Assembly (NCBI GenBank): GCA_022839785.1
Contig: JALHJW010000010.1
Span: 23,669-87,668, forward strand
Direction: 5' to 3'
Origin: Desulfovibrio sp.
Lineage (GTDB): Bacteria > Desulfobacterota > Desulfovibrionia > Desulfovibrionales > Desulfovibrionaceae
Length of the DNA: 64,000 nucleotides
Shown here piece after piece: positions 1 through 64,000 of the stretch. The position numbers and the translations under genes are program-made. The first letter of the stretch is position 1. Every line of letters starts with the position of its first letter. The notes beneath the pieces were generated by a model. That model had not been told where the DNA came from, searched no databases, and was given only the letters and a program-made list of their open reading frames with translations.

Positions 1-8872: not shown

Positions 8873-10582
8873 TCAGTCGGGCTTCAGGTCGCGCAGGGTC
8901 AGCTCGATGGACGGCACGCCGCTCCAGGCGTCGATGCGGGGCTGGTAGGCGACGCGCACGCTTTTGCCCGCCAGGGAGCGCGGCAGGCTTTTCGCCATGC
9001 GCCAGGCCTTGGCCCGCATGGCCACGTTGGAGGCGGGCTCGCGCAGCAGCAGCTTCACGTGGGCGCGGTCCCGGCCGAACAGGTCGTAGCCCTCCACCTG
9101 CACCCGCTCCGAGACGAAGAGGGGCTCGGGATTGCCCGGGCCGAAGGGCTCCAGCATCTCCAGTTCGCGCAGCAGGCCGTGGCTGATCTCGCAAAAGGGC
9201 AGGAGCGCGTCCAGGGGCAGGCTCGGCCCGGCGGGCGTCCGGCCGAGCTGGGCCACGGCCGCGGCGTCGAAGGCGTCGCGCAGGGCCTCCAGCCGGTCCA
9301 GGGCCAGCCGCAGGCCGGCGGCCTGGCGATGGCCGCCGAAGTGGGCAAGCTCGGCCTCGCAGGCCGCAAGGCCCGCGTACAGGTCGAAATCCTCGGTGGC
9401 CCGGCCCGAGCCCTTCCATTCGTCGCCCTCGCGGGTCAGGACCAGGGCGGGCTTGTGGAAGCGGTCCACCAGGCGCGAGGCCACGATGCCGACCACGCCG
9501 GGGTGCCAGCCCTCCTGCGCGACCACCAGGGTTGGGCGATGGCCGAATCCCTCGGCCTGGACGCTGGCGGCCTCGAAGATGCCGTCCTCCTCGCTGCGCC
9601 GCTCGCGGTTCAGGGCGTCGAGCTTCTGCGCCAGCGGTCGGGCCTCGGCGCGGGTCGTGGCCAGGAGCAGGGCCAGGGCGTCGGCCGCCTGGCCGATGCG
9701 GCCCGCGGCGTTGATGCGCGGCGCAAGGCCGAAGACCACCTGCCCGGCGTTCAGCGGCGCGGCCGGATCGAAGCCCGCGGCCTCCTTCAGGGCGTGGATG
9801 CCCGGCCGCTTGGCGTCCTTGAGCAGCAGCAGGCCGTTCTTGACCAGGATGCGGTTTTGCGGCGTCAGCTCCACGATGTCCGCCAGGGTGCCCAGGGCCA
9901 CGAGGTCGAGGAACTCGCGCATGTCCGACGGCGCTCCCGGCAGCAGGCGGTTGAGCGCGGCCATGAGCAGGAAGGCCACGCCCACCCCGGCCAGCTCCGG
10001 GCAGGGACAGGGGCCGAGGCGCGGGTCGCAGACCGCGTGGGCCTCGGGCAGGGTCTGGGGGGGCAGGTGGTGGTCGCTGACCACCACGGTCATGCCCAGT
10101 TCCCGCGCCCGGGCCACCTCGGCCCCGGCCGCGATGCCGCAGTCCACCGTGAGCAGCAGCCCCACGCCTTCGGCGGCCAGCCGTTCGACGTGCTCGATGT
10201 TCAGGCCGTAGCCCTCGCCCACGCGGTCCGGGATATGCCGCCGCGCCGCGATGCCCCGGCCGCGCAGGAAGTCGAGGACCAGGGCCGTGCTGGTCACGCC
10301 GTCCACGTCGTAGTCGCCCCAGACGCAGAGGGTGCGGCCCTCGGCCAGCCCCTGGGCCAGGACGCTGGCCGCCTCGGCCATGCCGGGATAGGACTCGGGC
10401 GGGGCGAGGTGGCGCAGGTGCGGCGAGAGGAAGACGTCCATCTCGGTGGCGGAGGCGAGGCCGCGGGTGCGCAGCAGGCGGACCAGGAAGGTCGAGACGC
10501 CGAGCGTCCCGGCGAGACGGGTGTCTTCCGCCGCGTCTCCGGCCGGGGCGCTCTTGAAGAACCAGCGTTTGTCCGGTGCCAT
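8873..10582 (-). CDS. recJ: Single-stranded-DNA-specific exonuclease RecJ
   Basis: WGDYDVDGVTS, TVDCG, SDHH, PRINAAGR, GSGR, FGGHRQAAG (DHH/DHHA1). Confidence 0.96.
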   Translation of the reverse strand: MAPDKRWFFKSAPAGDAAEDTRLAGTLGVSTFLVRLLRTRGLASATEMDVFLSPHLRHLAPPESYPGMAEAASVLAQGLAEGRTLCVWGDYDVDGVTSTALVLDFLRGRGIAARRHIPDRVGEGYGLNIEHVERLAAEGVGLLLTVDCGIAAGAEVARARELGMTVVVSDHHLPPQTLPEAHAVCDPRLGPCPCPELAGVGVAFLLMAALNRLLPGAPSDMREFLDLVALGTLADIVELTPQNRILVKNGLLLLKDAKRPGIHALKEAAGFDPAAPLNAGQVVFGLAPRINAAGRIGQAADALALLLATTRAEARPLAQKLDALNRERRSEEDGIFEAASVQAEGFGHRPTLVVAQEGWHPGVVGIVASRLVDRFHKPALVLTREGDEWKGSGRATEDFDLYAGLAACEAELAHFGGHRQAAGLRLALDRLEALRDAFDAAAVAQLGRTPAGPSLPLDALLPFCEISHGLLRELEMLEPFGPGNPEPLFVSERVQVEGYDLFGRDRAHVKLLLREPASNVAMRAKAWRMAKSLPRSLAGKSVRVAYQPRIDAWSGVPSIELTLRDLKPD

Positions 10583-10585
10583 GGG

Positions 10586-11449
10586 CTAGCGCAGGACCTC
10601 GGAGATGAACTGGCCGATGCCTTCGTCGGCCGCGGCCCGGGCGGCCAGTTCGCGCGCCGTGTCCGGCGGCAGGGCGAGATGCGCGGCCAACGCGTCCACT
10701 GCCTTCTCCGAGACCCGGTTGGTCCCGGCGGCGAGGTTGCTCAGCATGTCCGCGAGGCAGAGGAACTTGGCCTGGGTGCGGTAGTCCGGCGCGGCCAGGG
10801 GGGCGTGGTGCCAGTTGACCGGCTCGTACAGGTCGGCGGGCAGACTCCAGGACTTCAGCACCAGCGCGCCGATGACGCCGTGCTCGATGCCCCACCATGC
10901 GTCCTCGGCCTTGTGGAAGGAGAGCTGCTTCTCCCGGATCAGGGCGACGATGGCCTGCCAGTCGCCGGGCGCGTGCATGGCCACGATCATCTTGCCCAGG
11001 TCGTGCAGCAGCCCGGCGGTGAAGAGGTTGTCGGGATCGGGCTGCCCGGTCTCCTTGGCCAGGAGCCGGGCGGTCAGGGCCACGGTGAGCTGGTGCCGCC
11101 AGTAGCCCAGAAGGTCGAAGCCGTCGGGCAGGTCGCGGCCCTTGGTCAGCCCCTGCACGCCAAGCGCCAGGACGATGTTGCGGAGTTCCTTGAGGCCCAG
11201 CACCGTGGCCGCGCGGTGCACCGAGGTGACCTGCGACTGCAGGCCGTAGAAGGCCGAGTTGGCCACGGCCAGGAGGCGGGTGGTCAGCCCCTGGTCCGGA
11301 CTGATGGTGTTGGCTATCTCTTCGAGCGAGGTGACGGAGCCTTCCTGGGTCTGGGCGAAGAGTCGCTGCAGCAGCCGGGGGGAGAAGGGCAGTTCGTGGC
11401 GCGTGTCCGCCAGCCTGCCGAGAAATTTCTGGCCTTGTTCGAGACTCAT
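10586..11449 (-). CDS. HDOD domain protein
   Basis: DQGLTTRLLAVANSAFYG...AATVLG...FTAGLLHDLGK...HGVIGA...WSLP; start re-assigned to ATG 11449. Confidence 0.88.
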   Translation of the reverse strand: MSLEQGQKFLGRLADTRHELPFSPRLLQRLFAQTQEGSVTSLEEIANTISPDQGLTTRLLAVANSAFYGLQSQVTSVHRAATVLGLKELRNIVLALGVQGLTKGRDLPDGFDLLGYWRHQLTVALTARLLAKETGQPDPDNLFTAGLLHDLGKMIVAMHAPGDWQAIVALIREKQLSFHKAEDAWWGIEHGVIGALVLKSWSLPADLYEPVNWHHAPLAAPDYRTQAKFLCLADMLSNLAAGTNRVSEKAVDALAAHLALPPDTARELAARAAADEGIGQFISEVLR

Positions 11450-11469
11450 CGGCGTACCGTTCGCCCCTG

Positions 11470-12417
11470 TCAGAAGCTCGTGGTCTCTTCCTCGCCCCCG
11501 GGCTCGAAACCGTTCCCCGCGCCGTTCTTCGCGGCCGGAGCCGGGACCGGTCTGGCAGCGGCGGGTTTGGCCGGGGACGCGGCGCGGCCCGCGCCGGGCC
11601 TTTCCGGATACTCGCCGGTGGCGAAGCCCTTGCGCACCATGTAGTCCCAGAACTGCCGCGCTTCCTCGATGCCGGGGTTGAGGGCGATGGCCTTCCTGAG
11701 CTGCTCCACGCAGTTCTTCATGTCGCCCTTCTCGAAATAGGCGCGGGCGAGGTTCAGCCACAGGTGCTCGTCCTCCTGCGTCAGCTCGATGGCGCGGCGG
11801 TAGTAGTCCACGGCCTGGTCGTACATCTGGCTCTTGCGCAGGCTGATGCCGAAATCGTTGAAGAGGTGCTTGTGTTCCTTGCCGAAGGCCGCGTCGAGCT
11901 TGACCAGACGCTCCAGGATGTCGTTGGCCTTGTTCTTCTCGCCGCGCTCCATGTAGGTCAGGCCCAGGCCGAAGTTGGCGCGCACGTTCTCCTCGTCCAC
12001 CTTCAGGGCCTGGCCGAACTCGAATTCGGCGCTGTACAGCTCGCCGTTGGCGCGGTGCTTTTCGCCGCGCGAGATGGTGTTCGAGAGTTCCTTCATCTTG
12101 GGGAAGACGGTGGAGACGTAGAATTCCGGCTCGGGCGAGAACTTCTGCAGGAACTCGTCCTTCGGAATCTTCCGCTTGGGTCCGGAAGGGATGTAGTTGC
12201 GGTTGAGCGGCTGGATCTCGATGGTTTCCGCGTCGATCTCCTGCACGAACCAGTAGGTCTTCTGGATGGTGCGGCGGGTCGTGGTGCCGGTGCCGACCTT
12301 GACCACGGACTGGGTGGAGAAGATGCCCTTGATCTTCTCCTCGTGCCTGGGCGCGGCGGCGGGCTTCTGGGCGTCCTTGGCCTGCTGCCCGTTCTTGGGC
12401 TCGTAGCGCATGTCCAT
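11470..12417 (-). CDS. Tetratricopeptide repeat protein
   Basis: Several TPR-like helical repeats (ANFGLGLTYME, LFNDFGISLRK, LWLNLARAYFE). Confidence 0.85.
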   Translation of the reverse strand: MDMRYEPKNGQQAKDAQKPAAAPRHEEKIKGIFSTQSVVKVGTGTTTRRTIQKTYWFVQEIDAETIEIQPLNRNYIPSGPKRKIPKDEFLQKFSPEPEFYVSTVFPKMKELSNTISRGEKHRANGELYSAEFEFGQALKVDEENVRANFGLGLTYMERGEKNKANDILERLVKLDAAFGKEHKHLFNDFGISLRKSQMYDQAVDYYRRAIELTQEDEHLWLNLARAYFEKGDMKNCVEQLRKAIALNPGIEEARQFWDYMVRKGFATGEYPERPGAGRAASPAKPAAARPVPAPAAKNGAGNGFEPGGEEETTSF

Positions 12418-12451
12418 CGCGAAAAGCTCCTTGTGCGCGCCCGTGCGGCCG

Positions 12452-13156
12452 CTATCCGGCGGCGCCGCGCGCCATGGCCTCGATGATCCGTTTCGCCGCC
12501 GCCGCCGGGTCGTCGGCTCTGGCGATGGGCCTGCCCGCGACGAGGAAGTCCGCCCCCGCGGCCACGGCCTCGGCCGGGGTCGCGGTGCGGCGCTGGTCGT
12601 CGGCCGGGGCCGCGTCCGAAGAGGCCTCCCGGATGCCCGGCGTCAGGCACAGGAGGCCCGCGCCCGTGGCGGCCTTCACGGCCCGCGCCTCCAGGGGCGA
12701 ACAGACCACTCCATCCAAGCCACTCTGAAAGGCTTTCGACGCCAGGTCAAGCACCATTTCCGCGGGCGTCTTGAGGTAGATTCCGGCCGTGTCCTCGGCC
12801 GCCAGGCTGGTCAGCATGGTCACGGCCATGAGCAGCGGCCCGGCCCCAGCGCCGCGCGCCTCGGCCGCTGCCCGCAGCATGCGCGTCCCGCCCGAGGCGT
12901 GCAGCGTCAGCATGTCCGCCCCGGCCCGCGCCGCGGCCCGCACCGCGCCCTGCACGGTGTTGGGAATGTCGTGCAGCTTGAGGTCGAGGAAGACCTTGAA
13001 CTCCATGTCGCGTAGACGGGAGACGATGCCGGGTCCCTCGGCCGTGAACAGCTCCAGCCCCACCTTGGCCCAGGGGACGATCCCCCGCAGGCTGCGGGCC
13101 AGGGACAGGGCCGGGACCGCCTCGGGAAAGTCCAGGGCGACGACGAGTTCGGCCAT
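12452..13156 (-). CDS. pyrF: Orotidine-5'-phosphate decarboxylase
   Basis: VALD, KVGLEL, FLDLKLHDIPNTV, TPGIR, GRPI. Confidence 0.96.
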   Translation of the reverse strand: MAELVVALDFPEAVPALSLARSLRGIVPWAKVGLELFTAEGPGIVSRLRDMEFKVFLDLKLHDIPNTVQGAVRAAARAGADMLTLHASGGTRMLRAAAEARGAGAGPLLMAVTMLTSLAAEDTAGIYLKTPAEMVLDLASKAFQSGLDGVVCSPLEARAVKAATGAGLLCLTPGIREASSDAAPADDQRRTATPAEAVAAGADFLVAGRPIARADDPAAAAKRIIEAMARGAAG

Positions 13157-13782
13157 CAGCCGTTCTCCTCGCGCGGCCAGCCGTGCAGCAGCCGTTCCAC
13201 CAGGCCGGGGTCGGCGGCCGGGGTCAGCTTGCGCGCCATGTACACGGCGCGCAGCCGGTCGTAGGCCGCGTCCAGGTCGTCGTTGACGATCCAGTGGTCG
13301 AACATCCCGGCGGTCTCAAGCTCGCCGCGCGCGTTGCGCAGGCGTTTGCGGATCGTCTCCTCGCTGTCCGTGGCCCGGCCGCGCAGCCGCTCCTCCAGGA
13401 CCTGGCGCGAGGGCGGCAGGAGCATGACGAAGCAGGCTTCGGGCAGGCTGGCCTTGAGCTGGCGCGCCCCCTGCACGTCGATGTCGAAGAGCACGTCGAA
13501 CCCTTTGGCCGCCAGTTCGCGGGTGAAGGACAGGGGCGTGCCGTAGCAGTTGCCGTGGACCTCTGCCCATTCGGCGAAGTGCCCCTGCTCCACGAGGCGC
13601 AGGAACTCCGCCTTGTCCGTGAAGAAGTAGTCCCTCCCGTGCTCCTCGCCCTCCCTGGGGGCGCGCGTGGTGTGGGAGATGGAGAAGCGCACGCCCGGGA
13701 ATTCCCCGATCAGGCGCTTCACCAGGGTGCTCTTGCCCGTGCCCGAGGGCGCGCACAGGACGTACAGGCAGCCGCTGCTCAC
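13156..13782 (-). CDS. gmk: Guanylate kinase
   Basis: [41 protein letters not shown]. Confidence 0.96.
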
Positions 13783-14039
13783 GGGGCCTCCTCGTCGCTC
13801 TGGTTGAAGCGCTGGCCCACGGTCTCGGCCTGGATGGCGGAGAGGACCACGTGGCTCGAGTCGAGCACGATGATGGAGCGCGTCTTGCGCCCCTGGGTGG
13901 CGTCCACCAGCCGTCCCTCGTTCTTGGCGTCCTCGCGCAGGCGCTTCATGGGGGAGGAGGTGGGGTTGACGATGGCCACCACGCGCGCGGCGACCACGAA
14001 ATTGCCGAAGCCGATGTTGAGGAGTCCCTGTTTCTGCAT
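13779..14039 (-). CDS. DUF370 / RemA-like protein
   Basis: [10 protein letters not shown]...[12 protein letters not shown]...SAIQAETV; conserved yicC-DUF370-gmk order. Confidence 0.9.
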
Positions 14040-14061
14040 CGCGTTCCCGTTCGGGCTCTGC

Positions 14062-14943
14062 CTATTCGATGTTCTGCACCTGCTCGCGGCACTTTTCAAG
14101 CTCGGCCTTGAAGTCCACCGTCAGGCGGGAGATTTCGGCGTCCTGGGATTTGTTGCCGCAGGTGTTGATCTCGCGGAAGGCCTCCTGGCACAGGAAGTCG
14201 AGCCGCTTGCCGATCTCGCCCTGCTTGGACAGCACCTGGGCGATGCGCGCCAGGTGGGTCTCCAGGCGCATCAACTCCTCGGAGACGTCGAGCCGGTCCG
14301 CGGCCAGGGCCGCCTCCTGCAGCAGCCGGTCCTCGGTCGCCATTAGCCCCGTTCCGTTCATGAGCTGGGCCAGACGTTCGCGCAGGGCGTTCATCTTCTC
14401 GCCCGTCAGGGCCGGGGCGCGCGCGGCGATGCGGCCGCGCAGCTCCTCCAGGGTGGCCAGACGGGCGCGCATGTCCGTCTCCAGGGCCGCGCCTTCCTGG
14501 CCGCGCGTGCGGTCCCAGGCGGCCAGGGCGGCGGAGAGCGCCTCGGCCACGTCGGCGGCCAGCGCCGGGTCAGGCTCCTCCATGGGCTCCTGCCAGAGCA
14601 TGGGCGCGGTCAGCAGGCGGTTCAGGTCGGGCGTGAAATCCAGACGGCGGCCGCGCGCGAACTCGGCCAGACGGTCGATCATGGCTCCGGCCTGGGCCTC
14701 GTTGAAGGTCACGGCCATGTCGCCCGCGCGGGCGAAGCGCACGTTGCAGTAAAGCTCCACGCGGCCGCGCGCGGCCACGCCCCGGAGAATCCGCTCCCAG
14801 TCGCCCTCCAGGCTGCGCAGCAGCGTGGGGGCGCGCCATTTCATGTCCAGGAAGCGGCTGTTCACGCTCTTCACTTCCCAGGTCACGGTCCAGGCCGGGG
14901 CCGCCTTCTCGGCGCGGCCGAAGCCGGTCATGCTCTTGACCAT
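14062..14943 (-). CDS. yicC: YicC/YloC family endoribonuclease
   Basis: [52 protein letters not shown]. Confidence 0.93.
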
Positions 14944-15012
14944 GTCGTCTCCTTGCCTCCGGCCTCGGGCCGACGGTGCGGCATCCTTACGTCAAAGCGG
15001 CCGGATGGTAAA

Positions 15013-16380
15013 TCATGGCCGCGCATCCGCCCCGGATTCCGGGCGGGGCAGGGGCGCGACCTCGATGCAGCCCTGGCGCACGGCCACGGGACGGCAGACG
15101 GCCAGGCCCCGCCGGGCCGCGCCGCTCAGGGGCGCGGCGAAGCGGCACTCCACGTAGTGTTCGTTGCGGCCGCGCCAGGGGGCGTCGTCCTCCAGCACCA
15201 CGGTCATCCGCTCCAGACGGGCCTGACGTCGCAAAAAGGCCTGCCGTTTCCGGGCAACCAGGGCGCGCAGGGCGGCGGCTCGCGCCGTGCGTTCCGGCTC
15301 GGCGACCTGTCCTTCCAGGCTGGCCGCGGCCGTGCCGGGCCGGGCGGAGAAGGGGAAGACGTGGGCGTAGGTCAGGGGCAGGGCCGCGGCGTTCTCGATG
15401 GTGCGCGCGGCGTCCGCGCCCGTTTCGCCGGGAAAGCCCGCGATGAAGTCCGCGCCCAGGCCGAAGACCGGCCAGACCCAGGCCAGCCGGTCGAGAAAGC
15501 GGTGCACGTCCTCCGGGCCGTAATGACCGCGGCGCATGCGGGCCAGCACGGCGGGCGAGAGGCTTTGCAGCGAGAGGTGCAGGTGCGGCGCCACCAGGCG
15601 GCTCGCGGCCAGGGTCTCCAGCGCCTCGTCGCCGAGCTGCGCCGGGTCCAGGGAGGAGATGCGCAGCCGCGCGTGACCGGCCCAGGCAGGGGCCAGCTCC
15701 CGCTCCAGGCGGCGCACCAGACGCCAGAAATTCCAGCCCCTGGGCAGCCCGAAACCGTACTGCCTGAGGTTCACGCCCGAGAGGACGATTTCGCGAAAAC
15801 CCGCGTCCAGCAGCCGCCGGGCCTCGGTCACGACCGCCTCGGGCTGCCGCGAGGCCGAGGGGCCGCGCAGCAGCGGCACGATGCAGTAGCTGCAGCGGTG
15901 CGAACAGCCGTCCTGGACCTTGAGCACGGCGCGGGCGCGCGGGTAGTCCGCGATGGACAGGGGCGGGAAGGCGTCCCGCGTTCCCGCCTGCCCTTCCTCC
16001 GTCTCGTGCGGGGCGGATATCCGGAGGTCGGCCAGCGCCGCCTTGGCGCGCTGCGGCAGGACGGCGGCCACGCCGGGCAGCGCGGCCACGATCTCCCTGT
16101 CCTCCTCGGGCACGCAGCCCACGACCACCACCGCCGCGCCGGGGCTGGCCCGGTGCGCGGCGCGCACTGCGGCGCGCACGTCGGCCACGGCCCTGGCGGT
16201 CACGGCGCAGGCGTTGACCACGACCACGTCGGCTCCGGCCGCGTCCGGGCTCTCGCACAGGCCCCGTTCGAGCCAGGCCTCGCGCAGGGCCTGGGCCTCG
16301 TACTGGTTGATCTTGCAGCCCAGGGTCCGGATATGGAAACGTTGCCCGCTGCCGGGCGTAAAAACCGTTTTTCTTTTCAT
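15013..16380 (-). CDS. mtaB: tRNA t6A37 methylthiotransferase (MiaB/RimO radical SAM family)
   Basis: TLGCKINQYE, NACAVT, KVQDGCSHRCSYCIVP; start ATG 16380 within the longer ORF 15013..17106. Confidence 0.82.
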   Translation of the reverse strand: MKRKTVFTPGSGQRFHIRTLGCKINQYEAQALREAWLERGLCESPDAAGADVVVVNACAVTARAVADVRAAVRAAHRASPGAAVVVVGCVPEEDREIVAALPGVAAVLPQRAKAALADLRISAPHETEEGQAGTRDAFPPLSIADYPRARAVLKVQDGCSHRCSYCIVPLLRGPSASRQPEAVVTEARRLLDAGFREIVLSGVNLRQYGFGLPRGWNFWRLVRRLERELAPAWAGHARLRISSLDPAQLGDEALETLAASRLVAPHLHLSLQSLSPAVLARMRRGHYGPEDVHRFLDRLAWVWPVFGLGADFIAGFPGETGADAARTIENAAALPLTYAHVFPFSARPGTAAASLEGQVAEPERTARAAALRALVARKRQAFLRRQARLERMTVVLEDDAPWRGRNEHYVECRFAAPLSGAARRGLAVCRPVAVRQGCIEVAPLPRPESGADARP

Positions 16381-16434
16381 TCGGATGCGGTATGGAAGGA
16401 TGGTGGCGGAATGTCCGTGGCCGAGAGCATACCC

Positions 16435-16998
16435 ATGAACGCGCGTATTGCAATCATCATTTTCAGCCTCGCGCTGTGCAGTTTCACCGTCGGGTGCCAG
16501 GTGGGCATCTTCGCGGGCGGCGGAACCGGAGGGCGGGGCGGCGGCATCGGCGGCGGCGTGGGCACGACCATCCCGGTGGGCTCCTCCGGCTCCTCCGCTC
16601 CGGCCGAGGACCGCGAGGCCATGCTCGCGTTGATCCGGAAGGGCGAATACGAGGTCGCCGCGAACCGGCTGGAGGAGCTGCATGCCGCCTGGCCCAAGGA
16701 CTGGCGCGCGCAGTTCTATCTCGGCCTCGCCTACGTGGGGCTTGAGCAGTTCGAGAAGGGCTACGGCCTGGTCAAGAGCATCGTCATCGACTTCGCCTAC
16801 TACGAGAAGAAGGAGATCGTCTGCACGGCCGAGTACGTGGAGGAGAAAAAGATGTCCGGCCCCGAGGCCGTGCGGGTCATGCTCGATTATTTCGCCATCT
16901 CGGAGCAGCGCCAGGCCGTGCGGGAACGGCCCAGGCCCTGGGGCGATCCGGATCTGACCTATGACTGTCCGCCGTTTCTGCGGGCGACGTATTTTTAA
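16435..16998 (+). CDS. TPR-like lipoprotein with Gly-rich N-terminal linker
   Basis: Signal peptide ending FTVG-C; GGGTGGRGGGIGGG; helical repeat with AQFYLGLAY. Confidence 0.7.
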   Translation: MNARIAIIIFSLALCSFTVGCQVGIFAGGGTGGRGGGIGGGVGTTIPVGSSGSSAPAEDREAMLALIRKGEYEVAANRLEELHAAWPKDWRAQFYLGLAYVGLEQFEKGYGLVKSIVIDFAYYEKKEIVCTAEYVEEKKMSGPEAVRVMLDYFAISEQRQAVRERPRPWGDPDLTYDCPPFLRATYF

Positions 16999-17060
16999 GG
17001 GGACAGACGAGGGGACGAACCAGGCGGCCCGTTGTCCGGGGCGTCGACGAGGAGGACGAG

Positions 17061-17570
17061 ATGCGCGCGACAAGACGCTTTTCCCTGTGGCTGATCCTGG
17101 CGACACTCCTCGCCGCGGGGTGCGGCGGATACATGCAGGGCAACATCGCCCTGCGCGACGGACGGCCCGACGAGGCCGCGACCTACTACCGCCAGTCCCT
17201 GGATGGGACCTCGGGCAAACTGGCCCGCGCCCGGCTGGGGCTCGCCCTGATCTGGAGCGGCAAGCCCAGGGAGGCCGAGCCCCTGCTGCGCCAGGCCGTG
17301 GGCGAGGACGCGGGAGACTGGGCCGCCATGTTCTATCTCGCGGGTGCGGAAGCCTGCCAGGGGCGGAGCGCTGAGGCGGCCGCCACCCTGGAAAACGTGC
17401 GCGACGCCTTCCGTCCCTATTTCGCCGCGGAACTGCGCAACGAGGGGGGCCAAGCCATGCGCGCGGGCATGAATTGTCCGGCCCTGGCCAAGACCCTGTG
17501 GCAGATCCAACTGACCGCCGAGGACAACCAGTTCAGGCGTGAGGAACGCGAACGCAACAGCAATCGCTAG
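17061..17570 (+). CDS. TPR lipoprotein
   Basis: Lipobox LLAAG-C; ARARLGLALI, AMFYLAGAE TPR-like helices; GGAGG RBS. Confidence 0.78.
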   Translation: MRATRRFSLWLILATLLAAGCGGYMQGNIALRDGRPDEAATYYRQSLDGTSGKLARARLGLALIWSGKPREAEPLLRQAVGEDAGDWAAMFYLAGAEACQGRSAEAAATLENVRDAFRPYFAAELRNEGGQAMRAGMNCPALAKTLWQIQLTAEDNQFRREERERNSNR

Positions 17571-17631
17571 GGTCGCAGGGAAAAGAGAAGCGGGAGGACG
17601 CCGGGGACAGCGGGCGGCTCCGGTTGTCCCT

Positions 17632-17979
17632 TCAGAAGCTCACGAAGGCCGCCCCGGCGTCCCATTCCTCCAGGGAGCAGCGCAGGGGGGAGTCGAAGCG
17701 CACGCCGCAGGCCGGACCCTCGCTCCACACGACCTGCAGCCCGCGTTCGACCAGAAGCGGGGTGAGGAGCCGCGGGCATTCGGCCACGCACAGGCGCTGT
17801 CCGGGCATGAATCCCGCGCTTCCGATGGCGCCCCGCGCCAGGAGGCGCATGCCGTGGGGGGAGATGTCGCTGATGCGGCAGAGCATGGCCGGGGCCTGCC
17901 CGTTCAGGTAGTCCGGGGCCGTGACCAGGATTTCGTCCGGCCCCTGCACGGCCTTGCGTCTGGATTGCCTGCGTTCCAT
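17632..17979 (-). CDS. Stand-alone PilZ domain protein
   Basis: RRQSRRK (RxxxR) and DISPHG (DxSxxG) motifs; GGAG RBS before ATG 17979. Confidence 0.85.
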   Translation of the reverse strand: MERRQSRRKAVQGPDEILVTAPDYLNGQAPAMLCRISDISPHGMRLLARGAIGSAGFMPGQRLCVAECPRLLTPLLVERGLQVVWSEGPACGVRFDSPLRCSLEEWDAGAAFVSF

Positions 17980-18001
17980 CTCCCTCCCCCGCGCGCACAG
18001 G

Positions 18002-19069
18002 CTAATCCGCCAGCCGGACGGCGTCAATGACGCCGCCCGCCAGGACGCGGCCGTTCGCGTCGTAGAGCGCGGCGATCTGTCCGGGCGCGGGCAGGGCGCA
18101 GGGCTCGGCGAAGGCGATGTCCAGCGCGTCGCCCGCCAGGGCTGCGCGCGCGGGCGCGGGGTCCTGACGGGAGCGGCACTTGGCCAGGACGGCTTCAGGC
18201 CATGTTTCGGGCGGCGCGAGCAGGTTGAGGCGCGAGGCGGTCACCCCGGCGCAGCGCGCCCGGGCCGCCGGGCCCACGATCAGGGCGTTCCTGCCCGTGT
18301 CCTTGGCCAGCACGTAGAGCGGCTCGGCGTGCGCCACGCCCAGGCCCCGGCGCTGTCCCTCGGTATGCCGCCACAGGCCCTTGTGGCGGCCGACCTCGCG
18401 TTCGCGGCCAGGGGCCTCGCGCAGCAGGATGGGGCCGGGGCCGGGCAGAGGGACCTCGCCCGCCGCCAGGAAGGCATGGTAGTCGTCGCCGGGCACGAAG
18501 CAGACCTCCTGGCTCTCGCCCGGCAGCGGCGGCGGCAGGCCGCGCGCGGCCAGTTCGTCCAGCACCCGCGCCTTGCTCCATCCGGCCAGGGGGAACTCGG
18601 CGCGCGCCAGCCGGTCGCGTGGCACGAGCGAAAGAAAGTAGCTCTGGTCCTTGCCCGCGTCCGCGCCGCGCGCCAGGGCCGGACCGTCCGGACCGTGGGC
18701 GAGGCGCGCGTAGTGGCCGGTGGCCAGGCGCGTCGCGCCGAAGGCCCCGGCCCGGTCGAGCAGCAGCCCGAACTTCAGGGCGGCGTTGCACAGGCAGCAG
18801 GGGCTGGGGGTGCGGCCCCCGGCATAGGCGCGGATGAAGGGGGCGACCACCAGGTCGGCGAACTCCCGGCGCAGGTCCACGGCGTGGAACGCCACGCCCA
18901 GCGCGGCGCAACGGGCGGCCAGCTCCCGCGCCAGCTCGCCGTGCGGCATGCGGCCCGGCGCGTCGGGCAGGAAGCGGCCGTGGACGCCGATCGCCCGGCG
19001 TCCGGCCTCCTTGAGCAGGGCCAGGGCCAGCAGGCTGTCGCGTCCCCCGGAGAGGGCGACGGCGATCAC
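18002..19069 (-). CDS. mnmA: tRNA 2-thiouridine(34) synthase MnmA
   Basis: ALSGGRDS, TPSPCCLCN, LATGHYAR, KDQSYFL, ESQEVCF, GQRRGLG, APGQ; GTG start overlaps the upstream stop. Confidence 0.93.
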   Translation of the reverse strand: MIAVALSGGRDSLLALALLKEAGRRAIGVHGRFLPDAPGRMPHGELARELAARCAALGVAFHAVDLRREFADLVVAPFIRAYAGGRTPSPCCLCNAALKFGLLLDRAGAFGATRLATGHYARLAHGPDGPALARGADAGKDQSYFLSLVPRDRLARAEFPLAGWSKARVLDELAARGLPPPLPGESQEVCFVPGDDYHAFLAAGEVPLPGPGPILLREAPGREREVGRHKGLWRHTEGQRRGLGVAHAEPLYVLAKDTGRNALIVGPAARARCAGVTASRLNLLAPPETWPEAVLAKCRSRQDPAPARAALAGDALDIAFAEPCALPAPGQIAALYDANGRVLAGGVIDAVRLAD

Positions 19070-19572
19070 GGCGAGAGGGTTTCGACGGCGTCCGAGGTTT
19101 TTGTGCTCGTCGAGCCGGGGCGGTAGGCGATCAGCCAGTAGGTCACGCCCAGAGCCAGGATGACGCCGCCGGTGGCCCAGATGTAATCGGAGCCGAGTTC
19201 CTTGAAGTCGAAGACGATGACCTTGCGCGCCGCGGCCATGAGGGCCGTGGCCAGCACCAGACGGATCTGGATGAAGTTGTTGCGCAGGTACATGACGATG
19301 TTCTCGAAGATCTCGATGGCGATGAGCACGGTGATGAACGCGCCGAAGGTGGCCAGGATGTCGTTGATGTTCAGCAGATAGAAGTCGTTGGCGCGCATGC
19401 GCTGCCAGAGCACCCAGACCACGTCGAAGACGCCCCAGAAGATGACGAAGGTCATGAGCACGGCCAGGAGCCGCAGGGACAGGCGGATCACCGCGTGGCA
19501 CCGCGCCACGAGGGGATCGTTGGACTGGGCCGTGGCGCAGGTGGCCTGCTCTATGCCGTGCGGATCGTTCAT
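19066..19572 (-). CDS. Phosphate-starvation-inducible PsiE family membrane protein
   Basis: TM segments with VLIAIEIF...VLATALMAAARKVIV; GGAG RBS. Confidence 0.85.
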   Translation of the reverse strand: MNDPHGIEQATCATAQSNDPLVARCHAVIRLSLRLLAVLMTFVIFWGVFDVVWVLWQRMRANDFYLLNINDILATFGAFITVLIAIEIFENIVMYLRNNFIQIRLVLATALMAAARKVIVFDFKELGSDYIWATGGVILALGVTYWLIAYRPGSTSTKTSDAVETLSP

Positions 19573-19790
19573 GGCGTCTCCCGGGGAATGGTGATCTGAT
19601 GCGTTACCCGTTAGCACGGTCCGGTCCCAGGAACAACGACCGCGCCATACCGGCGGCGTCTCTCTGCCAGCCGCCGCGCAGGCACACAAGAAGGGTTTTG
19701 ACGAGAGAGGGGGGAGGAGGCGGGAGGGGGACGGGAAACGTTCCCACAAGTCTCCCCTTCCCGCTTCTTTTCACTCTTCCCCCGTCCTCC

Positions 19791-21260
19791 TTAGGCCAGC
19801 CCGGCGGGCTCGGGCAGGGCGGGCGTGAGGGCCTCCAGGCCGTGGGCCGCGGCGAGCAGGGCGTCCTCCTTGAAGGACTGCCCGAAGATCTGCAGGCCCA
19901 CGGGCAGGCCGGAGTCCGCGCCCAGGCCCACGGGGAGGCTCATGCCGGGCAGGCCCGCGAGGTTCAGGGAGATGGTGAAGATGTCCATGAGGTACATCTT
20001 CAGCGGATCGTCCACCACGCCGCCGATGGGGAAGGCCGGGACCGGGCAGGTGGGGCCGCAGATCACGTCGCACGTGGCGTAGGCGTCCAGGAAGTCCTGG
20101 CGGATCAGGCGGCGCACCTGGGCGGCCTTCTTGTAGTAGGCGTCGTAGTAGCCAGAGGAGAGCACGTAGGTGCCGATGATGATGCGGCGCTGCACCTCGT
20201 CGCCGAAGCCCTCGGTGCGCGAGCGCTTGTACATGTCCAGCAGTTCGGCGGCCTGGCGGTTGCGGTGGCCGTAGCGCACGCCGTCGAAACGGGCGAGGTT
20301 GGAAGAGGCCTCGGCCATGGCCACGATGTAGTAGGTGGCGATGGCGTACCGGGTGTGCGGCAGGGAGACATCCACCACGGTGGCCCCGGCGTCCACGGCG
20401 GCGTCGATGGCCGTGCGGCAGGCGCGCAGGATTTCGGGCTCCACGCCCTCGCCCCAGTATTCGCGCGGCAGGCCGATGCGCAGGCCCTTGAGGCCGGAAA
20501 GGCCCTTGAGGGCGGCCATGTAGTCGGGCGCGGGAGCGTCCACGGAGGTCGAGTCGCGCGGGTCGTGCCCGGCGATGACCGAGAGCACCTGGGCGGCGTC
20601 GGCGACGGTGCGGGCCAGGGGGCCGATCTGGTCCAGGGAGGAGCCGTAGGCCACCATGCCGAAGCGCGAGACGCGGCCGTAGGAGGGCTTGAGGCCCACG
20701 CAGCCGCAGAAGGCTGCGGGCAGACGGATGGAGCCGCCGGTGTCCGTGCCCAGGGTGGCGAAGCACTGGCACGCGGCCACGGCCGCGCCCGAGCCGCCCG
20801 AGGAGCCGCCGGGCACGCGCGAGAGGTCCCAGGGGTTTTTCGTGACCTTGTAGGCCGAGTTCTCGGTGGAGGAGCCCATGGCGAACTCGTCCATGTTGGC
20901 CTTGGCGAGGATGATCGCGCCCGCGTCCTTGAGTCTGGCCACGGCCGTGGCGTCGAAGGGCGGGACGAAGTTCTCCAGTATCCTGGAGCCGCAGGTGGTG
21001 GGCGCGCCCTTGGCGCAGAGCACGTCCTTGACGATCACGGGCACGCCCCACAGCGGCTTGTCCGGCGCGGGACCGGCCGCGTCCAGTTCGCGGGCGCGGG
21101 CCAGGGCGGCCTCGGCCTGCACGGAGAGGAGGGCGTCGATCCTGGGCTCCGTGGCGGCCACGCGGCCCAGGCAAGCCTGCACCGCGGCCTCGGCCGTGAC
21201 CGCGCCGGTGGCCAGGGCGTCGCGCATGTCGATGAGGGTCTTGGTGGTCAGGTCGCTCAT
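19791..21260 (-). CDS. gatA: Asp/Glu-tRNA amidotransferase subunit A
   Basis: [51 protein letters not shown]. Confidence 0.97.
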
Positions 21261-21390
21261 TGTGTACGTCTCATCTTGCCTTGAGTTTGCAATCCGCGGA
21301 CATTCAGGGGAGCCCAAAGCGTTTTCGCTGGACAGGGCCTGCCGCGCGTTCGGTGCGCAACGCCGCATGGCGGAAAACGGCCGCGGCTCC

Positions 21391-21675
21391 CTAGACGATT
21401 TTCGGGACGATGAAGAACTGCCCGTCGGTCTCCGGCGCGTTGGCCAGGACCTCGTCGCGGCTGTACTCGCGCCGCGCCTCGTCGGGCCTGGTCAGGGCGG
21501 CGTGCTCCACCGGGGAGTACAGGGGCTCCACGGCCGAGGTGTCCACCTGGCCCAGGGTGTCCATGTAGGCCAGGACCTGGTCGAGTTGGGGCGCGAAGAG
21601 CGCGGCCTTTTCGGGAGTCAGTTCGAGGCGGGCCAGATGCGCGATCCGGGCCACGTCGTCGGCGGTCATGGTCAT
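21391..21675 (-). CDS. gatC: Asp/Glu-tRNA amidotransferase subunit C
   Basis: [11 protein letters not shown]...VDTSAVEP...LANAP...FFIVPKIV. Confidence 0.95.
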
Positions 21676-21686
21676 GCTCGTCTCCT

Positions 21687-23705
21687 TCAGTGCTTCTGCT
21701 CGGCGGCCTTGCGGCGGTCGGCCTCGATTTTTTCGCGCAGGGCCTTGACGCGCTCCGTGTGCTTGCCGCGCACGAATTCGAGGCGTTCGGCCAGGGCCGC
21801 GGGATCGGCCGGGACGAGCCCGCCGTCGCCGGGGGTGAAGAGGAAGAGGGACTGGCTGGCCCGGCCGCCCGCATCCCAGAGGATGGGCGCGAGGCTCCAG
21901 TCCATTCCGGCGGCGGCCGCGAGGCGGCTGTTCACGGCAGCGCTTCCGGACGCGTCCTTGAGGTCGCCCAGGCGCGCGGCGAAGCGCACGAAATCGTAGC
22001 CGAGCGCGGTCCAGAAGTCGGCCGGGGGCAGGGCCATGCCCTCCAGGGCCTGGCGCAGGGACCGCGCGCCGGGGCTGTCGCCGTCCGGACGCCAGGGGCC
22101 GGGCATGACTGACAGGCGGAAGTTGCGCGTGTCCGCGTCGCGCTGGCCGGAGAGGGCCTGGCTCCAGAGTTCCGGCCCCAGGAACAGGAGCTGGTCCTGC
22201 TCGTAGAAGTGGAACTGCGGCACGATGATCTGGGCCTGGGCCCAGCCGTCGGGCACGAAGACCGCCTCGAAGGGCGGCTCGGGCGGGGGCGGCCGGTCCT
22301 GGGCATGCGGGTCCTTGCCCGGCGCGCGCAGGAATTCGGCCACGGTGCGGCCCCAGTGCTGCGGGTCGGCGGGGTTGTAGCCGGTGCTGCCGCGGATGGC
22401 CCCTCCGGCGGCCGCGACCTCCTCCTGGAAGAGCTGCGCGGCGCGCATGCCGAAACGGTCCTGGGGATGGACCACGGCGAAGCGGGTGATGCGCAGATCC
22501 TTGGAGGCGACGCGCACCAGGGCGCGGATCTGGTCTTCGAGGCTGCCGAAGAAGCGCCAGGCGTCGCGGCCTTCCTCCACCTCGCCCAGGGAGGGCAGGA
22601 AGGCGAAGACGCGGCGCTCCGAGGCGGCCGGGGAGGCGGCCAGGTCGCGGAAGCGCTCGATTTCGAGCGGCCCGCCCACCACGGCCGCGCCCTTGGGCAG
22701 GGCGGCGAGCGAGGCGAGCCAGTCCGGGGCCTCGGTGTTGACGACCGTGACCGTGACCGGCGCGCCGTGCTGCGAAAGCTGCCACTGCGCCACGCCCGCG
22801 CCGCGCATGACCGCCCCGCCCACGGCGGCGAAGCGGCCGGAGAGGGGCAGGAGCAGGGCCAGGTCGACGCTCGGGATGCCGCGCTCCTTCTCGAAGCGGG
22901 TCAGGGTCTCGCGCCAGGGCTCGGGCCGGGCGAAGGGAAAGCGGGCGAGTTCGGCGCGCATGGTCTGCCAAACGCCGGGCCAGGGGGCCTCGTTCCCCTC
23001 GGCCAGACGGGCGGCTTCGAGGAAGCGGGCCGCGGGCCAGGGGAAGGCGTTCTCCTGCCCCTTGGGGGCGGTGGCGGCCAGGGCGTGCACCTGCGCGGCG
23101 GGGAGCGGGGCGAGATGCCTGCGCGTCAGCTCCTCCAGCCGGGCCTTGTCCTCGGGCGTCGCGGCCTGGGCGTAGGCCGTGGCCAGAAAGCGCATGGCGT
23201 CGCCGTCCGGGCCGCGCTCCAGGGCGGCGGCGGCCATGTTCTCCGCGGTCTCCAGGCGCTGTTCCCGGGGCACGCTCGTGTCCTTGGCCAGGCTGTCCAG
23301 GGCCTTCTTCGCGGCCTTCTCGTCGCCCGCAAGGCCCAGGGCCTCGGCGCGCGCGGCCTTCCACGCGGGCTTCTGGCGCGCCGTGGGGTCGATCTTGGCC
23401 CAGGCGTCCAGGGCGTCCAGCGCGCCGCGTCCATGTCCCGCGCGCACGGCCGAAAGGGCGTAGCGTTCGTGCCACAGGAGGCGTTCTGCGGGCGCGGACT
23501 GGCCGCGTTGCAGCAGTTGGCCGTAGTAGAGTTCGCTCTTGGTCCAGTCCTGCCGTTCCCAGGCCTGGGCCGCCGCCTCGTCGAGGGACTGACCCGGGGC
23601 CGCGGCTGGCCTCGCCCCGGGGGGCGGACCGGCCGATTTCTGGCAGGCTGCGAGGGAAAGGGCGAAGAGGGCCAGGACGAGGATGAGGGTGCGTCGTGCA
23701 AACAT
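21687..23705 (-). CDS. Penicillin-binding protein activator LpoA-like lipoprotein
   Basis: Lipobox LAA-C, TPR-like N-half, LALLLPLSG...VVGGPL type-1 periplasmic-binding fold, ALGYD. Confidence 0.75.
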   Translation of the reverse strand: MFARRTLILVLALFALSLAACQKSAGPPPGARPAAAPGQSLDEAAAQAWERQDWTKSELYYGQLLQRGQSAPAERLLWHERYALSAVRAGHGRGALDALDAWAKIDPTARQKPAWKAARAEALGLAGDEKAAKKALDSLAKDTSVPREQRLETAENMAAAALERGPDGDAMRFLATAYAQAATPEDKARLEELTRRHLAPLPAAQVHALAATAPKGQENAFPWPAARFLEAARLAEGNEAPWPGVWQTMRAELARFPFARPEPWRETLTRFEKERGIPSVDLALLLPLSGRFAAVGGAVMRGAGVAQWQLSQHGAPVTVTVVNTEAPDWLASLAALPKGAAVVGGPLEIERFRDLAASPAASERRVFAFLPSLGEVEEGRDAWRFFGSLEDQIRALVRVASKDLRITRFAVVHPQDRFGMRAAQLFQEEVAAAGGAIRGSTGYNPADPQHWGRTVAEFLRAPGKDPHAQDRPPPPEPPFEAVFVPDGWAQAQIIVPQFHFYEQDQLLFLGPELWSQALSGQRDADTRNFRLSVMPGPWRPDGDSPGARSLRQALEGMALPPADFWTALGYDFVRFAARLGDLKDASGSAAVNSRLAAAAGMDWSLAPILWDAGGRASQSLFLFTPGDGGLVPADPAALAERLEFVRGKHTERVKALREKIEADRRKAAEQKH

Positions 23706-23742
23706 AACTTGCCATCCTACCGCGAAGCCGCGCGAAATGAAA

Positions 23743-23770
23743 GGCCCGGCCCCCGCGGGGGGGCCGGGCC
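23743..23770 (-). terminator. Intrinsic terminator after dnaK
   Basis: ggcccggccccc/gggggccgggcc stem followed on the minus strand by TTTCATTT. Confidence 0.75.
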
Positions 23771-23809
23771 GGACGGGCTGCGCACGCGCGGATCGAAGCC
23801 GCGCGGGAG

Positions 23810-25723
<1,914 letters not shown>

Positions 25724-25829
25724 TATTGTCCTCCAGCAGACGAAGTGTCGCGTGATGTGAACGGGGATGTCGAATCAAGCACGAGGTATAAGCATACGGT
25801 TCGTGGAGTAAAGGGCGGGACCGGAAAAT

Positions 25830-26339
25830 TTATGCGTTTTTTCCGATCATGACCTTGGCCGGGCGGATGACCCGGCCGTTGAGGACGAAGCCCTTCTGCA
25901 GGATGGCCGCGACCTTGCCCGGCTCGCCGTCCTCGGCGATGCCCACGGCCTCGGCCCAGGCCGGGTCGAAGTCGTCGCCCGCCTTGCCCACGGCCTCCAG
26001 GCCGTGGCGGGACAGGGCGTCGAGGAAGATCTTCAGCGTCATCTCCACGCCCATGACCAGGTCCTTGCAAGCCTCGTTGCCCCGGCCGTGGGTCAGGGCC
26101 AGATCCAGGGTGTCGAGCACGGGCATGAGGTCGGCCAGCACGTTCTCGGTGGCGAACTTGCGGAACTCGTCCTTTTCCCGCTCCAGACGGCGCTTGGCGT
26201 TCTCCAGTTCGGCCAGGGCGCGCAGCCGTTCGTCCTCGGCGCGGCGCAGGGCCTCCTTCAGCTGGGCGGTCTCGTCGGCCGGGGCGGCGGATGCCTCGGC
26301 GGTCTCGGGGATCTGGGATTCCGTTTCCTTGTCGGACAT
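25830..26339 (-). CDS. grpE: Nucleotide exchange factor GrpE
   Basis: LRALAELENAKRR, FDPAWAEA, QKGFVLNGRVIRPAKV; GAGGAGG RBS before ATG 26339. Confidence 0.95.
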   Translation of the reverse strand: MSDKETESQIPETAEASAAPADETAQLKEALRRAEDERLRALAELENAKRRLEREKDEFRKFATENVLADLMPVLDTLDLALTHGRGNEACKDLVMGVEMTLKIFLDALSRHGLEAVGKAGDDFDPAWAEAVGIAEDGEPGKVAAILQKGFVLNGRVIRPAKVMIGKNA

Positions 26340-26399
26340 GGCGAGAGGAACCTCCTCGTGTTTTTCGGAAGCTGCGCGGGCGGACATGGGCCGCCCGGA

Positions 26400-27437
26400 T
26401 CAGAATCTCTTGCGCAAAATGTCGCTGATGGCCGCGGCCGTGCATGAGATGGCGGGCATCAGCCCGGCGTAATTCATGCGCATGGGGCCGAGCAGGCCGA
26501 TGACGCCGAAGGGCGTGCCTTCCGCGCCGTAGGGCCGGGCGATGACCGAGAGCCCCGGCACGGCCGGGTCTGTCGCGTCCTGTCCCAGGGAGACGAGCAC
26601 GCCGCCCGAGGCCACGACCCGGTCGAGGATGTCCAGGAGCTGCGTGCGCTCCTCCAGCATCAGCAGGATGCGGCGGATGCTCTCCCGGCCCGCGAACTCC
26701 GGCTGGGAGAGGATGTTCAGCGCGCCCTCCACGAACAGCTCGCGGCCGTCGCCGGTCTCCACGGTCTCACGCGCCAGACGCAGGGCCTGGCTGAAGAATT
26801 CGGACAGGGCGGAGCGGGCGCTCTCGGTTTCGGCCAGGATGTGTGCGCGCACCTGGGCCACGGTCCTGTCCGCGAAAAGGTCGTTGAGGTAGTTGGCGTA
26901 GCGCGTCAGGTCGTCGGGCGTGACCGGATCGTCCAGCTCCACGAGCTTCTTCTGGATCAGGCCGCCCTGCAGCACGAGCACGACCATGACCAGATCGGGC
27001 TTGATCAGGGCGAACTCGATGCGCTTCCAGCGCACGTCGCTCTGCACCGGGGTCATGACCATGCAGACCTGGTGGGAGATGGCCGAGAGCAGACGGCAGG
27101 CCTGGCGGAGCAGGTCCGAGAGGTCGCCGCGCGCCTCGCCCAGGGAGGAGAGGATGAGGCTGCGTTCGGCCTCGGGCAGGGTGGAGGGCCAGTGGCCGCG
27201 GTCGAGATAGAAGTCGAAGGCCCTGGCCGTGGGCACGCGCCCGGCCGAGGTGTGCGGCTGCTCCAAAAAGCCCTTGTCCGTGAGGTCGGCCATGACGTTG
27301 CGGATGGACGCAGGCGAGAGCCCGAGACCCGAACGGCGCGAGACGGTGCGCGAGCCCGCGGGCTCGGCCGTCTCGATGTACAGCTCGATGATCGAGGTCA
27401 GGATGTGGATCTCGCGTTCGTTCAGGACCGGAGGCAT
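26400..27437 (-). CDS. hrcA: Heat-inducible transcription repressor HrcA
   Basis: IIELYIETAEPAGS, SPASIRNVMADL, QPHTSAGRVPT, GLLGPMRMNY. Confidence 0.96.
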   Translation of the reverse strand: MPPVLNEREIHILTSIIELYIETAEPAGSRTVSRRSGLGLSPASIRNVMADLTDKGFLEQPHTSAGRVPTARAFDFYLDRGHWPSTLPEAERSLILSSLGEARGDLSDLLRQACRLLSAISHQVCMVMTPVQSDVRWKRIEFALIKPDLVMVVLVLQGGLIQKKLVELDDPVTPDDLTRYANYLNDLFADRTVAQVRAHILAETESARSALSEFFSQALRLARETVETGDGRELFVEGALNILSQPEFAGRESIRRILLMLEERTQLLDILDRVVASGGVLVSLGQDATDPAVPGLSVIARPYGAEGTPFGVIGLLGPMRMNYAGLMPAISCTAAAISDILRKRF

Positions 27438-27492
27438 CCGGCGTCTCCTCGTGACCGTTGTCCGCGCGCCGTGGCCGAGCGGGCGGCGGGTG

Positions 27493-27551
27493 TCGGCGAC
27501 CTCCCGCCGGGAGTGCTCAATGCGGGTAACAACGGCCCCCCCACCTGTCAA
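27493..27551 (-). promoter_or_regulatory. Putative sigma70 promoter (TTGACA 27551-27546) and degenerate CIRCE element upstream of hrcA
   Basis: TTGACA-N17-TACCCG, then TGAGCACTC (8/9 CIRCE half-site); second arm matches only 4/9. Confidence 0.45.
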
Positions 27552-27622
27552 GGGAAGGGGCCGCGCAAAAAAGCCGCCGCGCCGTCTTGCGCGGGCGGCC
27601 CGGTTCGTGGATATCTCGAAAC

Positions 27623-29425
27623 ATGAATCTGCACGCTCTGGACACCGTCGGCCTGGCCCTCGTCCTCGGGGTCGCGGGCTACATGCTCGCCCGGCGTCTC
27701 TCCCTGCCGCCCATCCTCTTCTATCTCGCCGCCGGAATGGCGGCCGGGCCGCTCGGCCTGGACATCGTGGACGCCCACGGCCTGGGCGGCGGCCTCCTGG
27801 TCCTGGTGGAGTTCGCCGTGGCCATCATCCTTTTCGAGGGCGGGCTGCTGCTCTCGACCCGCGGCTTCTGGAGCGCTCCGCGCGCCATCGGCCGCCTGCT
27901 CAGCCTGACCATCCTGCTCACGGCCGCGGGCGGCTGGCTGCTGGGCCTCACGCTGCTCGGCCTGCCGTCCGACGTGGCCCTGCTCTTCGGCGTCATCGTG
28001 GTGGTCACGGGACCCAGCGTGATCAAGCCCCTCCTCAAGAGCCTCAACCTGCCCGCCCGGCTGCGCGCCCTGTTGCACTGGGAATCGATCTGGGGCGACG
28101 TCATCGGCATGGTGCTTACGGCCATGGCGCTCAAGGCCGCGTCGGTTTCCACCCTCCACGAGGCGGGCGCGGTCGGGGCCGTCCTCCTGACGAGCATCCT
28201 CGCGGGCGCGGCCCTGGGCGCGGCCGTGGGGCTGCTGCTCTCGCGGATCGTGCTGCCCTTCGTCGAGTCCCTGCGCGACGAGGTGCTGCCCGGCGTGACC
28301 GCCTTCGCCGCGGCCATCGGGGCCTTCGTCCTGGCGGACAATCTCGTGGAGGCCTCGGGACCCATCACCGTGGCCGTCGCCGGATTCTTCCTCTCGCACC
28401 AGAAGCCGCGCACCCTGGCCGACATCCGCCATTTCAAGGACCAGCTTTCCGTGGTCTTCATCGGCAGTCTCTTCGTGCTGCTCTCGGCGACCGTGGACCC
28501 GGAGCCGCTGGCCGACATGTGGCCGGGCATGCTGCTCACGGCCGTGCTCCTGGGCGTGGTCGTCAGGCCTCTGGCGGTCTTCGCGGCGCTGTCGGGCAGC
28601 GAGGTTCCCCGGCGCGAGCGCGCCTACCTCGCCCTGGTCAGCCCGCGCGGCATCATCTCCCTGGCCGCCGCGGCCTATGCGGGAATGGTCATGACCGGGC
28701 GCGAGGCCGAAACCGGGATCATGCTCGACGCCATCTTCTTCGTGGTGCTCCTCTCCGGGGCCTCGGCCACGCTCCTGGGCAGGCCGCTGGCCCGCGCGCT
28801 CGGCGTGACCGCCCCGGCGGAGACCTCGGGGATCATCCTGGTCGGCCTCAACCCCTTCGCCCGCGCCCTGGGCAGGGCGCTCTCCCGCCATGTGCCCGTG
28901 GTCTTCTTCGACCCGCGCCTGGACCGCTGCCGTCTGGTGCGCGAGGAGGGGGGCAGCGTCTTCTGCACCGATCTGCTGGACGAGGACATCTACGAGGAGG
29001 CCTTCAGCGAAGGCTACGGCAGGCTGCTCTGCCTTTCCACCAACGACGTCCTGAACCGTCTGGTGGAGCCGGTGGCGGTGCGTCACCTCGGTCACGCGGG
29101 GGTCTGGCGGGCCGTGGCCGAGCCGCCGGAACGCCCGGCCGCCGGGCGCGAGGCGGAAGAGGCGGGGATATTTCCCCGGGGCGTGTACGCGGCCTGGGCC
29201 GCAGAGGGTCTCGCCGCGGGCGTGGTGCGCGTGGAGGAGTGCGAGTGGACGCCGGAGCGCGCCGACGCCACGCCCCTGTTCCGCGTGACGCACGGCGGCA
29301 AGGGCGTGGCCCCGCTGCACGACGCGGCCGGGGCGGCGGGGACGTGCATCTGTCTCGTCCGCCTCGCGGATGGGGATCAGTCGTCGCCGTCGCCCGGAGG
29401 CAGCCCAAGATCCTTGAAGATATAG
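27623..29425 (+). CDS. Cation:proton antiporter (CPA1/NhaP type) with C-terminal NAD-binding-like domain
   Basis: About 12 TM segments, VAIILFEGG, VVTGPSVI, ESIWGD, SPRGIIS; IILVG in the soluble tail. Confidence 0.85.
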   Translation: MNLHALDTVGLALVLGVAGYMLARRLSLPPILFYLAAGMAAGPLGLDIVDAHGLGGGLLVLVEFAVAIILFEGGLLLSTRGFWSAPRAIGRLLSLTILLTAAGGWLLGLTLLGLPSDVALLFGVIVVVTGPSVIKPLLKSLNLPARLRALLHWESIWGDVIGMVLTAMALKAASVSTLHEAGAVGAVLLTSILAGAALGAAVGLLLSRIVLPFVESLRDEVLPGVTAFAAAIGAFVLADNLVEASGPITVAVAGFFLSHQKPRTLADIRHFKDQLSVVFIGSLFVLLSATVDPEPLADMWPGMLLTAVLLGVVVRPLAVFAALSGSEVPRRERAYLALVSPRGIISLAAAAYAGMVMTGREAETGIMLDAIFFVVLLSGASATLLGRPLARALGVTAPAETSGIILVGLNPFARALGRALSRHVPVVFFDPRLDRCRLVREEGGSVFCTDLLDEDIYEEAFSEGYGRLLCLSTNDVLNRLVEPVAVRHLGHAGVWRAVAEPPERPAAGREAEEAGIFPRGVYAAWAAEGLAAGVVRVEECEWTPERADATPLFRVTHGGKGVAPLHDAAGAAGTCICLVRLADGDQSSPSPGGSPRSLKI

Positions 29426-30264
29426 TCGCGCAGGCCCTGTTCCCAGGGACGCGGGGTGACGCCCGTGGCCGCGACGAAGGCGTCCAGGTCGAGGACGGAA
29501 TAGCGCGGCCGCTTCGCCTTGGTCGGCCACTCGGCCGTGGTGATGGCCTCCACGCGGCAGGGCAGCCCGGCCAGGGAGACCGCCTCGGCCGCCAGTTCGC
29601 ACCAGGTGGCCTTGCCGCTGGAGGCGAGGTGGAAGAGCCCGCTCGCGCCCGATTCCAGGAGCCTCACGGCGTTCTCGGCCAGGTCCGGCGTGTAGGAGGG
29701 CGAGCCGGTCTGGTCCGCGACCACGGTCAGCCGGTCGCGGTCCCTGGCGAGGCCGAGGATGGTGGCCACGAAGTTGCCCTTGCCCGGCCCGAAGAGCCAG
29801 GAGGTGCGCACCACCAGCAGCCCCGGCGGCGCGCTCTCGAAGAGCGTCTGTTCGCCCGCCAGCTTGCTCTGGCCGTAGACCGACTCGGGGGCCGGGGCGT
29901 CGTCCGGGGTGTAGGGCGCGTCCTTCCTGCCGTCGAAAACGAAGTCCGTGGAGAAGTGGACCAGGGGCAGGGCCAGCTCGCGCATGGTCAGGCCGAGCAG
30001 GCGCGGCAGGTTGCGATTGAGGCGGAAGGCGTCGTCGCGCTCGTCCTCGGCCCGGTCCACCGCGGTGTAGGCCACGGCATTGAAGACCGCGTCGGCCTTC
30101 ACCTCGCGGCAGAAGTCGCGCAGGCGGCCCTGGTCGAAGGGGTCGAAGTCGGCCCGGCCCACGGGATGCGCGGTCCAGCCCGCCCTGCCGAGGGCCGCGG
30201 TCAGGGCCATGCCGAGCAGGCCGCTGCGCCCGCCCAGGACCACGGCGCGTTTGCCGGACGTCAC
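29377..30264 (-). CDS. rfbD: dTDP-4-dehydrorhamnose reductase
   Basis: LGGRSGLLG, AYTAVDRAE, HFSTDFVFDG, YGQSK, RTSWLF, DQTGSP, RPRYSVL; GTG start. Confidence 0.94.
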   Translation of the reverse strand: MTSGKRAVVLGGRSGLLGMALTAALGRAGWTAHPVGRADFDPFDQGRLRDFCREVKADAVFNAVAYTAVDRAEDERDDAFRLNRNLPRLLGLTMRELALPLVHFSTDFVFDGRKDAPYTPDDAPAPESVYGQSKLAGEQTLFESAPPGLLVVRTSWLFGPGKGNFVATILGLARDRDRLTVVADQTGSPSYTPDLAENAVRLLESGASGLFHLASSGKATWCELAAEAVSLAGLPCRVEAITTAEWPTKAKRPRYSVLDLDAFVAATGVTPRPWEQGLRDYIFKDLGLPPGDGDD

Positions 30265-31283
30265 GCGCGCTCCTCGTACCACGTGTCCATGAACTCGCGG
30301 TACGCGCCGCTCTGCACGGCCTGCAGCCAGTCCGCGTTCTCGCGGTACCAGGCCACGGTCTGCGAGAGCCCGTCGGCGAAGGCGATCTGCGGCGCGAAGC
30401 CCAGGCGCTTCCCGGCGTATTCGAAGCCCATGGCGTAGCGGCGGTCGTGTCCCGGCCGGTCGGCCACGAAGCGGATCAGACTTTCGGGCTTGCCCAGGAT
30501 GGCCAGCAGGGTGCGCACGACCTCCAGGTTGGCCTTCTCGTTGTCGCTGCCGAAGTTGTAGATGTCGCCCGGCTCGCCCTTCATGAGCGCCAGCTCCACG
30601 CCCCGGCAGTGATCCAGCACGTGTATCCAATCGCGCACCTGCAGGCCGTCGCCGTAGACCGGCAGGGGCTCGTTCGCCTGGGCCTTCAGGATCATCAGCG
30701 GGATGAGCTTTTCCGGAAACTGGTAGGGGCCGTAGTTGTTGGAGCAGCGGGTGACGACCACGGGCAGGCCGTAGGTCTTGAAGTAGGCGCGGCAGAGCAG
30801 GTCGGCCGAGGCCTTGGAGGCGGAGTAGGGCGAATTGGGCGCGAGGGGGGTCTTCTCGGTGAACTTGCCTTCTGGGCCGAGCGCGCCGTAGACCTCGTCC
30901 GTGGAGACGTGGACGAAGCGCGGCAGCCCCGTGCGGCGGGCCGCCTCCAGCAGGACCTGGGTCCCCATGACGTTGGTCGTGAGAAAGGGGGCGGGATCGG
31001 CGATGGAGCGGTCCACGTGCGTCTCGGCCGCGAAGTTGACCACGGCGTCCACGCCCTGGTCGCGCAGCAGCGACTCCACCAGCGGCGCGTCCGCGATGTC
31101 GCCCTTGACGAAGTGGTAGCGGGAGCCGCCGAAGCGCTCCTCGATGTCGGAAAGGCTGAGCGGATTGCCCGCGTAGGTCAGCTTGTCGAGATTGACCACG
31201 GCGACGTCGTCGCGCGAGGTGAGCATGTGGCGGATGAAGTTGGCGCCGATGAAGCCGCATCCGCCGGTGACGAGCAGCCGCAT
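30261..31283 (-). CDS. rfbB: dTDP-glucose 4,6-dehydratase
   Basis: VTGGCGFIG, DKLTYAG, FAAETHVDRSI, STDEVYG, YSASK, NNYGPYQFPEK, DRPGHDRRY. Confidence 0.96.
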   Translation of the reverse strand: MRLLVTGGCGFIGANFIRHMLTSRDDVAVVNLDKLTYAGNPLSLSDIEERFGGSRYHFVKGDIADAPLVESLLRDQGVDAVVNFAAETHVDRSIADPAPFLTTNVMGTQVLLEAARRTGLPRFVHVSTDEVYGALGPEGKFTEKTPLAPNSPYSASKASADLLCRAYFKTYGLPVVVTRCSNNYGPYQFPEKLIPLMILKAQANEPLPVYGDGLQVRDWIHVLDHCRGVELALMKGEPGDIYNFGSDNEKANLEVVRTLLAILGKPESLIRFVADRPGHDRRYAMGFEYAGKRLGFAPQIAFADGLSQTVAWYRENADWLQAVQSGAYREFMDTWYEERA

Positions 31284-31395
31284 GGGGTCCCCCTTGACTG
31301 GTGACTCGGGCCGCGCCCGGTCCGCGAAGATGTATAGAAAAGGGGCGGGCATGGCAAACCCCGGAGAGGGGATGGAAAAAAGCCGCAAAAAGGTC

Positions 31396-31424
31396 TTGCC
31401 TGACACCGGGGTTTTGGATAGAAG
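31396..31424 (+). promoter_or_regulatory. sigma70 promoter of tRNA-Val
   Basis: TTGCCT-N17-TAGAAG ending 11 nt before the tRNA 5' end. Confidence 0.6.
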
Positions 31425-31435
31425 TGCGGTCCTTC

Positions 31436-31511
<76 letters not shown>

Positions 31512-31519
31512 CGAAAGTC

Positions 31520-31550
31520 AAAGCCTTGGTTCGCCAAGGCTTTTTCTTTT
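31520..31550 (+). terminator. Intrinsic terminator after tRNA-Val
   Basis: aagccttgg-TTCG-ccaaggctt followed by ttttctttt. Confidence 0.85.
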
Positions 31551-31553
31551 CGG

Positions 31554-31681
31554 GGCAGGTCGCTCAAAGAGCGCCATCTGCGGCGTTGCCGCGGGGAATG
31601 CAAACCCTTGCGTACCGGGAGTGCGCGGCGGGCTTGAATTCCCCTTGCGCCTTGCATCTGACGCTCTTTGAGCGACCTGCC
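31554..31681. repeat. MITE/REP-like palindromic element (128 bp)
   Basis: Perfect 20-bp terminal inverted repeats (31554-31573 / 31662-31681) enclosing a nested internal hairpin; no ORF. Confidence 0.7.
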
Positions 31682-31874
31682 GGACTGTTGCGCCAACGCC
31701 CTTCGCGGCGTCGTCGCGGGGAGGTTCGTCCGGTCGCGGGGGTGCGGCGCGGAGGTCGGGGATGCAAGGGGCCCCGGCCCCCTTGCCCCGTGTCCGTCAA
31801 CGACGTTCAGGCCGCTCAAAAAAACGCCCGCCGTGTTGCGTTCCGGCGGGCTGGCCGCTAGGGGAGTCCTCCAT

Positions 31875-32330
31875 ATGCAGATCGTCCTTTACGAGCCCGA
31901 AATACCCCCCAACACCGGCAGCATCGCCCGGCTCTGCGCCGCCACGGACACGCCGCTGCACCTCGTGGGCAGGCTCGGCTTCTCGCTGGAGGACCGCTAT
32001 CTGAGGCGGGCGGGGCTGGACTACTGGCCCGAGGTCAGGCTGTCGGTCTGGGAGACCTGGGAGGCTTTCGAGGCCGGAGTCAGGCCGCCGCGCATCGTCC
32101 TGTCCAGCGCGCGGCAGGGCCAGGCGCACCACGAGTTCGCCTTCCGGCCGGACGACTGCATCGTGCTCGGCTGCGAAACCGACGGCCTGCCGGCCTGGTT
32201 CTTCACGCGCTATCCCGACCACGTGCGCATCCCCATCTGGGGCAAGGTGCGCAGCATCAACATCGCCAACGCCGCCTCGGTCCTGCTCTACGAGGCCTAC
32301 CGCGGCACCGGCGGCCTTGCGGGCCGCTGA
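31875..32330 (+). CDS. trmL: tRNA (cytidine/uridine34-2'-O)-methyltransferase TrmL
   Basis: IVLYEPEIPPNTG, RRAGLDYW, GCETDGL, RSINIANA (SPOUT). Confidence 0.93.
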   Translation: MQIVLYEPEIPPNTGSIARLCAATDTPLHLVGRLGFSLEDRYLRRAGLDYWPEVRLSVWETWEAFEAGVRPPRIVLSSARQGQAHHEFAFRPDDCIVLGCETDGLPAWFFTRYPDHVRIPIWGKVRSINIANAASVLLYEAYRGTGGLAGR

Positions 32331-32339
32331 CCTGGGAAT

Positions 32340-33383
32340 TCAGGGCTTTTTCGCCGCCCCGGGCTTCTTTTCCGGCTCCTGGGCCGGTCTGCTTGACTGC
32401 ACGGGCAGGGGGTGGGGCATGCCGTTTTCCTTGAAGAAACGCGCCGCGCCCGGATGCAGGGGGATGGAGACGCCGGTCAGGGCCTTGGGCAGCGCGGTTT
32501 CGCGGGCCGTGGGCGTGGCCGCGCGCAACGCCTCGAGCCCTTTTTGCGAGAAGACCGCCTTGAGCGCGGCGTAGACCGTGTCGCTGGGCACGTCCTTGTG
32601 CGCGCACCACAGCGAGGAGTCCTGGAAGGTCTGCATCGCGGCCGTCTGGCCGGGGTAGGTCCCGGCCGGGATGATGGTCCGGGCGTAGAAGGGGAAGGCC
32701 GCGAGAAATCCCGAGCGCTCGGCCTCCTCCCCCAGGTCGAGAAGTTTGACCGGCACGCGGGTCGCTGCCTCCTGGACCGCGGCGTTGGGCCAGCCCACCA
32801 GCACCCAGAAGGCGTCGATGCGCCCGTCGGCCAGGGCCTCCGCCGCGGCGGAATAGCCCAGGTGCTGCTTCCTCATGCCCTCCCACAGGCCGAGATGGCC
32901 GAAGAACCGCTGGGCGGACACGGCCGCGCCCGAGCCCTGGTTGCCCACGGCCACCCGTTTGTCCGCAAGCCCCTGCAGGCCGGATATGCCCGCGTCCGCC
33001 CGGACCACGAGCTGGGCGGGCGCGCCGTACAGGCAGGCCACGGCGCGCACGTTCCCGCGGCGCGCCGGATCGTCCGGCAGTTTGCCCTCGCGGCCGAGGT
33101 GGGCGTCTCCGGCATAGACGATGCCGAAGCTCAGCGCTCCCGTGTCCAGTCCCTGCAGGTTGGCTCCGGAGCCGCCCGTGCCTTCCACGCTGATCTCAAG
33201 CTGCGGCGCGCTCTTGCCGATCTGCAGGGCCAGGGCCGTGGCGAAGGCGTTGTAGGCCCCGCCCACCGGGCCGCCGCCGAAGACCAGGGCGGTCCTGCCG
33301 GGAGCGGCGGCGTCCGCGTCGCGCGCGGCGGGGCCGGACGCGAGGAGGCAGAGGAGCAGGACAAGGAAGCGGGCGGGACGCAT
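32340..33383 (-). CDS. TAXI family TRAP transporter solute-binding subunit
   Basis: Signal peptide; GGGPVGGAY, GTGGSGANL, GNQGSG, IPAGTYPG, PLHPGA. Confidence 0.9.
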   Translation of the reverse strand: MRPARFLVLLLCLLASGPAARDADAAAPGRTALVFGGGPVGGAYNAFATALALQIGKSAPQLEISVEGTGGSGANLQGLDTGALSFGIVYAGDAHLGREGKLPDDPARRGNVRAVACLYGAPAQLVVRADAGISGLQGLADKRVAVGNQGSGAAVSAQRFFGHLGLWEGMRKQHLGYSAAAEALADGRIDAFWVLVGWPNAAVQEAATRVPVKLLDLGEEAERSGFLAAFPFYARTIIPAGTYPGQTAAMQTFQDSSLWCAHKDVPSDTVYAALKAVFSQKGLEALRAATPTARETALPKALTGVSIPLHPGAARFFKENGMPHPLPVQSSRPAQEPEKKPGAAKKP

Positions 33384-33566
33384 GGCACTCCCCCGGGCGT
33401 TGCTGTTCAGCGGGACGCCGCTTTGTAGCAGTCCGCAGGGGCGAAGTCGAGGCCGCCGCGAGATGGCGGGGTTCAGCCCGCGAGGGGCTGGATTTGCCCG
33501 GCCGCATGCCGCATAGTCGCCTCTCCCCGGAGACGCGGCGCGCGCGGCGCGGGGACGAGGACGCGG

Positions 33567-34514
33567 ATGTTCGACTTTCCCGGCTGCTGGCTCCCTCTTC
33601 TGGCCCTGGCCCTCGACCTTGCCGTGGGCGATCCCCATGCCTGGCCGCATCCCGTGCGCCTTCTGGGCCGTCTGCTGGCGGCGGAGGAGACTCTGGCGCG
33701 CCGTCTGCCCGAAACCTGGCAGTGGATCGCGGGCATCGCCCTGACCTTCGGCAACGCCGCCCTGGCCTTCCTCGCCGCGCGGCTACTCACGTCCCTGCCG
33801 CTGCTGGGCGGGCTGGCCGCGCTCTACCTGTGCTTCGCCGGTCTGGCCCTGGGCCAGCTCCTGCGCGAGGGGCGGGCCGTGGCCCGCGCCCTGGACGCGG
33901 ACAGCCTGGACGAGGCCCGCCGCCTGTTGGCCGGGCTCGTGACGCGCGACACGGCGGCCATGCAGGCGCGGGAGATGCGCAGGGTCCTGGCCGAGACTCT
34001 GTCCGAGAACCTCTGCGACGGCCTGGTCGCCCCCTTCCTGTATCTGGTCCTGGGAGGCCCGGCGTTGCTCTGGGCGTACAAGACGGTTTCGACCATGGAT
34101 TCCATGTGGGGCTACCGCACCCCTCGTTTCCTGCGTCTGGGCTTCGGCTGCGCCCGGGCGGACGACGCGCTGGCCTTTGTTCCAGCCCGGCTCACGGCCT
34201 TCGCCATCCTCGCGGCGGGCCGCTGCATGGGGATGCGGGCGCGGGGCGGCTGGGCCATGGTGCGCCGCGACGCCGCGCGCATGGACAGTCCCAACGCGGG
34301 CTGGCCCATGGCCGCCGCGGCCTGGGTCATGGACGCAGCCATGGGCGGGCCTGCGGTATACTTCGGAAAACCTGTTGCAAAACCCCTTCTCGGCCCTCAA
34401 GACGGTGTCTGGACAGGCGAAAAAACACGTCGCTTGGAGCGCCTCCTGGCCGTGGCAGGAGTGGGGGCGTGTCTGGCCATGCTGGCCGGTGCGGCGCTCG
34501 TAGCCTGGGTGTGA
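33567..34514 (+). CDS. cbiB: Adenosylcobinamide-phosphate synthase CbiB/CobD
   Basis: GDPHAWPHPV, VTRDT, ETLSENLCDG, YKTVSTMDSMWGY, SPNAGWPMAA. Confidence 0.94.
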   Translation: MFDFPGCWLPLLALALDLAVGDPHAWPHPVRLLGRLLAAEETLARRLPETWQWIAGIALTFGNAALAFLAARLLTSLPLLGGLAALYLCFAGLALGQLLREGRAVARALDADSLDEARRLLAGLVTRDTAAMQAREMRRVLAETLSENLCDGLVAPFLYLVLGGPALLWAYKTVSTMDSMWGYRTPRFLRLGFGCARADDALAFVPARLTAFAILAAGRCMGMRARGGWAMVRRDAARMDSPNAGWPMAAAAWVMDAAMGGPAVYFGKPVAKPLLGPQDGVWTGEKTRRLERLLAVAGVGACLAMLAGAALVAWV

Positions 34515-34994
34515 TGCTGCCGTTGTGCCCCTCTGCGGCGGCTACGCAGGGCGACGATGCAAGGACCCGCACTGCAGTCGCCGTTGCTGTTCGCGAGGGG
34601 CTGCCCCGCAGCCTTTTTCCGCCTCTTGACCAACCGTTCGATGGAGCGTTCAGCCCCCTCCACGTTGCCGGAATGCACCCCTGACGCAGTCCTTTCGTCC
34701 CATTTCCGGGATGCCGTGCAGGAGACGTTTTCATGTCCGGCGAATGCTCCGTTCCCCCGGGTGAGAAGGGGGTCGATCGACATGCTGCAGCAAAAAAAAT
34801 CCTCTCTGATGTGATTTTTTGTCTCTTGTAGTGATGGAACATATTGCCAAGTTGTGTTGCCTTGTACTATTGCAAAACTCGCTCTTACATGAAAACTGTC
34901 CGCGAGACGGGGCAACTGCCGGACGGAAGAATCCGGTCGGGCGCGGAGCGGCGGACGAAAATTTCCGTTGAAGAAGAGAGGAAGGAGAGGACAA

Positions 34995-35390
34995 ATGGAT
35001 GATTTTCTGAAAGAGGCGCTTGAGATCGTGAAGGCTCAGGCCAGCGTCCGCACCATGACCGAGGACGAGATGCTGTCCATGGTCCGGACCATCGCCAACG
35101 GCATCCAGAACATGGGCGGCCAGCGTTGCGAGGAGGAGGAGGGCGAGATCTCCGCCGATCCGAAGAAGGCTGTGAAGGAGAAGTCCATCCAGTGCCTGGA
35201 GTGCGGCAAGGCGTTCAAGATCCTGACCAAGAAGCACCTGGGCACCCACAATCTCACTCCGGACGAGTACCGCGCCAAGTACGGCTACCCCAAGAAGGCC
35301 GCCCTGGTCTGCAAGTCCCTGCAGCGCGAGCGCCGCAAGAAGATGAAGGACATGAAGCTGTGGGAGAAGCGCACCGGCCGCAAGAAGTAG
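34995..35390 (+). CDS. Ros/MucR family Zn-finger transcriptional regulator
   Basis: IQCLECGKAFKIL.KKHL..H.LTPDEYRAKYG; strong purine-rich RBS before ATG 34995. Confidence 0.92.
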   Translation: MDDFLKEALEIVKAQASVRTMTEDEMLSMVRTIANGIQNMGGQRCEEEEGEISADPKKAVKEKSIQCLECGKAFKILTKKHLGTHNLTPDEYRAKYGYPKKAALVCKSLQRERRKKMKDMKLWEKRTGRKK

Positions 35391-35417
35391 GCCCGGCGCA
35401 TCCCGGCCCGTTTTCCG

Positions 35418-35446
35418 AAAGCCCCCGCTCCGGCGGGGGCTTTTTC
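35418..35446 (+). terminator. Intrinsic terminator after the MucR-family gene
   Basis: aaagcccccgc-tccg-gcgggggcttttt. Confidence 0.88.
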
Positions 35447-35547
35447 GTGGAGAATGACGTGAAAGGGCCGCAAAAAGACGCGGCCGGGCGGCGGGCTCGT
35501 CGCCCGCCGTCCGGCCCTGCCGGCGTCCGCGGCAGAGTCTCTTTCGC

Positions 35548-36345
35548 TTACGTTCCCAGCTCCCTGCTGCGCTCGAAGGAGGCGCGCACGGCATCGATGA
35601 TGTGGCCGCGCACGCCGGTGCGGTCCATGTGGATGAGGGCCGCGATGGTCGTGCCCGCCGGGCTGGTGACCATCTCGCGCAGCACGGAGAGGTGGCGGCC
35701 GTCCTGCTCCGCCAGGGCGCAGGAGCCCGAGACCAGGGCCTTGACCATCTGCGTGGCCCCGTCGCGGCTCAGCCCCAGGGTCACGCCCGCCTCGATGAGC
35801 GCCTCCATGAAGTGGAAGACGTAGGCCGGGCCGGAGCCCACCACCGCGGTGAAGGCGTCCAGGTCCTTTTCCGCCAGTTCATGGACCTGCCCCACGGCCG
35901 CGAAGATGCCGCGCACCACGTCGCGGTCCGCCTCGTCCAGCCCCTCGGCGTCGCCCAGGCAGACGGCCGAGACGCCCTTGCCGACCATGGCCGGGGTGTT
36001 GGGCATGATGCGCACCACCGGGCAGACGCCCCCGGACCATTCGCGCAGCCGGGCCGTGGTCAGTCCGGCGGCGATGGACAGGAGGCGCTTGTCCGGCGTG
36101 AGCGCGGGCGCGAGGCCCGCGAGCAGGGCCTGCATGTGCTGCGGCTTCACGGCCAGGACGATGTAGCGGCTCTTGGCGACCGTCTCCGCCGGGGAGGCGC
36201 AGGGCGTGAGGCACGCGTCCCTGGCCAGCTCCTGCAGTTTTTCCTGGTTCAGGTCCGTGCCGAAGAGCGCGTGGCCCGATGCGGCGAGTCCCCTGATGAT
36301 GGCCGAGCCCATGTTGCCCGTGCCGATGAAGCCGATGGAAGCCAT
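35548..36345 (-). CDS. proC: Pyrroline-5-carboxylate reductase
   Basis: [42 protein letters not shown]. Confidence 0.96.
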
Positions 36346-36349
36346 GGTT

Positions 36350-36769
36350 CTACCCCACGATTTCAAGCTGGTTGAAGAAGTAGGAGATCTCGAAGGCGGC
36401 GGTCTCGGGCGCGTCGGAGCCGTGCACCGAGTTGGCCTCGATGTTCTGGGCGAAGGCCTTGCGGATGGTGCCGGCCTCGGCCTTCTCGGGGTTGGTGGCG
36501 CCCATCAGGGCGCGGTAGCGGGCGATGGCGTCCTCGCCTTCGAGCACCGAGACGAGCACCGGGCCCGAGCACATGAAGGCGCACAGGTCGTTGTAGAAGG
36601 GGCGCTCCTTGTGCACGGCGTAGAAGCCGCCCGCCTGCTCCTTGGAGAGCTTCAGGCGCTTCATGGCCACGACCTTCAGCCCCGCCTCCTGGATCATCTT
36701 CAGGATCGCGCCGTCGAGGTTCCTGGCGGTGGCGTCGGGTTTGATGATGGACAGGGTGCGCTGGGTCAT
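36350..36769 (-). CDS. ndk: Nucleoside diphosphate kinase
   Basis: [30 protein letters not shown]. Confidence 0.97.
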
Positions 36770-36814
36770 TCTTTTCCTCCAGGACGGGTTGTCGGGTTGA
36801 TGGAAACGACGGAT

Positions 36815-37609
36815 CTAAACGAGAAGCATCTTGTCCGACGAGAAGGTCTCGCCCTTGATTGCGTAGAAGCGGGCCAGGAGGTCCTGCACGCGGAGATTCT
36901 CCTTCTCCGCCCCCCTGATGTCCAGGATGATCTCGCCGCGGTGCAGCATGATCAGCCGGTTGCCGAGCGCGAGGGCCTGGTTCATGTTGTGCGTGACCAT
37001 GAGCGTGGTCAGACGGCGTTCGCGCACGATGCGCTCGGTCAGCTCCAGGATGTGGTTCGCGGTCTTGGGATCCAGGGCCGCTGTGTGCTCGTCGAGCAAC
37101 AGCACGCGCGGCTCGGCCATGGTGGCCATGAGCATGGTCAGGGACTGGCGCTGGCCGCCCGAAAGCAGACCCACGCGGTCGTGCAGGCGATTTTCCAGCC
37201 CCAGGCCGATCTGGGCGAGCTGGGCGCGGAAGAACTCGCGGTCCCCCGCCTTGACGCCCGCCGCGAGGCCGCGGGTCAGGCCGCGCCTTTGGGCCAGGGC
37301 CATGTTCTGCTCGATGGTCATGGAGGCGCAGGTGCCCAGCAGCGGGTCCTGGAAGACGCGGCCGATGAACTTGGCGCGCCGGTGCTCGGGGAGACGGGTG
37401 ATCTCCTCGCCGTCCAGGAGCAGGCGGCCCGAGTCGGGGAGAAAGCCGCCCGCGACGCCCGTGAGCAGGGTGGACTTGCCCGCGCCGTTGGAGCCGATGA
37501 TGGTGATGAAGTCGCCCTTCTCCACCTCCAGGCTGACGCCGTTCAGGGCCAGCACCTCGTTGACGCCGCCCTTGTGGAAGTATTTGACGATCCTGTCTAG
37601 GACGAGCAT
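36815..37609 (-). CDS. ABC transporter ATP-binding protein
   Basis: [36 protein letters not shown]. Confidence 0.93.
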
Positions 37610-38490
37610 CGCGCAAGTCCTTTCCTGATCCGGGGGGCGACGAGGGCCAGGACCACGAGCACGGCGGTGACGAGCTTGAGGTCGCTGGGCTGGAAGGAGA
37701 AGTCTCCGATCTTCAGGGACAGGGCGAAGGCGATGGCCAGGCGGTAGAGCACCGAACCGGCCACGGCCGCGACGAGGGCCCGCGCCACGGTGCGGCAGCC
37801 GAACAGGGTCTCGCCGATGATCACCGAGGCCAGCCCCGCCACGATGGTGCCCACGCCCATGTTCACGTCGGCCGCGCCCTGGTTCTGGGCGATGAGCCCG
37901 CCCGCCAGGGCGACGAGGGCGTTGGAGAGGCCCACGCTGCCGATGATCACGATGTCCGTGTCCACCCCGAGGCTGCGGATCATCTGCGGATTGTCGCCCG
38001 TGGCCAGCATGGTCTGGCCGATCTCGGTGCGCAGGAACCAGAGCAGCGCCGCGACGGCCGCCGCGGCGAAGCAGGCGAAGAGCGCCGTCGAGGCCAGGTG
38101 CGGGGGAAGCCCCAGCGCCGCGACCGCGTCCATGACCGTGGGCTTGCCGAGCAGGGTCAGATTCGGCCTGCCCATGATCCGGATGGTGATGGAGTAGAGC
38201 GCGATCATGGTCAGGATGCTGGCCAGCAGATGCAGGATCTTGAACTTGGTGTTCAGGATTCCGGTCACGGCCCCGGCCAGGAAGCCCGCGCCCGCGGCGA
38301 AGGTCAGGGCCAGAAAGGGGTCGTGCCCGGCGGTGATGGCCACCGAGGCCACGGCCGCGCCCAAGGGCAGGGAGCCGTCCACCGTGAGGTCGGGAAAATC
38401 GAGGACGCGGAAGGTGAGGTAGACGCCCAGGACCATCAGTCCGTAGACGAAGCCCTGTTCCAGCGCGCCGAGGAATGCGTAAGTCGTCAT
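37597..38490 (-). CDS. ABC transporter permease (amino-acid importer type)
   Basis: [39 protein letters not shown]. Confidence 0.92.
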
Positions 38491-38545
38491 GTCGTCCGTC
38501 TTTCGGGAGGGGCGCGGTCCGTCCACACTCCGGGATGCCTGGGGG

Positions 38546-39496
38546 CTAGCGGATGACCTTGTCGGCCCGCCTGACCAGCGCCTCGGGCAGGGTCACTCCG
38601 TATCTGGCGGCGGCCGGGAGGTTCACGTAAAGTTGCAGGTCGCGCAGGCTCTCCACCGGCATGTCGGCGGGCTTCGCGCCGTCCTTGAGAATGCGCACGG
38701 CCATCTCGCCGGTCTGCACGCCCATGCGGCGGTAGTCCACGGCCACGGCGGCCAGCGCGCCGCGCTGCACCGTGTCGGTGTCCGCGGCGAAGAGCGGGAT
38801 TCTCGCCTCCTCGCAGACCTTGACCACGGACTCCAGCACCGCCACCACGGTGCTGTCCGTGGGCACGGTGACGGCGTCCACCTTGCCGACCAGGGATTTG
38901 GCCGCGGCGTAGACCTCGGCCGAGGTGGAGACGGTGCGCGCCTCCACGGCGAGTCCGAGCTTGGCGCACTCGGCCTTGATCTGCCCGAAGGAGATCACGG
39001 AGTTGGGTTCGCCCGCGTTGTAGAGCACGCCGATGGTCCTGGCCGCGGGGAGAATCTCCCTGATCAACGCCATCTGCCGGTCCACGGGCGACTTGTCGGT
39101 CATGCCCGAGACGTTGCCCCCCGGTTTCTCCATGTTCTTCACGAGGCCCGCGGCCAGGGGGTCGGTGATTCCGGTGAAGAGCACCGGGATGTCCTTGATC
39201 TTCTGGACCACGGCCTGGGCCGTGGGCGTGGCGATGGCCAGGATCAGGTCCGGCCTGTCGCCCCGGATCTGGTTGGCGATCTGGACGGCCATGTCCATGG
39301 AGCCCTGCGCGGTGTAGACCTTGTACTCGACCTCCAGGCCCCTGGCCTTCAGAGTCTCCCTGAAGCCCTCGCGCATGGCGTCCAGGGAGGGATGTTCGAC
39401 GATCTGGGTGGTGCAGACGAGAAGCTTCCCGGCCATGGCCGGGACAGGGAGCAGGAGTGCGGCGACGAGCGCCAGGGCGCTGAGAGGGTTCTTCAT
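38546..39496 (-). CDS. ABC transporter substrate-binding protein (ABC_sub_bind type, aromatic amino acid-like)
   Basis: Signal peptide; QIVEHPSLD, AIATPTAQ, NVSGMTD, IGVLYNAGEPNS. Confidence 0.9.
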   Translation of the reverse strand: MKNPLSALALVAALLLPVPAMAGKLLVCTTQIVEHPSLDAMREGFRETLKARGLEVEYKVYTAQGSMDMAVQIANQIRGDRPDLILAIATPTAQAVVQKIKDIPVLFTGITDPLAAGLVKNMEKPGGNVSGMTDKSPVDRQMALIREILPAARTIGVLYNAGEPNSVISFGQIKAECAKLGLAVEARTVSTSAEVYAAAKSLVGKVDAVTVPTDSTVVAVLESVVKVCEEARIPLFAADTDTVQRGALAAVAVDYRRMGVQTGEMAVRILKDGAKPADMPVESLRDLQLYVNLPAAARYGVTLPEALVRRADKVIR

Positions 39497-39628
39497 GATG
39501 CGGCTCCGGATGGTCTGTTCGGCAAGCGCGGGCTGCGGCCGCGCAAAAACGCGGCACGATGTCCGAAAACGAATATTTTTTGCCTTTTTCCAGCCGTCAG
39601 TCAAGCGCCCGGCCAGGGAGAACCGCCG

Positions 39629-40939
39629 CTACTGCCGGGCGGCCACGCCCGTGCGGGAGAGGTCGCGGGTCAGTCCGGCCACCGGGACCATGCGCAGGCC
39701 CGGCGCGGCCTCCTCGGCGAAACGCCGGAGCGCGGCCAGGGTGGCGGCGTGGGGGTGGCCGATGGCCACGGCCGAGCCGTGCTTGAGCGCCATGTTCTCG
39801 GCCTTCTGCAACTGGTGGAAGATCGCGTTCTCCTCGGCGATGTTGTCCAGGAAGACTTGGCGGCCCACGAAGGGCACGCCGTATTCCGCGGCCGCGCCCC
39901 TGGCCGCGGAGCGGGCGTTGGTGCGGCTGTCCAGGAAGAAGAGGCCCTTGGCCTTGAGCACGGACATGACCAGACGCATGCCGCGCGCCGAGCCGGTGAA
40001 CCTGGAGCCCATGTGGTTGTTCATGCCGATGGCTTCCGGCACCAGGGCGATGTTCTTCTCCAGCATGCGCACGATCTCCTGGTCGCTCATGCGGGTCAGG
40101 ACCACGCCGGGGCCGGGGGTGATGCGCGGATAGTTGTCCGGCTCCATCGGCTGGTGGATGATCACGTCGCGGCCGTGCTTTTGGGCGATGCGGGCCACGG
40201 CCCGGGTGTGCGAGGCCTGGGGCCAGACGGCGAAGGTCACGGGGTAGGGGAGTCGGGCCAGGGCCTCGGCGAAGGCCACGTTCTCGCCCAGGTCGTCGAT
40301 GACGATGGCCAGCACGCCGCTGCCCGAGGGGCGCTGGATCGCGGCGGCCGGTCCGTCCGGCGGGGCGAAGCGCAGGGTGTGCGTCTCGCGGCCCAGCAGG
40401 GCGACATGCAGCAGGCCGTCCCCGAAGAGGCTGAGCGAGGCGTCCGGAGCCCAGCGCCGCAGGTGCGGACCCAGGGCCTCGGCGAATCCTTCCGCGCCGC
40501 GGCCGTATTGGATGAAAATGGACTGCACCAGATAGTCGAGATCATCCTCGTGGCGGTGGCTGACCTCGCTGAGGCTGTAGCGCTCCGGACCGAGGCCGAG
40601 CTGGCGCAGGGTCAGGAGCAGGGCGTAGTCCACGCGCTTGAGTTCGTCCTCGAAGCCCGGGGCCGCGTCCTCCTCGTAGGGCTGGCCGCTCTGGGGGACC
40701 TCCGGCGCGGGCGCGGCGGGGATGTCCGGCGCGGACGGCGCGGCGCGCGGGCTCTCGGCCGGGGAAGGAAGGCGCGAGGTCGCGGGGATTCCCGGCAGCC
40801 AGGGGCCGAAGAAGAGGACCAGGGTCAGCAGGAGGCCGAAGCCCGCCGCCGCTGCGGCCAGCCACGGCCAGTTCCGCCGCAGGAACCCCTGCGGCGGAGG
40901 CGTCTTTTTCCCCCCGGAACCAGAAGCCTTGCGCGCCAT
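39629..40939 (-). CDS. Divergent polysaccharide deacetylase family protein (YibQ-like)
   Basis: N-terminal TM; IVIDDLG, HQPMEP, GMNNHMGS, FFLDSRT, FLD, AIGHP. Confidence 0.9.
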   Translation of the reverse strand: MARKASGSGGKKTPPPQGFLRRNWPWLAAAAAGFGLLLTLVLFFGPWLPGIPATSRLPSPAESPRAAPSAPDIPAAPAPEVPQSGQPYEEDAAPGFEDELKRVDYALLLTLRQLGLGPERYSLSEVSHRHEDDLDYLVQSIFIQYGRGAEGFAEALGPHLRRWAPDASLSLFGDGLLHVALLGRETHTLRFAPPDGPAAAIQRPSGSGVLAIVIDDLGENVAFAEALARLPYPVTFAVWPQASHTRAVARIAQKHGRDVIIHQPMEPDNYPRITPGPGVVLTRMSDQEIVRMLEKNIALVPEAIGMNNHMGSRFTGSARGMRLVMSVLKAKGLFFLDSRTNARSAARGAAAEYGVPFVGRQVFLDNIAEENAIFHQLQKAENMALKHGSAVAIGHPHAATLAALRRFAEEAAPGLRMVPVAGLTRDLSRTGVAARQ

Positions 40940-40973
40940 TGCTCCGCCGTCCGCCTCCGCCGGTCCCGGATCC

Positions 40974-42257
40974 TTAGTTCAGCGCCTTGAGGCGGGGAAG
41001 CTGGCGCACCAGCTCCAGGGCCAGCCTGAGCTGGTTGTCGCGCTTGAGCATGGCCTCGGCCTTGCCGTTGGCCTCGCCGGCGGAACCGTTGTTCTCGCCG
41101 TTGCGCTCCAGGTGGCGGGTGAGGTCCTTCTCGCGGATGACGCTCTTGTCGTCGTCCTCGCGCGGCTGCTCGAAGGCCACGGCGATGTCGGGCACGATGC
41201 CCTCGGCCTGGATGGAGCGGCCCGAGGGGGTGTAGTAGAGGGCGGTGGTCAGCTTGATGCCCGAGCCGTCGGAAAGCGGGATGACGGTCTGCACCGAGCC
41301 CTTGCCGAAGCTGCGTTCGCCCAGGATGGCCGAGCGCTTGCGGTCCTGCAGGGCGCCCGCCACGATCTCCGAGGCCGAGGCCGAACCCGCGTTGATCAGC
41401 GTGACCATGGGGGCGGCGAGGTCGCTGGATTGGGAGCCCGCGTTGTAGTCCTTGCGGGTGGAGGCGTCCTTGCCCTGGATGTAGACGATGAGGCCTTCGT
41501 TGATGAAGGTGTCGGCCACGCTCACGGCCTGGTTGAGCAGGCCGCCGGGGTTGTTGCGCAGGTCGAGGACCACGCCGTTGATCGGGCCGCGGGTCTTCTT
41601 GAACTCGGCGATCCTGTCGTGCAGCTCGCGCGTGGTGTTCTCGTTGAACTTGGTCAGGCGCAGGTAGAGCACGCCCTTGTCCAACTCCTCGCTGCGCACC
41701 GAGACGATGGGGATGGTGTCGCGCACCATGGTCACCTTCTCGGGCTTTTGCGAATCCTTGTGCAGGATGGTCAGGGTGATCTTGCTGCCCCTGGGGCCGC
41801 GGATCTTGCCCACGGCCTCGGTCAGCGAGAGGTCCTGCGTGGGCTGGCCTTCGATCTCCAGGATCAGGTCGCCCGACTTCAGTCCCGCCTTGTGGGCCGG
41901 GGTGTCGTCGATGGGCGAGACGACCATCAGCCGTCCGTTGTCCTGGGTGATCTCGATGCCGATGCCGCCGAATTCGCCCGAGGTGCTGACCTGCATGTCC
42001 CGGAATTCCTCGGGGGTCATGAAGGAGGAGTGCGGGTCGAGCTGTTGCAGAAGGCCCTTGATGGCGTCGTCCACCAGTTCCTTGCGGCCGATGTCGCGAA
42101 CGTAATAGTCCTCCACCAGACTCATGACCTGGCTGAAACGCTTCAGGGCGTCGTAGCGGTCCTCCTTGTCCTTTGCGCTGTCCGCGCAGAGCGTGCCTGC
42201 GAACGCGGACAACAGAACGAGAACCGAAACCATGAACAGCCAACGTCTGATGCGCAT
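40974..42257 (-). CDS. ctpA: Carboxyl-terminal processing protease (S41 family)
   Basis: LDPHS, GGIGIEI, PDZ domain, DLRNNPGG, SASASEIV, FGKGSVQ. Confidence 0.94.
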   Translation of the reverse strand: MRIRRWLFMVSVLVLLSAFAGTLCADSAKDKEDRYDALKRFSQVMSLVEDYYVRDIGRKELVDDAIKGLLQQLDPHSSFMTPEEFRDMQVSTSGEFGGIGIEITQDNGRLMVVSPIDDTPAHKAGLKSGDLILEIEGQPTQDLSLTEAVGKIRGPRGSKITLTILHKDSQKPEKVTMVRDTIPIVSVRSEELDKGVLYLRLTKFNENTTRELHDRIAEFKKTRGPINGVVLDLRNNPGGLLNQAVSVADTFINEGLIVYIQGKDASTRKDYNAGSQSSDLAAPMVTLINAGSASASEIVAGALQDRKRSAILGERSFGKGSVQTVIPLSDGSGIKLTTALYYTPSGRSIQAEGIVPDIAVAFEQPREDDDKSVIREKDLTRHLERNGENNGSAGEANGKAEAMLKRDNQLRLALELVRQLPRLKALN

Positions 42258-42273
42258 ATATCCTCCGAAGACC

Positions 42274-43611
42274 TTACTTCTTTCTGGCGGTCAGCCACTC
42301 AAGGGGGTTAACGGCTTTTTCGTGCCTTCGCAATTCAAAATACAGGCCCGCGCCCTTGGCCGCCGGGTAGTAGCCCGCGCTGCCCAGCACCTGGTCCTGG
42401 TTCACTTCCTGCCCCATGCGCACGCGGCTGTCCGAGAGGTAGGCGTACAGGCTGTAGAAGTTGCCGCCGTGGAAAAGGATGATGACCTTGCCGAAGCCGC
42501 GCAGCACGTCGTCATGCACGACCTTGCCCAGGGCGACGGCGCGCACCGGCGCGTTCTCGCCCAGCGACAGGCCGATGCCGCGCACCGGCGGGTTGGCCCC
42601 GGGGGCGAAGCCCACCACCACCGGCCCCTCGGCGGGCCAGGGCAGGACGCCCTTGAGGTCTCCGACGTCCTTGCTGGTCAGGACCTTGAGGCGGTACTGC
42701 AGGCTGGCCACCGTGGCCAGCACCTGGGAAAGCTCCTCTTCCTGGCTGATCTTGGCCGCGCGCACCTTCTGGACCTCGCGCGCAAGCTCCAGCTTCTGCT
42801 TCAGGACCTCGTCCTTGCGGCTGTTGATGGCCGCGAGCTTCTTCTCGACGTCGGCGCGCAGCCGGTCCTGCTCGGCCATGTTGGCGGCCAGTTCGCTGGT
42901 CCGCGCCGCGAGGCCCGAAAGCTTCTCCTCGCCCGAGGCGTAGAGCGCGGCCAGCCAGGTGAAGCGGCGGTCGGCCTCCTCCCAGGAGGAGAGGCCCCGC
43001 AGGCGGTTGGTGGCGTTCTGCAGATGCAGGGGCCAGAGCGTGGCCATGAGCCGCGAGATGTCCTGGAGCACGGCGCTCCGCCGGTCCAGGATGCGCTGGT
43101 GCTCGGCCGCGATCTCCTTCTGGCGCTTCTCCACCGCGGCCAGCTCCTTTTCCTGGCGGCCGATGTCCGCGGTCAGGGTCCCGATGCGGTCCTCCGAGGC
43201 GGCCAGCTTGCCGTGCAGGGCCCGTTCCTGCTGCGTCAGCCGGGAGAGGGAGACTTTCTGCTCCTGGGCGCGGCGCGACTGCAGGTCGATGTTCTCCTTG
43301 AGCTGGTCGACCTGGGTTTTGGGCCCGGCCTTGGCCGTGGGAGAGGGCGCGCTTTTGGGCGCGGGCGGGCTCTTCGCGGGCGTCTTGTGCGGGGCCGGGG
43401 CCTTGGCGGGGGCCGCCTTCTTGGCCGGAGCGGGCTTGGGGGCGGCCTGGGGCTTGGCGCTCTGGGGTTTTGCCGTCTGGGGCTTGGCGGTCTGGGATTT
43501 GGCGGTCTGGGCGTGCGCGGGCGTGTCCGCAAGGAGCGGCGTCACGGCCAGGAACATCGTCAGGGCCAAAGCCGCGCAGGCGAGGCGGCGGAGCGGGCCG
43601 GGCGGGATCAC
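42274..43611 (-). CDS. Murein hydrolase activator EnvC-like / M23 family protein
   Basis: Signal peptide, A/K/P-rich linker, coiled coil, LPWPAEG...GIGL...SLYAYL...LYFELR; GTG start overlaps the upstream stop. Confidence 0.85.
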   Translation of the reverse strand: MIPPGPLRRLACAALALTMFLAVTPLLADTPAHAQTAKSQTAKPQTAKPQSAKPQAAPKPAPAKKAAPAKAPAPHKTPAKSPPAPKSAPSPTAKAGPKTQVDQLKENIDLQSRRAQEQKVSLSRLTQQERALHGKLAASEDRIGTLTADIGRQEKELAAVEKRQKEIAAEHQRILDRRSAVLQDISRLMATLWPLHLQNATNRLRGLSSWEEADRRFTWLAALYASGEEKLSGLAARTSELAANMAEQDRLRADVEKKLAAINSRKDEVLKQKLELAREVQKVRAAKISQEEELSQVLATVASLQYRLKVLTSKDVGDLKGVLPWPAEGPVVVGFAPGANPPVRGIGLSLGENAPVRAVALGKVVHDDVLRGFGKVIILFHGGNFYSLYAYLSDSRVRMGQEVNQDQVLGSAGYYPAAKGAGLYFELRRHEKAVNPLEWLTARKK

Positions 43612-44279
43612 GCCGCTCCCTCCAGGAACGCGCCCAGGGGGCAGTCGCCGCAGCGGGGCCTGGACTTCTTGCAGAATTCCTTGCCCGCGCGCACGATGAG
43701 GGCGTGGCATTCGTTGTACAGGGCGACATCCTCGGGCAGGGCCGAGGTGAAGATGTCCTGCAGGTCGTGGTAGTTCGTCTCCTCCGGGGCCAGTCCGTGG
43801 CGCTGCGCGAGGCGCGCGGTGTAGGCGTCGATGACGAAGGAGGGCTTGGCAAGGGCATAGAGCAGGATGCTGTCCGCGGTCTCGGGGCCTATGCCGCGCA
43901 CTGCCAGCAGCTTTTCCCGCAGCCGGGGCAGCTCCTGGCGGCCCAGGTAGCCCAGGGCGAGGTCGTCCAGCGCGTCCCCCGCCTCGGCCGCGAGGAAGTC
44001 GAGGAAGTGGCCGAGGCGCGCCGCCTTGACCCGGAAATAGCCCGCGGGCCGGATGAGTCCGGCCAGGGCCTCGGGCGTCAGGCGGCGCATGGCCTCCGGG
44101 GACAGGGCGCGGGCCGCCCTGAGCGCGGCGATGGCCTTTTCCACGTTTCCCCAGTTGGTGTTCTGGGTCAGGATGGCGCCCACGGCGACCTCGAAAGGCG
44201 TCTCCCCGGGCCACCAGCCGCTGGGGCCCAGGGCGTGGAGCAGGGCGTCGTAATACTTCCTGATCGGATTGAGCTTCAT
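43608..44279 (-). CDS. Endonuclease III-like HhH-GPD DNA glycosylase family protein
   Basis: WWPGETPFEV.VGAILTQNTNW, IRPAGYF..KA, GIGPETADSI, FVIDAY. Confidence 0.88.
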   Translation of the reverse strand: MKLNPIRKYYDALLHALGPSGWWPGETPFEVAVGAILTQNTNWGNVEKAIAALRAARALSPEAMRRLTPEALAGLIRPAGYFRVKAARLGHFLDFLAAEAGDALDDLALGYLGRQELPRLREKLLAVRGIGPETADSILLYALAKPSFVIDAYTARLAQRHGLAPEETNYHDLQDIFTSALPEDVALYNECHALIVRAGKEFCKKSRPRCGDCPLGAFLEGAA

Positions 44280-44398
44280 GGTCTCCTGGGATAGATAACC
44301 CCGCATCCGCGAGGCGCAAGCGTTTGCGGCCACAGGGTACGACTGTTCGCGCCCCGGCGCAAGCGCGCCGCGTGCGCGGCATACACCAAACCGCGACG

Positions 44399-46588
44399 AT
44401 GGAGAAGACCGTGCCGACCTTCTCGCGCCCATCCCTGCTCGGCCTGTCCGCCGCCCTGGCGCTGACCTGGATCGTGTGCGCGGGCGTACGGCTCGTCGAG
44501 CTTCCCGCGTGGCAGGGTAGTGCTTTCGAGGCGGGCGGGGAGCCCATCATGGCCACCCACGACGCCTACGTCTGGCTGGCCGGGGCAAAAGGGGTCGGCG
44601 TCCTGCCCGATGCCCCGCTGTCGCGGCTCGTGCGGCTGGTCCACGCCCTGACCCCCGCCTCCTGGGGCGGCGTCGGATTCTGGCTGCCGCCCCTGGTCGC
44701 CGCGTTTTCCGGGCTGCCTCTGGTGGTCCTGGCCAGGCGCTGGGGCGCGTCCGCCTTCGGGCCCGCCGCGGGCGTGGTCGGCGGGTGCGCCCTGGGCTTC
44801 CTGATACGCACGCGTCTGGCCATGCTGGACACGGACATCCTGGCCCTGTTCACCCTCACCCTGGCCGCGGTCTGGCTCTGCCTGCTCCTGGAGCCGCTGC
44901 TGCGTTTCGGAGATGGCGCGGCCGGGACCGGGGAGGACGCGGCCGGACCTTCGCCCGGGTTCTGGGGCGGCCTTGGAGGACTTTGCCTCTGGACCATCGT
45001 TTCCGTCTGGTTTTACGGGAGCATCCAGACGATCCTCATGGCGGTGTTCGGTTCCGGAGCCGCGCTTGGCGTGGTCCTGGCGCGTCCTGGTCGCCGAACC
45101 CAGATTCTGGTCGCGACGTGCCTTCCCCTGGCGTGTCTGCACACCGCCTCCTGGGCTGCCCTGGCCGCCGTTCCGGCCGTCTGCGCGGCGTTCTGGCGCT
45201 TTCCTGGCCTGAGCCGTCGGCCAGCGGTCCTGTGGGCGGCGGCCGGGGCCGGACTGCTCGCCTTCGCGATCTTCGGGAGCGGTTTTGCGGGCGGCGTCGT
45301 GGAGCGCGTCCTCTATTGGTTCAAGCCCGCCGTGGATGAGGCCAGGAGCGCGGCGTCCGTGTCCGCCCTGAGCCTGCCCTCGGTCCTGCCCAGCATCCGT
45401 GAGGCGCAGAACAGTCCGTTCTCCGATATCCTGCGGGTCATGGCCGGGCATCCCGCGCTGTTTCCCGTGCTGCTTGCCGGGTACGTCTGGCTGGCGCTGC
45501 GCCGTCCCGTGGCCCTGGTCTTCCTGCCTCTCCTGCTGCTCGGCCTGGCTTCGGCCAAGCTCGGGATGCGCTTCAGCATGTACGGCGCGCCCGCCATGGG
45601 CGCGGGCATGATCGGTCTGGGCCTGCTCACGGCCCGCTTCATTCCCAGGCCCCTCCCGGCTCTCGTTCTGGCCGCGGCCGGATTGTGCGTCGCGCTCGTT
45701 CCCCCGGCGTATGTCCTGAGGCGGGCACCGCCTTCCCCGGCGCTCTCCCGGCCCTTTGCCGAAACGCTTCTGGAACTCGGCAGGGCGACTCCTTCGTCCG
45801 CCTGGATATGGCTGTGGTGGGACTTCGGCTACGCGGTTCAGTACTACGCCGAGCGTTTTCCCGTGGCCGACGGGGCGCGTCATACGGAACATTGGCTCTA
45901 TCCCCTGGCCGCGGTCCACGCCGCGGAACCGGCCCGGGCGGCGGCTCTGATGCGCTTTTTCGCCGCCGAGATGGCGGTTCAGGATATCCCTTCCGAGGCC
46001 CGGCGGCAGGTGTCCGGCGACTCGCCCTTCCTGCACGCCTTCACCCCGCCGATGGCCCGGCTGCTTGAGATGCAGGGCGCCGCCGCGCGCGCGGTTCTCG
46101 ACAGGCTGGACGGGGAGGGCGGAACGGCCGGGGCCGGAGCGTCCCTCCCGGAGCAGGACTACGTGGTCTCCTGGGACAACCTCCGGTTGGCGGGATGGAT
46201 CATCCGTTTCGGGACATGGGATCTCGCGGACGGCGCGTACAAGGAGGGCAACGTGACGCGGCTGGAGGGCGAGTTGCGCGTGGACCCGGCCAAAGGCGCG
46301 GCCATGTCCTCGAAGTTCGGCAACCTGCCCCTGGCCACCCTGGACGTGGCCACGCCGAACGGGGTCAAGCGCTACTCCTGGCCGCGCCTTTCCGGGGTCC
46401 ATCTGGTCATGAACAACGCGGCGCGGGAGGCGTACATCATGAACGACACGGCCTACCGCTCCTCCATGGTCCAGATGCTGCTCGGCGAGCCCGCGTCCTT
46501 TGCGCGCGACTTCGAGCTTGTCCTCGACAATGCGCCCGCGGCCAGGGTCTACCGGTTGAAACCGAGGCCCGAAGAGGGGCGGGAGTAG
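44399..46588 (+). CDS. pglB: STT3/PglB-family oligosaccharyltransferase
   Basis: Many TM helices; THDAY, LDTD, SIREA, WWDFGY and DGARH equivalents of the STT3 catalytic motifs. Confidence 0.88.
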   Translation: MEKTVPTFSRPSLLGLSAALALTWIVCAGVRLVELPAWQGSAFEAGGEPIMATHDAYVWLAGAKGVGVLPDAPLSRLVRLVHALTPASWGGVGFWLPPLVAAFSGLPLVVLARRWGASAFGPAAGVVGGCALGFLIRTRLAMLDTDILALFTLTLAAVWLCLLLEPLLRFGDGAAGTGEDAAGPSPGFWGGLGGLCLWTIVSVWFYGSIQTILMAVFGSGAALGVVLARPGRRTQILVATCLPLACLHTASWAALAAVPAVCAAFWRFPGLSRRPAVLWAAAGAGLLAFAIFGSGFAGGVVERVLYWFKPAVDEARSAASVSALSLPSVLPSIREAQNSPFSDILRVMAGHPALFPVLLAGYVWLALRRPVALVFLPLLLLGLASAKLGMRFSMYGAPAMGAGMIGLGLLTARFIPRPLPALVLAAAGLCVALVPPAYVLRRAPPSPALSRPFAETLLELGRATPSSAWIWLWWDFGYAVQYYAERFPVADGARHTEHWLYPLAAVHAAEPARAAALMRFFAAEMAVQDIPSEARRQVSGDSPFLHAFTPPMARLLEMQGAAARAVLDRLDGEGGTAGAGASLPEQDYVVSWDNLRLAGWIIRFGTWDLADGAYKEGNVTRLEGELRVDPAKGAAMSSKFGNLPLATLDVATPNGVKRYSWPRLSGVHLVMNNAAREAYIMNDTAYRSSMVQMLLGEPASFARDFELVLDNAPAARVYRLKPRPEEGRE

Positions 46589-46622
46589 TCCGGGAGGGTC
46601 CGGTTCGGGGCCGGCTTCCGCT

Positions 46623-47468
46623 TCAGCCCCAGCAGAGGGCGGCCCATTCGCCGTCGACGAGGGTCCTCGGCTGGCCCAGACCGAAACGCGCGTAGGCCGA
46701 GGCCACGCCCGCGGCCTGTTCGGCCAGGACGCCCGAGAGCGCCAGCATCCCGCCGGGCGCGAGGCGGGCCGCGATGTCCGCGGACAGGGCGATGAGCGGC
46801 CCGGAGAGGATGTTGGCCACGATCAGGCCGAAGGAGGCGTCCGGCGCGAGGCAGTCGATGCTGCCCGCGGCCAGGGCCAAGCGGTCCGCCACGCCGTTGG
46901 CCGCGGCGTTCTCCTCGGCGCAGGCCACGGCCTGGGGGTCGATGTCCAGCCCCACGCCGCGGCAGCCGAGCAGGGCCAGACCGATGGCCAGGATGCCCGA
47001 GCCCGTGCCCAGGTCCAGGAAGCGGGGCCGGGCGTCCAGGCGTCCCGACTGCGCGAGGTCGCCGATGACGCGCAGGCAGAGCGCCGTGGTTGGGTGGTGG
47101 CCGGTGCCGAAGGCCATCTTGGGCTCGATGACGATGTGCGTGCGGCCGTCCGCCCCCTTGTCCGCCAGCCAGGGCGGCAGGATCTCGAAGACCCTGCCCG
47201 CCTGCACCGGAGTGAAGAAGTCGCGCCAGGCCATGGCCCAGTCCTGGGGATCGACCGCGGCGCGCGTCAGGCCGCCTTCCGGGAATGCGGCGGATACGGC
47301 CGCGGCCAGTTCCTCGGCCAGCGGATGGTCGTCCACGTGGAAGGTCACGCGCCAGGCGCCGTCGGCCGGGGAGAGGCTCTCCTCCCAGCCCTGCGGCACG
47401 CGCAGGGCGAGAAAGGCCATGGCCCGCTCGTAGTCGGCCTCGGCGACGCGGAATTCGAAACGCTCCAC
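46623..47468 (-). CDS. prmA: Ribosomal protein L11 methyltransferase
   Basis: DWAMAWR, IEPKMAFGTGHHPTT, LDLGTGSGILA, IVANIL, LSG; GTG start 47468. Confidence 0.93.
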   Translation of the reverse strand: MERFEFRVAEADYERAMAFLALRVPQGWEESLSPADGAWRVTFHVDDHPLAEELAAAVSAAFPEGGLTRAAVDPQDWAMAWRDFFTPVQAGRVFEILPPWLADKGADGRTHIVIEPKMAFGTGHHPTTALCLRVIGDLAQSGRLDARPRFLDLGTGSGILAIGLALLGCRGVGLDIDPQAVACAEENAAANGVADRLALAAGSIDCLAPDASFGLIVANILSGPLIALSADIAARLAPGGMLALSGVLAEQAAGVASAYARFGLGQPRTLVDGEWAALCWG

Positions 47469-47473
47469 CGCGC

Positions 47474-47626
47474 CTAGTCCTGCTTCGCCGTGCCGCAGGT
47501 CTCGGGCGTGCAACCGGGGTTGGCCTTGCGGAAGTCGGCCAGCTTCACGGCGTCGTCCTTCACGTCCTCGGCCCGGCAGGCGTCCGTGCAGCCGCAGCCG
47601 CACGCGTTCTTCGCGGTCTCGTTCAT
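47474..47626 (-). CDS. Small Cys-rich protein (50 aa)
   Basis: AGGAGG RBS 6 nt before ATG 47626; fills the argD-prmA gap in the same orientation; six Cys. Confidence 0.72.
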   Translation of the reverse strand: MNETAKNACGCGCTDACRAEDVKDDAVKLADFRKANPGCTPETCGTAKQD

Positions 47627-47684
47627 GGCGTTCCTCCTGTGGGAAAACGGCGGGGCGCGGCGTCTGTCCGCGCCCCGCAAGGAA

Positions 47685-48884
47685 TTACAGGCTCTTCAGG
47701 ACCTCGTCCAGGGCCGTGGCGAAGCGGTCGATGTCCTCGCGCGCGATGGTCAGGGGCGGCAGGAGCCGCAGCACCGTGTCCTGCGTCAGGTTGAGCACGA
47801 AGCCCTTGTCCAGCAGCTTCTCCCAGACCGTCTTGCCGGGGAAGGCCAGATCGATGCCGATGATCAGGCCCCGGCCGCGCACGTCCCGGATCGTGCCGGG
47901 GTTGGCCGCGCCGACCGCCCGGAAGCGGTCGCGGGCGTAGACCCCCAGTTCCCGGGAGCGCTCGGCCAGATTGTCGCGCTGCATGATCTCGATGACCTTG
48001 TCCGCCACGCGCGAGAGCAGCGCGCCGCCGCCGAAGGTGGTGGCGTGGGCCCCGGGGGCGAAGGCGCGGGCCACTTCGTCCGTGGCCAGCATGGCGCCCA
48101 TGGGCAGGCCGTTGGCCAGGGCCTTGGCCGAGGTGAAGACGTCGGGCGTCAGGCTGTATTCCTGGAAGGCCCAGAAGCAGCCCGCGCGGCACAGGCCGGT
48201 CTGGATCTCGTCCACCATGAAGAGGACGCCGCGCTCGCGACAGAGCTTCTGCACGCCGCGCAGGTATTCCGGCGGCAGGGGCCGCACGCCGCCCTCGCCC
48301 TGGATGATCTCCAGGAGCACGGCCGCGGTCGTGTCCGAGATGGCGGCCTCAAGGGCGGGCAGGTCGTTCCAGGGTACGGTGACGAAGCCCTGGGGCAGGG
48401 GGTCGAAGCCCTCCTTGACCTTCTGCTGGCCCGTGGCCGTGAGCGTGGCCAGGGTGCGGCCGTGGAACGACCCCTCCAGGGTGATGACCTCGTAGGCCGG
48501 GCTGTTCCTGACCATGCGGTGGTAGCGCCGGGCCAGCTTGATGGCCGCCTCGTTGGCCTCCGCGCCGGAGTTGCAGAAGAAGACCTTGTCGCAGTGGCAG
48601 GTGGCCAGGATGCGTCCGGCCAGCTCCACCTGCTCGCGCTGGTAGAAGAGGTTGGAGACGTGGACGAGTTTCTTCGCCTGCTCGCAGATGACCTCGCTGA
48701 TCTCGGGATGGCTGTGGCCCAGGCTGGTCACGGCGATGCCCGAGAGCAGGTCGACGTATTCGCGGCCCGCGAGGTCGTAGAGGCGCGCGCCCGAGGCCGA
48801 GGCCACGGCCAGGGGGTAGCGGCCGTAGGTGTGGCAGATGGCGGAAAGTTCGCAGGTCTTCAGTTCGTCGAAAGGTGTTTTCAT
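47685..48884 (-). CDS. argD: Acetylornithine aminotransferase (class III PLP)
   Basis: HTYGRYP, FFCNSGAEANEAAIK, SFHGRT, EIIQGEGG, DEIQTG, AKALANG, HATTFGG. Confidence 0.92.
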   Translation of the reverse strand: MKTPFDELKTCELSAICHTYGRYPLAVASASGARLYDLAGREYVDLLSGIAVTSLGHSHPEISEVICEQAKKLVHVSNLFYQREQVELAGRILATCHCDKVFFCNSGAEANEAAIKLARRYHRMVRNSPAYEVITLEGSFHGRTLATLTATGQQKVKEGFDPLPQGFVTVPWNDLPALEAAISDTTAAVLLEIIQGEGGVRPLPPEYLRGVQKLCRERGVLFMVDEIQTGLCRAGCFWAFQEYSLTPDVFTSAKALANGLPMGAMLATDEVARAFAPGAHATTFGGGALLSRVADKVIEIMQRDNLAERSRELGVYARDRFRAVGAANPGTIRDVRGRGLIIGIDLAFPGKTVWEKLLDKGFVLNLTQDTVLRLLPPLTIAREDIDRFATALDEVLKSL

Positions 48885-48917
48885 GGCGTCACACATATCC
48901 TGTAACCCGGTTCGTGT

Positions 48918-49388
48918 TCAATGCCTTCCCGTGTGGCCGAAGCCTCCGGCCCCGCGGGCGGTGTCCGACAACTCCTCGCAGGCGACGACGCGGGATCGTC
49001 GGATGGGCATGAAGACGAGTTGGGCGATGCGCTGGCCGCGTTCGACGACGCGTTCCTCGCCCGAGGTGTTGAGCAGGCAGACCGTGATCTCGCCCCGGTA
49101 GTCCGGGTCGATGACGCCCACGCCCTGGGCCACGGCCAAGCCGTCCTTGGCGCCCAGGCCGCTGCGCGAGAAGACGAAGCCCGCGAAGCCCGGCTCCGTG
49201 ATCTCGATGGCCACTCCCGTGCCGATCATGGCCCGGCCCCCGGCCGGGACGGTCAGGGAGGGCGCGTCGAAGCAGGCGCGCAGATCCAGTCCCGCGCTGT
49301 GTTCGGTAGCGTAGGCGCAGGCATGCTCCTGCCAGACCGGGTGCAGGAAGCGGAACTTCACGGGCAGGGGGGCGGTGGACTCGTCCAT
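48918..49388 (-). CDS. dut: dUTP diphosphatase
   Basis: SAGLDL, SRSGL, GVIDPDYRGE, RIAQLV, RGAGGFGHTG; start ATG 49388. Confidence 0.95.
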   Translation of the reverse strand: MDESTAPLPVKFRFLHPVWQEHACAYATEHSAGLDLRACFDAPSLTVPAGGRAMIGTGVAIEITEPGFAGFVFSRSGLGAKDGLAVAQGVGVIDPDYRGEITVCLLNTSGEERVVERGQRIAQLVFMPIRRSRVVACEELSDTARGAGGFGHTGRH

Positions 49389-49580
49389 AGGGGTTTTCTC
49401 CGGGTACGCGTGCGGGGGGCGAAGGTAGACGTTTGACCCCCAAAAGGCAACAGGCCGGAGGGGCGAGGGCCGGGATGCGCATCCGTATTGCAATTTGGCG
49501 TGGCTTTCGGCAGAACATACGGGGTAGACGGCCAAAAGGGGGAGGCCCCTCTGCGCCGGACCGAACAGCAAGGAGCGACC

Positions 49581-52154
49581 ATGCGTCCGATCAGAAGCTT
49601 CAGCGTTGTCCCGAGACTCCCTCCCAAGCTGGAGGGCATGTGGGAACTGGCCTACAACTTCTGGTTCGCGTGGACCGACGCGGTGACCGACCTCTTCTCC
49701 CAGATCGATCTCGATCTCTGGCGGGCCTGCTACGGCAACCCCGTGGCCTTTCTCAACCAGGTGCCGCAGCGGACGCTGGAGGAGTTGTCCAGGGACGAAT
49801 TCTTCGTGGAGCGCGTGCGCGACGCGCAGAAGAGCCTGCACGACTACCTCGCCCGCACCACCTCGCCCGTCTCCTTTCCCGGCGCGGGCCGTGATACGCC
49901 CGCCGTGGCCTACTTCAGCGCCGAGTTCGGCCTGGACGTGAGCATGCCCATCTACTCGGGGGGCTTGGGCATCCTGGCCGGAGACCACCTCAAGTCCGTC
50001 TCCGACCTCAACGTGCCCCTGGTGGGCATCGGCCTGGCCTACAAGAAGGGCTATTTCCGGCAGTACCTGACTCCGGACGGCTGGCAGCAGGAGCGTTATC
50101 CCGAGTCCGACTTCGAGCAGCTGCCCATGCGCCTGGTCAAGGACGACGAGGGCCGCGCCGTGACCATCTCCGTGGACATGGCCGGGCGCGAGTGCCGCGC
50201 CCAGGTCTGGCGCGTGGACGTGGGCCGCATGCAGCTCTATCTTCTGGACTCCAACGTCCCGGAGAACGACGCGGATCTGCGCGAGGTCACGGACCAGCTC
50301 TACGGCGGCGACCTGACCATGCGCATCCGGCAGGAGATACTGCTCGGCATCGGCGGCATCCGCGCGCTGTGGGCCATGGATCTTCGCCCCACGGTCATCC
50401 ACATGAACGAGGGGCACAGCGCCTTCGCGGGGCTGGAGCGCATCCGCGTGTTCATGTCCGAGAACGGCCTGTCCTTCGAGGCGGCCATGGAGCTGGCGGC
50501 CTCCACCGCGGTCTTCACCACGCACACGCCCGTGCCCGCGGGCAACGACCGCTTCGACCCGGGGCTGATGCAGCCCTACTTCGAGAACTACGCCCGCAGC
50601 CTCGGCCTGGCCTTCAAGGTCTTTCTGGCCCTGGGACGCGAGGACCCGCGCGACGACGCCGAGTCCTTCTGCATGACCGTGCTGGCGCTGCGCCTCTCGC
50701 GCTTCAACAACGGCGTCTCCGAGCTGCACGGCAAGGTCTCGCGCAACATGTGGAAACGCGTCTGGCCGCAGTACCCGGTGGAGGACGTGCCCATCGACGC
50801 CATCACCAACGGCGTGCACCAGCCCTCGTTCGTGGCCCCGGACATGGCCGTGCTCTACGACCGCTACCTGGGGAGCAACTGGAAGGAGGACCCGGACTGC
50901 CCGCGCGTCTGGCGGCAGGCACAGAACATCCCCGATTCCGAACTGTGGCGCACCCACGAGCGGCTGCGCGAACGGCTCACGGACTACGTGCGCCAGCGCG
51001 TGGCCGAGACCCTGCGGAAACGCGGCGCGCGGCGGCGCGAGGTCGAGGAGGCGCAGGAGATACTGGACCCCCGCGCCCTGACCATCTGCTTCGCCCGTCG
51101 TTTCGCCACCTACAAGCGGGCCAACCTGCTGTTCATGGACGTGGAGCGCCTGAAGCGCCTGGTGACCAACCCGGACCGGCCCGTGCAATTCATCTTCGCG
51201 GGCAAGGCGCATCCCCAGGACAACGAGGGCAAGAAGCTCATCCAGCAGATCGTGCAGCTCTCGCGCACGCCCGAGCTGCGCAACAAGATCGTGTTCATCG
51301 AGGACTACGACATGGAGGTCGCCAAGCACATGGTGCAGGGCGGCGACGTCTGGCTGAACAACCCGCGCGTGCCGCTCGAAGCCTGCGGCACCTCGGGCAT
51401 GAAGGCCATGGCCAACGGCGTGCTCAACGTCAGCACCCTGGACGGCTGGTGGGCCGAGGCCTGGCGGCCGGACAGCTCCACGGGCTACGGCATCGGCCGG
51501 GGCGAGATCTACGACGACTGGGGCTACCAGGATTTCGTGGAGAGCCAGACGCTTTACAACGTCCTTGAGAACGACGTCGTGCCCGACTTCTACGACCGCG
51601 GCCACGCCAACATGCCGCGCGGCTGGGTCAGGCGCATGAAGACCGCCCTGGTCGAGCTTGGGCCGGTCTTTTCCGCCCACCGCATGGTGGAGGACTATTG
51701 CCGCAAGGCCTACATCCCGGCCTTCGCGAACTACAAGAAGCTGGCCGCGGACGGCTTCGCCAAGGCCAAGGAGCTGGCCGCCTGGCGCATGGACCTCATG
51801 ACCAAGTGGAGCGAGATACAGATCAGGGACGTGCGCACCGAGGCCCCGGAGCAGGTCTTCGTGGGCGAGCCGTTCATCGTCGAATGCGAGATCTGGCTCG
51901 ACGGCCTGACCCCGGACGACATCCGGGCCGAACTCTACGCCGGGCCCCTCAACCAGGACGGCGACCTGGCGCAGCGACGCACCGTGCCGCTTGCGGCCGA
52001 GGGCAAGGGCAAGGACGGCTGGCACACCTACCGGGGCGAACTGGTGCCCCAGGAGGCGGGACGCTACGGCTTCACCATCCGGCTGCTGCCCTACCACCCG
52101 CTGCTCATCGACCCGCGTTCCCTGGGGCTGATCCGCTGGGTGGAGGCGCGCTGA
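49581..52154 (+). CDS. glgP: Alpha-glucan (glycogen) phosphorylase
   Basis: YFSAEFG, YSGGLGILAGD, HMNEGH, FTTHTPVPAG, ARRFATYKR, EACGTSGMK; AGGAG RBS. Confidence 0.96.
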   Translation: MRPIRSFSVVPRLPPKLEGMWELAYNFWFAWTDAVTDLFSQIDLDLWRACYGNPVAFLNQVPQRTLEELSRDEFFVERVRDAQKSLHDYLARTTSPVSFPGAGRDTPAVAYFSAEFGLDVSMPIYSGGLGILAGDHLKSVSDLNVPLVGIGLAYKKGYFRQYLTPDGWQQERYPESDFEQLPMRLVKDDEGRAVTISVDMAGRECRAQVWRVDVGRMQLYLLDSNVPENDADLREVTDQLYGGDLTMRIRQEILLGIGGIRALWAMDLRPTVIHMNEGHSAFAGLERIRVFMSENGLSFEAAMELAASTAVFTTHTPVPAGNDRFDPGLMQPYFENYARSLGLAFKVFLALGREDPRDDAESFCMTVLALRLSRFNNGVSELHGKVSRNMWKRVWPQYPVEDVPIDAITNGVHQPSFVAPDMAVLYDRYLGSNWKEDPDCPRVWRQAQNIPDSELWRTHERLRERLTDYVRQRVAETLRKRGARRREVEEAQEILDPRALTICFARRFATYKRANLLFMDVERLKRLVTNPDRPVQFIFAGKAHPQDNEGKKLIQQIVQLSRTPELRNKIVFIEDYDMEVAKHMVQGGDVWLNNPRVPLEACGTSGMKAMANGVLNVSTLDGWWAEAWRPDSSTGYGIGRGEIYDDWGYQDFVESQTLYNVLENDVVPDFYDRGHANMPRGWVRRMKTALVELGPVFSAHRMVEDYCRKAYIPAFANYKKLAADGFAKAKELAAWRMDLMTKWSEIQIRDVRTEAPEQVFVGEPFIVECEIWLDGLTPDDIRAELYAGPLNQDGDLAQRRTVPLAAEGKGKDGWHTYRGELVPQEAGRYGFTIRLLPYHPLLIDPRSLGLIRWVEAR

Positions 52155-52273
52155 GCAGGGGAAATTCCGCCGCCCCCTTGCTTTTGCAGGACGGCTTGGC
52201 GTAAGGATACGACCGGGGATCGGGGGGGCCGCGCGAGCGGTTCAGCGAGAACATTTTCGGCGACGGATGAAGG

Positions 52274-52699
52274 ATGTCGTTTCTTAAAAAAATTCTGAAG
52301 GTTGCGTCCGGCAAAAAAAACGACGACAGGCGCGCCGCCTTCAGGGTCGAGATTCCCCTTCTGCGCGCCAAGCTCTCGGGCAAACCGGTCAGCGTCAGCG
52401 TGCGGGACATCAGCGCCACGGGCATCTCGCTCAACTCGGTGGCCCGGGAGTTCAGCCCGGGCAACCAGGTGGTGGTCAACCTGTTCATGGGGGCCAAACT
52501 CCTGGTGGCCGACCTGATGATCGAGGTGGTGCGCGTGGGCAAGGGCTACGTGGGCGGCAAGTTCGTGCAGCTGACCACGCAGCAGGCGGATTTCTTGCAC
52601 TCCCTGACCCTGGACGAGCAGAAGAAGCTCGCGGACATCAAGAAGAAAGAGGGCGAGAAGGGCGAAAAAGCCGAGAACGGAGTGTCCGCCAAGGCCTGA
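52274..52699 (+). CDS. Stand-alone PilZ domain protein
   Basis: RRAAFRV (RxxxR) and DISATG (DxSxxG). Confidence 0.85.
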   Translation: MSFLKKILKVASGKKNDDRRAAFRVEIPLLRAKLSGKPVSVSVRDISATGISLNSVAREFSPGNQVVVNLFMGAKLLVADLMIEVVRVGKGYVGGKFVQLTTQQADFLHSLTLDEQKKLADIKKKEGEKGEKAENGVSAKA

Positions 52700-52724
52700 G
52701 CCCGGCGGCGCGAACGATTTTTTC

Positions 52725-52758
52725 AGGGCGGGGGGACGCAGGTCTCCCCGCCCTTTTT
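52725..52758. terminator. Bidirectional intrinsic terminator between the convergent PilZ gene and cbiL
   Basis: agggcggggggac-gcag-gtctccccgccct followed by tttt. Confidence 0.75.
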
Positions 52759-52767
52759 ACGTTTCGG

Positions 52768-53499
52768 CTACGGTCCGTCCGGGCCGTTCTCCTCCCGTTC
52801 CCTGAGCACCAGCAGCAACGAGAAGTAGGGCAGCTTTTCCGGCACCGCGTCCAGGCCCGTCCACAGGGCCTCATCGGCCATGCCCAGGCGGGAGACGGCG
52901 ACGACCCGGGTCCCCCTGTCCAGCCGGGCCAGGACCCGGCGGATGGCCGGGAGGTTGCGGTAGGCCTTGAGCACCACGGCGTTGTCCGCGCCCGCCAGGG
53001 CTGCCGCGAGTTGCTCCTCGTCCGCGATGCCCGAGACGATGGTCAGGTTCTCCTCGGCCTCGCACAGGGGGCTCAGGGTGGCGGCCGCCGCGGCCTGGTA
53101 CGAGGTCACGCCGGGCACGGCCTCGACGCGCGCATCGGGAGCCAGCCTGCGCAGGGTGCGCAGGAGGTAGCCGAAGGTGCTGTAGGTCATGGGGTCGCCG
53201 AGGGTCAGGAAGGCCGCGTCGCGGCCCGAGGCCAGAACCTCGCGCACGCGGCGGGCCGCCGCCTCCCAGGCCGCGGTCAGGACGGCGCGGTCGCGGGTCA
53301 TGGGGAACTCAAGCCGCTCCACGGCCGCGCCCGGGGCGAGGTGCGCGCGGGCGATGTCCAGGGCATGCGAATGGTCGTTCTTGGGCGAGGCCGCGGTGAA
53401 GACCACGTCCGCCCGGCCCAGGATGCGGGCGGCCTTGAGGGTCAGGAGTTCGGGATCGCCGGGGCCGACGCCCACGGCGTAGAGGGTTCCGTTGGTCAT
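52768..53499 (-). CDS. cbiL: Precorrin-2 / Co-factor II C20-methyltransferase
   Basis: VGVGPGDPELLTLKA, EFPM, FLTLGDPMTYST, VPGVTS, VVLK, PYFS. Confidence 0.92.
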   Translation of the reverse strand: MTNGTLYAVGVGPGDPELLTLKAARILGRADVVFTAASPKNDHSHALDIARAHLAPGAAVERLEFPMTRDRAVLTAAWEAAARRVREVLASGRDAAFLTLGDPMTYSTFGYLLRTLRRLAPDARVEAVPGVTSYQAAAAATLSPLCEAEENLTIVSGIADEEQLAAALAGADNAVVLKAYRNLPAIRRVLARLDRGTRVVAVSRLGMADEALWTGLDAVPEKLPYFSLLLVLREREENGPDGP

Positions 53500-54476
53500 T
53501 GCGCTGCTCCGGGGGCTGTGTGCTGTGCGGCGTCCGGCGCGGTCCCCAGGGGCTGCGCGACGCGGTCCGGGTGCAGGAACGCGGCCAGCCGCTCCACGGC
53601 CTCCACGTTGCGCGGCCCAGTGCGGGAAAAGGTCATCCAGTCGGCGAAAAGCACCCGTCCCTGGCGCACGGCGGGCAGGTCGCGGAAGAATTCGCGCTGG
53701 GCCGGGGGCTCGGGCGAGGGGTTCATGGGGCCGTCCAGCACCAGGTAGGCCTCGGGCGCCAGGGAGACGAGGGCCTCCAGGTTGAGGGGCTGGTGCGTGT
53801 GCGGGGCCTCGGGCACGATGGTTCCGCCCGCCAGGCGCACGATTTCGCCGGTCATGCCCGTGCCGCCCGCCACGAGCAGCGGCGGGAACCGGACCTCGGC
53901 CATGACCCGGGGCCGGGGCGCGTTCGCCACCCGCCGCGCCACCGCGTCCAGCCTGGCCTGCATGGGCGCGATGGCGGCCTCGGCCCGCGCCGTCTCTCCC
54001 GTCAGGACGCCCAGGCGGCGATAGACGGCGAAGAGGTCGGCGAAGGAGGCGATGCGCAGCACTGCCACGTCCAGGCCCTGGGCGCGGAGATCCTGGGCCG
54101 CGGCCAGGGCGGGGTCGCGGCCGCCGAGCAGGACCACGAGATCGGGGCGCGCGCCCAGGATCAGCTCCAGGTTGGGGCGAAGATGCGTGCCCACCGTGGG
54201 CAGCCCCTGCAGGCCGGGCAAGGCGACGTCCGAACTGGTGCGGGCGATGATCCGTCCGCTTAGCCCCATGTCCGCCAGCACCTCGTCGAAGCCCGCATAG
54301 AGCGTGACGATGCGTTGCGCGGGCGCGGCCAGGACGACGGTCCGCCCCGTGTCGTCAAGGATCGCGGGCCGGTCTGCCTGCGCCGCCTCAGGCGGCAGGA
54401 GAAGCAGCGCCAGGAGCGAAAAGAGCCTGGGGAGCGCCCGTGCGCGGGTGCGCCACGATATCCACGTCGGTTTCAT
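53496..54476 (-). CDS. Cobalamin/iron-siderophore ABC substrate-binding protein
   Basis: Signal peptide; DDTGRTV...AQRIVTL, VG..LRPNLE, PDLV, RTGPR. Confidence 0.85.
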   Translation of the reverse strand: MKPTWISWRTRARALPRLFSLLALLLLPPEAAQADRPAILDDTGRTVVLAAPAQRIVTLYAGFDEVLADMGLSGRIIARTSSDVALPGLQGLPTVGTHLRPNLELILGARPDLVVLLGGRDPALAAAQDLRAQGLDVAVLRIASFADLFAVYRRLGVLTGETARAEAAIAPMQARLDAVARRVANAPRPRVMAEVRFPPLLVAGGTGMTGEIVRLAGGTIVPEAPHTHQPLNLEALVSLAPEAYLVLDGPMNPSPEPPAQREFFRDLPAVRQGRVLFADWMTFSRTGPRNVEAVERLAAFLHPDRVAQPLGTAPDAAQHTAPGAAQ

Positions 54477-55176
54477 AGATCTCCATGAGTATGTCGCGCC
54501 GGAAGACGTCGGCCGTGAGGCCCTGGTGCGCGACGCGGCCGTTCTTGAGAAAGACGAGGCGGCTGCAGTAGAGCGCCGCCAGGTTGAGGTCGTGCAGCAC
54601 GGCCACGGCGGTCAGCCCGGCGCGGCAGCGCGCCGCCAGCAGGTCGTGCATGCGGATGCGGGCCGCCGCGTCCAGCCCGGCCGAGGCCTCGTCCAGGAGC
54701 AGGACGGGCGTTTCCTGGCACAGGGCGCGGGCGAAGAGCGCGCGCTGGCGTTCGCCGCCCGAGAGTTCGTCCGCCGGACGCGCGGCGAGATGGGCCACGC
54801 CCGCGGCCTGCATGGCCGCGAGGGCCACGCGGTAGTCCTCCGGGCCGTAGCCGCCCAGCAGCGGCAGCCGCGCCATGCGGCCCATGAGCACCAGGGAGAG
54901 GAGGCGCAGGCCCTGCGCCGGTTCGGCGCTCTGCGGAACCACGGCCACGCGGCGGGCGCGTTCGTGCGGGGCGAGCCGCCACATTTCGTCCCCGTCCAGG
55001 CGGACCGATCCGGCCTGCGGCCGCAGCACGCCCGCCAGGCAGAGGAGCAGGGTGGTCTTGCCCGCGCCGTTGGGGCCGAGGACGCCGACCAGTTCGCCGG
55101 ACGCGGCCGCGAGATCGACGCCGTGCAGCACGGTTCGGCCGCCGTATCCGGCGCAGAGGCCCTCCGCCGCGATCAT
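54388..55176 (-). CDS. Cobalamin/iron ABC transporter ATP-binding protein
   Basis: GPNGAGKTT, VPQ, LSGGERQR, LLLDE, VLHDLNLA. Confidence 0.92.
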   Translation of the reverse strand: MIAAEGLCAGYGGRTVLHGVDLAAASGELVGVLGPNGAGKTTLLLCLAGVLRPQAGSVRLDGDEMWRLAPHERARRVAVVPQSAEPAQGLRLLSLVLMGRMARLPLLGGYGPEDYRVALAAMQAAGVAHLAARPADELSGGERQRALFARALCQETPVLLLDEASAGLDAAARIRMHDLLAARCRAGLTAVAVLHDLNLAALYCSRLVFLKNGRVAHQGLTADVFRRDILMEIYETDVDIVAHPRTGAPQALFAPGAASPAA

Positions 55177-56279
55177 GCCGTTCCCCGCCGCGAGCGCAGG
55201 AGCACCATGCAGAAGAACGGCCCGCCGAGCAGGGCCGTGACCACGCCCAGGGGCAGCTCCAGGCCGCCGGGCAGGGCGCTGCGGGCCAGGACGTCGGCCC
55301 AGACCAGGAGCAGCCCGCCGAGCAGGCCGGAGACCAGAAGCAGGGGCCGGTGCTCGGCCCCGGTGAAGCGCCGGGCCAGATGCGGCACCACCAGCCCCAC
55401 GAAGCCGACGACCCCGGAGACGGCCACGGCCGCCCCCGCCAGCAGGCTGGCCGCCACGAGCAGGCGCAGGCGGGCGCGCGTCGCGTCCACGCCGAGCAGC
55501 CGGGCCTGCAGGCTGCCCAGGGAAAGGGCGTCCAGGTCCCGCGCCCGCAGCCAGACCAGGGCGAGGCCCAGGACCAGATAGGGGAGGAGCAGGGCGAGGT
55601 GGCCGCCCCCCCGGCCCTGCAGGCTGCCCATGAGCCAGAAGACGATGCTGGCCGTGGACTCCTCGTCCAAAGCCTTGAGCAGCGCGATGCAGGCCGAAAG
55701 GAAGGTGGCCGTGATGATGCCCGCCAGGACCATGGTCTCCCGTCCGGGGCCGCGCGCCGCGCGGGCCAGCAGCAGCACGGCGGCCAGCGCGGTCAGCGCC
55801 CCGGCCAGACCGGCCAGGGGCAGCAGGCCGATGCGCAGCCCCAGGACGGTGAAGGCCGTGCGCGCCGCCAGGCCGCAGAAGATGGCCAGACTCGCGCCGC
55901 AGGCCGCGCCCGTGGAGACGCCGAGGGTGAAGGCGTCGGCCAGGGGGTTGCGCAGGATGCCCTGGAAAACGCAGCCCGCCACGGCCAGGGCCGTGCCCAC
56001 GCAGAAGGCCAGCAGACCGCGCAGGAGCCGCAGTTCGAGGACCACGGTGCGCCGCACCGGGTCGAGCGCCGCCCCCTCCCTGCCCGTGAGGTCGAGGAGG
56101 GCGGCGAGCACGTCGTCGGCCGGGACCGGCAGCGGCCCGATGAGGCAGGCGGCGAGCAGCGAGGCGACGGCCGCGGCGAGAAGCAGCCCCGCCCCCCCGG
56201 TCAGCCGCAGGGCGCGGCCGCGTTCCGCGGCGTGCAGGGCCTCCGCGGCCGACAGGGGGGAGGGCAGGGAGTCGCTCAA
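55173..56279 (-). CDS. FecCD/BtuC family permease
   Basis: RNPLADAFTLGVSTGA, FWLMGSL, SGVVGFVGLVVPH, GGPFF; TTG start. Confidence 0.92.
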   Translation of the reverse strand: MSDSLPSPLSAAEALHAAERGRALRLTGGAGLLLAAAVASLLAACLIGPLPVPADDVLAALLDLTGREGAALDPVRRTVVLELRLLRGLLAFCVGTALAVAGCVFQGILRNPLADAFTLGVSTGAACGASLAIFCGLAARTAFTVLGLRIGLLPLAGLAGALTALAAVLLLARAARGPGRETMVLAGIITATFLSACIALLKALDEESTASIVFWLMGSLQGRGGGHLALLLPYLVLGLALVWLRARDLDALSLGSLQARLLGVDATRARLRLLVAASLLAGAAVAVSGVVGFVGLVVPHLARRFTGAEHRPLLLVSGLLGGLLLVWADVLARSALPGGLELPLGVVTALLGGPFFCMVLLRSRRGTA

Positions 56280-57169
56280 TGCGCGTGGTCTTCCGCGAGT
56301 CCGGCCACAGCCTGACGCAGATGTTCGATCCAGATCCCGGCCACGGCGTCGGACGAGGCCAACCCGGCGAGCACCGGCGTGACCTTAAGCCCCGCGGCCG
56401 TCATGATCGAGGCCCAGGAGTCCGGCTCCCCGCCCGCGATGTCGTTCTGGGCATGGTCCCCGGCCACGGCCATGAGCGGCACCAGGGTCACGCTGCGGAC
56501 CTTTTGCCTGGCGAGGCGGGCCGTGATCTCTTCAGGTCCGGTGCGGCCCTCGACCGTGCCCACCAGATGCGCGGCCGAACGTTCCGCCAGCACGGCCTGC
56601 AGGGCCGGATAGGTCACGCCCGCCGGGTGCTCCGTGCCGTGGCCCACGAAGACCACGGCCTCGCCTTTCCTGGCCGGGTAGGCGGCGGTCAGGAGCTCGG
56701 CCGCCCGGGCTAGGTCGTCCTCGGTGGAGAGCAGCGGCAGGCCGACGCTCACGCGGCGCGGACCGTCCTTTTTGCCCTCCAGGGCGCGGGCGGTGCGCAG
56801 GAGGTCGTGGAACTCGAAGCCGGGGATGACGTGCAGGGGCTGCACCGCGATGTCGGTGAAGCCCTCGTTGGCCATGCGGGCCAGGGCCAGGGCCGGGGAG
56901 TCGGGAAGCTCGCCGCCCGCGCCCAGCTTGGTGCGGATCATGGCCGAGGTGTAGGCCCAGCGGATGGGCGTGCCGGGAAAGGCCTCGCGCGCCAGGCGGT
57001 CGAGGTTGTCGTAGGCGACGCGGGCCTCGGGCGCCGAAGTGCCGAAGGCCACCAGCAACACGCCCTGCCTGGGCGGTTTTGCGTCGCCGTGTCCGGCCAG
57101 GGCCGGGAGGACGGAGAGGCTGAGGACGGAAAGCAACAGCAGGGTGAGCCGGAACGTGCGAGCGATCAT
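56276..57169 (-). CDS. cbiK: Sirohydrochlorin cobaltochelatase CbiK with signal peptide (periplasmic type)
   Basis: Signal MIARTFRL...ALA; LLVAFGTS, QPLHVIPG, VGHGT, GTVEG, PLMAVAGDHAQNDI; GGAGG RBS. Confidence 0.9.
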   Translation of the reverse strand: MIARTFRLTLLLLSVLSLSVLPALAGHGDAKPPRQGVLLVAFGTSAPEARVAYDNLDRLAREAFPGTPIRWAYTSAMIRTKLGAGGELPDSPALALARMANEGFTDIAVQPLHVIPGFEFHDLLRTARALEGKKDGPRRVSVGLPLLSTEDDLARAAELLTAAYPARKGEAVVFVGHGTEHPAGVTYPALQAVLAERSAAHLVGTVEGRTGPEEITARLARQKVRSVTLVPLMAVAGDHAQNDIAGGEPDSWASIMTAAGLKVTPVLAGLASSDAVAGIWIEHLRQAVAGLAEDHAH

Positions 57170-57309
57170 GGCGATCCTCCATGTTTCCGGGGCAAAGAGA
57201 AAATCCCCGCGTCCGTCGGCCGTCATGTGCGACGCCGGGAGGCCGGGATTTCCACAGGAAGGTCCGAACCGGCAGTTGCCCCCGTCGCCGGTGCGGATGG
57301 CCGCATGAT

Positions 57310-57479
57310 GTCCGGACAGGTCTTCTGGCTCTCCCGGAGCCCGCTCCGCCTTCCCGCCCGAGGGCAGTGGCATGCGTGGAGGGGCCGATTTCCCCGTTGC
57401 CGGGGCCGGGATTACAGCGGCGAGGGCCGCTCCGGTCTCGCACCGGATTCCCAATTGAGCGCGGGTCGCGCATCCGAAC
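57310..57479 (-). ncRNA. Cobalamin (B12) riboswitch
   Basis: Minus strand: AATTGGGAATCCGGTGCGAGACCGGAGCGGCCC..GCTGTAA, GCCACTG..GGGAAGG, AGCCAGAAGACCTG; P1 GTTCGGAT/GTCCGGAC; lies upstream of the cbiK-ABC-cbiL operon. Confidence 0.93.
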
Positions 57480-57485
57480 GGCGGA

Positions 57486-57516
57486 TGTATAGGACGGAAG
57501 GGGGGAGGCGTGTCAA
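57486..57516 (-). promoter_or_regulatory. Candidate sigma70 promoter for the riboswitch leader
   Basis: TTGACA (57516-57511) followed by TATACA, but with a long (19-nt) spacer. Confidence 0.4.
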
Positions 57517-57536
57517 GCCGGGGGCGTCCGACAGGG

Positions 57537-58334
57537 TCAGACGGTCGCGATGCGGGCCAGGGCGGCGCGCAGATGGGCCAGCCAGATGGCGCGGAAGCCC
57601 GGGTGCTCCGAGGCTCCGGCGATCACGGCGCGCACGCGCAGGCCCGCGGCGGAAAAGACGCTGCGCCAGGAGGCGGGGCCTTCGCCCGCGATGTCCTCGC
57701 GCACGTGATGGCCGGGCGCGCACATGAAGGGCAGCAGGCAGACGCTGCGCACGCCCGAGGCCGCGAGATCGGCCGCCGTCTCCCCGGCCCCGGGACCCCC
57801 CGTGAGCAGGCCCAGGCGGAGCAGGGGGTCGGCGGCCGCGGCCAGGGCCAGGAAGGCCGCGTACTGCGCCGCGCCGTCCGCCTCGCTGCCGTGGCCCACC
57901 AGGACCACGGCCTCGTCCGGGGCGCGGTCGCCCGGGATGTAGCCGGGCAGGGCGCGGGCCGCGGCCAGAAGATCGGCCTCGTCGCCCAGCAGCGGTCCGC
58001 CCACGGCCAGGGCGTCGAAGCGCGCCGCGCCCTCCTGGGCCGCGCGGCAGGCGTCGAGCATGCCGCAGTATTCCTGGCCGGGGATGACGTGCAGGGACTG
58101 CACCGCCACCCGCCGCGCGCCCTCTTCGCGCAGCCGGGCCAGGGCCTCGGCCGGGGAGGCCGCGGTCCGTCCGAGGCCCGCGAGGCGTTCGCGCACCTTG
58201 GCCGAGGTCGAGGCGAAGGCCAGTCTGCAGCCAGGGAGCACGCGGGCTGCCTCGGCGGCAAAGGTCCGGCAGCCCGCGTCCGCGTCGTCGCGCGCGGCCC
58301 CGTAGGCGGCGATGAGGATGGCGGTGTCGTGCAT
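57537..58334 (-). CDS. cbiK: Second sirohydrochlorin cobaltochelatase CbiK, no signal peptide (cytoplasmic type)
   Basis: ILIAAYG, VQSLHVIPGQEY, VGHGS, LPFMCAPGHHVREDI. Confidence 0.82.
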   Translation of the reverse strand: MHDTAILIAAYGAARDDADAGCRTFAAEAARVLPGCRLAFASTSAKVRERLAGLGRTAASPAEALARLREEGARRVAVQSLHVIPGQEYCGMLDACRAAQEGAARFDALAVGGPLLGDEADLLAAARALPGYIPGDRAPDEAVVLVGHGSEADGAAQYAAFLALAAAADPLLRLGLLTGGPGAGETAADLAASGVRSVCLLPFMCAPGHHVREDIAGEGPASWRSVFSAAGLRVRAVIAGASEHPGFRAIWLAHLRAALARIATV

Positions 58335-58480
58335 GGCGTTTCTCGGCGGCCCCGCGGCCGTCTTCGTCCGGAGCAGAAGCCCTACGTGCGGCCCGTCCGC
58401 CTGTCAAGCCGCCAAGTCCCGTGCGGCGCGGCCCGCCGCGGGCTTGCCATGTCCGTGCGGCTGGCGTATCACCCCGGCCC

Positions 58481-59071
58481 ATGCGCACATGCATCACCGA
58501 CCGCCGCAGGGATCGGATCAGGGGGGTCCTGGCCAGACGCCAGAAGGACCTCACCCTGGTCATCGACAACGTCTGGGACCCGCACAACGTCTCGGCGATC
58601 CTGCGTTCCTGCGACGCCTTCGGGCTGGCGGCGGTGCATCTGCACTATACGGGCGAGGCCTTCCCCGAGATCGGGCGCAAGTCCTCGGCCTCGGCCCGCA
58701 AGTGGGTCTCCCGCCACCTCCACGAGGACGCCGCGTCCATGGCCGCCGAGCTGAAGGGACAGGGCATGCGGATACTCGCCACCGGCTTCACGGAGCACGC
58801 CAGGCCGCTCACCGAGTGGGACCTGTCCGCGCCCACGGCCGTGGTCCTGTCCAACGAGCACGACGGCGTGAAGCAGGAGCTGCTTCCCTATTGCGACGGC
58901 ATGATCTACATCCCCATGATGGGCATGGTGCAGAGTCTCAACGTCTCGGTGGCCGCGGCCATCATCCTCTACGAGGCCTGGCGGCAGCGTTCCGCCAAGG
59001 GCCTGTACGACCGCCCCAGTTTCTCGGAAGAGGAGCTGGAGGGCCTGTATCGCGACTGGTGCAGCCGATGA
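58481..59071 (+). CDS. trmH: tRNA (guanosine18-2'-O)-methyltransferase TrmH family
   Basis: DPHNVSAILRSCDAFG, SNEHDG, IPMMGMVQSLNVSVA. Confidence 0.88.
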   Translation: MRTCITDRRRDRIRGVLARRQKDLTLVIDNVWDPHNVSAILRSCDAFGLAAVHLHYTGEAFPEIGRKSSASARKWVSRHLHEDAASMAAELKGQGMRILATGFTEHARPLTEWDLSAPTAVVLSNEHDGVKQELLPYCDGMIYIPMMGMVQSLNVSVAAAIILYEAWRQRSAKGLYDRPSFSEEELEGLYRDWCSR

Positions 59072-59137
59072 ATTCCGGACAAGGCGCTCGACCACGGGAA
59101 TCGAAGCCTCGCCCGGAAGACGGGCGGCGGAGGATGT

Positions 59138-59764
59138 ATGCAGCAGGCCATTGCGGCCATCACGGACGGCAAGTGCCTGATCTACCCCACGGAGACGCTC
59201 TACGCCGTGGGTGCGGGCGCTTTTCACGCCAGGGCCGTGCAGGAGATCCTCCGGCTCAAGGCGCGTCCGGCGGATAAACCCCTGCCCATCATCATCGGCA
59301 GCATGGACCAGCTCGGCATGGTCACGGGCTGGTTCTCCAAGGCTTTTGCCCGGCTGACCGCCTTCTTCTGGCCGGGACCGCTCTCCGTGCTCGTGCCCAC
59401 GGGCCGCAAGCTGCCCGAGCAGGTGCGCGACGGGGGCGGCTTCACCTCGGTGCGGCTGACCGCCCATCCCCTGGCCCGCGAGCTGTGCCTGCGCGCGGGC
59501 ACGCCGCTCATCGCCACCAGCGCCAACCGCACCGGCCGTCCGCCCGCCTCCCGGCCCGAGGAGATCGACCCAGCCCTGGCGGGGGAGGTGGCCTGCGTGC
59601 TGCGTGACAAGCCCTGGCCCGGCGGCGGGCTGCCCTCCACCGTGGTTCGCTGTTTGGGCACGGCGGACCTGGAGGTCCTGCGCGAAGGCGCCGTGAGCCG
59701 GGCCGCCCTGGAGGCCGCGGGCTTCACCCTGCGCGAGGCGGGCGGCGTCCGGCGTCCGGTATGA
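59138..59764 (+). CDS. tsaC: L-threonylcarbamoyladenylate synthase (TsaC/YrdC/Sua5)
   Basis: YPTETLY, LKARPADKP, FWPGPLS, ATSAN, PSTVV, LREGA. Confidence 0.9.
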   Translation: MQQAIAAITDGKCLIYPTETLYAVGAGAFHARAVQEILRLKARPADKPLPIIIGSMDQLGMVTGWFSKAFARLTAFFWPGPLSVLVPTGRKLPEQVRDGGGFTSVRLTAHPLARELCLRAGTPLIATSANRTGRPPASRPEEIDPALAGEVACVLRDKPWPGGGLPSTVVRCLGTADLEVLREGAVSRAALEAAGFTLREAGGVRRPV

Positions 59765-59826
59765 AAATTTGAACCGGCCGGAGGCCGTAGCGCGGGTTTC
59801 GGCCGCTCCGGTACAAATTCTGGTAC
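59759..59826. promoter_or_regulatory. Enhancer-like palindrome pair 1 (GTAT-N8-GAAC 59759-59774; GTAC-N8-GTAC 59811-59826)
   Basis: Two related 16-bp sites, 52 bp start-to-start, upstream of sigma54 promoter 1. Confidence 0.65.
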
Positions 59827-59903
59827 CGGCCGGGACTGGGGAAACACCTCGCGTTCCGGTGCAAGGCGTTGGAAAAGCGGAATCTTTCGCCATGTCCCGG
59901 TGT

Positions 59904-59920
59904 TGGCACAGTCCCTGCTA
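59904..59920 (+). promoter_or_regulatory. sigma54 (-24/-12) promoter 1
   Basis: TGGCACAGTCCCTGCTA with GG(59905-6)-N10-GC(59917-8). Confidence 0.78.
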
Positions 59921-59929
59921 GAAAAAAAC

Positions 59930-59995
59930 GCACTTCCTTCCTTTTTTTGCCGAAACCGGCTTTCACGGGGTGGTCCCGTCAAAGCCGGTTTTGCA
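59930..59995 (+). ncRNA. Putative sigma54-dependent small RNA, copy 1
   Basis: Starts at the predicted +1; C/U-rich 5' strand, then an 11-bp plus 5-bp stem with GTGGT loop and a short U run; paralogue at 60444. Confidence 0.62.
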
Positions 59996-60271
59996 TTGTC
60001 GGGTCTGGCTTTCGGATCGCCGCCTCCTGTTTCGGGTATTGTCCGCGACCCGGAATTTCGCTCCTCCCTCCCGTACAAATTTATGAACCGGCGGCGTCGT
60101 TCCGGCCTGCGCGGGGTGGGGAAGCGCGGTCCGCTGCGCCGCCGCGTCCGGCTTGTGGACGTTTCCTCCTGAAATCGGCCGTCCGGCGGCCGCGACGCGC
60201 TGCTGTGCCCGTGTCCGTGGCGCGGCGGCAGGCCGGACAGGAGGGCAGACCCGGCCGCGCCGCCCGGAGGG

Positions 60272-60339
60272 GTACAAAAACATGTACCGCCGCCGGGCTG
60301 TTTTGGGGCTGCGCCCGGGAGGAGTACAAATTGTGGAAC
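60272..60339. promoter_or_regulatory. Enhancer-like palindrome pair 2 (GTAC-N8-GTAC 60272-60287; GTAC-N8-GAAC 60324-60339)
   Basis: Same motif and same 52-bp spacing as pair 1, upstream of sigma54 promoter 2. Confidence 0.7.
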
Positions 60340-60374
60340 GGCAGGACGCGTGGAAATTCGGGGCTTCTTTGTTG

Positions 60375-60387
60375 TAATTAATTGATA
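60375..60387 (-). promoter_or_regulatory. IHF binding site
   Basis: Reverse complement TATCAATTAATTA is an exact match to WATCAANNNNTTR, within an AT-rich tract between enhancer and promoter. Confidence 0.7.
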
Positions 60388-60417
60388 TGTAATGATATTT
60401 TTTGTTTTTTGAGGCGT

Positions 60418-60434
60418 TGGCACGATCTCTGCTA
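60418..60434 (+). promoter_or_regulatory. sigma54 (-24/-12) promoter 2
   Basis: TGGCACGATCTCTGCTA with GG(60419-20)-N10-GC(60431-2). Confidence 0.82.
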
Positions 60435-60443
60435 GATTGAGAT

Positions 60444-60510
60444 CACCTTCCTTTCTTTGCTGAAACCGGCTTTTGCGGGGTGGTCCCGCCAAAGCCGGTT
60501 TCGTGTTTTC
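60444..60510 (+). ncRNA. Putative sigma54-dependent small RNA, copy 2
   Basis: C/U-rich 5' strand, 12-bp plus 5-bp stem with the same GTGGT loop, compensatory G-C for copy 1 A-U, U-rich tail. Confidence 0.65.
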
Positions 60511-60688
60511 CGGCCGGTCGCGTCCGTCTCTTTTTCCGGTAAAAGAGCGCAGCGGCGTGATTTCTTTGGGAGCACCCGGCTGCTTTGCCTTGTCACGGGC
60601 CATGATTTCCCCTACTCTCGAAACTCGGAAATGTTTCGGCCGGGCCGCGCCCGGTCCGCCCACGCCTTCTGCCGGTACCGGAGACGCC

Positions 60689-61195
60689 ATGCTCAAGACG
60701 ATCCTCTGCCCGCACTGCGGCCGAGGGATTTCCGTGTTCGCCAACCCTGCGCCCACGGTGGACATCCTGGTCTACCTGCCGTGGAAGGGGGTGATCCTTG
60801 TGGAGAGGGCGAACGAGCCCCACGGCTGGGCCCTGCCCGGCGGCTTCGTGGACGAGGGGGAGAGCGCGGAGCACGCCGCCGTGCGCGAGGCGCGCGAGGA
60901 GATAGGGCTGGACGTGCAGCTCACAGGCCTTCTCGGCGTCTACTCACGGCCCGACCGCGATCCCCGCTCCCACACGCTGTCCGTGATCTACACGGCCCTC
61001 CCCCTGACCCCCGACGACCCCCGGGCGGGAGACGACGCCCGCCGCGCCGCCTGGTTTCCCCTGGACCGCCTGCCCGCGCCCGTCGTCTTCGACCACGCCG
61101 AGATTCTGCGCGATTTCGCCGATTCGCTGGCGCGGGCGGGCCGTTTCGCCGGGGCCGTGCGTCCCGCCACCGCAGCCGCTCCCCGCGCCCCATAG
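60689..61195 (+). CDS. NUDIX hydrolase with N-terminal CxxC
   Basis: CPHC; Nudix box [23 protein letters not shown]; GGAG RBS. Confidence 0.9.
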
Positions 61196-61203
61196 GAACC
61201 GCC

Positions 61204-62691
61204 ATGCCCGCAGCCGAGCGCGACCGCTACGACATCGTCTTCGTGACCTCGGAGATGTTTCCCTTCTCCAAGACCGGCGGTCTGGCCGACGTGCTCGGCG
61301 CGCTGCCTCCGGCCCTGGCCCGTCTGGGGCTCAAGGTGGGCGTGGTGACGCCGCTTTACGGCCGCATGAAGGCCGAGGAGTTCGACCCGCGCCTGGTCTC
61401 CTCGGACTGCCACGTGGGCTACCCCTGGCCGCCCATCACCGCGGAAATCTACCAGACAGAGTACTACGGCGTGACCGTCTGGTTCGTCTCGCGCGACGAG
61501 TTCTTCGACCGCCGCCAGTACTACAACACCTACAAGGGCGACTATTTCGACAACTGCGAGCGCTTCACCTTCTTCAGCCGCGCCGCGGTGGAATGGCTCA
61601 AGCGCCTCGGGCGCGCGCCGCGCATCGTGCACGTCAACGACTGGCAGTCCGGCCTGGTTCCGGCCTGGATACATTTCCTGAAGCGCACCGATCCCTATTG
61701 GAAGGACACGCGCACGGTCATGACCATCCACAACCTGGCCTTCCAGGGCCGCTTCTCCTCGCGCCTCTTCTTCGACTCCGGCCTGCCGCACGAGGCTTGG
61801 CACATGGACGGCTGCGAGTTTTGGGGCGACTTCAACCTGCTGAAGTCGGGCATCGCCTATGCCGACGCCATCACCACGGTCAGTCCGTCCTACGCCGCGG
61901 AGATCCTGACGCACGAGTTCGGCTGCGGCCTGGAGGGCATCCTCAACAAGCGCGCGGGCTCCCTGCGCGGGATCATCAACGGCGCGGACTACGACGTCTG
62001 GGACCCCAAGCGGGACCGCTACATCCCGTCCTGCTACGCGGCCGACCGCATGACCGGCAAGATGTGGTGCAAGAAGAAGCTGATCCGCGAGTACTACCTC
62101 TCGGACATGCTGGAGCACCGCCCCATCCTGGGCTTCATCGGCCGCCTGCGCCGGCAGAAGGGCATCGATCTGCTCATCGACATCATGCCCGAGGTCATGG
62201 CCATGAACGTAGGCGTCATCATCCTGGGCGAGGGCAACCTCGACTTCGAGGCCCGGCTCCTGGAGATGATGGAGGAATATCAGGGGCAGCTGCACGTCAT
62301 CGTCGGCTACACCGAGGAACTGGCCCACCGCATCCAGGCGGGCTGCGACATCTTCCTCATGCCCTCGCGCTACGAGCCCTGCGGCCTGACCCAGATGTAC
62401 GCCCTGCGCTACGGCACGCCGCCCGTGGCCACGGCTGTGGGCGGCCTCAAGGACACCATCGTGCCGTACCCCTCGGACGAGGCCACGGGCTTCACCTTCG
62501 CCCGGCCGGACAGCCGCCTCTTCCGCGACGCCGTGCGCGATGCGGTGCGGTGCTGGGAGGATTCGGAGTGCTGGGACGGCTTGGTGCGCCGGGCCATGGC
62601 CAGCGATTTCTGCTGGGATCGCTCGGCCGAGAGGTACCTGGAGCTGTACCGCGACCTCGGTCTGGCGCCCAGGCAGGATTTTTTGCGTTGA
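61204..62691 (+). CDS. glgA: Glycogen synthase (ADP-glucose type)
   Basis: [49 protein letters not shown]. Confidence 0.96.
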
Positions 62692-62792
62692 AATACTTGC
62701 GGGAAAGGCTTGCGACCGTAACATGATAGAGATATATGATCGGGCAGTCTCATGAACATGCGAGACCGCGCCAGACCCCAGGAGGTACGGAC

Positions 62793-63101
62793 GTGTCCTT
62801 TACCAAGAAGTTCCTGAAGAACAAGCCGCTGTGCAAGGTCACCTTCACGCTGCCCCCCGAAGCCGCCAAGGACGCGACGAAGGTCTTCCTCGTGGGCGAA
62901 TTCAATGAATGGAAGGTCGATTCCACGCCCATGCGCAAGAACAAAGACGGCAGCTTCACCAGGTCCCTCGACCTGCCGACGGGGCGCGACTACCAGTTCC
63001 GCTACCTCATCGACGGGCGCGAGTGGGAGAACGACTGGCAGGCCGACCGCTACGAGTTCAGCCCCTTCGGCAACTGCGAGAACTCGGTCGTCAGCCTCTA
63101 G
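62793..63101 (+). CDS. Isoamylase early-set / CBM48 glycogen-binding protein
   Basis: VFLVGEFNEW...M..NKDGSF...L..G.DYQFRYLIDG.EWEND; GGAGG RBS, GTG start. Confidence 0.88.
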   Translation: MSFTKKFLKNKPLCKVTFTLPPEAAKDATKVFLVGEFNEWKVDSTPMRKNKDGSFTRSLDLPTGRDYQFRYLIDGREWENDWQADRYEFSPFGNCENSVVSL

Positions 63102-63204
63102 ACCGGCCTCTCCGGCGTTTTTTTCTCCGGCCGCGGGCGGCGCGTTGCGCCGCGCCGTCCGGCCGCGCCGCGTCCTTTCGCCACCTCGAACAGCAGTGAG
63201 CGCC

Positions 63205-64000
63205 ATGCAGCCGAGCACCGCACCCGCCTACATTCCGCCCTTCGACCTCTACCTCTTCGGCAAGGGGCAGCATTGGGACCTGTACCGCATTCTCGGGGCG
63301 CACCCGGCGGCCCACGACGGCCGCCCGGGCTGGCGTTTCGCGGTATGGGCCCCCAACGCCCGGGCCGTGTCCGTCGTCGGCGACTTCAACGACTGGGCCG
63401 TGGGGGCGCATCCGCTCCATCCCGTGGGCGTCTCGGGCATCTGGGCCGGATTCATTGCCGATCTCGCGCAGGGTGTCCTGTACAAATACGCCGTGGAGAC
63501 GCAGAGCGGGCACGTCGCGGTCAAGACCGACCCCTTCGCCTTTTCCACGGAATTGCGGCCCGGCAACGCCTCGCGTCTCTGGCCCCTGGACAACCACGAG
63601 TGGCATGACGGCGGGTGGATGAGCCGCCGCCGCGAACAGGGGCTTCCCCTGGACAAGCCGATCTCCATGTACGAGGTGCATCCCGGCTCCTGGGCCTGGG
63701 CGGGCCACGAGTACGGCTCCTTCCTCGATTTCCGCGCCCTGGCCGACCGTCTCGTGCCCTATGTGCGCGACATGGGCTTCACCCACATCGAGTTCATGCC
63801 CGTGGCCGAGCACATGCTCGACCAGTCCTGGGGCTACCAGACCACGCACTACTTCGCGCCCACGGCCCGCCACGGCCGTCCCGAGGACCTCAAGTACCTC
63901 ATCGACCGCTGCCACCAGGAGGGCATCGGCGTGATCCTGGACTGGGTGCCGGGTCATTTCCCCAAGGACGACTGGTGCCTGGGCCGCTTCGACGGCACGG
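63205..64000 (+). CDS. glgB: 1,4-alpha-glucan branching enzyme, 5' part (runs off window; absent from ORF track)
   Basis: Own translation: DLYLFGKG.HWDLY..LGAH...FAVWAPNA..VSVVGDFNDW...KTDPFA...YEVHPGSW...MGFTHIEFMPVAEH...SWGYQ...DWVPGHFP. Confidence 0.95.
   Translation, partial: MQPSTAPAYIPPFDLYLFGKGQHWDLYRILGAHPAAHDGRPGWRFAVWAPNARAVSVVGDFNDWAVGAHPLHPVGVSGIWAGFIADLAQGVLYKYAVETQSGHVAVKTDPFAFSTELRPGNASRLWPLDNHEWHDGGWMSRRREQGLPLDKPISMYEVHPGSWAWAGHEYGSFLDFRALADRLVPYVRDMGFTHIEFMPVAEHMLDQSWGYQTTHYFAPTARHGRPEDLKYLIDRCHQEGIGVILDWVPGHFPKDDWCLGRFDGT

What the first reader, a model, noticed from the sequence alone, without database searches (positions are those of the whole stretch)
59759..60387. Duplicated enhancer-IHF architecture defines an unknown bEBP operator (GTAC-N8-GWAC)
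Each promoter has two 16-bp palindromic sites exactly 52 bp apart (59759/59811 and 60272/60324), consensus GTACAAAWWNNKGWAC. The proximal site lies 94-95 bp before the -24 GG. Exactly 51 bp after each proximal site starts an IHF-like sequence: a perfect match at 60375-60387 and a degenerate CAAGGCGTTGGAA at 59862-59874. This is the textbook layout for activation by a bacterial enhancer-binding protein with IHF looping. The geometry is preserved although the spacer sequences differ. No bEBP gene is in the window, so the activator acts in trans and the motif can be used to find its regulon.
Basis: partly seen in the sequence, partly recalled or inferred. Interest (0 to 1): 0.7.

Follow-up and report, generated by a model that had tools for sequence, protein, structure and literature searches.

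The report
Conserved enhancer operator of anti-porin sRNAs
The repeated 16-bp palindromes are a real binding site, conserved across the Desulfovibrionaceae, that sits upstream of sigma54-driven small RNAs and of the porin genes those RNAs appear to silence; it probably belongs to the one D. vulgaris enhancer-binding regulator (DVU3220 type) whose target site was unknown.

Summary
Five sites fitting GTAY-N8-GWAC lie at 59759, 59811, 60073, 60272 and 60324. Two sigma54 promoters (TGGCAC-N6-TGCT at 59904 and 60418) each drive a roughly 65-nt sRNA.

The same layout recurs at 60 distinct sRNA promoters in about 45 Desulfovibrionaceae genomes, including D. vulgaris Hildenborough (DvH). The refined consensus is GTWMAAAWWTTTKWAC. 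The two sites are 51-53 bp apart in 44 of 57 promoters. The proximal site sits at positions stepped by one helical turn (-92, -103, -114, -124, -137). IHF-like sites are about three times enriched, clustering near -52 and -41.

The operator also lies upstream of sigma70-type promoters. It occurs as two abutting sites at the major porin genes in many genera, and as one site at a DegP-like gene in this genome. The porin ribosome-binding regions are complementary to the sRNA seeds, 17 nt perfectly here.

The motif matches no published DvH enhancer-binding-protein (EBP) motif. By elimination across genomes, the best candidate regulator is the DVU3221/DVU3220-type kinase and response-regulator pair. 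That assignment is inferred, not shown. The IHF-like sequence at promoter 1 is weak.

Overall this is a new member of a known kind of system.

The parts
59759..59774 (.). Distal operator site of promoter 1 (GTATGAAAATTTGAAC)
   Evidence: PWM score 14.8; 52 bp from the proximal site.
59811..59826 (.). Proximal operator site of promoter 1 (GTACAAATTCTGGTAC)
   Evidence: PWM score 14.9; starts 93 bp before TGGCAC.
59862..59874 (-). Weak IHF-like sequence of promoter 1 (TTCCAACGCCTTG, 2 mismatches)
   Evidence: not better than shuffled controls; the spacer here is GC-rich.
59904..59919 (+). Sigma54 promoter 1 (TGGCACAGTCCCTGCT)
   Evidence: matches the covariance model R1 (E 6.3e-10).
59930..59995 (+). 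sRNA 1, ends approximate: seed CUUCCUUCCUUUUUUUGCC plus terminator hairpin
   Evidence: (fold z-score -5.2).
60073..60088 (.). Fifth, unpaired operator site (GTACAAATTTATGAAC)
   Evidence: PWM score 15.6; 199 bp upstream of the 60272 site.
60272..60287 (.). Distal operator site of promoter 2 (GTACAAAAACATGTAC)
60324..60339 (.). Proximal operator site of promoter 2 (GTACAAATTGTGGAAC)
   Evidence: starts 94 bp before TGGCAC.
60376..60388 (-). IHF consensus site of promoter 2 (TATCAATTAATTA, 0 mismatches), inside an AT-rich tract
   Evidence: perfect match at -43 from TGGCAC, in the position class shared by relatives.
60418..60433 (+). Sigma54 promoter 2 (TGGCACGATCTCTGCT)
   Evidence: E 1.4e-14.
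60444..60505 (+). sRNA 2, ends approximate: seed CCUUCCUUUCUUUGCUG plus terminator hairpin
   Evidence: 17-nt perfect complement to the porin 5'UTR at G000:C54.

Best explanation
The 16-bp dyads (family consensus GTWMAAAWWTTTKWAC) are the upstream activating sites of an NtrC-family response regulator. Two dimers bind five helical turns apart, centred roughly 112 and 164 bp upstream of each inferred start site. An IHF-type bend in the AT-rich spacer, clear at promoter 2, brings them to sigma54-RNA polymerase. This switches on two paralogous small RNAs whose single-stranded CCUUCCUUU seed pairs with the ribosome-binding region of the major porin mRNAs. The same protein also binds two abutting copies of the operator just upstream of the sigma70-type porin promoters, and one copy at a DegP-like protease gene. 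One signal therefore acts on porin transcription and on porin translation together, an envelope-type feed-forward circuit. The most likely regulator is the orthologue of D. vulgaris DVU3220, at G000:C36:479163-480536, with its membrane kinase DVU3221 at C36:480537-482324. Shown here: the sites, their conservation, spacing and phasing; the promoters; the sRNA-porin complementarity; and the phylogenetic distribution. Inferred: who binds the sites, the sign of regulation at porin promoters, the IHF dependence and the inducing signal.
For: The site pair recurs at 60 distinct sRNA promoters, with 51-53 bp spacing in 44 of 57. The proximal site falls at positions stepped by about 10.5 bp. IHF-like matches with 0-1 mismatch occur in 22 of 60 spacers against 6.9 expected, clustered near -52 and -41. 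The genome-wide PWM scan puts the top non-window hits upstream of two tandem porin genes and a DegP-like gene. Paired abutting sites lie upstream of porin genes in at least 12 other genomes, including DvH DVU0799. The sRNA seed and the porin RBS are complementary: 17 nt perfect, and the extended complement is unique to the two porin leaders in this genome. The pairing co-varies across genera. On the regulator: G054 has only 6 bEBPs. The DVU2934-like, DVU1063/FlrC-like and DVU1419-like orthologues are each missing from complete genomes that have the sRNA and the operator. The FlrA-like protein has its own motif in front of its own gene. The DVU3220-like response regulator is single-copy in 188 of 201 genomes and present in all 45 strongly sRNA-positive genomes searched, as well as in G149 and G187. 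DVU3220 is the one functional DvH EBP for which Kazakov et al. 2015 (PMC4641369) had no motif. In G105 an sRNA with its operator lies directly upstream of the response-regulator gene.
Against: There is no binding or expression data. Only DNA metagenome runs hold this sequence. The only published DVU3220 target, the DVU1231 promoter bound in an EMSA by Rajeev et al. 2011, contains no copy of the motif. No operator copy lies near the kinase and response-regulator operon in five genomes examined. Sites at -60 to -95 of sigma70 promoters are unusual for a bEBP and would suit an ordinary class I activator. The elimination argument assumes that one orthologous bEBP serves all genomes. The FlrA-like protein was excluded by its motif, not by its distribution. 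Promoter 1 lacks a convincing IHF site.
Confidence: 0.6

Rival explanations
1. The dyads are bound by a regulator that is not a bEBP, for example a conventional dimeric or OmpR-like factor. It co-regulates porin genes and the sRNA genes. The sigma54 promoters are then activated by a bEBP that binds elsewhere or acts without specific DNA binding.
For: At porin and degP genes the sites sit at class I-like positions upstream of sigma70-type -35/-10 elements, where a bEBP ATPase has no known activating role. The DVU3220 EMSA target lacks the motif.
Against: The dyads are the only conserved elements in the -90 to -170 region of 60 sigma54 promoters. Their distance to the promoter changes in steps of one helical turn, as expected for the protein that contacts sigma54 polymerase. 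bEBPs such as FleQ are known to act at sigma70 promoters too (established knowledge).
Confidence: 0.22
2. The dyads are bEBP sites, but the bEBP is a different protein. It could be the FlrA-like regulator, or non-orthologous regulators in different lineages.
For: The FlrA-type motif (GTCA-N6-TGAC) is of similar style. FlrA-type distribution was not tested. Elimination rests on E-value cut-offs for orthology.
Against: The FlrA motif is 2 bp shorter and is found in front of the flrA-like gene itself. The operator is uniform across the family, which argues for one conserved DNA-binding domain. Only the DVU3220-type protein is both ubiquitous and 68-81% identical.
Confidence: 0.12
3. The dyads are not protein sites. 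They are A-tract/T-tract bending or UP-like sequences, or chance AT-rich matches in a GC-rich genome.
For: The centre of the motif is AAAA/TTTT. AT-rich DNA is generally enriched in promoters.
Against: The outer GT and AC positions are the most conserved: G1 in 81 of 88, C16 in 81 of 88 and T2 in 71 of 88 strand-symmetrised sites. Only 12 hits with score 13.5 or more exist in 3.49 Mb, and 9 of them are at the sRNA, porin and degP promoters. Spacing and phasing are fixed.
Confidence: 0.04

Closest known systems
NtrC/NifA-type sigma54 enhancers with IHF (glnAp2, nifH)
   Same: -24/-12 promoter; dyad sites about 100-170 bp upstream; a bend site in between; face-of-helix dependence.
   Different: The dyad sequence is different. 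The two sites are about 52 bp apart rather than adjacent. The products are small RNAs. The same operator is reused at sigma70-type promoters.
GlrK/GlrR (QseE/QseF)-sigma54-GlmY and LuxO-sigma54-Qrr1-5 sRNA circuits (established knowledge)
   Same: A two-component bEBP activates sigma54-dependent, often multi-copy, sRNAs from upstream dyads, with IHF involved at glmY. The output concerns the envelope or global physiology.
   Different: The operator differs (TGTC-N10-GACA; TTGCA-N3-TGCAA). The taxa differ. The targets here are porin mRNAs. No orthology was shown: the best NCBIfam scores for the response regulator are below every equivalog cut-off.
EnvZ/OmpR with MicF/OmrAB, and sigmaE with MicA/RybB, in enterobacteria (established knowledge)
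   Same: One envelope-responsive regulator controls both porin gene promoters and sRNAs that block porin translation at the ribosome-binding site.
   Different: The regulator class (sigma54 bEBP) and the promoter type differ. The porins belong to the DESULF_POR1 family. The direction of control at porin promoters is unknown.
Published D. vulgaris Hildenborough EBP motifs (Kazakov 2015, PMC4641369; Rajeev 2011, PMC3333781)
   Same: Same organism group, same approach and the same kind of palindromic upstream site. Four other sigma54-dependent ncRNAs are already listed there.
   Different: None of the 33 motifs matches. The nearest are DVU3381 (TGTAYA-N5-TRTACA, 17 bp) and DVU2894 (GTCA-N6-TGAC, 14 bp). 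The two DvH sRNA loci found here (near 272,712 and 3,269,637) are not in their promoter list.

Membership tests
sigma54 promoter with bEBP upstream activating sites | -24 GG / -12 GC element with correct spacing | tested here: met
   TGGCAC-N6-TGCT at 59904 and 60418; conserved in 157 of 201 family genomes by model R1.
sigma54 promoter with bEBP upstream activating sites | Dyad-symmetric sites 80-200 bp upstream, conserved in relatives | tested here: met
   60 promoters; consensus GTWMAAAWWTTTKWAC.
sigma54 promoter with bEBP upstream activating sites | Helical phasing between upstream site and promoter | tested here: met
   Proximal-site starts cluster at -92, -103, -114, -124 and -137.
sigma54 promoter with bEBP upstream activating sites | IHF or another bend site between upstream site and promoter | tested here: inconclusive
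   Perfect site at promoter 2. Promoter 1 has a 2-mismatch site at chance level. Across the family, 22 of 60 spacers have 0-1 mismatch against 6.9 expected.
sigma54 promoter with bEBP upstream activating sites | Site occupied by an AAA+ activator; ATP-dependent open-complex formation | not testable with these tools
   Needs EMSA, footprinting or in vitro transcription.
DVU3221/DVU3220-type two-component regulon | Regulator orthologue present wherever the operator and sRNA are present | tested here: met
   45 of 45 strongly positive genomes, plus G149 and G187; 188 of 201 overall, single copy.
DVU3221/DVU3220-type two-component regulon | Known DVU3220-bound DNA (DVU1231 promoter) carries the motif | tested here: not met
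   No PWM hit of 7 or more within 450 bp upstream of the DVU1231 sigma54 promoter in DvH.
DVU3221/DVU3220-type two-component regulon | Direct binding of the response regulator to the operator | not testable with these tools
   DAP-chip was never done for DVU3220.
Any published DvH EBP motif | Same half-site and same spacing | tested here: not met
   Text searches of the Kazakov 2015 site tables.
Rfam RNA families (for the transcribed products) | Match at gathering score | tested here: not met
   No hit near a gathering score in 59000-61500.
Regulator-porin-sRNA feed-forward loop (OmpR/MicF-like logic) | Same operator at porin promoters and at promoters of sRNAs complementary to the porin RBS | tested here: met
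   This is sequence-level evidence only.

The most novel reading that the evidence does not exclude
DVU3221/DVU3220 is the master porin and envelope two-component system of the Desulfovibrionaceae. It would be a functional analogue of EnvZ/OmpR built on sigma54. One response regulator would work as an enhancer-binding activator of multi-copy anti-porin sRNAs and, through abutting operator pairs, as a direct regulator of sigma70 porin promoters.
Probability: 0.4. Interest if true: 0.7.

Novelty: new member of a known kind. Interest (0 to 1): 0.55.

Why it matters
This would give a binding motif and a regulon to the only functional sigma54 activator of the model sulfate reducer D. vulgaris Hildenborough that lacks one. 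It would add two unlisted sigma54-dependent sRNAs to that organism. It would also give the first regulatory model for the family's major porins (DVU0799 type), for which the paper that characterised DVU0799 (PMC5686591) mentions no promoter, transcriptional or small-RNA control. The circuit can be tested directly in a genetically tractable laboratory strain.

Tried and rejected
1. Rfam scan of the locus found nothing.

2. I looked for a bEBP gene next to the sRNA in 13 relatives. Only one unrelated case turned up.

3. I first took own C36:158428 for the DVU3220 orthologue, using the DNA-binding-domain table of Kazakov 2015, and 'excluded' it. DvH coordinates later showed it is DVU3023-like. 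The table as held appears shifted by one row (with coordinates). The true DVU3220 orthologue is C36:479163.

4. I considered the nearly ubiquitous orphan bEBP at C1:272831. It is FlrC/DVU1063-like and is absent from G149 and G187, which have the sRNA and the operator.

5. DVU3305-type motif: none exists in this genome or beside the response regulator in four relatives. In DvH it does lie upstream of porin DVU0371.

6. Autoregulation: no operator copy lies near the kinase and response-regulator operon.

7. The DVU1231 promoter has no motif.

8. Expression evidence: only DNA metagenome runs hold the sequence.

9. I tried to locate the D. alaskensis G20 sRNA reported at 3,627,439 via G023, but that genome is not G20.

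10. The Burkholderia NcS25 sRNA is not itself sigma54-dependent, so it was dropped as an analogue.

Full report
**What is in the window.** The interval between a tsaC-like gene (ending at 59764) and a NUDIX-glgA operon holds two co-oriented units of the same build. Each unit has two 16-bp dyads 52 bp apart, then a sigma54 promoter whose -24 GG lies 94 or 95 bp after the start of the proximal dyad. A transcript of about 65 nt follows, with a single-stranded CCUUCCUUU-type 5' part and a strong terminator hairpin (fold z-scores -5.2 and -4.2, with one compensatory pair between the two copies). The dyads are at 59759, 59811, 60272 and 60324, and a fifth, unpaired one is at 60073. The loose pattern gives 12 strand-counted matches in the window against 0.65 expected. 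The two TGGCAC-N6-TGCT elements compare with 0.1 expected. The window is G000:C58:23669-87668 of a 3.49-Mb, 68% GC genome. The sequence is found in anaerobic-digester metagenomes.

**IHF.** A perfect WATCAANNNNTTR match lies on the minus strand at 60376-60388, within an AT-rich tract. The promoter-1 sequence at 59862-59874 has two mismatches on the minus strand and sits in GC-rich DNA, which is no better than shuffled sequence gives. Across 60 related promoters, 22 spacers have a match with 0-1 mismatch against 6.9 expected from shuffles. These matches cluster near -52 and -41 relative to TGGCAC, and AT content rises to 63-77% between -60 and -20. A bend site is therefore a family feature. It is convincing at promoter 2 and doubtful at promoter 1.

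**Conservation of the operator.**
- BLAST found homologous sRNA units in relatives.
- A sequence-only covariance model of promoter plus seed (R1) found them in 157 of 201 genomes sampled from the family, often as tandem arrays.
- An exact-pattern scan of named genomes placed them in Pseudodesulfovibrio, Oleidesulfovibrio, Nitratidesulfovibrio, Humidesulfovibrio, Desulfocurvus, Maridesulfovibrio (up to seven copies), Salidesulfovibrio and D. piger. It also returned scattered single-copy matches in unrelated taxa, which I take to be chance.
- Upstream of nearly every unit are two sites that refine the motif to GTWMAAAWWTTTKWAC. The outer GT and AC are the most conserved positions.
- Among 57 promoters with two scorable sites, 44 have a spacing of 51-53 bp.
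- The proximal site starts at -92, -103, -114, -124 or -137, that is, in steps of one helical turn. Such phasing is what a protein that must reach sigma54 polymerase by looping would require. It is the main argument that the dyad-binding protein is itself the enhancer-binding protein (bEBP).

**Regulon.** A PWM built from 44 footprinted sites gives only 12 hits with score 13.5 or more in the whole genome.
- Five of these are the window sites.
- The two best hits, and one more, lie upstream of two tandem genes on contig C54 (start codons near 15095 and 16798, minus strand).
- One hit lies immediately upstream of a TTTACA-16-TATAGT promoter of a DegP/HtrA-type protease gene (C73:345822).
- One hit is intergenic and unassigned (C36:29755).
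- Two hits are inside coding sequence.

The C54 genes encode DESULF_POR1 homotrimeric porins (NF033939, E 2e-138). The C73 protein has Trypsin_2 and PDZ domains.

**sRNA targets.** The porin leaders read CAGCAAAGAAAGGAAGGAAACAAUG and GCAAAGGAAGGAAGGAAAACAAUG. The first is a 17-nt perfect complement of the sRNA 2 seed. The extended complement GCAAAG(A/G)AAGGAAGG occurs nowhere else in the genome ahead of a start codon.

**Porin promoters in other genomes.** Porin homologues carry the operator in twelve or more other genomes, including D. vulgaris Hildenborough DVU0799. It is usually present as two abutting copies (starts 17 bp apart) about 20-25 bp upstream of a sigma70-type -35 element. Their leaders co-vary with the local sRNA seed. 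The operator therefore links anti-porin sRNAs, porin promoters and, in this genome, degP. The sign of control at the sigma70 promoters cannot be read from sequence.

**Which regulator.**
- No bEBP gene lies in the window or beside most sRNA loci.
- This genome has at least 22 bEBPs.
- G054 (2.5 Mb, 98% complete) has the sRNA and operator but only six bEBPs, and five of them have orthologues here.
- G044 is DvH. Its chromosome length is 3,570,858 bp, and the published DVU1231 promoter sequence is found in it exactly. This allowed naming by coordinate: C69:4849 is DVU2934-like, C1:272831 is DVU1063/FlrC-like, C57:136961 is DVU1419-like, C1:161781 is DVU2894/FlrA-like and C36:479163 is DVU3220-like.
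- The first three are each missing from complete genomes that have the sRNA and operator.
- The FlrA-like protein has its own GTCA-N6-TGAC site in front of its own gene.
- The DVU3220-like response regulator is always preceded by a membrane histidine kinase with an unassigned periplasmic domain. It is single-copy in 188 of 201 genomes at 68-81% identity. It is present in all 45 strongly positive genomes searched, as well as in G149 and G187.
- Independently, Kazakov et al. 2015 state that DVU3220 is the one EBP for which they had no motif. Rajeev et al. 2011 did no DAP-chip for it and call it one of only two response regulators conserved in all Desulfovibrio.
- In G105 an sRNA with a top-scoring operator lies directly upstream of the response-regulator gene.

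**Evidence against the assignment.** The DVU1231 promoter, which DVU3220 shifted in an EMSA, has no copy of the motif. No autoregulatory operator was found. The assignment is therefore an inference, and I put it at a little over one half.

**Comparison with what is known.** The architecture is the textbook NtrC/IHF/sigma54 enhancer. In logic it resembles GlrR-GlmY and LuxO-Qrr (bEBP-driven, multi-copy sRNAs) and OmpR-MicF or sigmaE-MicA/RybB (one regulator acting on porin genes and on anti-porin sRNAs). The motif matches none of the 33 published DvH EBP motifs. The nearest, DVU3381 and DVU2894, differ in length by one and two base pairs. The sRNAs have no Rfam family. The two DvH copies (promoters near 272,712 and 3,269,637) are absent from the published sigma54 promoter list. 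The paper that characterised the major porin DVU0799 (PMC5686591) mentions no promoter, transcriptional or small-RNA control of these porins.

**Verdict.** The thing is a new operator and regulon within a well-known kind of mechanism. Its interest lies in filling the last gap in a model organism's sigma54 regulome and in exposing a family-wide porin circuit. Confidence that the dyads are a functional conserved operator is about 0.9. Confidence that they are bEBP sites is about 0.75. Confidence that the bEBP is the DVU3220 orthologue is about 0.55.

Noticed in passing
G000:C54:13700-17000 (own genome, outside the window): Two tandem DESULF_POR1 porin genes. Their leaders are complementary to the window's sRNA seeds (17 nt perfect for sRNA 2) and their promoters carry the operator (15188; 16912 plus 16929).
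   Followed up: yes
G000:C73:345822-347370: A single operator copy ends 5 bp upstream of a TTTACA-16-TATAGT promoter of a DegP/HtrA-type protease gene. Conservation in relatives was not checked.
   Followed up: partly
L210 (G044:C1:3268801-3270200) and L211 (G044:C1:272001-273400): D. vulgaris Hildenborough has two sRNAs of this family with sigma54 promoters and paired operators (51 and 53 bp apart). Neither is in the published sigma54 promoter list.
   Followed up: partly
L212 (G044:C1:417980-418070): Three TGTTGCGAATGCAACA sites (the published DVU3305 motif) lie upstream of porin DVU0371, under the top DVU3305 DAP-chip peak. A second bEBP-type regulator therefore seems to target a porin gene in DvH.
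   Followed up: partly
Kazakov 2015 Additional file 2, as held in the paper library: The DNA-binding-domain sequences appear shifted by one row against the gene names for the response regulators. For example, the sequence listed under DVU3305 belongs, by genome coordinate, to DVU3220. Orthology read from that table is misleading.
   Followed up: partly
L153, L098, L125 (Maridesulfovibrio and other Desulfovibrionaceae): Tandem arrays of up to seven sRNA units with a period of about 227-303 bp. In the array that was inspected (four units, L020), each unit has its own promoter and operator pair.
   Followed up: partly
L207 (G105:C91:3370-5212): An sRNA unit with a top-scoring operator lies directly upstream of the DVU3220-type response-regulator gene. 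No kinase orthologue was seen in the 8 kb fetched.
   Followed up: partly
G000:C36:29755-29770: A high-scoring operator-like site (GTGCAATTTTTTGTAC) lies in an intergenic region upstream of a radical-SAM activating-enzyme-like gene. Its meaning is unknown.
   Followed up: no
window 60073-60088: The fifth operator copy is unpaired and lies 199 bp (about 19 helical turns) upstream of the distal site of promoter 2. It may be a third upstream site or the remnant of a lost unit.
   Followed up: no

Follow-up and report, generated by a model that had tools for sequence, protein, structure and literature searches.

Organization of the tsaC-NUDIX intergenic region

Gene calls on the 64-kb window (the whole stretch of DNA analysed) placed a gap at 59765-60688 between tsaC and a NUDIX hydrolase gene, which is followed by glgA (61204-62691). 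Pfam matches of the two flanking genes agreed with the location given in a first-pass annotation of this DNA (Table 1). That annotation had described two near-consensus -24/-12 promoters 514 bp apart within the gap, and this was borne out by counts in the window. The promoter sequences are TGGCACAGTCCCTGCTA (from 59904) and TGGCACGATCTCTGCTA (from 60418), and TGGCACAGTCCCTGCT and TGGCACGATCTCTGCT were the sole two matches to the TGGCAC-N5-TTGCW frame in 64 kb. The pattern TGGCAC-N6-TGCT was observed twice in the window versus 0.10 occurrences expected, and none of 100 shuffles contained two or more. The GGC of the -24 element and the TGC of the -12 element were invariant across 13 homologues chosen by synteny.

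The gap was also said to contain no credible ORF. In agreement with this, translations of the gap ORFs resembled sequences of relatives only over the RNA modules described below, in several frames and on both strands, suggesting conservation of the nucleotide rather than the protein sequence. No conserved ORF was found over these modules when ORF translations were compared with relatives, and no ATG occurs in either predicted sRNA copy. The small RNA genes are probably non-coding.

Table 1. Features in and around the tsaC-NUDIX gap (positions in the window)
Feature	Position	Strand	Details
tsaC (Sua5/YciO/YrdC family), upstream flank	59138-59764	+	Pfam PF01300, E 5.8e-44
Distal enhancer-like site, copy 1	59758-59775	.	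GGTATGAAAATTTGAACC; about -146 from the -24 element; 14/18 of palindrome GGTACAAAATTTTGTACC
Proximal enhancer-like site, copy 1	59810-59827	.	GGTACAAATTCTGGTACC; about -94; 52 bp from distal site
Sigma-54 promoter 1	59904-59920	+	TGGCAC-N5-CTGCT; GG 59905-6, GC 59917-8
Predicted sRNA copy 1, about 63 nt	59930-59994	+	CU-rich unpaired 5' tract 59933-59951; hairpin 59951-59993; U-run 59989-59992
Additional enhancer-like site between copies	60072-60089	.	CGTACAAATTTATGAACC; 14/18 match
Distal enhancer-like site, copy 2	60271-60288	.	GGTACAAAAACATGTACC; about -147; 15/18 match
Proximal enhancer-like site, copy 2	60323-60340	.	AGTACAAATTGTGGAACG; about -95; 52 bp from distal site; repeat family D2
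IHF consensus site	60375-60387	-	TATCAATTAATTA; 27% GC island between copy-2 enhancer sites and promoter 2
Sigma-54 promoter 2	60418-60434	+	TGGCAC-N5-CTGCT; GC 60431-2
Predicted sRNA copy 2, 58-66 nt	60444-60509	+	CU-rich unpaired 5' tract 60446-60461; hairpin 60459-60504; tail UUUCGUGUUUU
Candidate sigma-70-type promoter of NUDIX-glgA operon	60590-60618	+	TTGTCA-N17-TACTCT; 3' of copy-2 hairpin
NUDIX hydrolase gene, downstream flank	60689-61195	+	Pfam PF00293, E 9.3e-26

Enhancer-like sites and IHF site

Upstream of each promoter lies a palindromic pair of enhancer-like sites (GGTACAAA..TTTGTACC), positioned at about -95 and -147 and spaced 52 bp apart. Sigma-54 activator (enhancer) sites are located about 80-200 bp upstream of the promoter. 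Matches to the palindrome at 13 or more of 18 positions were found at four places in the window, all inside the tsaC-NUDIX gap; the proximal site of copy 2 is weaker than the others, since it falls under this cut-off. A site similar to the additional one between the copies was present at the equal relative place in another locus of the family (L004). Upstream of 95 distinct family promoters, such sites occurred at 2.52 per kb, compared with 0.058 per kb in the rest of those loci (~40-fold), and were clustered at -90 to -180. A site for the DNA-bending protein IHF between enhancer and sigma-54 promoter is frequent but not obligatory. The IHF consensus WATCAANNNNTTR had a single match in 64 kb, that of copy 2, and no exact consensus was found for copy 1 in the scan of the window. 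These features support the assignment of both promoters to a complete predicted sigma-54 architecture, comprising paired upstream palindromic sites and, in copy 2, an IHF site.

We found no enhancer-binding protein (EBP) gene in the window; a GAFPGA string was rejected as a sign of one, being in a spurious frame. Nearly all family loci likewise had no EBP gene within a few kb. Those near three family loci were considered as the cognate activator and rejected: they are probably unrelated, because their DNA-binding domains are DVU3305-like and DVU2106-like. A candidate activator is the PAS-type EBP encoded beside spoU-tsaC in D. ferrophilus, which has a DVU2960-like DNA-binding domain. Exact consensus sites for LuxO, CbrB, NtrC, GlrR and NifA were absent from the gap, and a search with six 7-nt half-site strings gave no match of the enhancer motif in the supplementary list of D. 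vulgaris EBP binding sites.

RNA units and covariation of the hairpin

The first-pass annotation had placed a conserved unit of ~60 nt with diverging flanks at the predicted +1 of each promoter. The repeat units (59936-60003 and 60446-60513) are indeed 85% identical, their flanks diverge, and similarity to relatives was confined to the promoter and RNA modules. With the inferred +1 located 12 nt past the -12 GC, each predicted RNA has a CU-rich, single-stranded 5' end (CCUUCCUU(C/U)CUUU..UUUGC), followed by a hairpin with arms of 17-18 nt that are 94% complementary; the repeat search delimited the hairpins as 59953-59991 and 60462-60502. Copy 1 folded with an MFE of -30.1 kcal/mol (z -4.5) and copy 2 with -31.9 kcal/mol (z -4.8); their covariance-model scores were 93.8 and 83.4 bits, respectively. 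Reading of the sequence verified three details reported for the stem, namely a compensatory change (A59965-T59979 in copy 1 versus G60475-C60489 in copy 2), a conserved internal mismatch (C59964/C59980 versus T60474/C60490) and an identical 5-nt GTGGT loop in both hairpins. The U-runs are short in the window (UUUU in copy 1, UUUCGUGUUUU in copy 2) and longer in homologues, and no terminator was called in the gap by a strict rule (at least 5 T in 8); read-through is therefore possible. The hairpin pattern was not found elsewhere in 64 kb, even with three mismatches allowed.

Within the family, only three parts were conserved, namely the promoter, the CU tract at the 5' end and the hairpin fold, and the sequence between modules was not conserved among relatives. 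Invariant columns in the synteny-chosen alignment were the -24 element, the -12 element and a CC.U.C...UUU.C seed; the sequence of the hairpin varied. All homologues folded had 15-22 unpaired nucleotides at the 5' end and then a stable hairpin (z -3.1 to -6.5). In an alignment that was itself fitted to the covariance model, a caveat on these figures, 12 of the 17 hairpin pairs had changed on both sides and 96% of cells were paired. None of 500 shuffles reached these values and slid controls were at most 58% paired, in line with the earlier claim of selection on RNA structure. The covariance-model alignment was used in place of a plain MAFFT alignment of 29 homologues, on which RNAalifold predicted no structure owing to misplaced indels in the 3' arm; a six-sequence seed alignment with two rows out of register was left out. 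The hairpin is near-palindromic and thus also scored on the reverse strand in the covariance-model search; a stricter cut-off excludes such matches. The selected structure appears to be essentially a terminator-type hairpin, and the unpaired 5' tract the most conserved part of the predicted RNA.

Occurrence in other Desulfovibrionales

A scan of a genome collection with a promoter-plus-seed pattern returned 99 stretches, 84 of which contained the full module and were labeled as Desulfovibrionaceae (nearly all) or were unlabeled MAGs. The 15 matches from other taxa had no hairpin. As the seed was required by the pattern, its conservation across the 84 loci is partly by construction, and the bias-free set consists of nine synteny-derived loci alone, fetched via TsaC homologues. 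These were the tsaC-downstream gaps of the window, Desulfovibrio sp. X2, Desulfohalovibrio reitneri, L004, Oleidesulfovibrio, Desulfobaculum, Maridesulfovibrio, Desulfonatronum and D. ferrophilus. The module was present in all nine, in one to four tandem copies, and no sulfate-reducer relative examined lacked it 3' of tsaC. Tandem amplification involves whole modules (enhancer sites, promoter and RNA), with four copies in loci L016 and L106 and five in L007. Among the non-coding elements of Desulfovibrionales, the family seems to be one of the most conserved.

Both Desulfovibrio sp. X2 and L004 contained a separate orthologue of the copy-1 type (..CCUUUUUUUGCCG) and of the copy-2 type (..UUUCUUUGCUG), and copy 2 was identical to the second copy in L004. 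The first-pass annotation had compared the two RNAs with redundant sigma-54 sRNAs of other bacteria; simple redundancy probably does not hold, given the separate orthologues. An overlapping but non-identical function of the two copies, whose seeds differ slightly, is probable.

Proposed function and alternative explanations

We consider that each copy is an independent gene for an EBP-activated, sigma-54-dependent, trans-acting sRNA with an anti-Shine-Dalgarno-like seed at its 5' end, and give this interpretation, made from sequence, a probability of about 70%. An EBP encoded elsewhere would bind the paired palindromes (GGTWCAAAA..TTTTGWACC, 52 bp apart and centred about 95 and 147 bp upstream), and DNA bending, with an IHF site in between in the case of copy 2, would bring it to the promoter, where it would activate sigma-54 RNA polymerase. 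Transcription is predicted to start about 12 nt past the -12 GC and to stop at the hairpin and U-run, yielding a product of 58-66 nt, the first 15-20 nt of which would remain single-stranded. This CU-rich 5' end, which resembles the anti-Shine-Dalgarno tail of 16S rRNA, would most probably pair in trans with purine-rich ribosome-binding sites. Candidate target sites are GGAGG or GGAAGG preceded by a GCAAAA-like sequence, and translation of the corresponding mRNAs would be repressed. In a duplex-energy scan for targets within this one window, the seeds performed no better than shuffled seeds.

A different possibility is that the units are cis-acting leaders or attenuators, in which the NUDIX-glgA-glgB glycogen operon is transcribed from the sigma-54 promoters and the hairpins serve as conditional terminators gating read-through. 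Such a role would fit the weak U-runs in the window and the orientation of the module, which in most genomes is the same as that of NUDIX-glgA, 150-400 nt downstream; in addition, a paralogue in D. falkowii and D. piger lies 20-110 nt 5' of a co-oriented gene of the arginase family. However, the first-pass annotation had argued that copy 1 cannot simply be a leader, and gene order is in accord with this: copy 1 is followed by copy 2 alone, complete modules form arrays of 4-5, and the next gene is convergent in three relatives (Desulfobaculum, Nitratidesulfovibrio and Desulfonatronum). Opposite-strand genes separate the RNA from NUDIX in Desulfobaculum and Nitratidesulfovibrio, Desulfonatronum has no NUDIX-glgA and its next gene is convergent, and the neighbours of other paralogues are unrelated. 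Moreover, a -35-like TTGTCA hexamer was present between the hairpin and NUDIX, 55-157 nt 5' of the latter, in 10 of 17 loci checked; in the window it belongs to the candidate sigma-70-type promoter of the operon, which was not called by a simple consensus promoter scan. We regard a leader function as unlikely.

The RNAs might also act by sequestering a protein instead of by base-pairing, for example a pyrimidine-tract-binding protein, Hfq, ribosomal protein S1 or a protein that recognizes the G(U/C)GGU loop. Multi-copy sigma-54 sponge RNAs such as CrcZ/CrcY exist elsewhere, and in several genera the GUGGU/GCGGU loop is kept on quite different stem sequences. This explanation seems to us quite unlikely, considering that other loops occur in D. 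reitneri, Pseudodesulfovibrio, Oleidesulfovibrio, Maridesulfovibrio and D. ferrophilus, that repeated GGA or CANAANAA motifs are absent, and that invariance is restricted to a single short 5' tract, as is typical of a seed. Highly improbable is repeated DNA with no RNA product, be it a duplicated regulatory region, a relic or a REP-like palindrome. The reverse-strand score of the hairpin would be expected of such an element, but the two copies in 64 kb are each joined to a promoter and enhancer sites, order-wide conservation is limited to the promoter, the +1-proximal tract and the covarying hairpin fold, and between-module sequence has diverged. A dispersed REP-like repeat, of which many promoter-independent copies would be expected, does not fit the occurrence of the hairpin only twice in the window, always behind a promoter and enhancer sites.

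Returning to trans-acting sRNAs, a broader and tentative scenario, which we think doubtful as a whole, is that of an ancestral, order-wide family in Desulfovibrionales, anchored 3' of tsaC, whose 5' end mimics the anti-Shine-Dalgarno tail of 16S rRNA and whose dosage is set by tandem amplification of entire enhancer-promoter-RNA modules (1-5 copies). As the output of a single orphan EBP, it would broadly restrain the translation of mRNAs with strong Shine-Dalgarno sequences, possibly in connection with carbon storage as glycogen. Sulfate reducers of the Desulfovibrionales have unusually many sigma-54 activators. Almost none of the sRNAs in this group has an assigned role (2019 preprint, 10.1101/803072). 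With its fixed genomic anchor, clear promoter and enhancer architecture and sharply conserved seed, the family is a ready-made Rfam candidate; its enhancer motif offers a handle on the orphan EBP, and it points to a post-transcriptional regulon that can be tested in organisms of importance for corrosion, sulfide production in the gut and the cycling of metals. Systems of this kind are already known (Qrr, CrcZ, GlmY/GlmZ and earlier reports in Desulfovibrio), so that what would be gained is a new family and regulon rather than a new principle.

Relationship to known small RNAs

As the first-pass annotation had suspected, the RNAs belong to no described family that we could recognize. A search of Rfam 15 with E values up to 10 gave only chance hairpin matches (best 28.6 bits versus a threshold of 92), scans of 12 homologous loci, at the positions of the RNAs, and of the entire window gave no Rfam match, and neither copy matched the covariance models of Qrr (RF00378), CrcZ, Pxr or GlmY/GlmZ. 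Literature searches for the family identified no relevant paper.

The closest parallel in organization is Qrr1-5 of Vibrio, which are Hfq-dependent and controlled by sigma-54 and LuxO. Here, too, several homologous short sRNA genes occur per genome in variable copy number, each under a sigma-54 promoter of its own that is preceded by activator sites, and a conserved single-stranded pairing region precedes a terminator hairpin (pairing and termination being predicted in our case). However, there is no homology in sequence or structure at E values up to 10 in Rfam, and the gap has no LuxO-type site (TTGCAWWWTGCAA). The Qrr genes are dispersed, whereas the copies described here are in tandem beside tsaC, and these RNAs are shorter, with a single hairpin and an anti-Shine-Dalgarno-like seed at the extreme 5' end. 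CrcZ/CrcY of Pseudomonas (CbrB and sigma-54), GlmY/GlmZ of enterobacteria (GlrR and sigma-54) and NrsZ (NtrC and sigma-54) are similar in that an sRNA under EBP/sigma-54 control is the output of signalling, as is predicted here, and this group includes homologous sRNA pairs. In contrast to them, our RNAs have no A-rich Hfq/Crc-binding motifs, are much shorter and have no Rfam match, and the gap contains no exact match to the consensus sites of CbrB, GlrR or NtrC.

Pyrimidine-rich motifs complementary to the Shine-Dalgarno sequence are shared with CcsR1-4 and other 'cuckoo' RNAs of Rhodobacter and other alpha-proteobacteria, and with RsaE/RoxS of Firmicutes. CcsR genes form tandem arrays of 2-5 homologous short RNAs. 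In CcsR1-4 and RsaE/RoxS the motifs are in hairpin loops, whereas the present RNAs have theirs in the unpaired 5' end; the promoters of the former are of the RpoHI/HII or sigma-A type, and each unit here is preceded by a separate sigma-54 promoter. A DUF1127 gene is co-transcribed with the CcsR RNAs, and our sequences gave no Rfam match.

Sigma-54-dependent sRNAs, for which the annotation had named examples from other bacteria, have also been reported in Desulfovibrio itself, at other loci (PMC3333781, PMC4641369, PMC4045070). D. vulgaris Hildenborough has sigma-54-dependent ncRNAs 3' of DVU0653 and DVU0679/Dv_sRNA2 and 5' of DVU2357 and DVU3282 (PMC3333781, PMC4641369, PMC4045070), and the 5' ends of two unannotated, RpoN-dependent small RNAs were mapped in D. 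alaskensis G20 (CP000112; 3627439(+) and 86651(-); PMC4045070). They resemble the family in bacterial group, promoter class and the short, unannotated transcripts, which here are predicted (PMC3333781, PMC4641369, PMC4045070). In Hildenborough, at least three RNAs (named by DVU0653, DVU0679 and DVU2357) adjoin their own EBP genes, whereas no EBP gene is nearby here, and the Hildenborough enhancer motifs (TGTCCGC..GCGGACA, CGTGCG..CGCACG and TTACGA..TCGTAA) are unlike ours. The Hildenborough ncRNA regulons (EBPs DVU0653, DVU0679, DVU2359 and DVU1419) are set apart on two features, EBP adjacency, a criterion not shown for the DVU1419-regulated RNA, and enhancer motif. One of the G20 RNAs may be orthologous to the family, since the module follows tsaC in an Oleidesulfovibrio relative.

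Two predicted sigma-54 modules between tsaC and the NUDIX gene

The best-supported reading of the 924-bp gap between tsaC and the NUDIX gene is that it carries two sigma-54-dependent small RNA (sRNA) genes, predicted to be activated by an enhancer-binding protein (EBP) and to yield products of ~60 nt. The first-pass annotation had proposed such twin sRNAs, and the computational results support it. Its two near-consensus -24/-12 promoters were the sole matches to TGGCAC-N6-TGCT in the 64-kb window, where 0.10 were expected by chance and 0 of 100 shuffles contained two or more. One repeat unit follows each promoter, as had been noted, and the two units are 85% identical. Each contains an inverted repeat with arms of 17–18 nt and a 5-nt loop, GTGGT; this identical loop, a conserved internal mismatch and the compensatory change A59965-T59979 (copy 1) versus G60475-C60489 (copy 2) could all be read in the sequence as claimed. 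With three mismatches tolerated, the hairpin pattern was found at these two places only, which speaks against a dispersed REP repeat. Nucleotide similarity of the gap to relatives was restricted to gap positions 138–249 and 650–738, the two promoter and RNA modules, and ORFs overlapping the gap resembled relatives only over these modules, across several reading frames and both strands, in line with the earlier view that the gap has no credible ORF.

Features of the window and of homologous loci (L-numbers, loci fetched from other genomes)
Feature	Position	Strand	Remarks
tsaC (Sua5/YrdC family)	59138-59764		upstream flank of gap
Enhancer-like pair, copy 1	~94 and ~146 bp upstream of promoter 1		spacing 52 bp
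Promoter 1	59904		
Predicted sRNA, copy 1	59930-59994	+	
Repeat unit 1	59936-60003		
Loop, copy 1	59969-59975		
Fifth palindromic site			between copies 1 and 2
Enhancer-like pair, copy 2	~95 and ~147 bp upstream of promoter 2		spacing 52 bp
IHF consensus	60375-60387		
Promoter 2	60418		
Predicted sRNA, copy 2	60444-60509	+	
5' end, copy 2	60444-60460		
Repeat unit 2	60446-60513		
Loop, copy 2	60479-60485		
TTGTCA -35-like hexamer, weak -10	60590-60618		~100 nt upstream of NUDIX
NUDIX gene	60689-61195		downstream flank of gap, followed by glgA
tRNA-Val (anticodon CAC)	31436-31511	+	
Glycogen phosphorylase ribosome-binding region	49560-49582	+	
Cobalamin riboswitch	57298-57492	-	Rfam RF00174, 80.8 bits
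X2 orthologous gap			2 modules
L004 (metagenomic contig) orthologous gap			2 modules
D. reitneri (L003) orthologous gap			1 module
D. reitneri cobalamin riboswitch	L003 2282-2478		
Oleidesulfovibrio tsaC locus			1 copy, promoter TGGCAT
Desulfobaculum tsaC locus			2 copies
Maridesulfovibrio tsaC locus	L106 4023-5040		4 near-identical tandem copies, 303-bp period
Desulfonatronum tsaC locus			1 copy
D. ferrophilus tsaC locus			1 copy
D. ferrophilus PAS-type EBP	L108 778-2205	-	divergent, beside spoU-tsaC
Tandem array	L007 6059-7382		5 near-identical copies, 227-bp period
Tandem array	L016 3690-4813		4 near-identical copies, 355-bp period
Nitratidesulfovibrio paralogues	L014/L103/L095; L089/L023/L020; L075/L042/L087		
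rRNA operon end (23S-5S) and ZMP/ZTP riboswitch	L034 1-1669		~3 kb from one Nitratidesulfovibrio paralogue
D. desulfuricans/piger/falkowii type	L062 5273-5341	-	
D. desulfuricans/piger/falkowii type	L056 1835-1900	-	~20 similar loci

Conservation downstream of tsaC

The window TsaC was closest to that of Desulfovibrio sp. X2 (74%), followed by Desulfohalovibrio reitneri (69%), which assigns the window to an uncultured Desulfovibrionaceae bacterium. The D. reitneri module has a wholly different hairpin sequence and retains the 5' tract CCTTCCTTCCTTTTTTTGCCG. Copy 2 of the window is identical to L004 copy 2 across 58 nt, and both sequence types, c1 (..CCUUUUUUUGCCG) and c2 (..UUUCUUUGCUG), were found again in X2 and L004; as the two window copies have separate orthologues there, the duplication is judged to be old, with both types maintained. 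Five further tsaC loci, taken via TsaC homologues only and thus serving as a control free of bias toward the unpaired 5' CU tract (the seed), all had the module downstream of tsaC, bringing the count to 9 of 9 synteny-chosen loci. Judged by gene order, the module is linked to tsaC and not to the glycogen genes; Desulfonatronum has no NUDIX-glgA at this site. Across the 13 aligned copies of the synteny set, the -24 GGC, the -12 TGC and the RNA 5' CC.U.C...UUU.C were invariant; the spacer and the hairpin sequence were variable.

Folding prediction gave the same order in all homologues: 15–22 unpaired nucleotides, a hairpin and a U-run. All synteny-set copies folded, with z of -3.1 to -6.5. A covariance model was built on four close sequences, and 29 forward-strand homologues (24 distinct) were aligned to it. 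In this alignment, which is fitted to the model and consists of related sequences, standard pairs filled 96% of hairpin cells and double-sided changes occurred at 12 of 17 hairpin pairs, values equalled in 0 of 500 shuffles; with the 3' partner slid by 1–3 columns, 35–58% were paired and at most 5 pairs had double changes. The covariance-model check suggested earlier thus detected covariation in the hairpin, and selection on RNA structure, as first proposed, is borne out within those limits. On this evidence the hairpin is genuine and selectively maintained, but a hairpin is also what a terminator requires; the RNA-specific conserved signal is the 5' tract. The loop G(U/C)GGU was retained on differing stems in Humidesulfovibrio, Desulfocurvus, Nitratidesulfovibrio and several MAGs, although not family-wide.

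Wider distribution, copy number and sub-types

A scan with TGGCMC-N6-TGC-N12-16-CTTCCTTYYTTT over one genome per species (GTDB) returned 99 stretches, 84 of which had the full module; seed conservation in this set is partly by construction, because the pattern required the seed. The 84 included Pseudodesulfovibrio, Humidesulfovibrio, Nitratidesulfovibrio, Desulfocurvus, D. piger, D. desulfuricans, D. falkowii and D. caledoniensis, the rest being unnamed Desulfovibrionaceae, 'Deltaproteobacteria' and 'Proteobacteria' MAGs. The other 15 matches, none of which had a hairpin, belonged to other taxa (Spiroplasma, Flavobacteriia and others).

Whole enhancer-promoter-RNA modules were amplified in tandem in L007, L016 and L106; these array copies are near-identical, whereas copies 1 and 2 of the window are old and diverged. 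Three dispersed paralogues each were present in N. oxamicus, N. liaohensis and Nitratidesulfovibrio strain 1201_IL3209, two of them at unrelated loci but with a common terminator hairpin, the third after tsaC; one paralogue type has a second CU motif (UUUUCCUCC). The type found in D. desulfuricans, D. piger and D. falkowii has three pyrimidine motifs (5' CCUUCCUUUCUUUUGC, internal CCUCCUCC and loop CCUCCCC). An arginase-family gene follows it on the same strand after 20–110 nt, and given this proximity a cis role on that gene is possible.

Enhancer-like sites and a candidate activator

A palindromic site of ~18 nt (GGTACAAATTCTGGTACC and variants) occurs five times in the gap. At a threshold of at least 13/18 against GGTACAAAATTTTGTACC, four of these five sites and no other position in the window were recovered. 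The single window match to the exact IHF consensus (WATCAANNNNTTR) falls between the proximal enhancer-like site and promoter 2, within an island of 27% GC. The textbook sigma-54 architecture combines a -24/-12 promoter with enhancer sites and a bending site, and taken together the predicted elements of the gap have this arrangement. In the 260 nt upstream of 95 distinct family promoters, the palindrome (at least 13/18) occurred at 2.52 per kb, compared with 0.058 per kb elsewhere in the same loci. Sites were concentrated at -90 to -180, often as 52-bp pairs (40 bp in Pseudodesulfovibrio). Such enriched, clustered and regularly spaced sites suggest that most of the family answers to a single conserved EBP.

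No EBP gene was found in the 64-kb window, and at family loci EBP genes do not adjoin the RNAs. In D. ferrophilus, a PAS-type sigma-54 EBP lies ~1.5 kb from the enhancer-like sites of the RNA and is a candidate for the cognate activator; its DNA-binding domain (..NWARSTLWRKMKKH) is similar to that of DVU2960, an EBP to which PMC4641369 assigns no regulon. Six 7-nt half-site strings had no corresponding site in the EBP binding-site table of D. vulgaris Hildenborough (PMC4641369 supplement).

Proposed function and alternative explanations

We propose that the EBP would activate the sigma-54 promoter to give the ~60-nt RNA, whose unpaired CU-rich 5' end may pair with purine-rich ribosome-binding sites; that it is transcribed, where it starts and stops, what it targets and which way it regulates are all inferred. 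CCUUCC is complementary to GGAAGG and, if a single G-U pair is allowed, to the canonical GGAGG. Copy 2 begins with (A)UCACCUUCCUUUCU, which apart from an additional U closely resembles the sequence at the 3' end of bacterial 16S rRNA (GAUCACCUCCUUUCU) and would thus be a near-mimic of the anti-Shine-Dalgarno sequence; this type of 5' end also occurs in L020, L054 and L106. The window has no 16S gene. A duplex scan of the 64-kb window for seed targets gave no signal above shuffled seeds. Between the glycogen phosphorylase ribosome-binding region (CAGCAAGGAGCGACCATG) and the copy 2 stretch CUUUCUUUGCUG, a duplex of ~10 bp with two G-U pairs is possible, which does not stand out from chance in this GC-rich window.

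The units might instead be a cis leader or attenuator of NUDIX-glgA, with which they are co-oriented, and the U-runs in the window are weak. We regard this as unlikely: the only element that follows copy 1 is copy 2, in line with the first-pass annotation's argument that copy 1 is not simply a leader, whole modules form tandem arrays in relatives, and convergent or intervening opposite-strand genes are present in Nitratidesulfovibrio, Desulfobaculum and Desulfonatronum. A -35-like hexamer, TTGTCA, which separates the hairpin from NUDIX and is conserved at matching positions in L002, L003, L004, L087, L106 and L108, also counts against it; this element, which a consensus promoter scan did not call, is probably the sigma-70 promoter of the NUDIX operon itself.

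That the RNAs act as a protein sponge, a role for which the recurrence of the G(U/C)GGU loop in several genera could be cited, seems quite improbable, since parts of the family lack the loop and the RNAs have neither repeated GGA nor A-rich motifs. An untranscribed DNA repeat is very unlikely because of which parts of the module are conserved.

Relation to known RNAs

The sRNA reading was also compared with described families. Rfam 15 gave no family match to the window region at E up to 10, and no match to the RNA units at gathering thresholds in the homologous loci and whole window. A literature search found no paper describing this family, consistent with the initial impression that it was not a described one. 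The modules represent a real and strongly conserved family of putative sRNAs that belongs to a known kind and is apparently undescribed. The nearest functional analogue is Qrr, also several homologous sRNAs driven by sigma-54 and an EBP, and the CU-rich anti-Shine-Dalgarno content and tandem arrays are reminiscent of CcsR and RsaE; none of the three is homologous to the present family. Four sigma-54-dependent ncRNAs are listed for Hildenborough (PMC3333781, PMC4641369). The names of three of them place them beside their own EBP genes (DVU0653, DVU0679, and DVU2359 next to DVU2357); for these three EBPs the listed motifs are unlike the enhancer motif found here. For D. alaskensis G20, two RpoN-dependent small RNAs that lacked annotation were reported along with their mapped 5' ends (PMC4045070), and one of them may be an orthologue. 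The family is a good Rfam candidate and a tractable way into an orphan EBP regulon; the advance would be a new family, not a new principle.

Elsewhere in the window, the cobalamin riboswitch lies upstream of a cbiK, ABC-transporter and periplasmic-binding-protein cluster, the same riboswitch is present in D. reitneri, and tRNA-Val is the sole tRNA gene.
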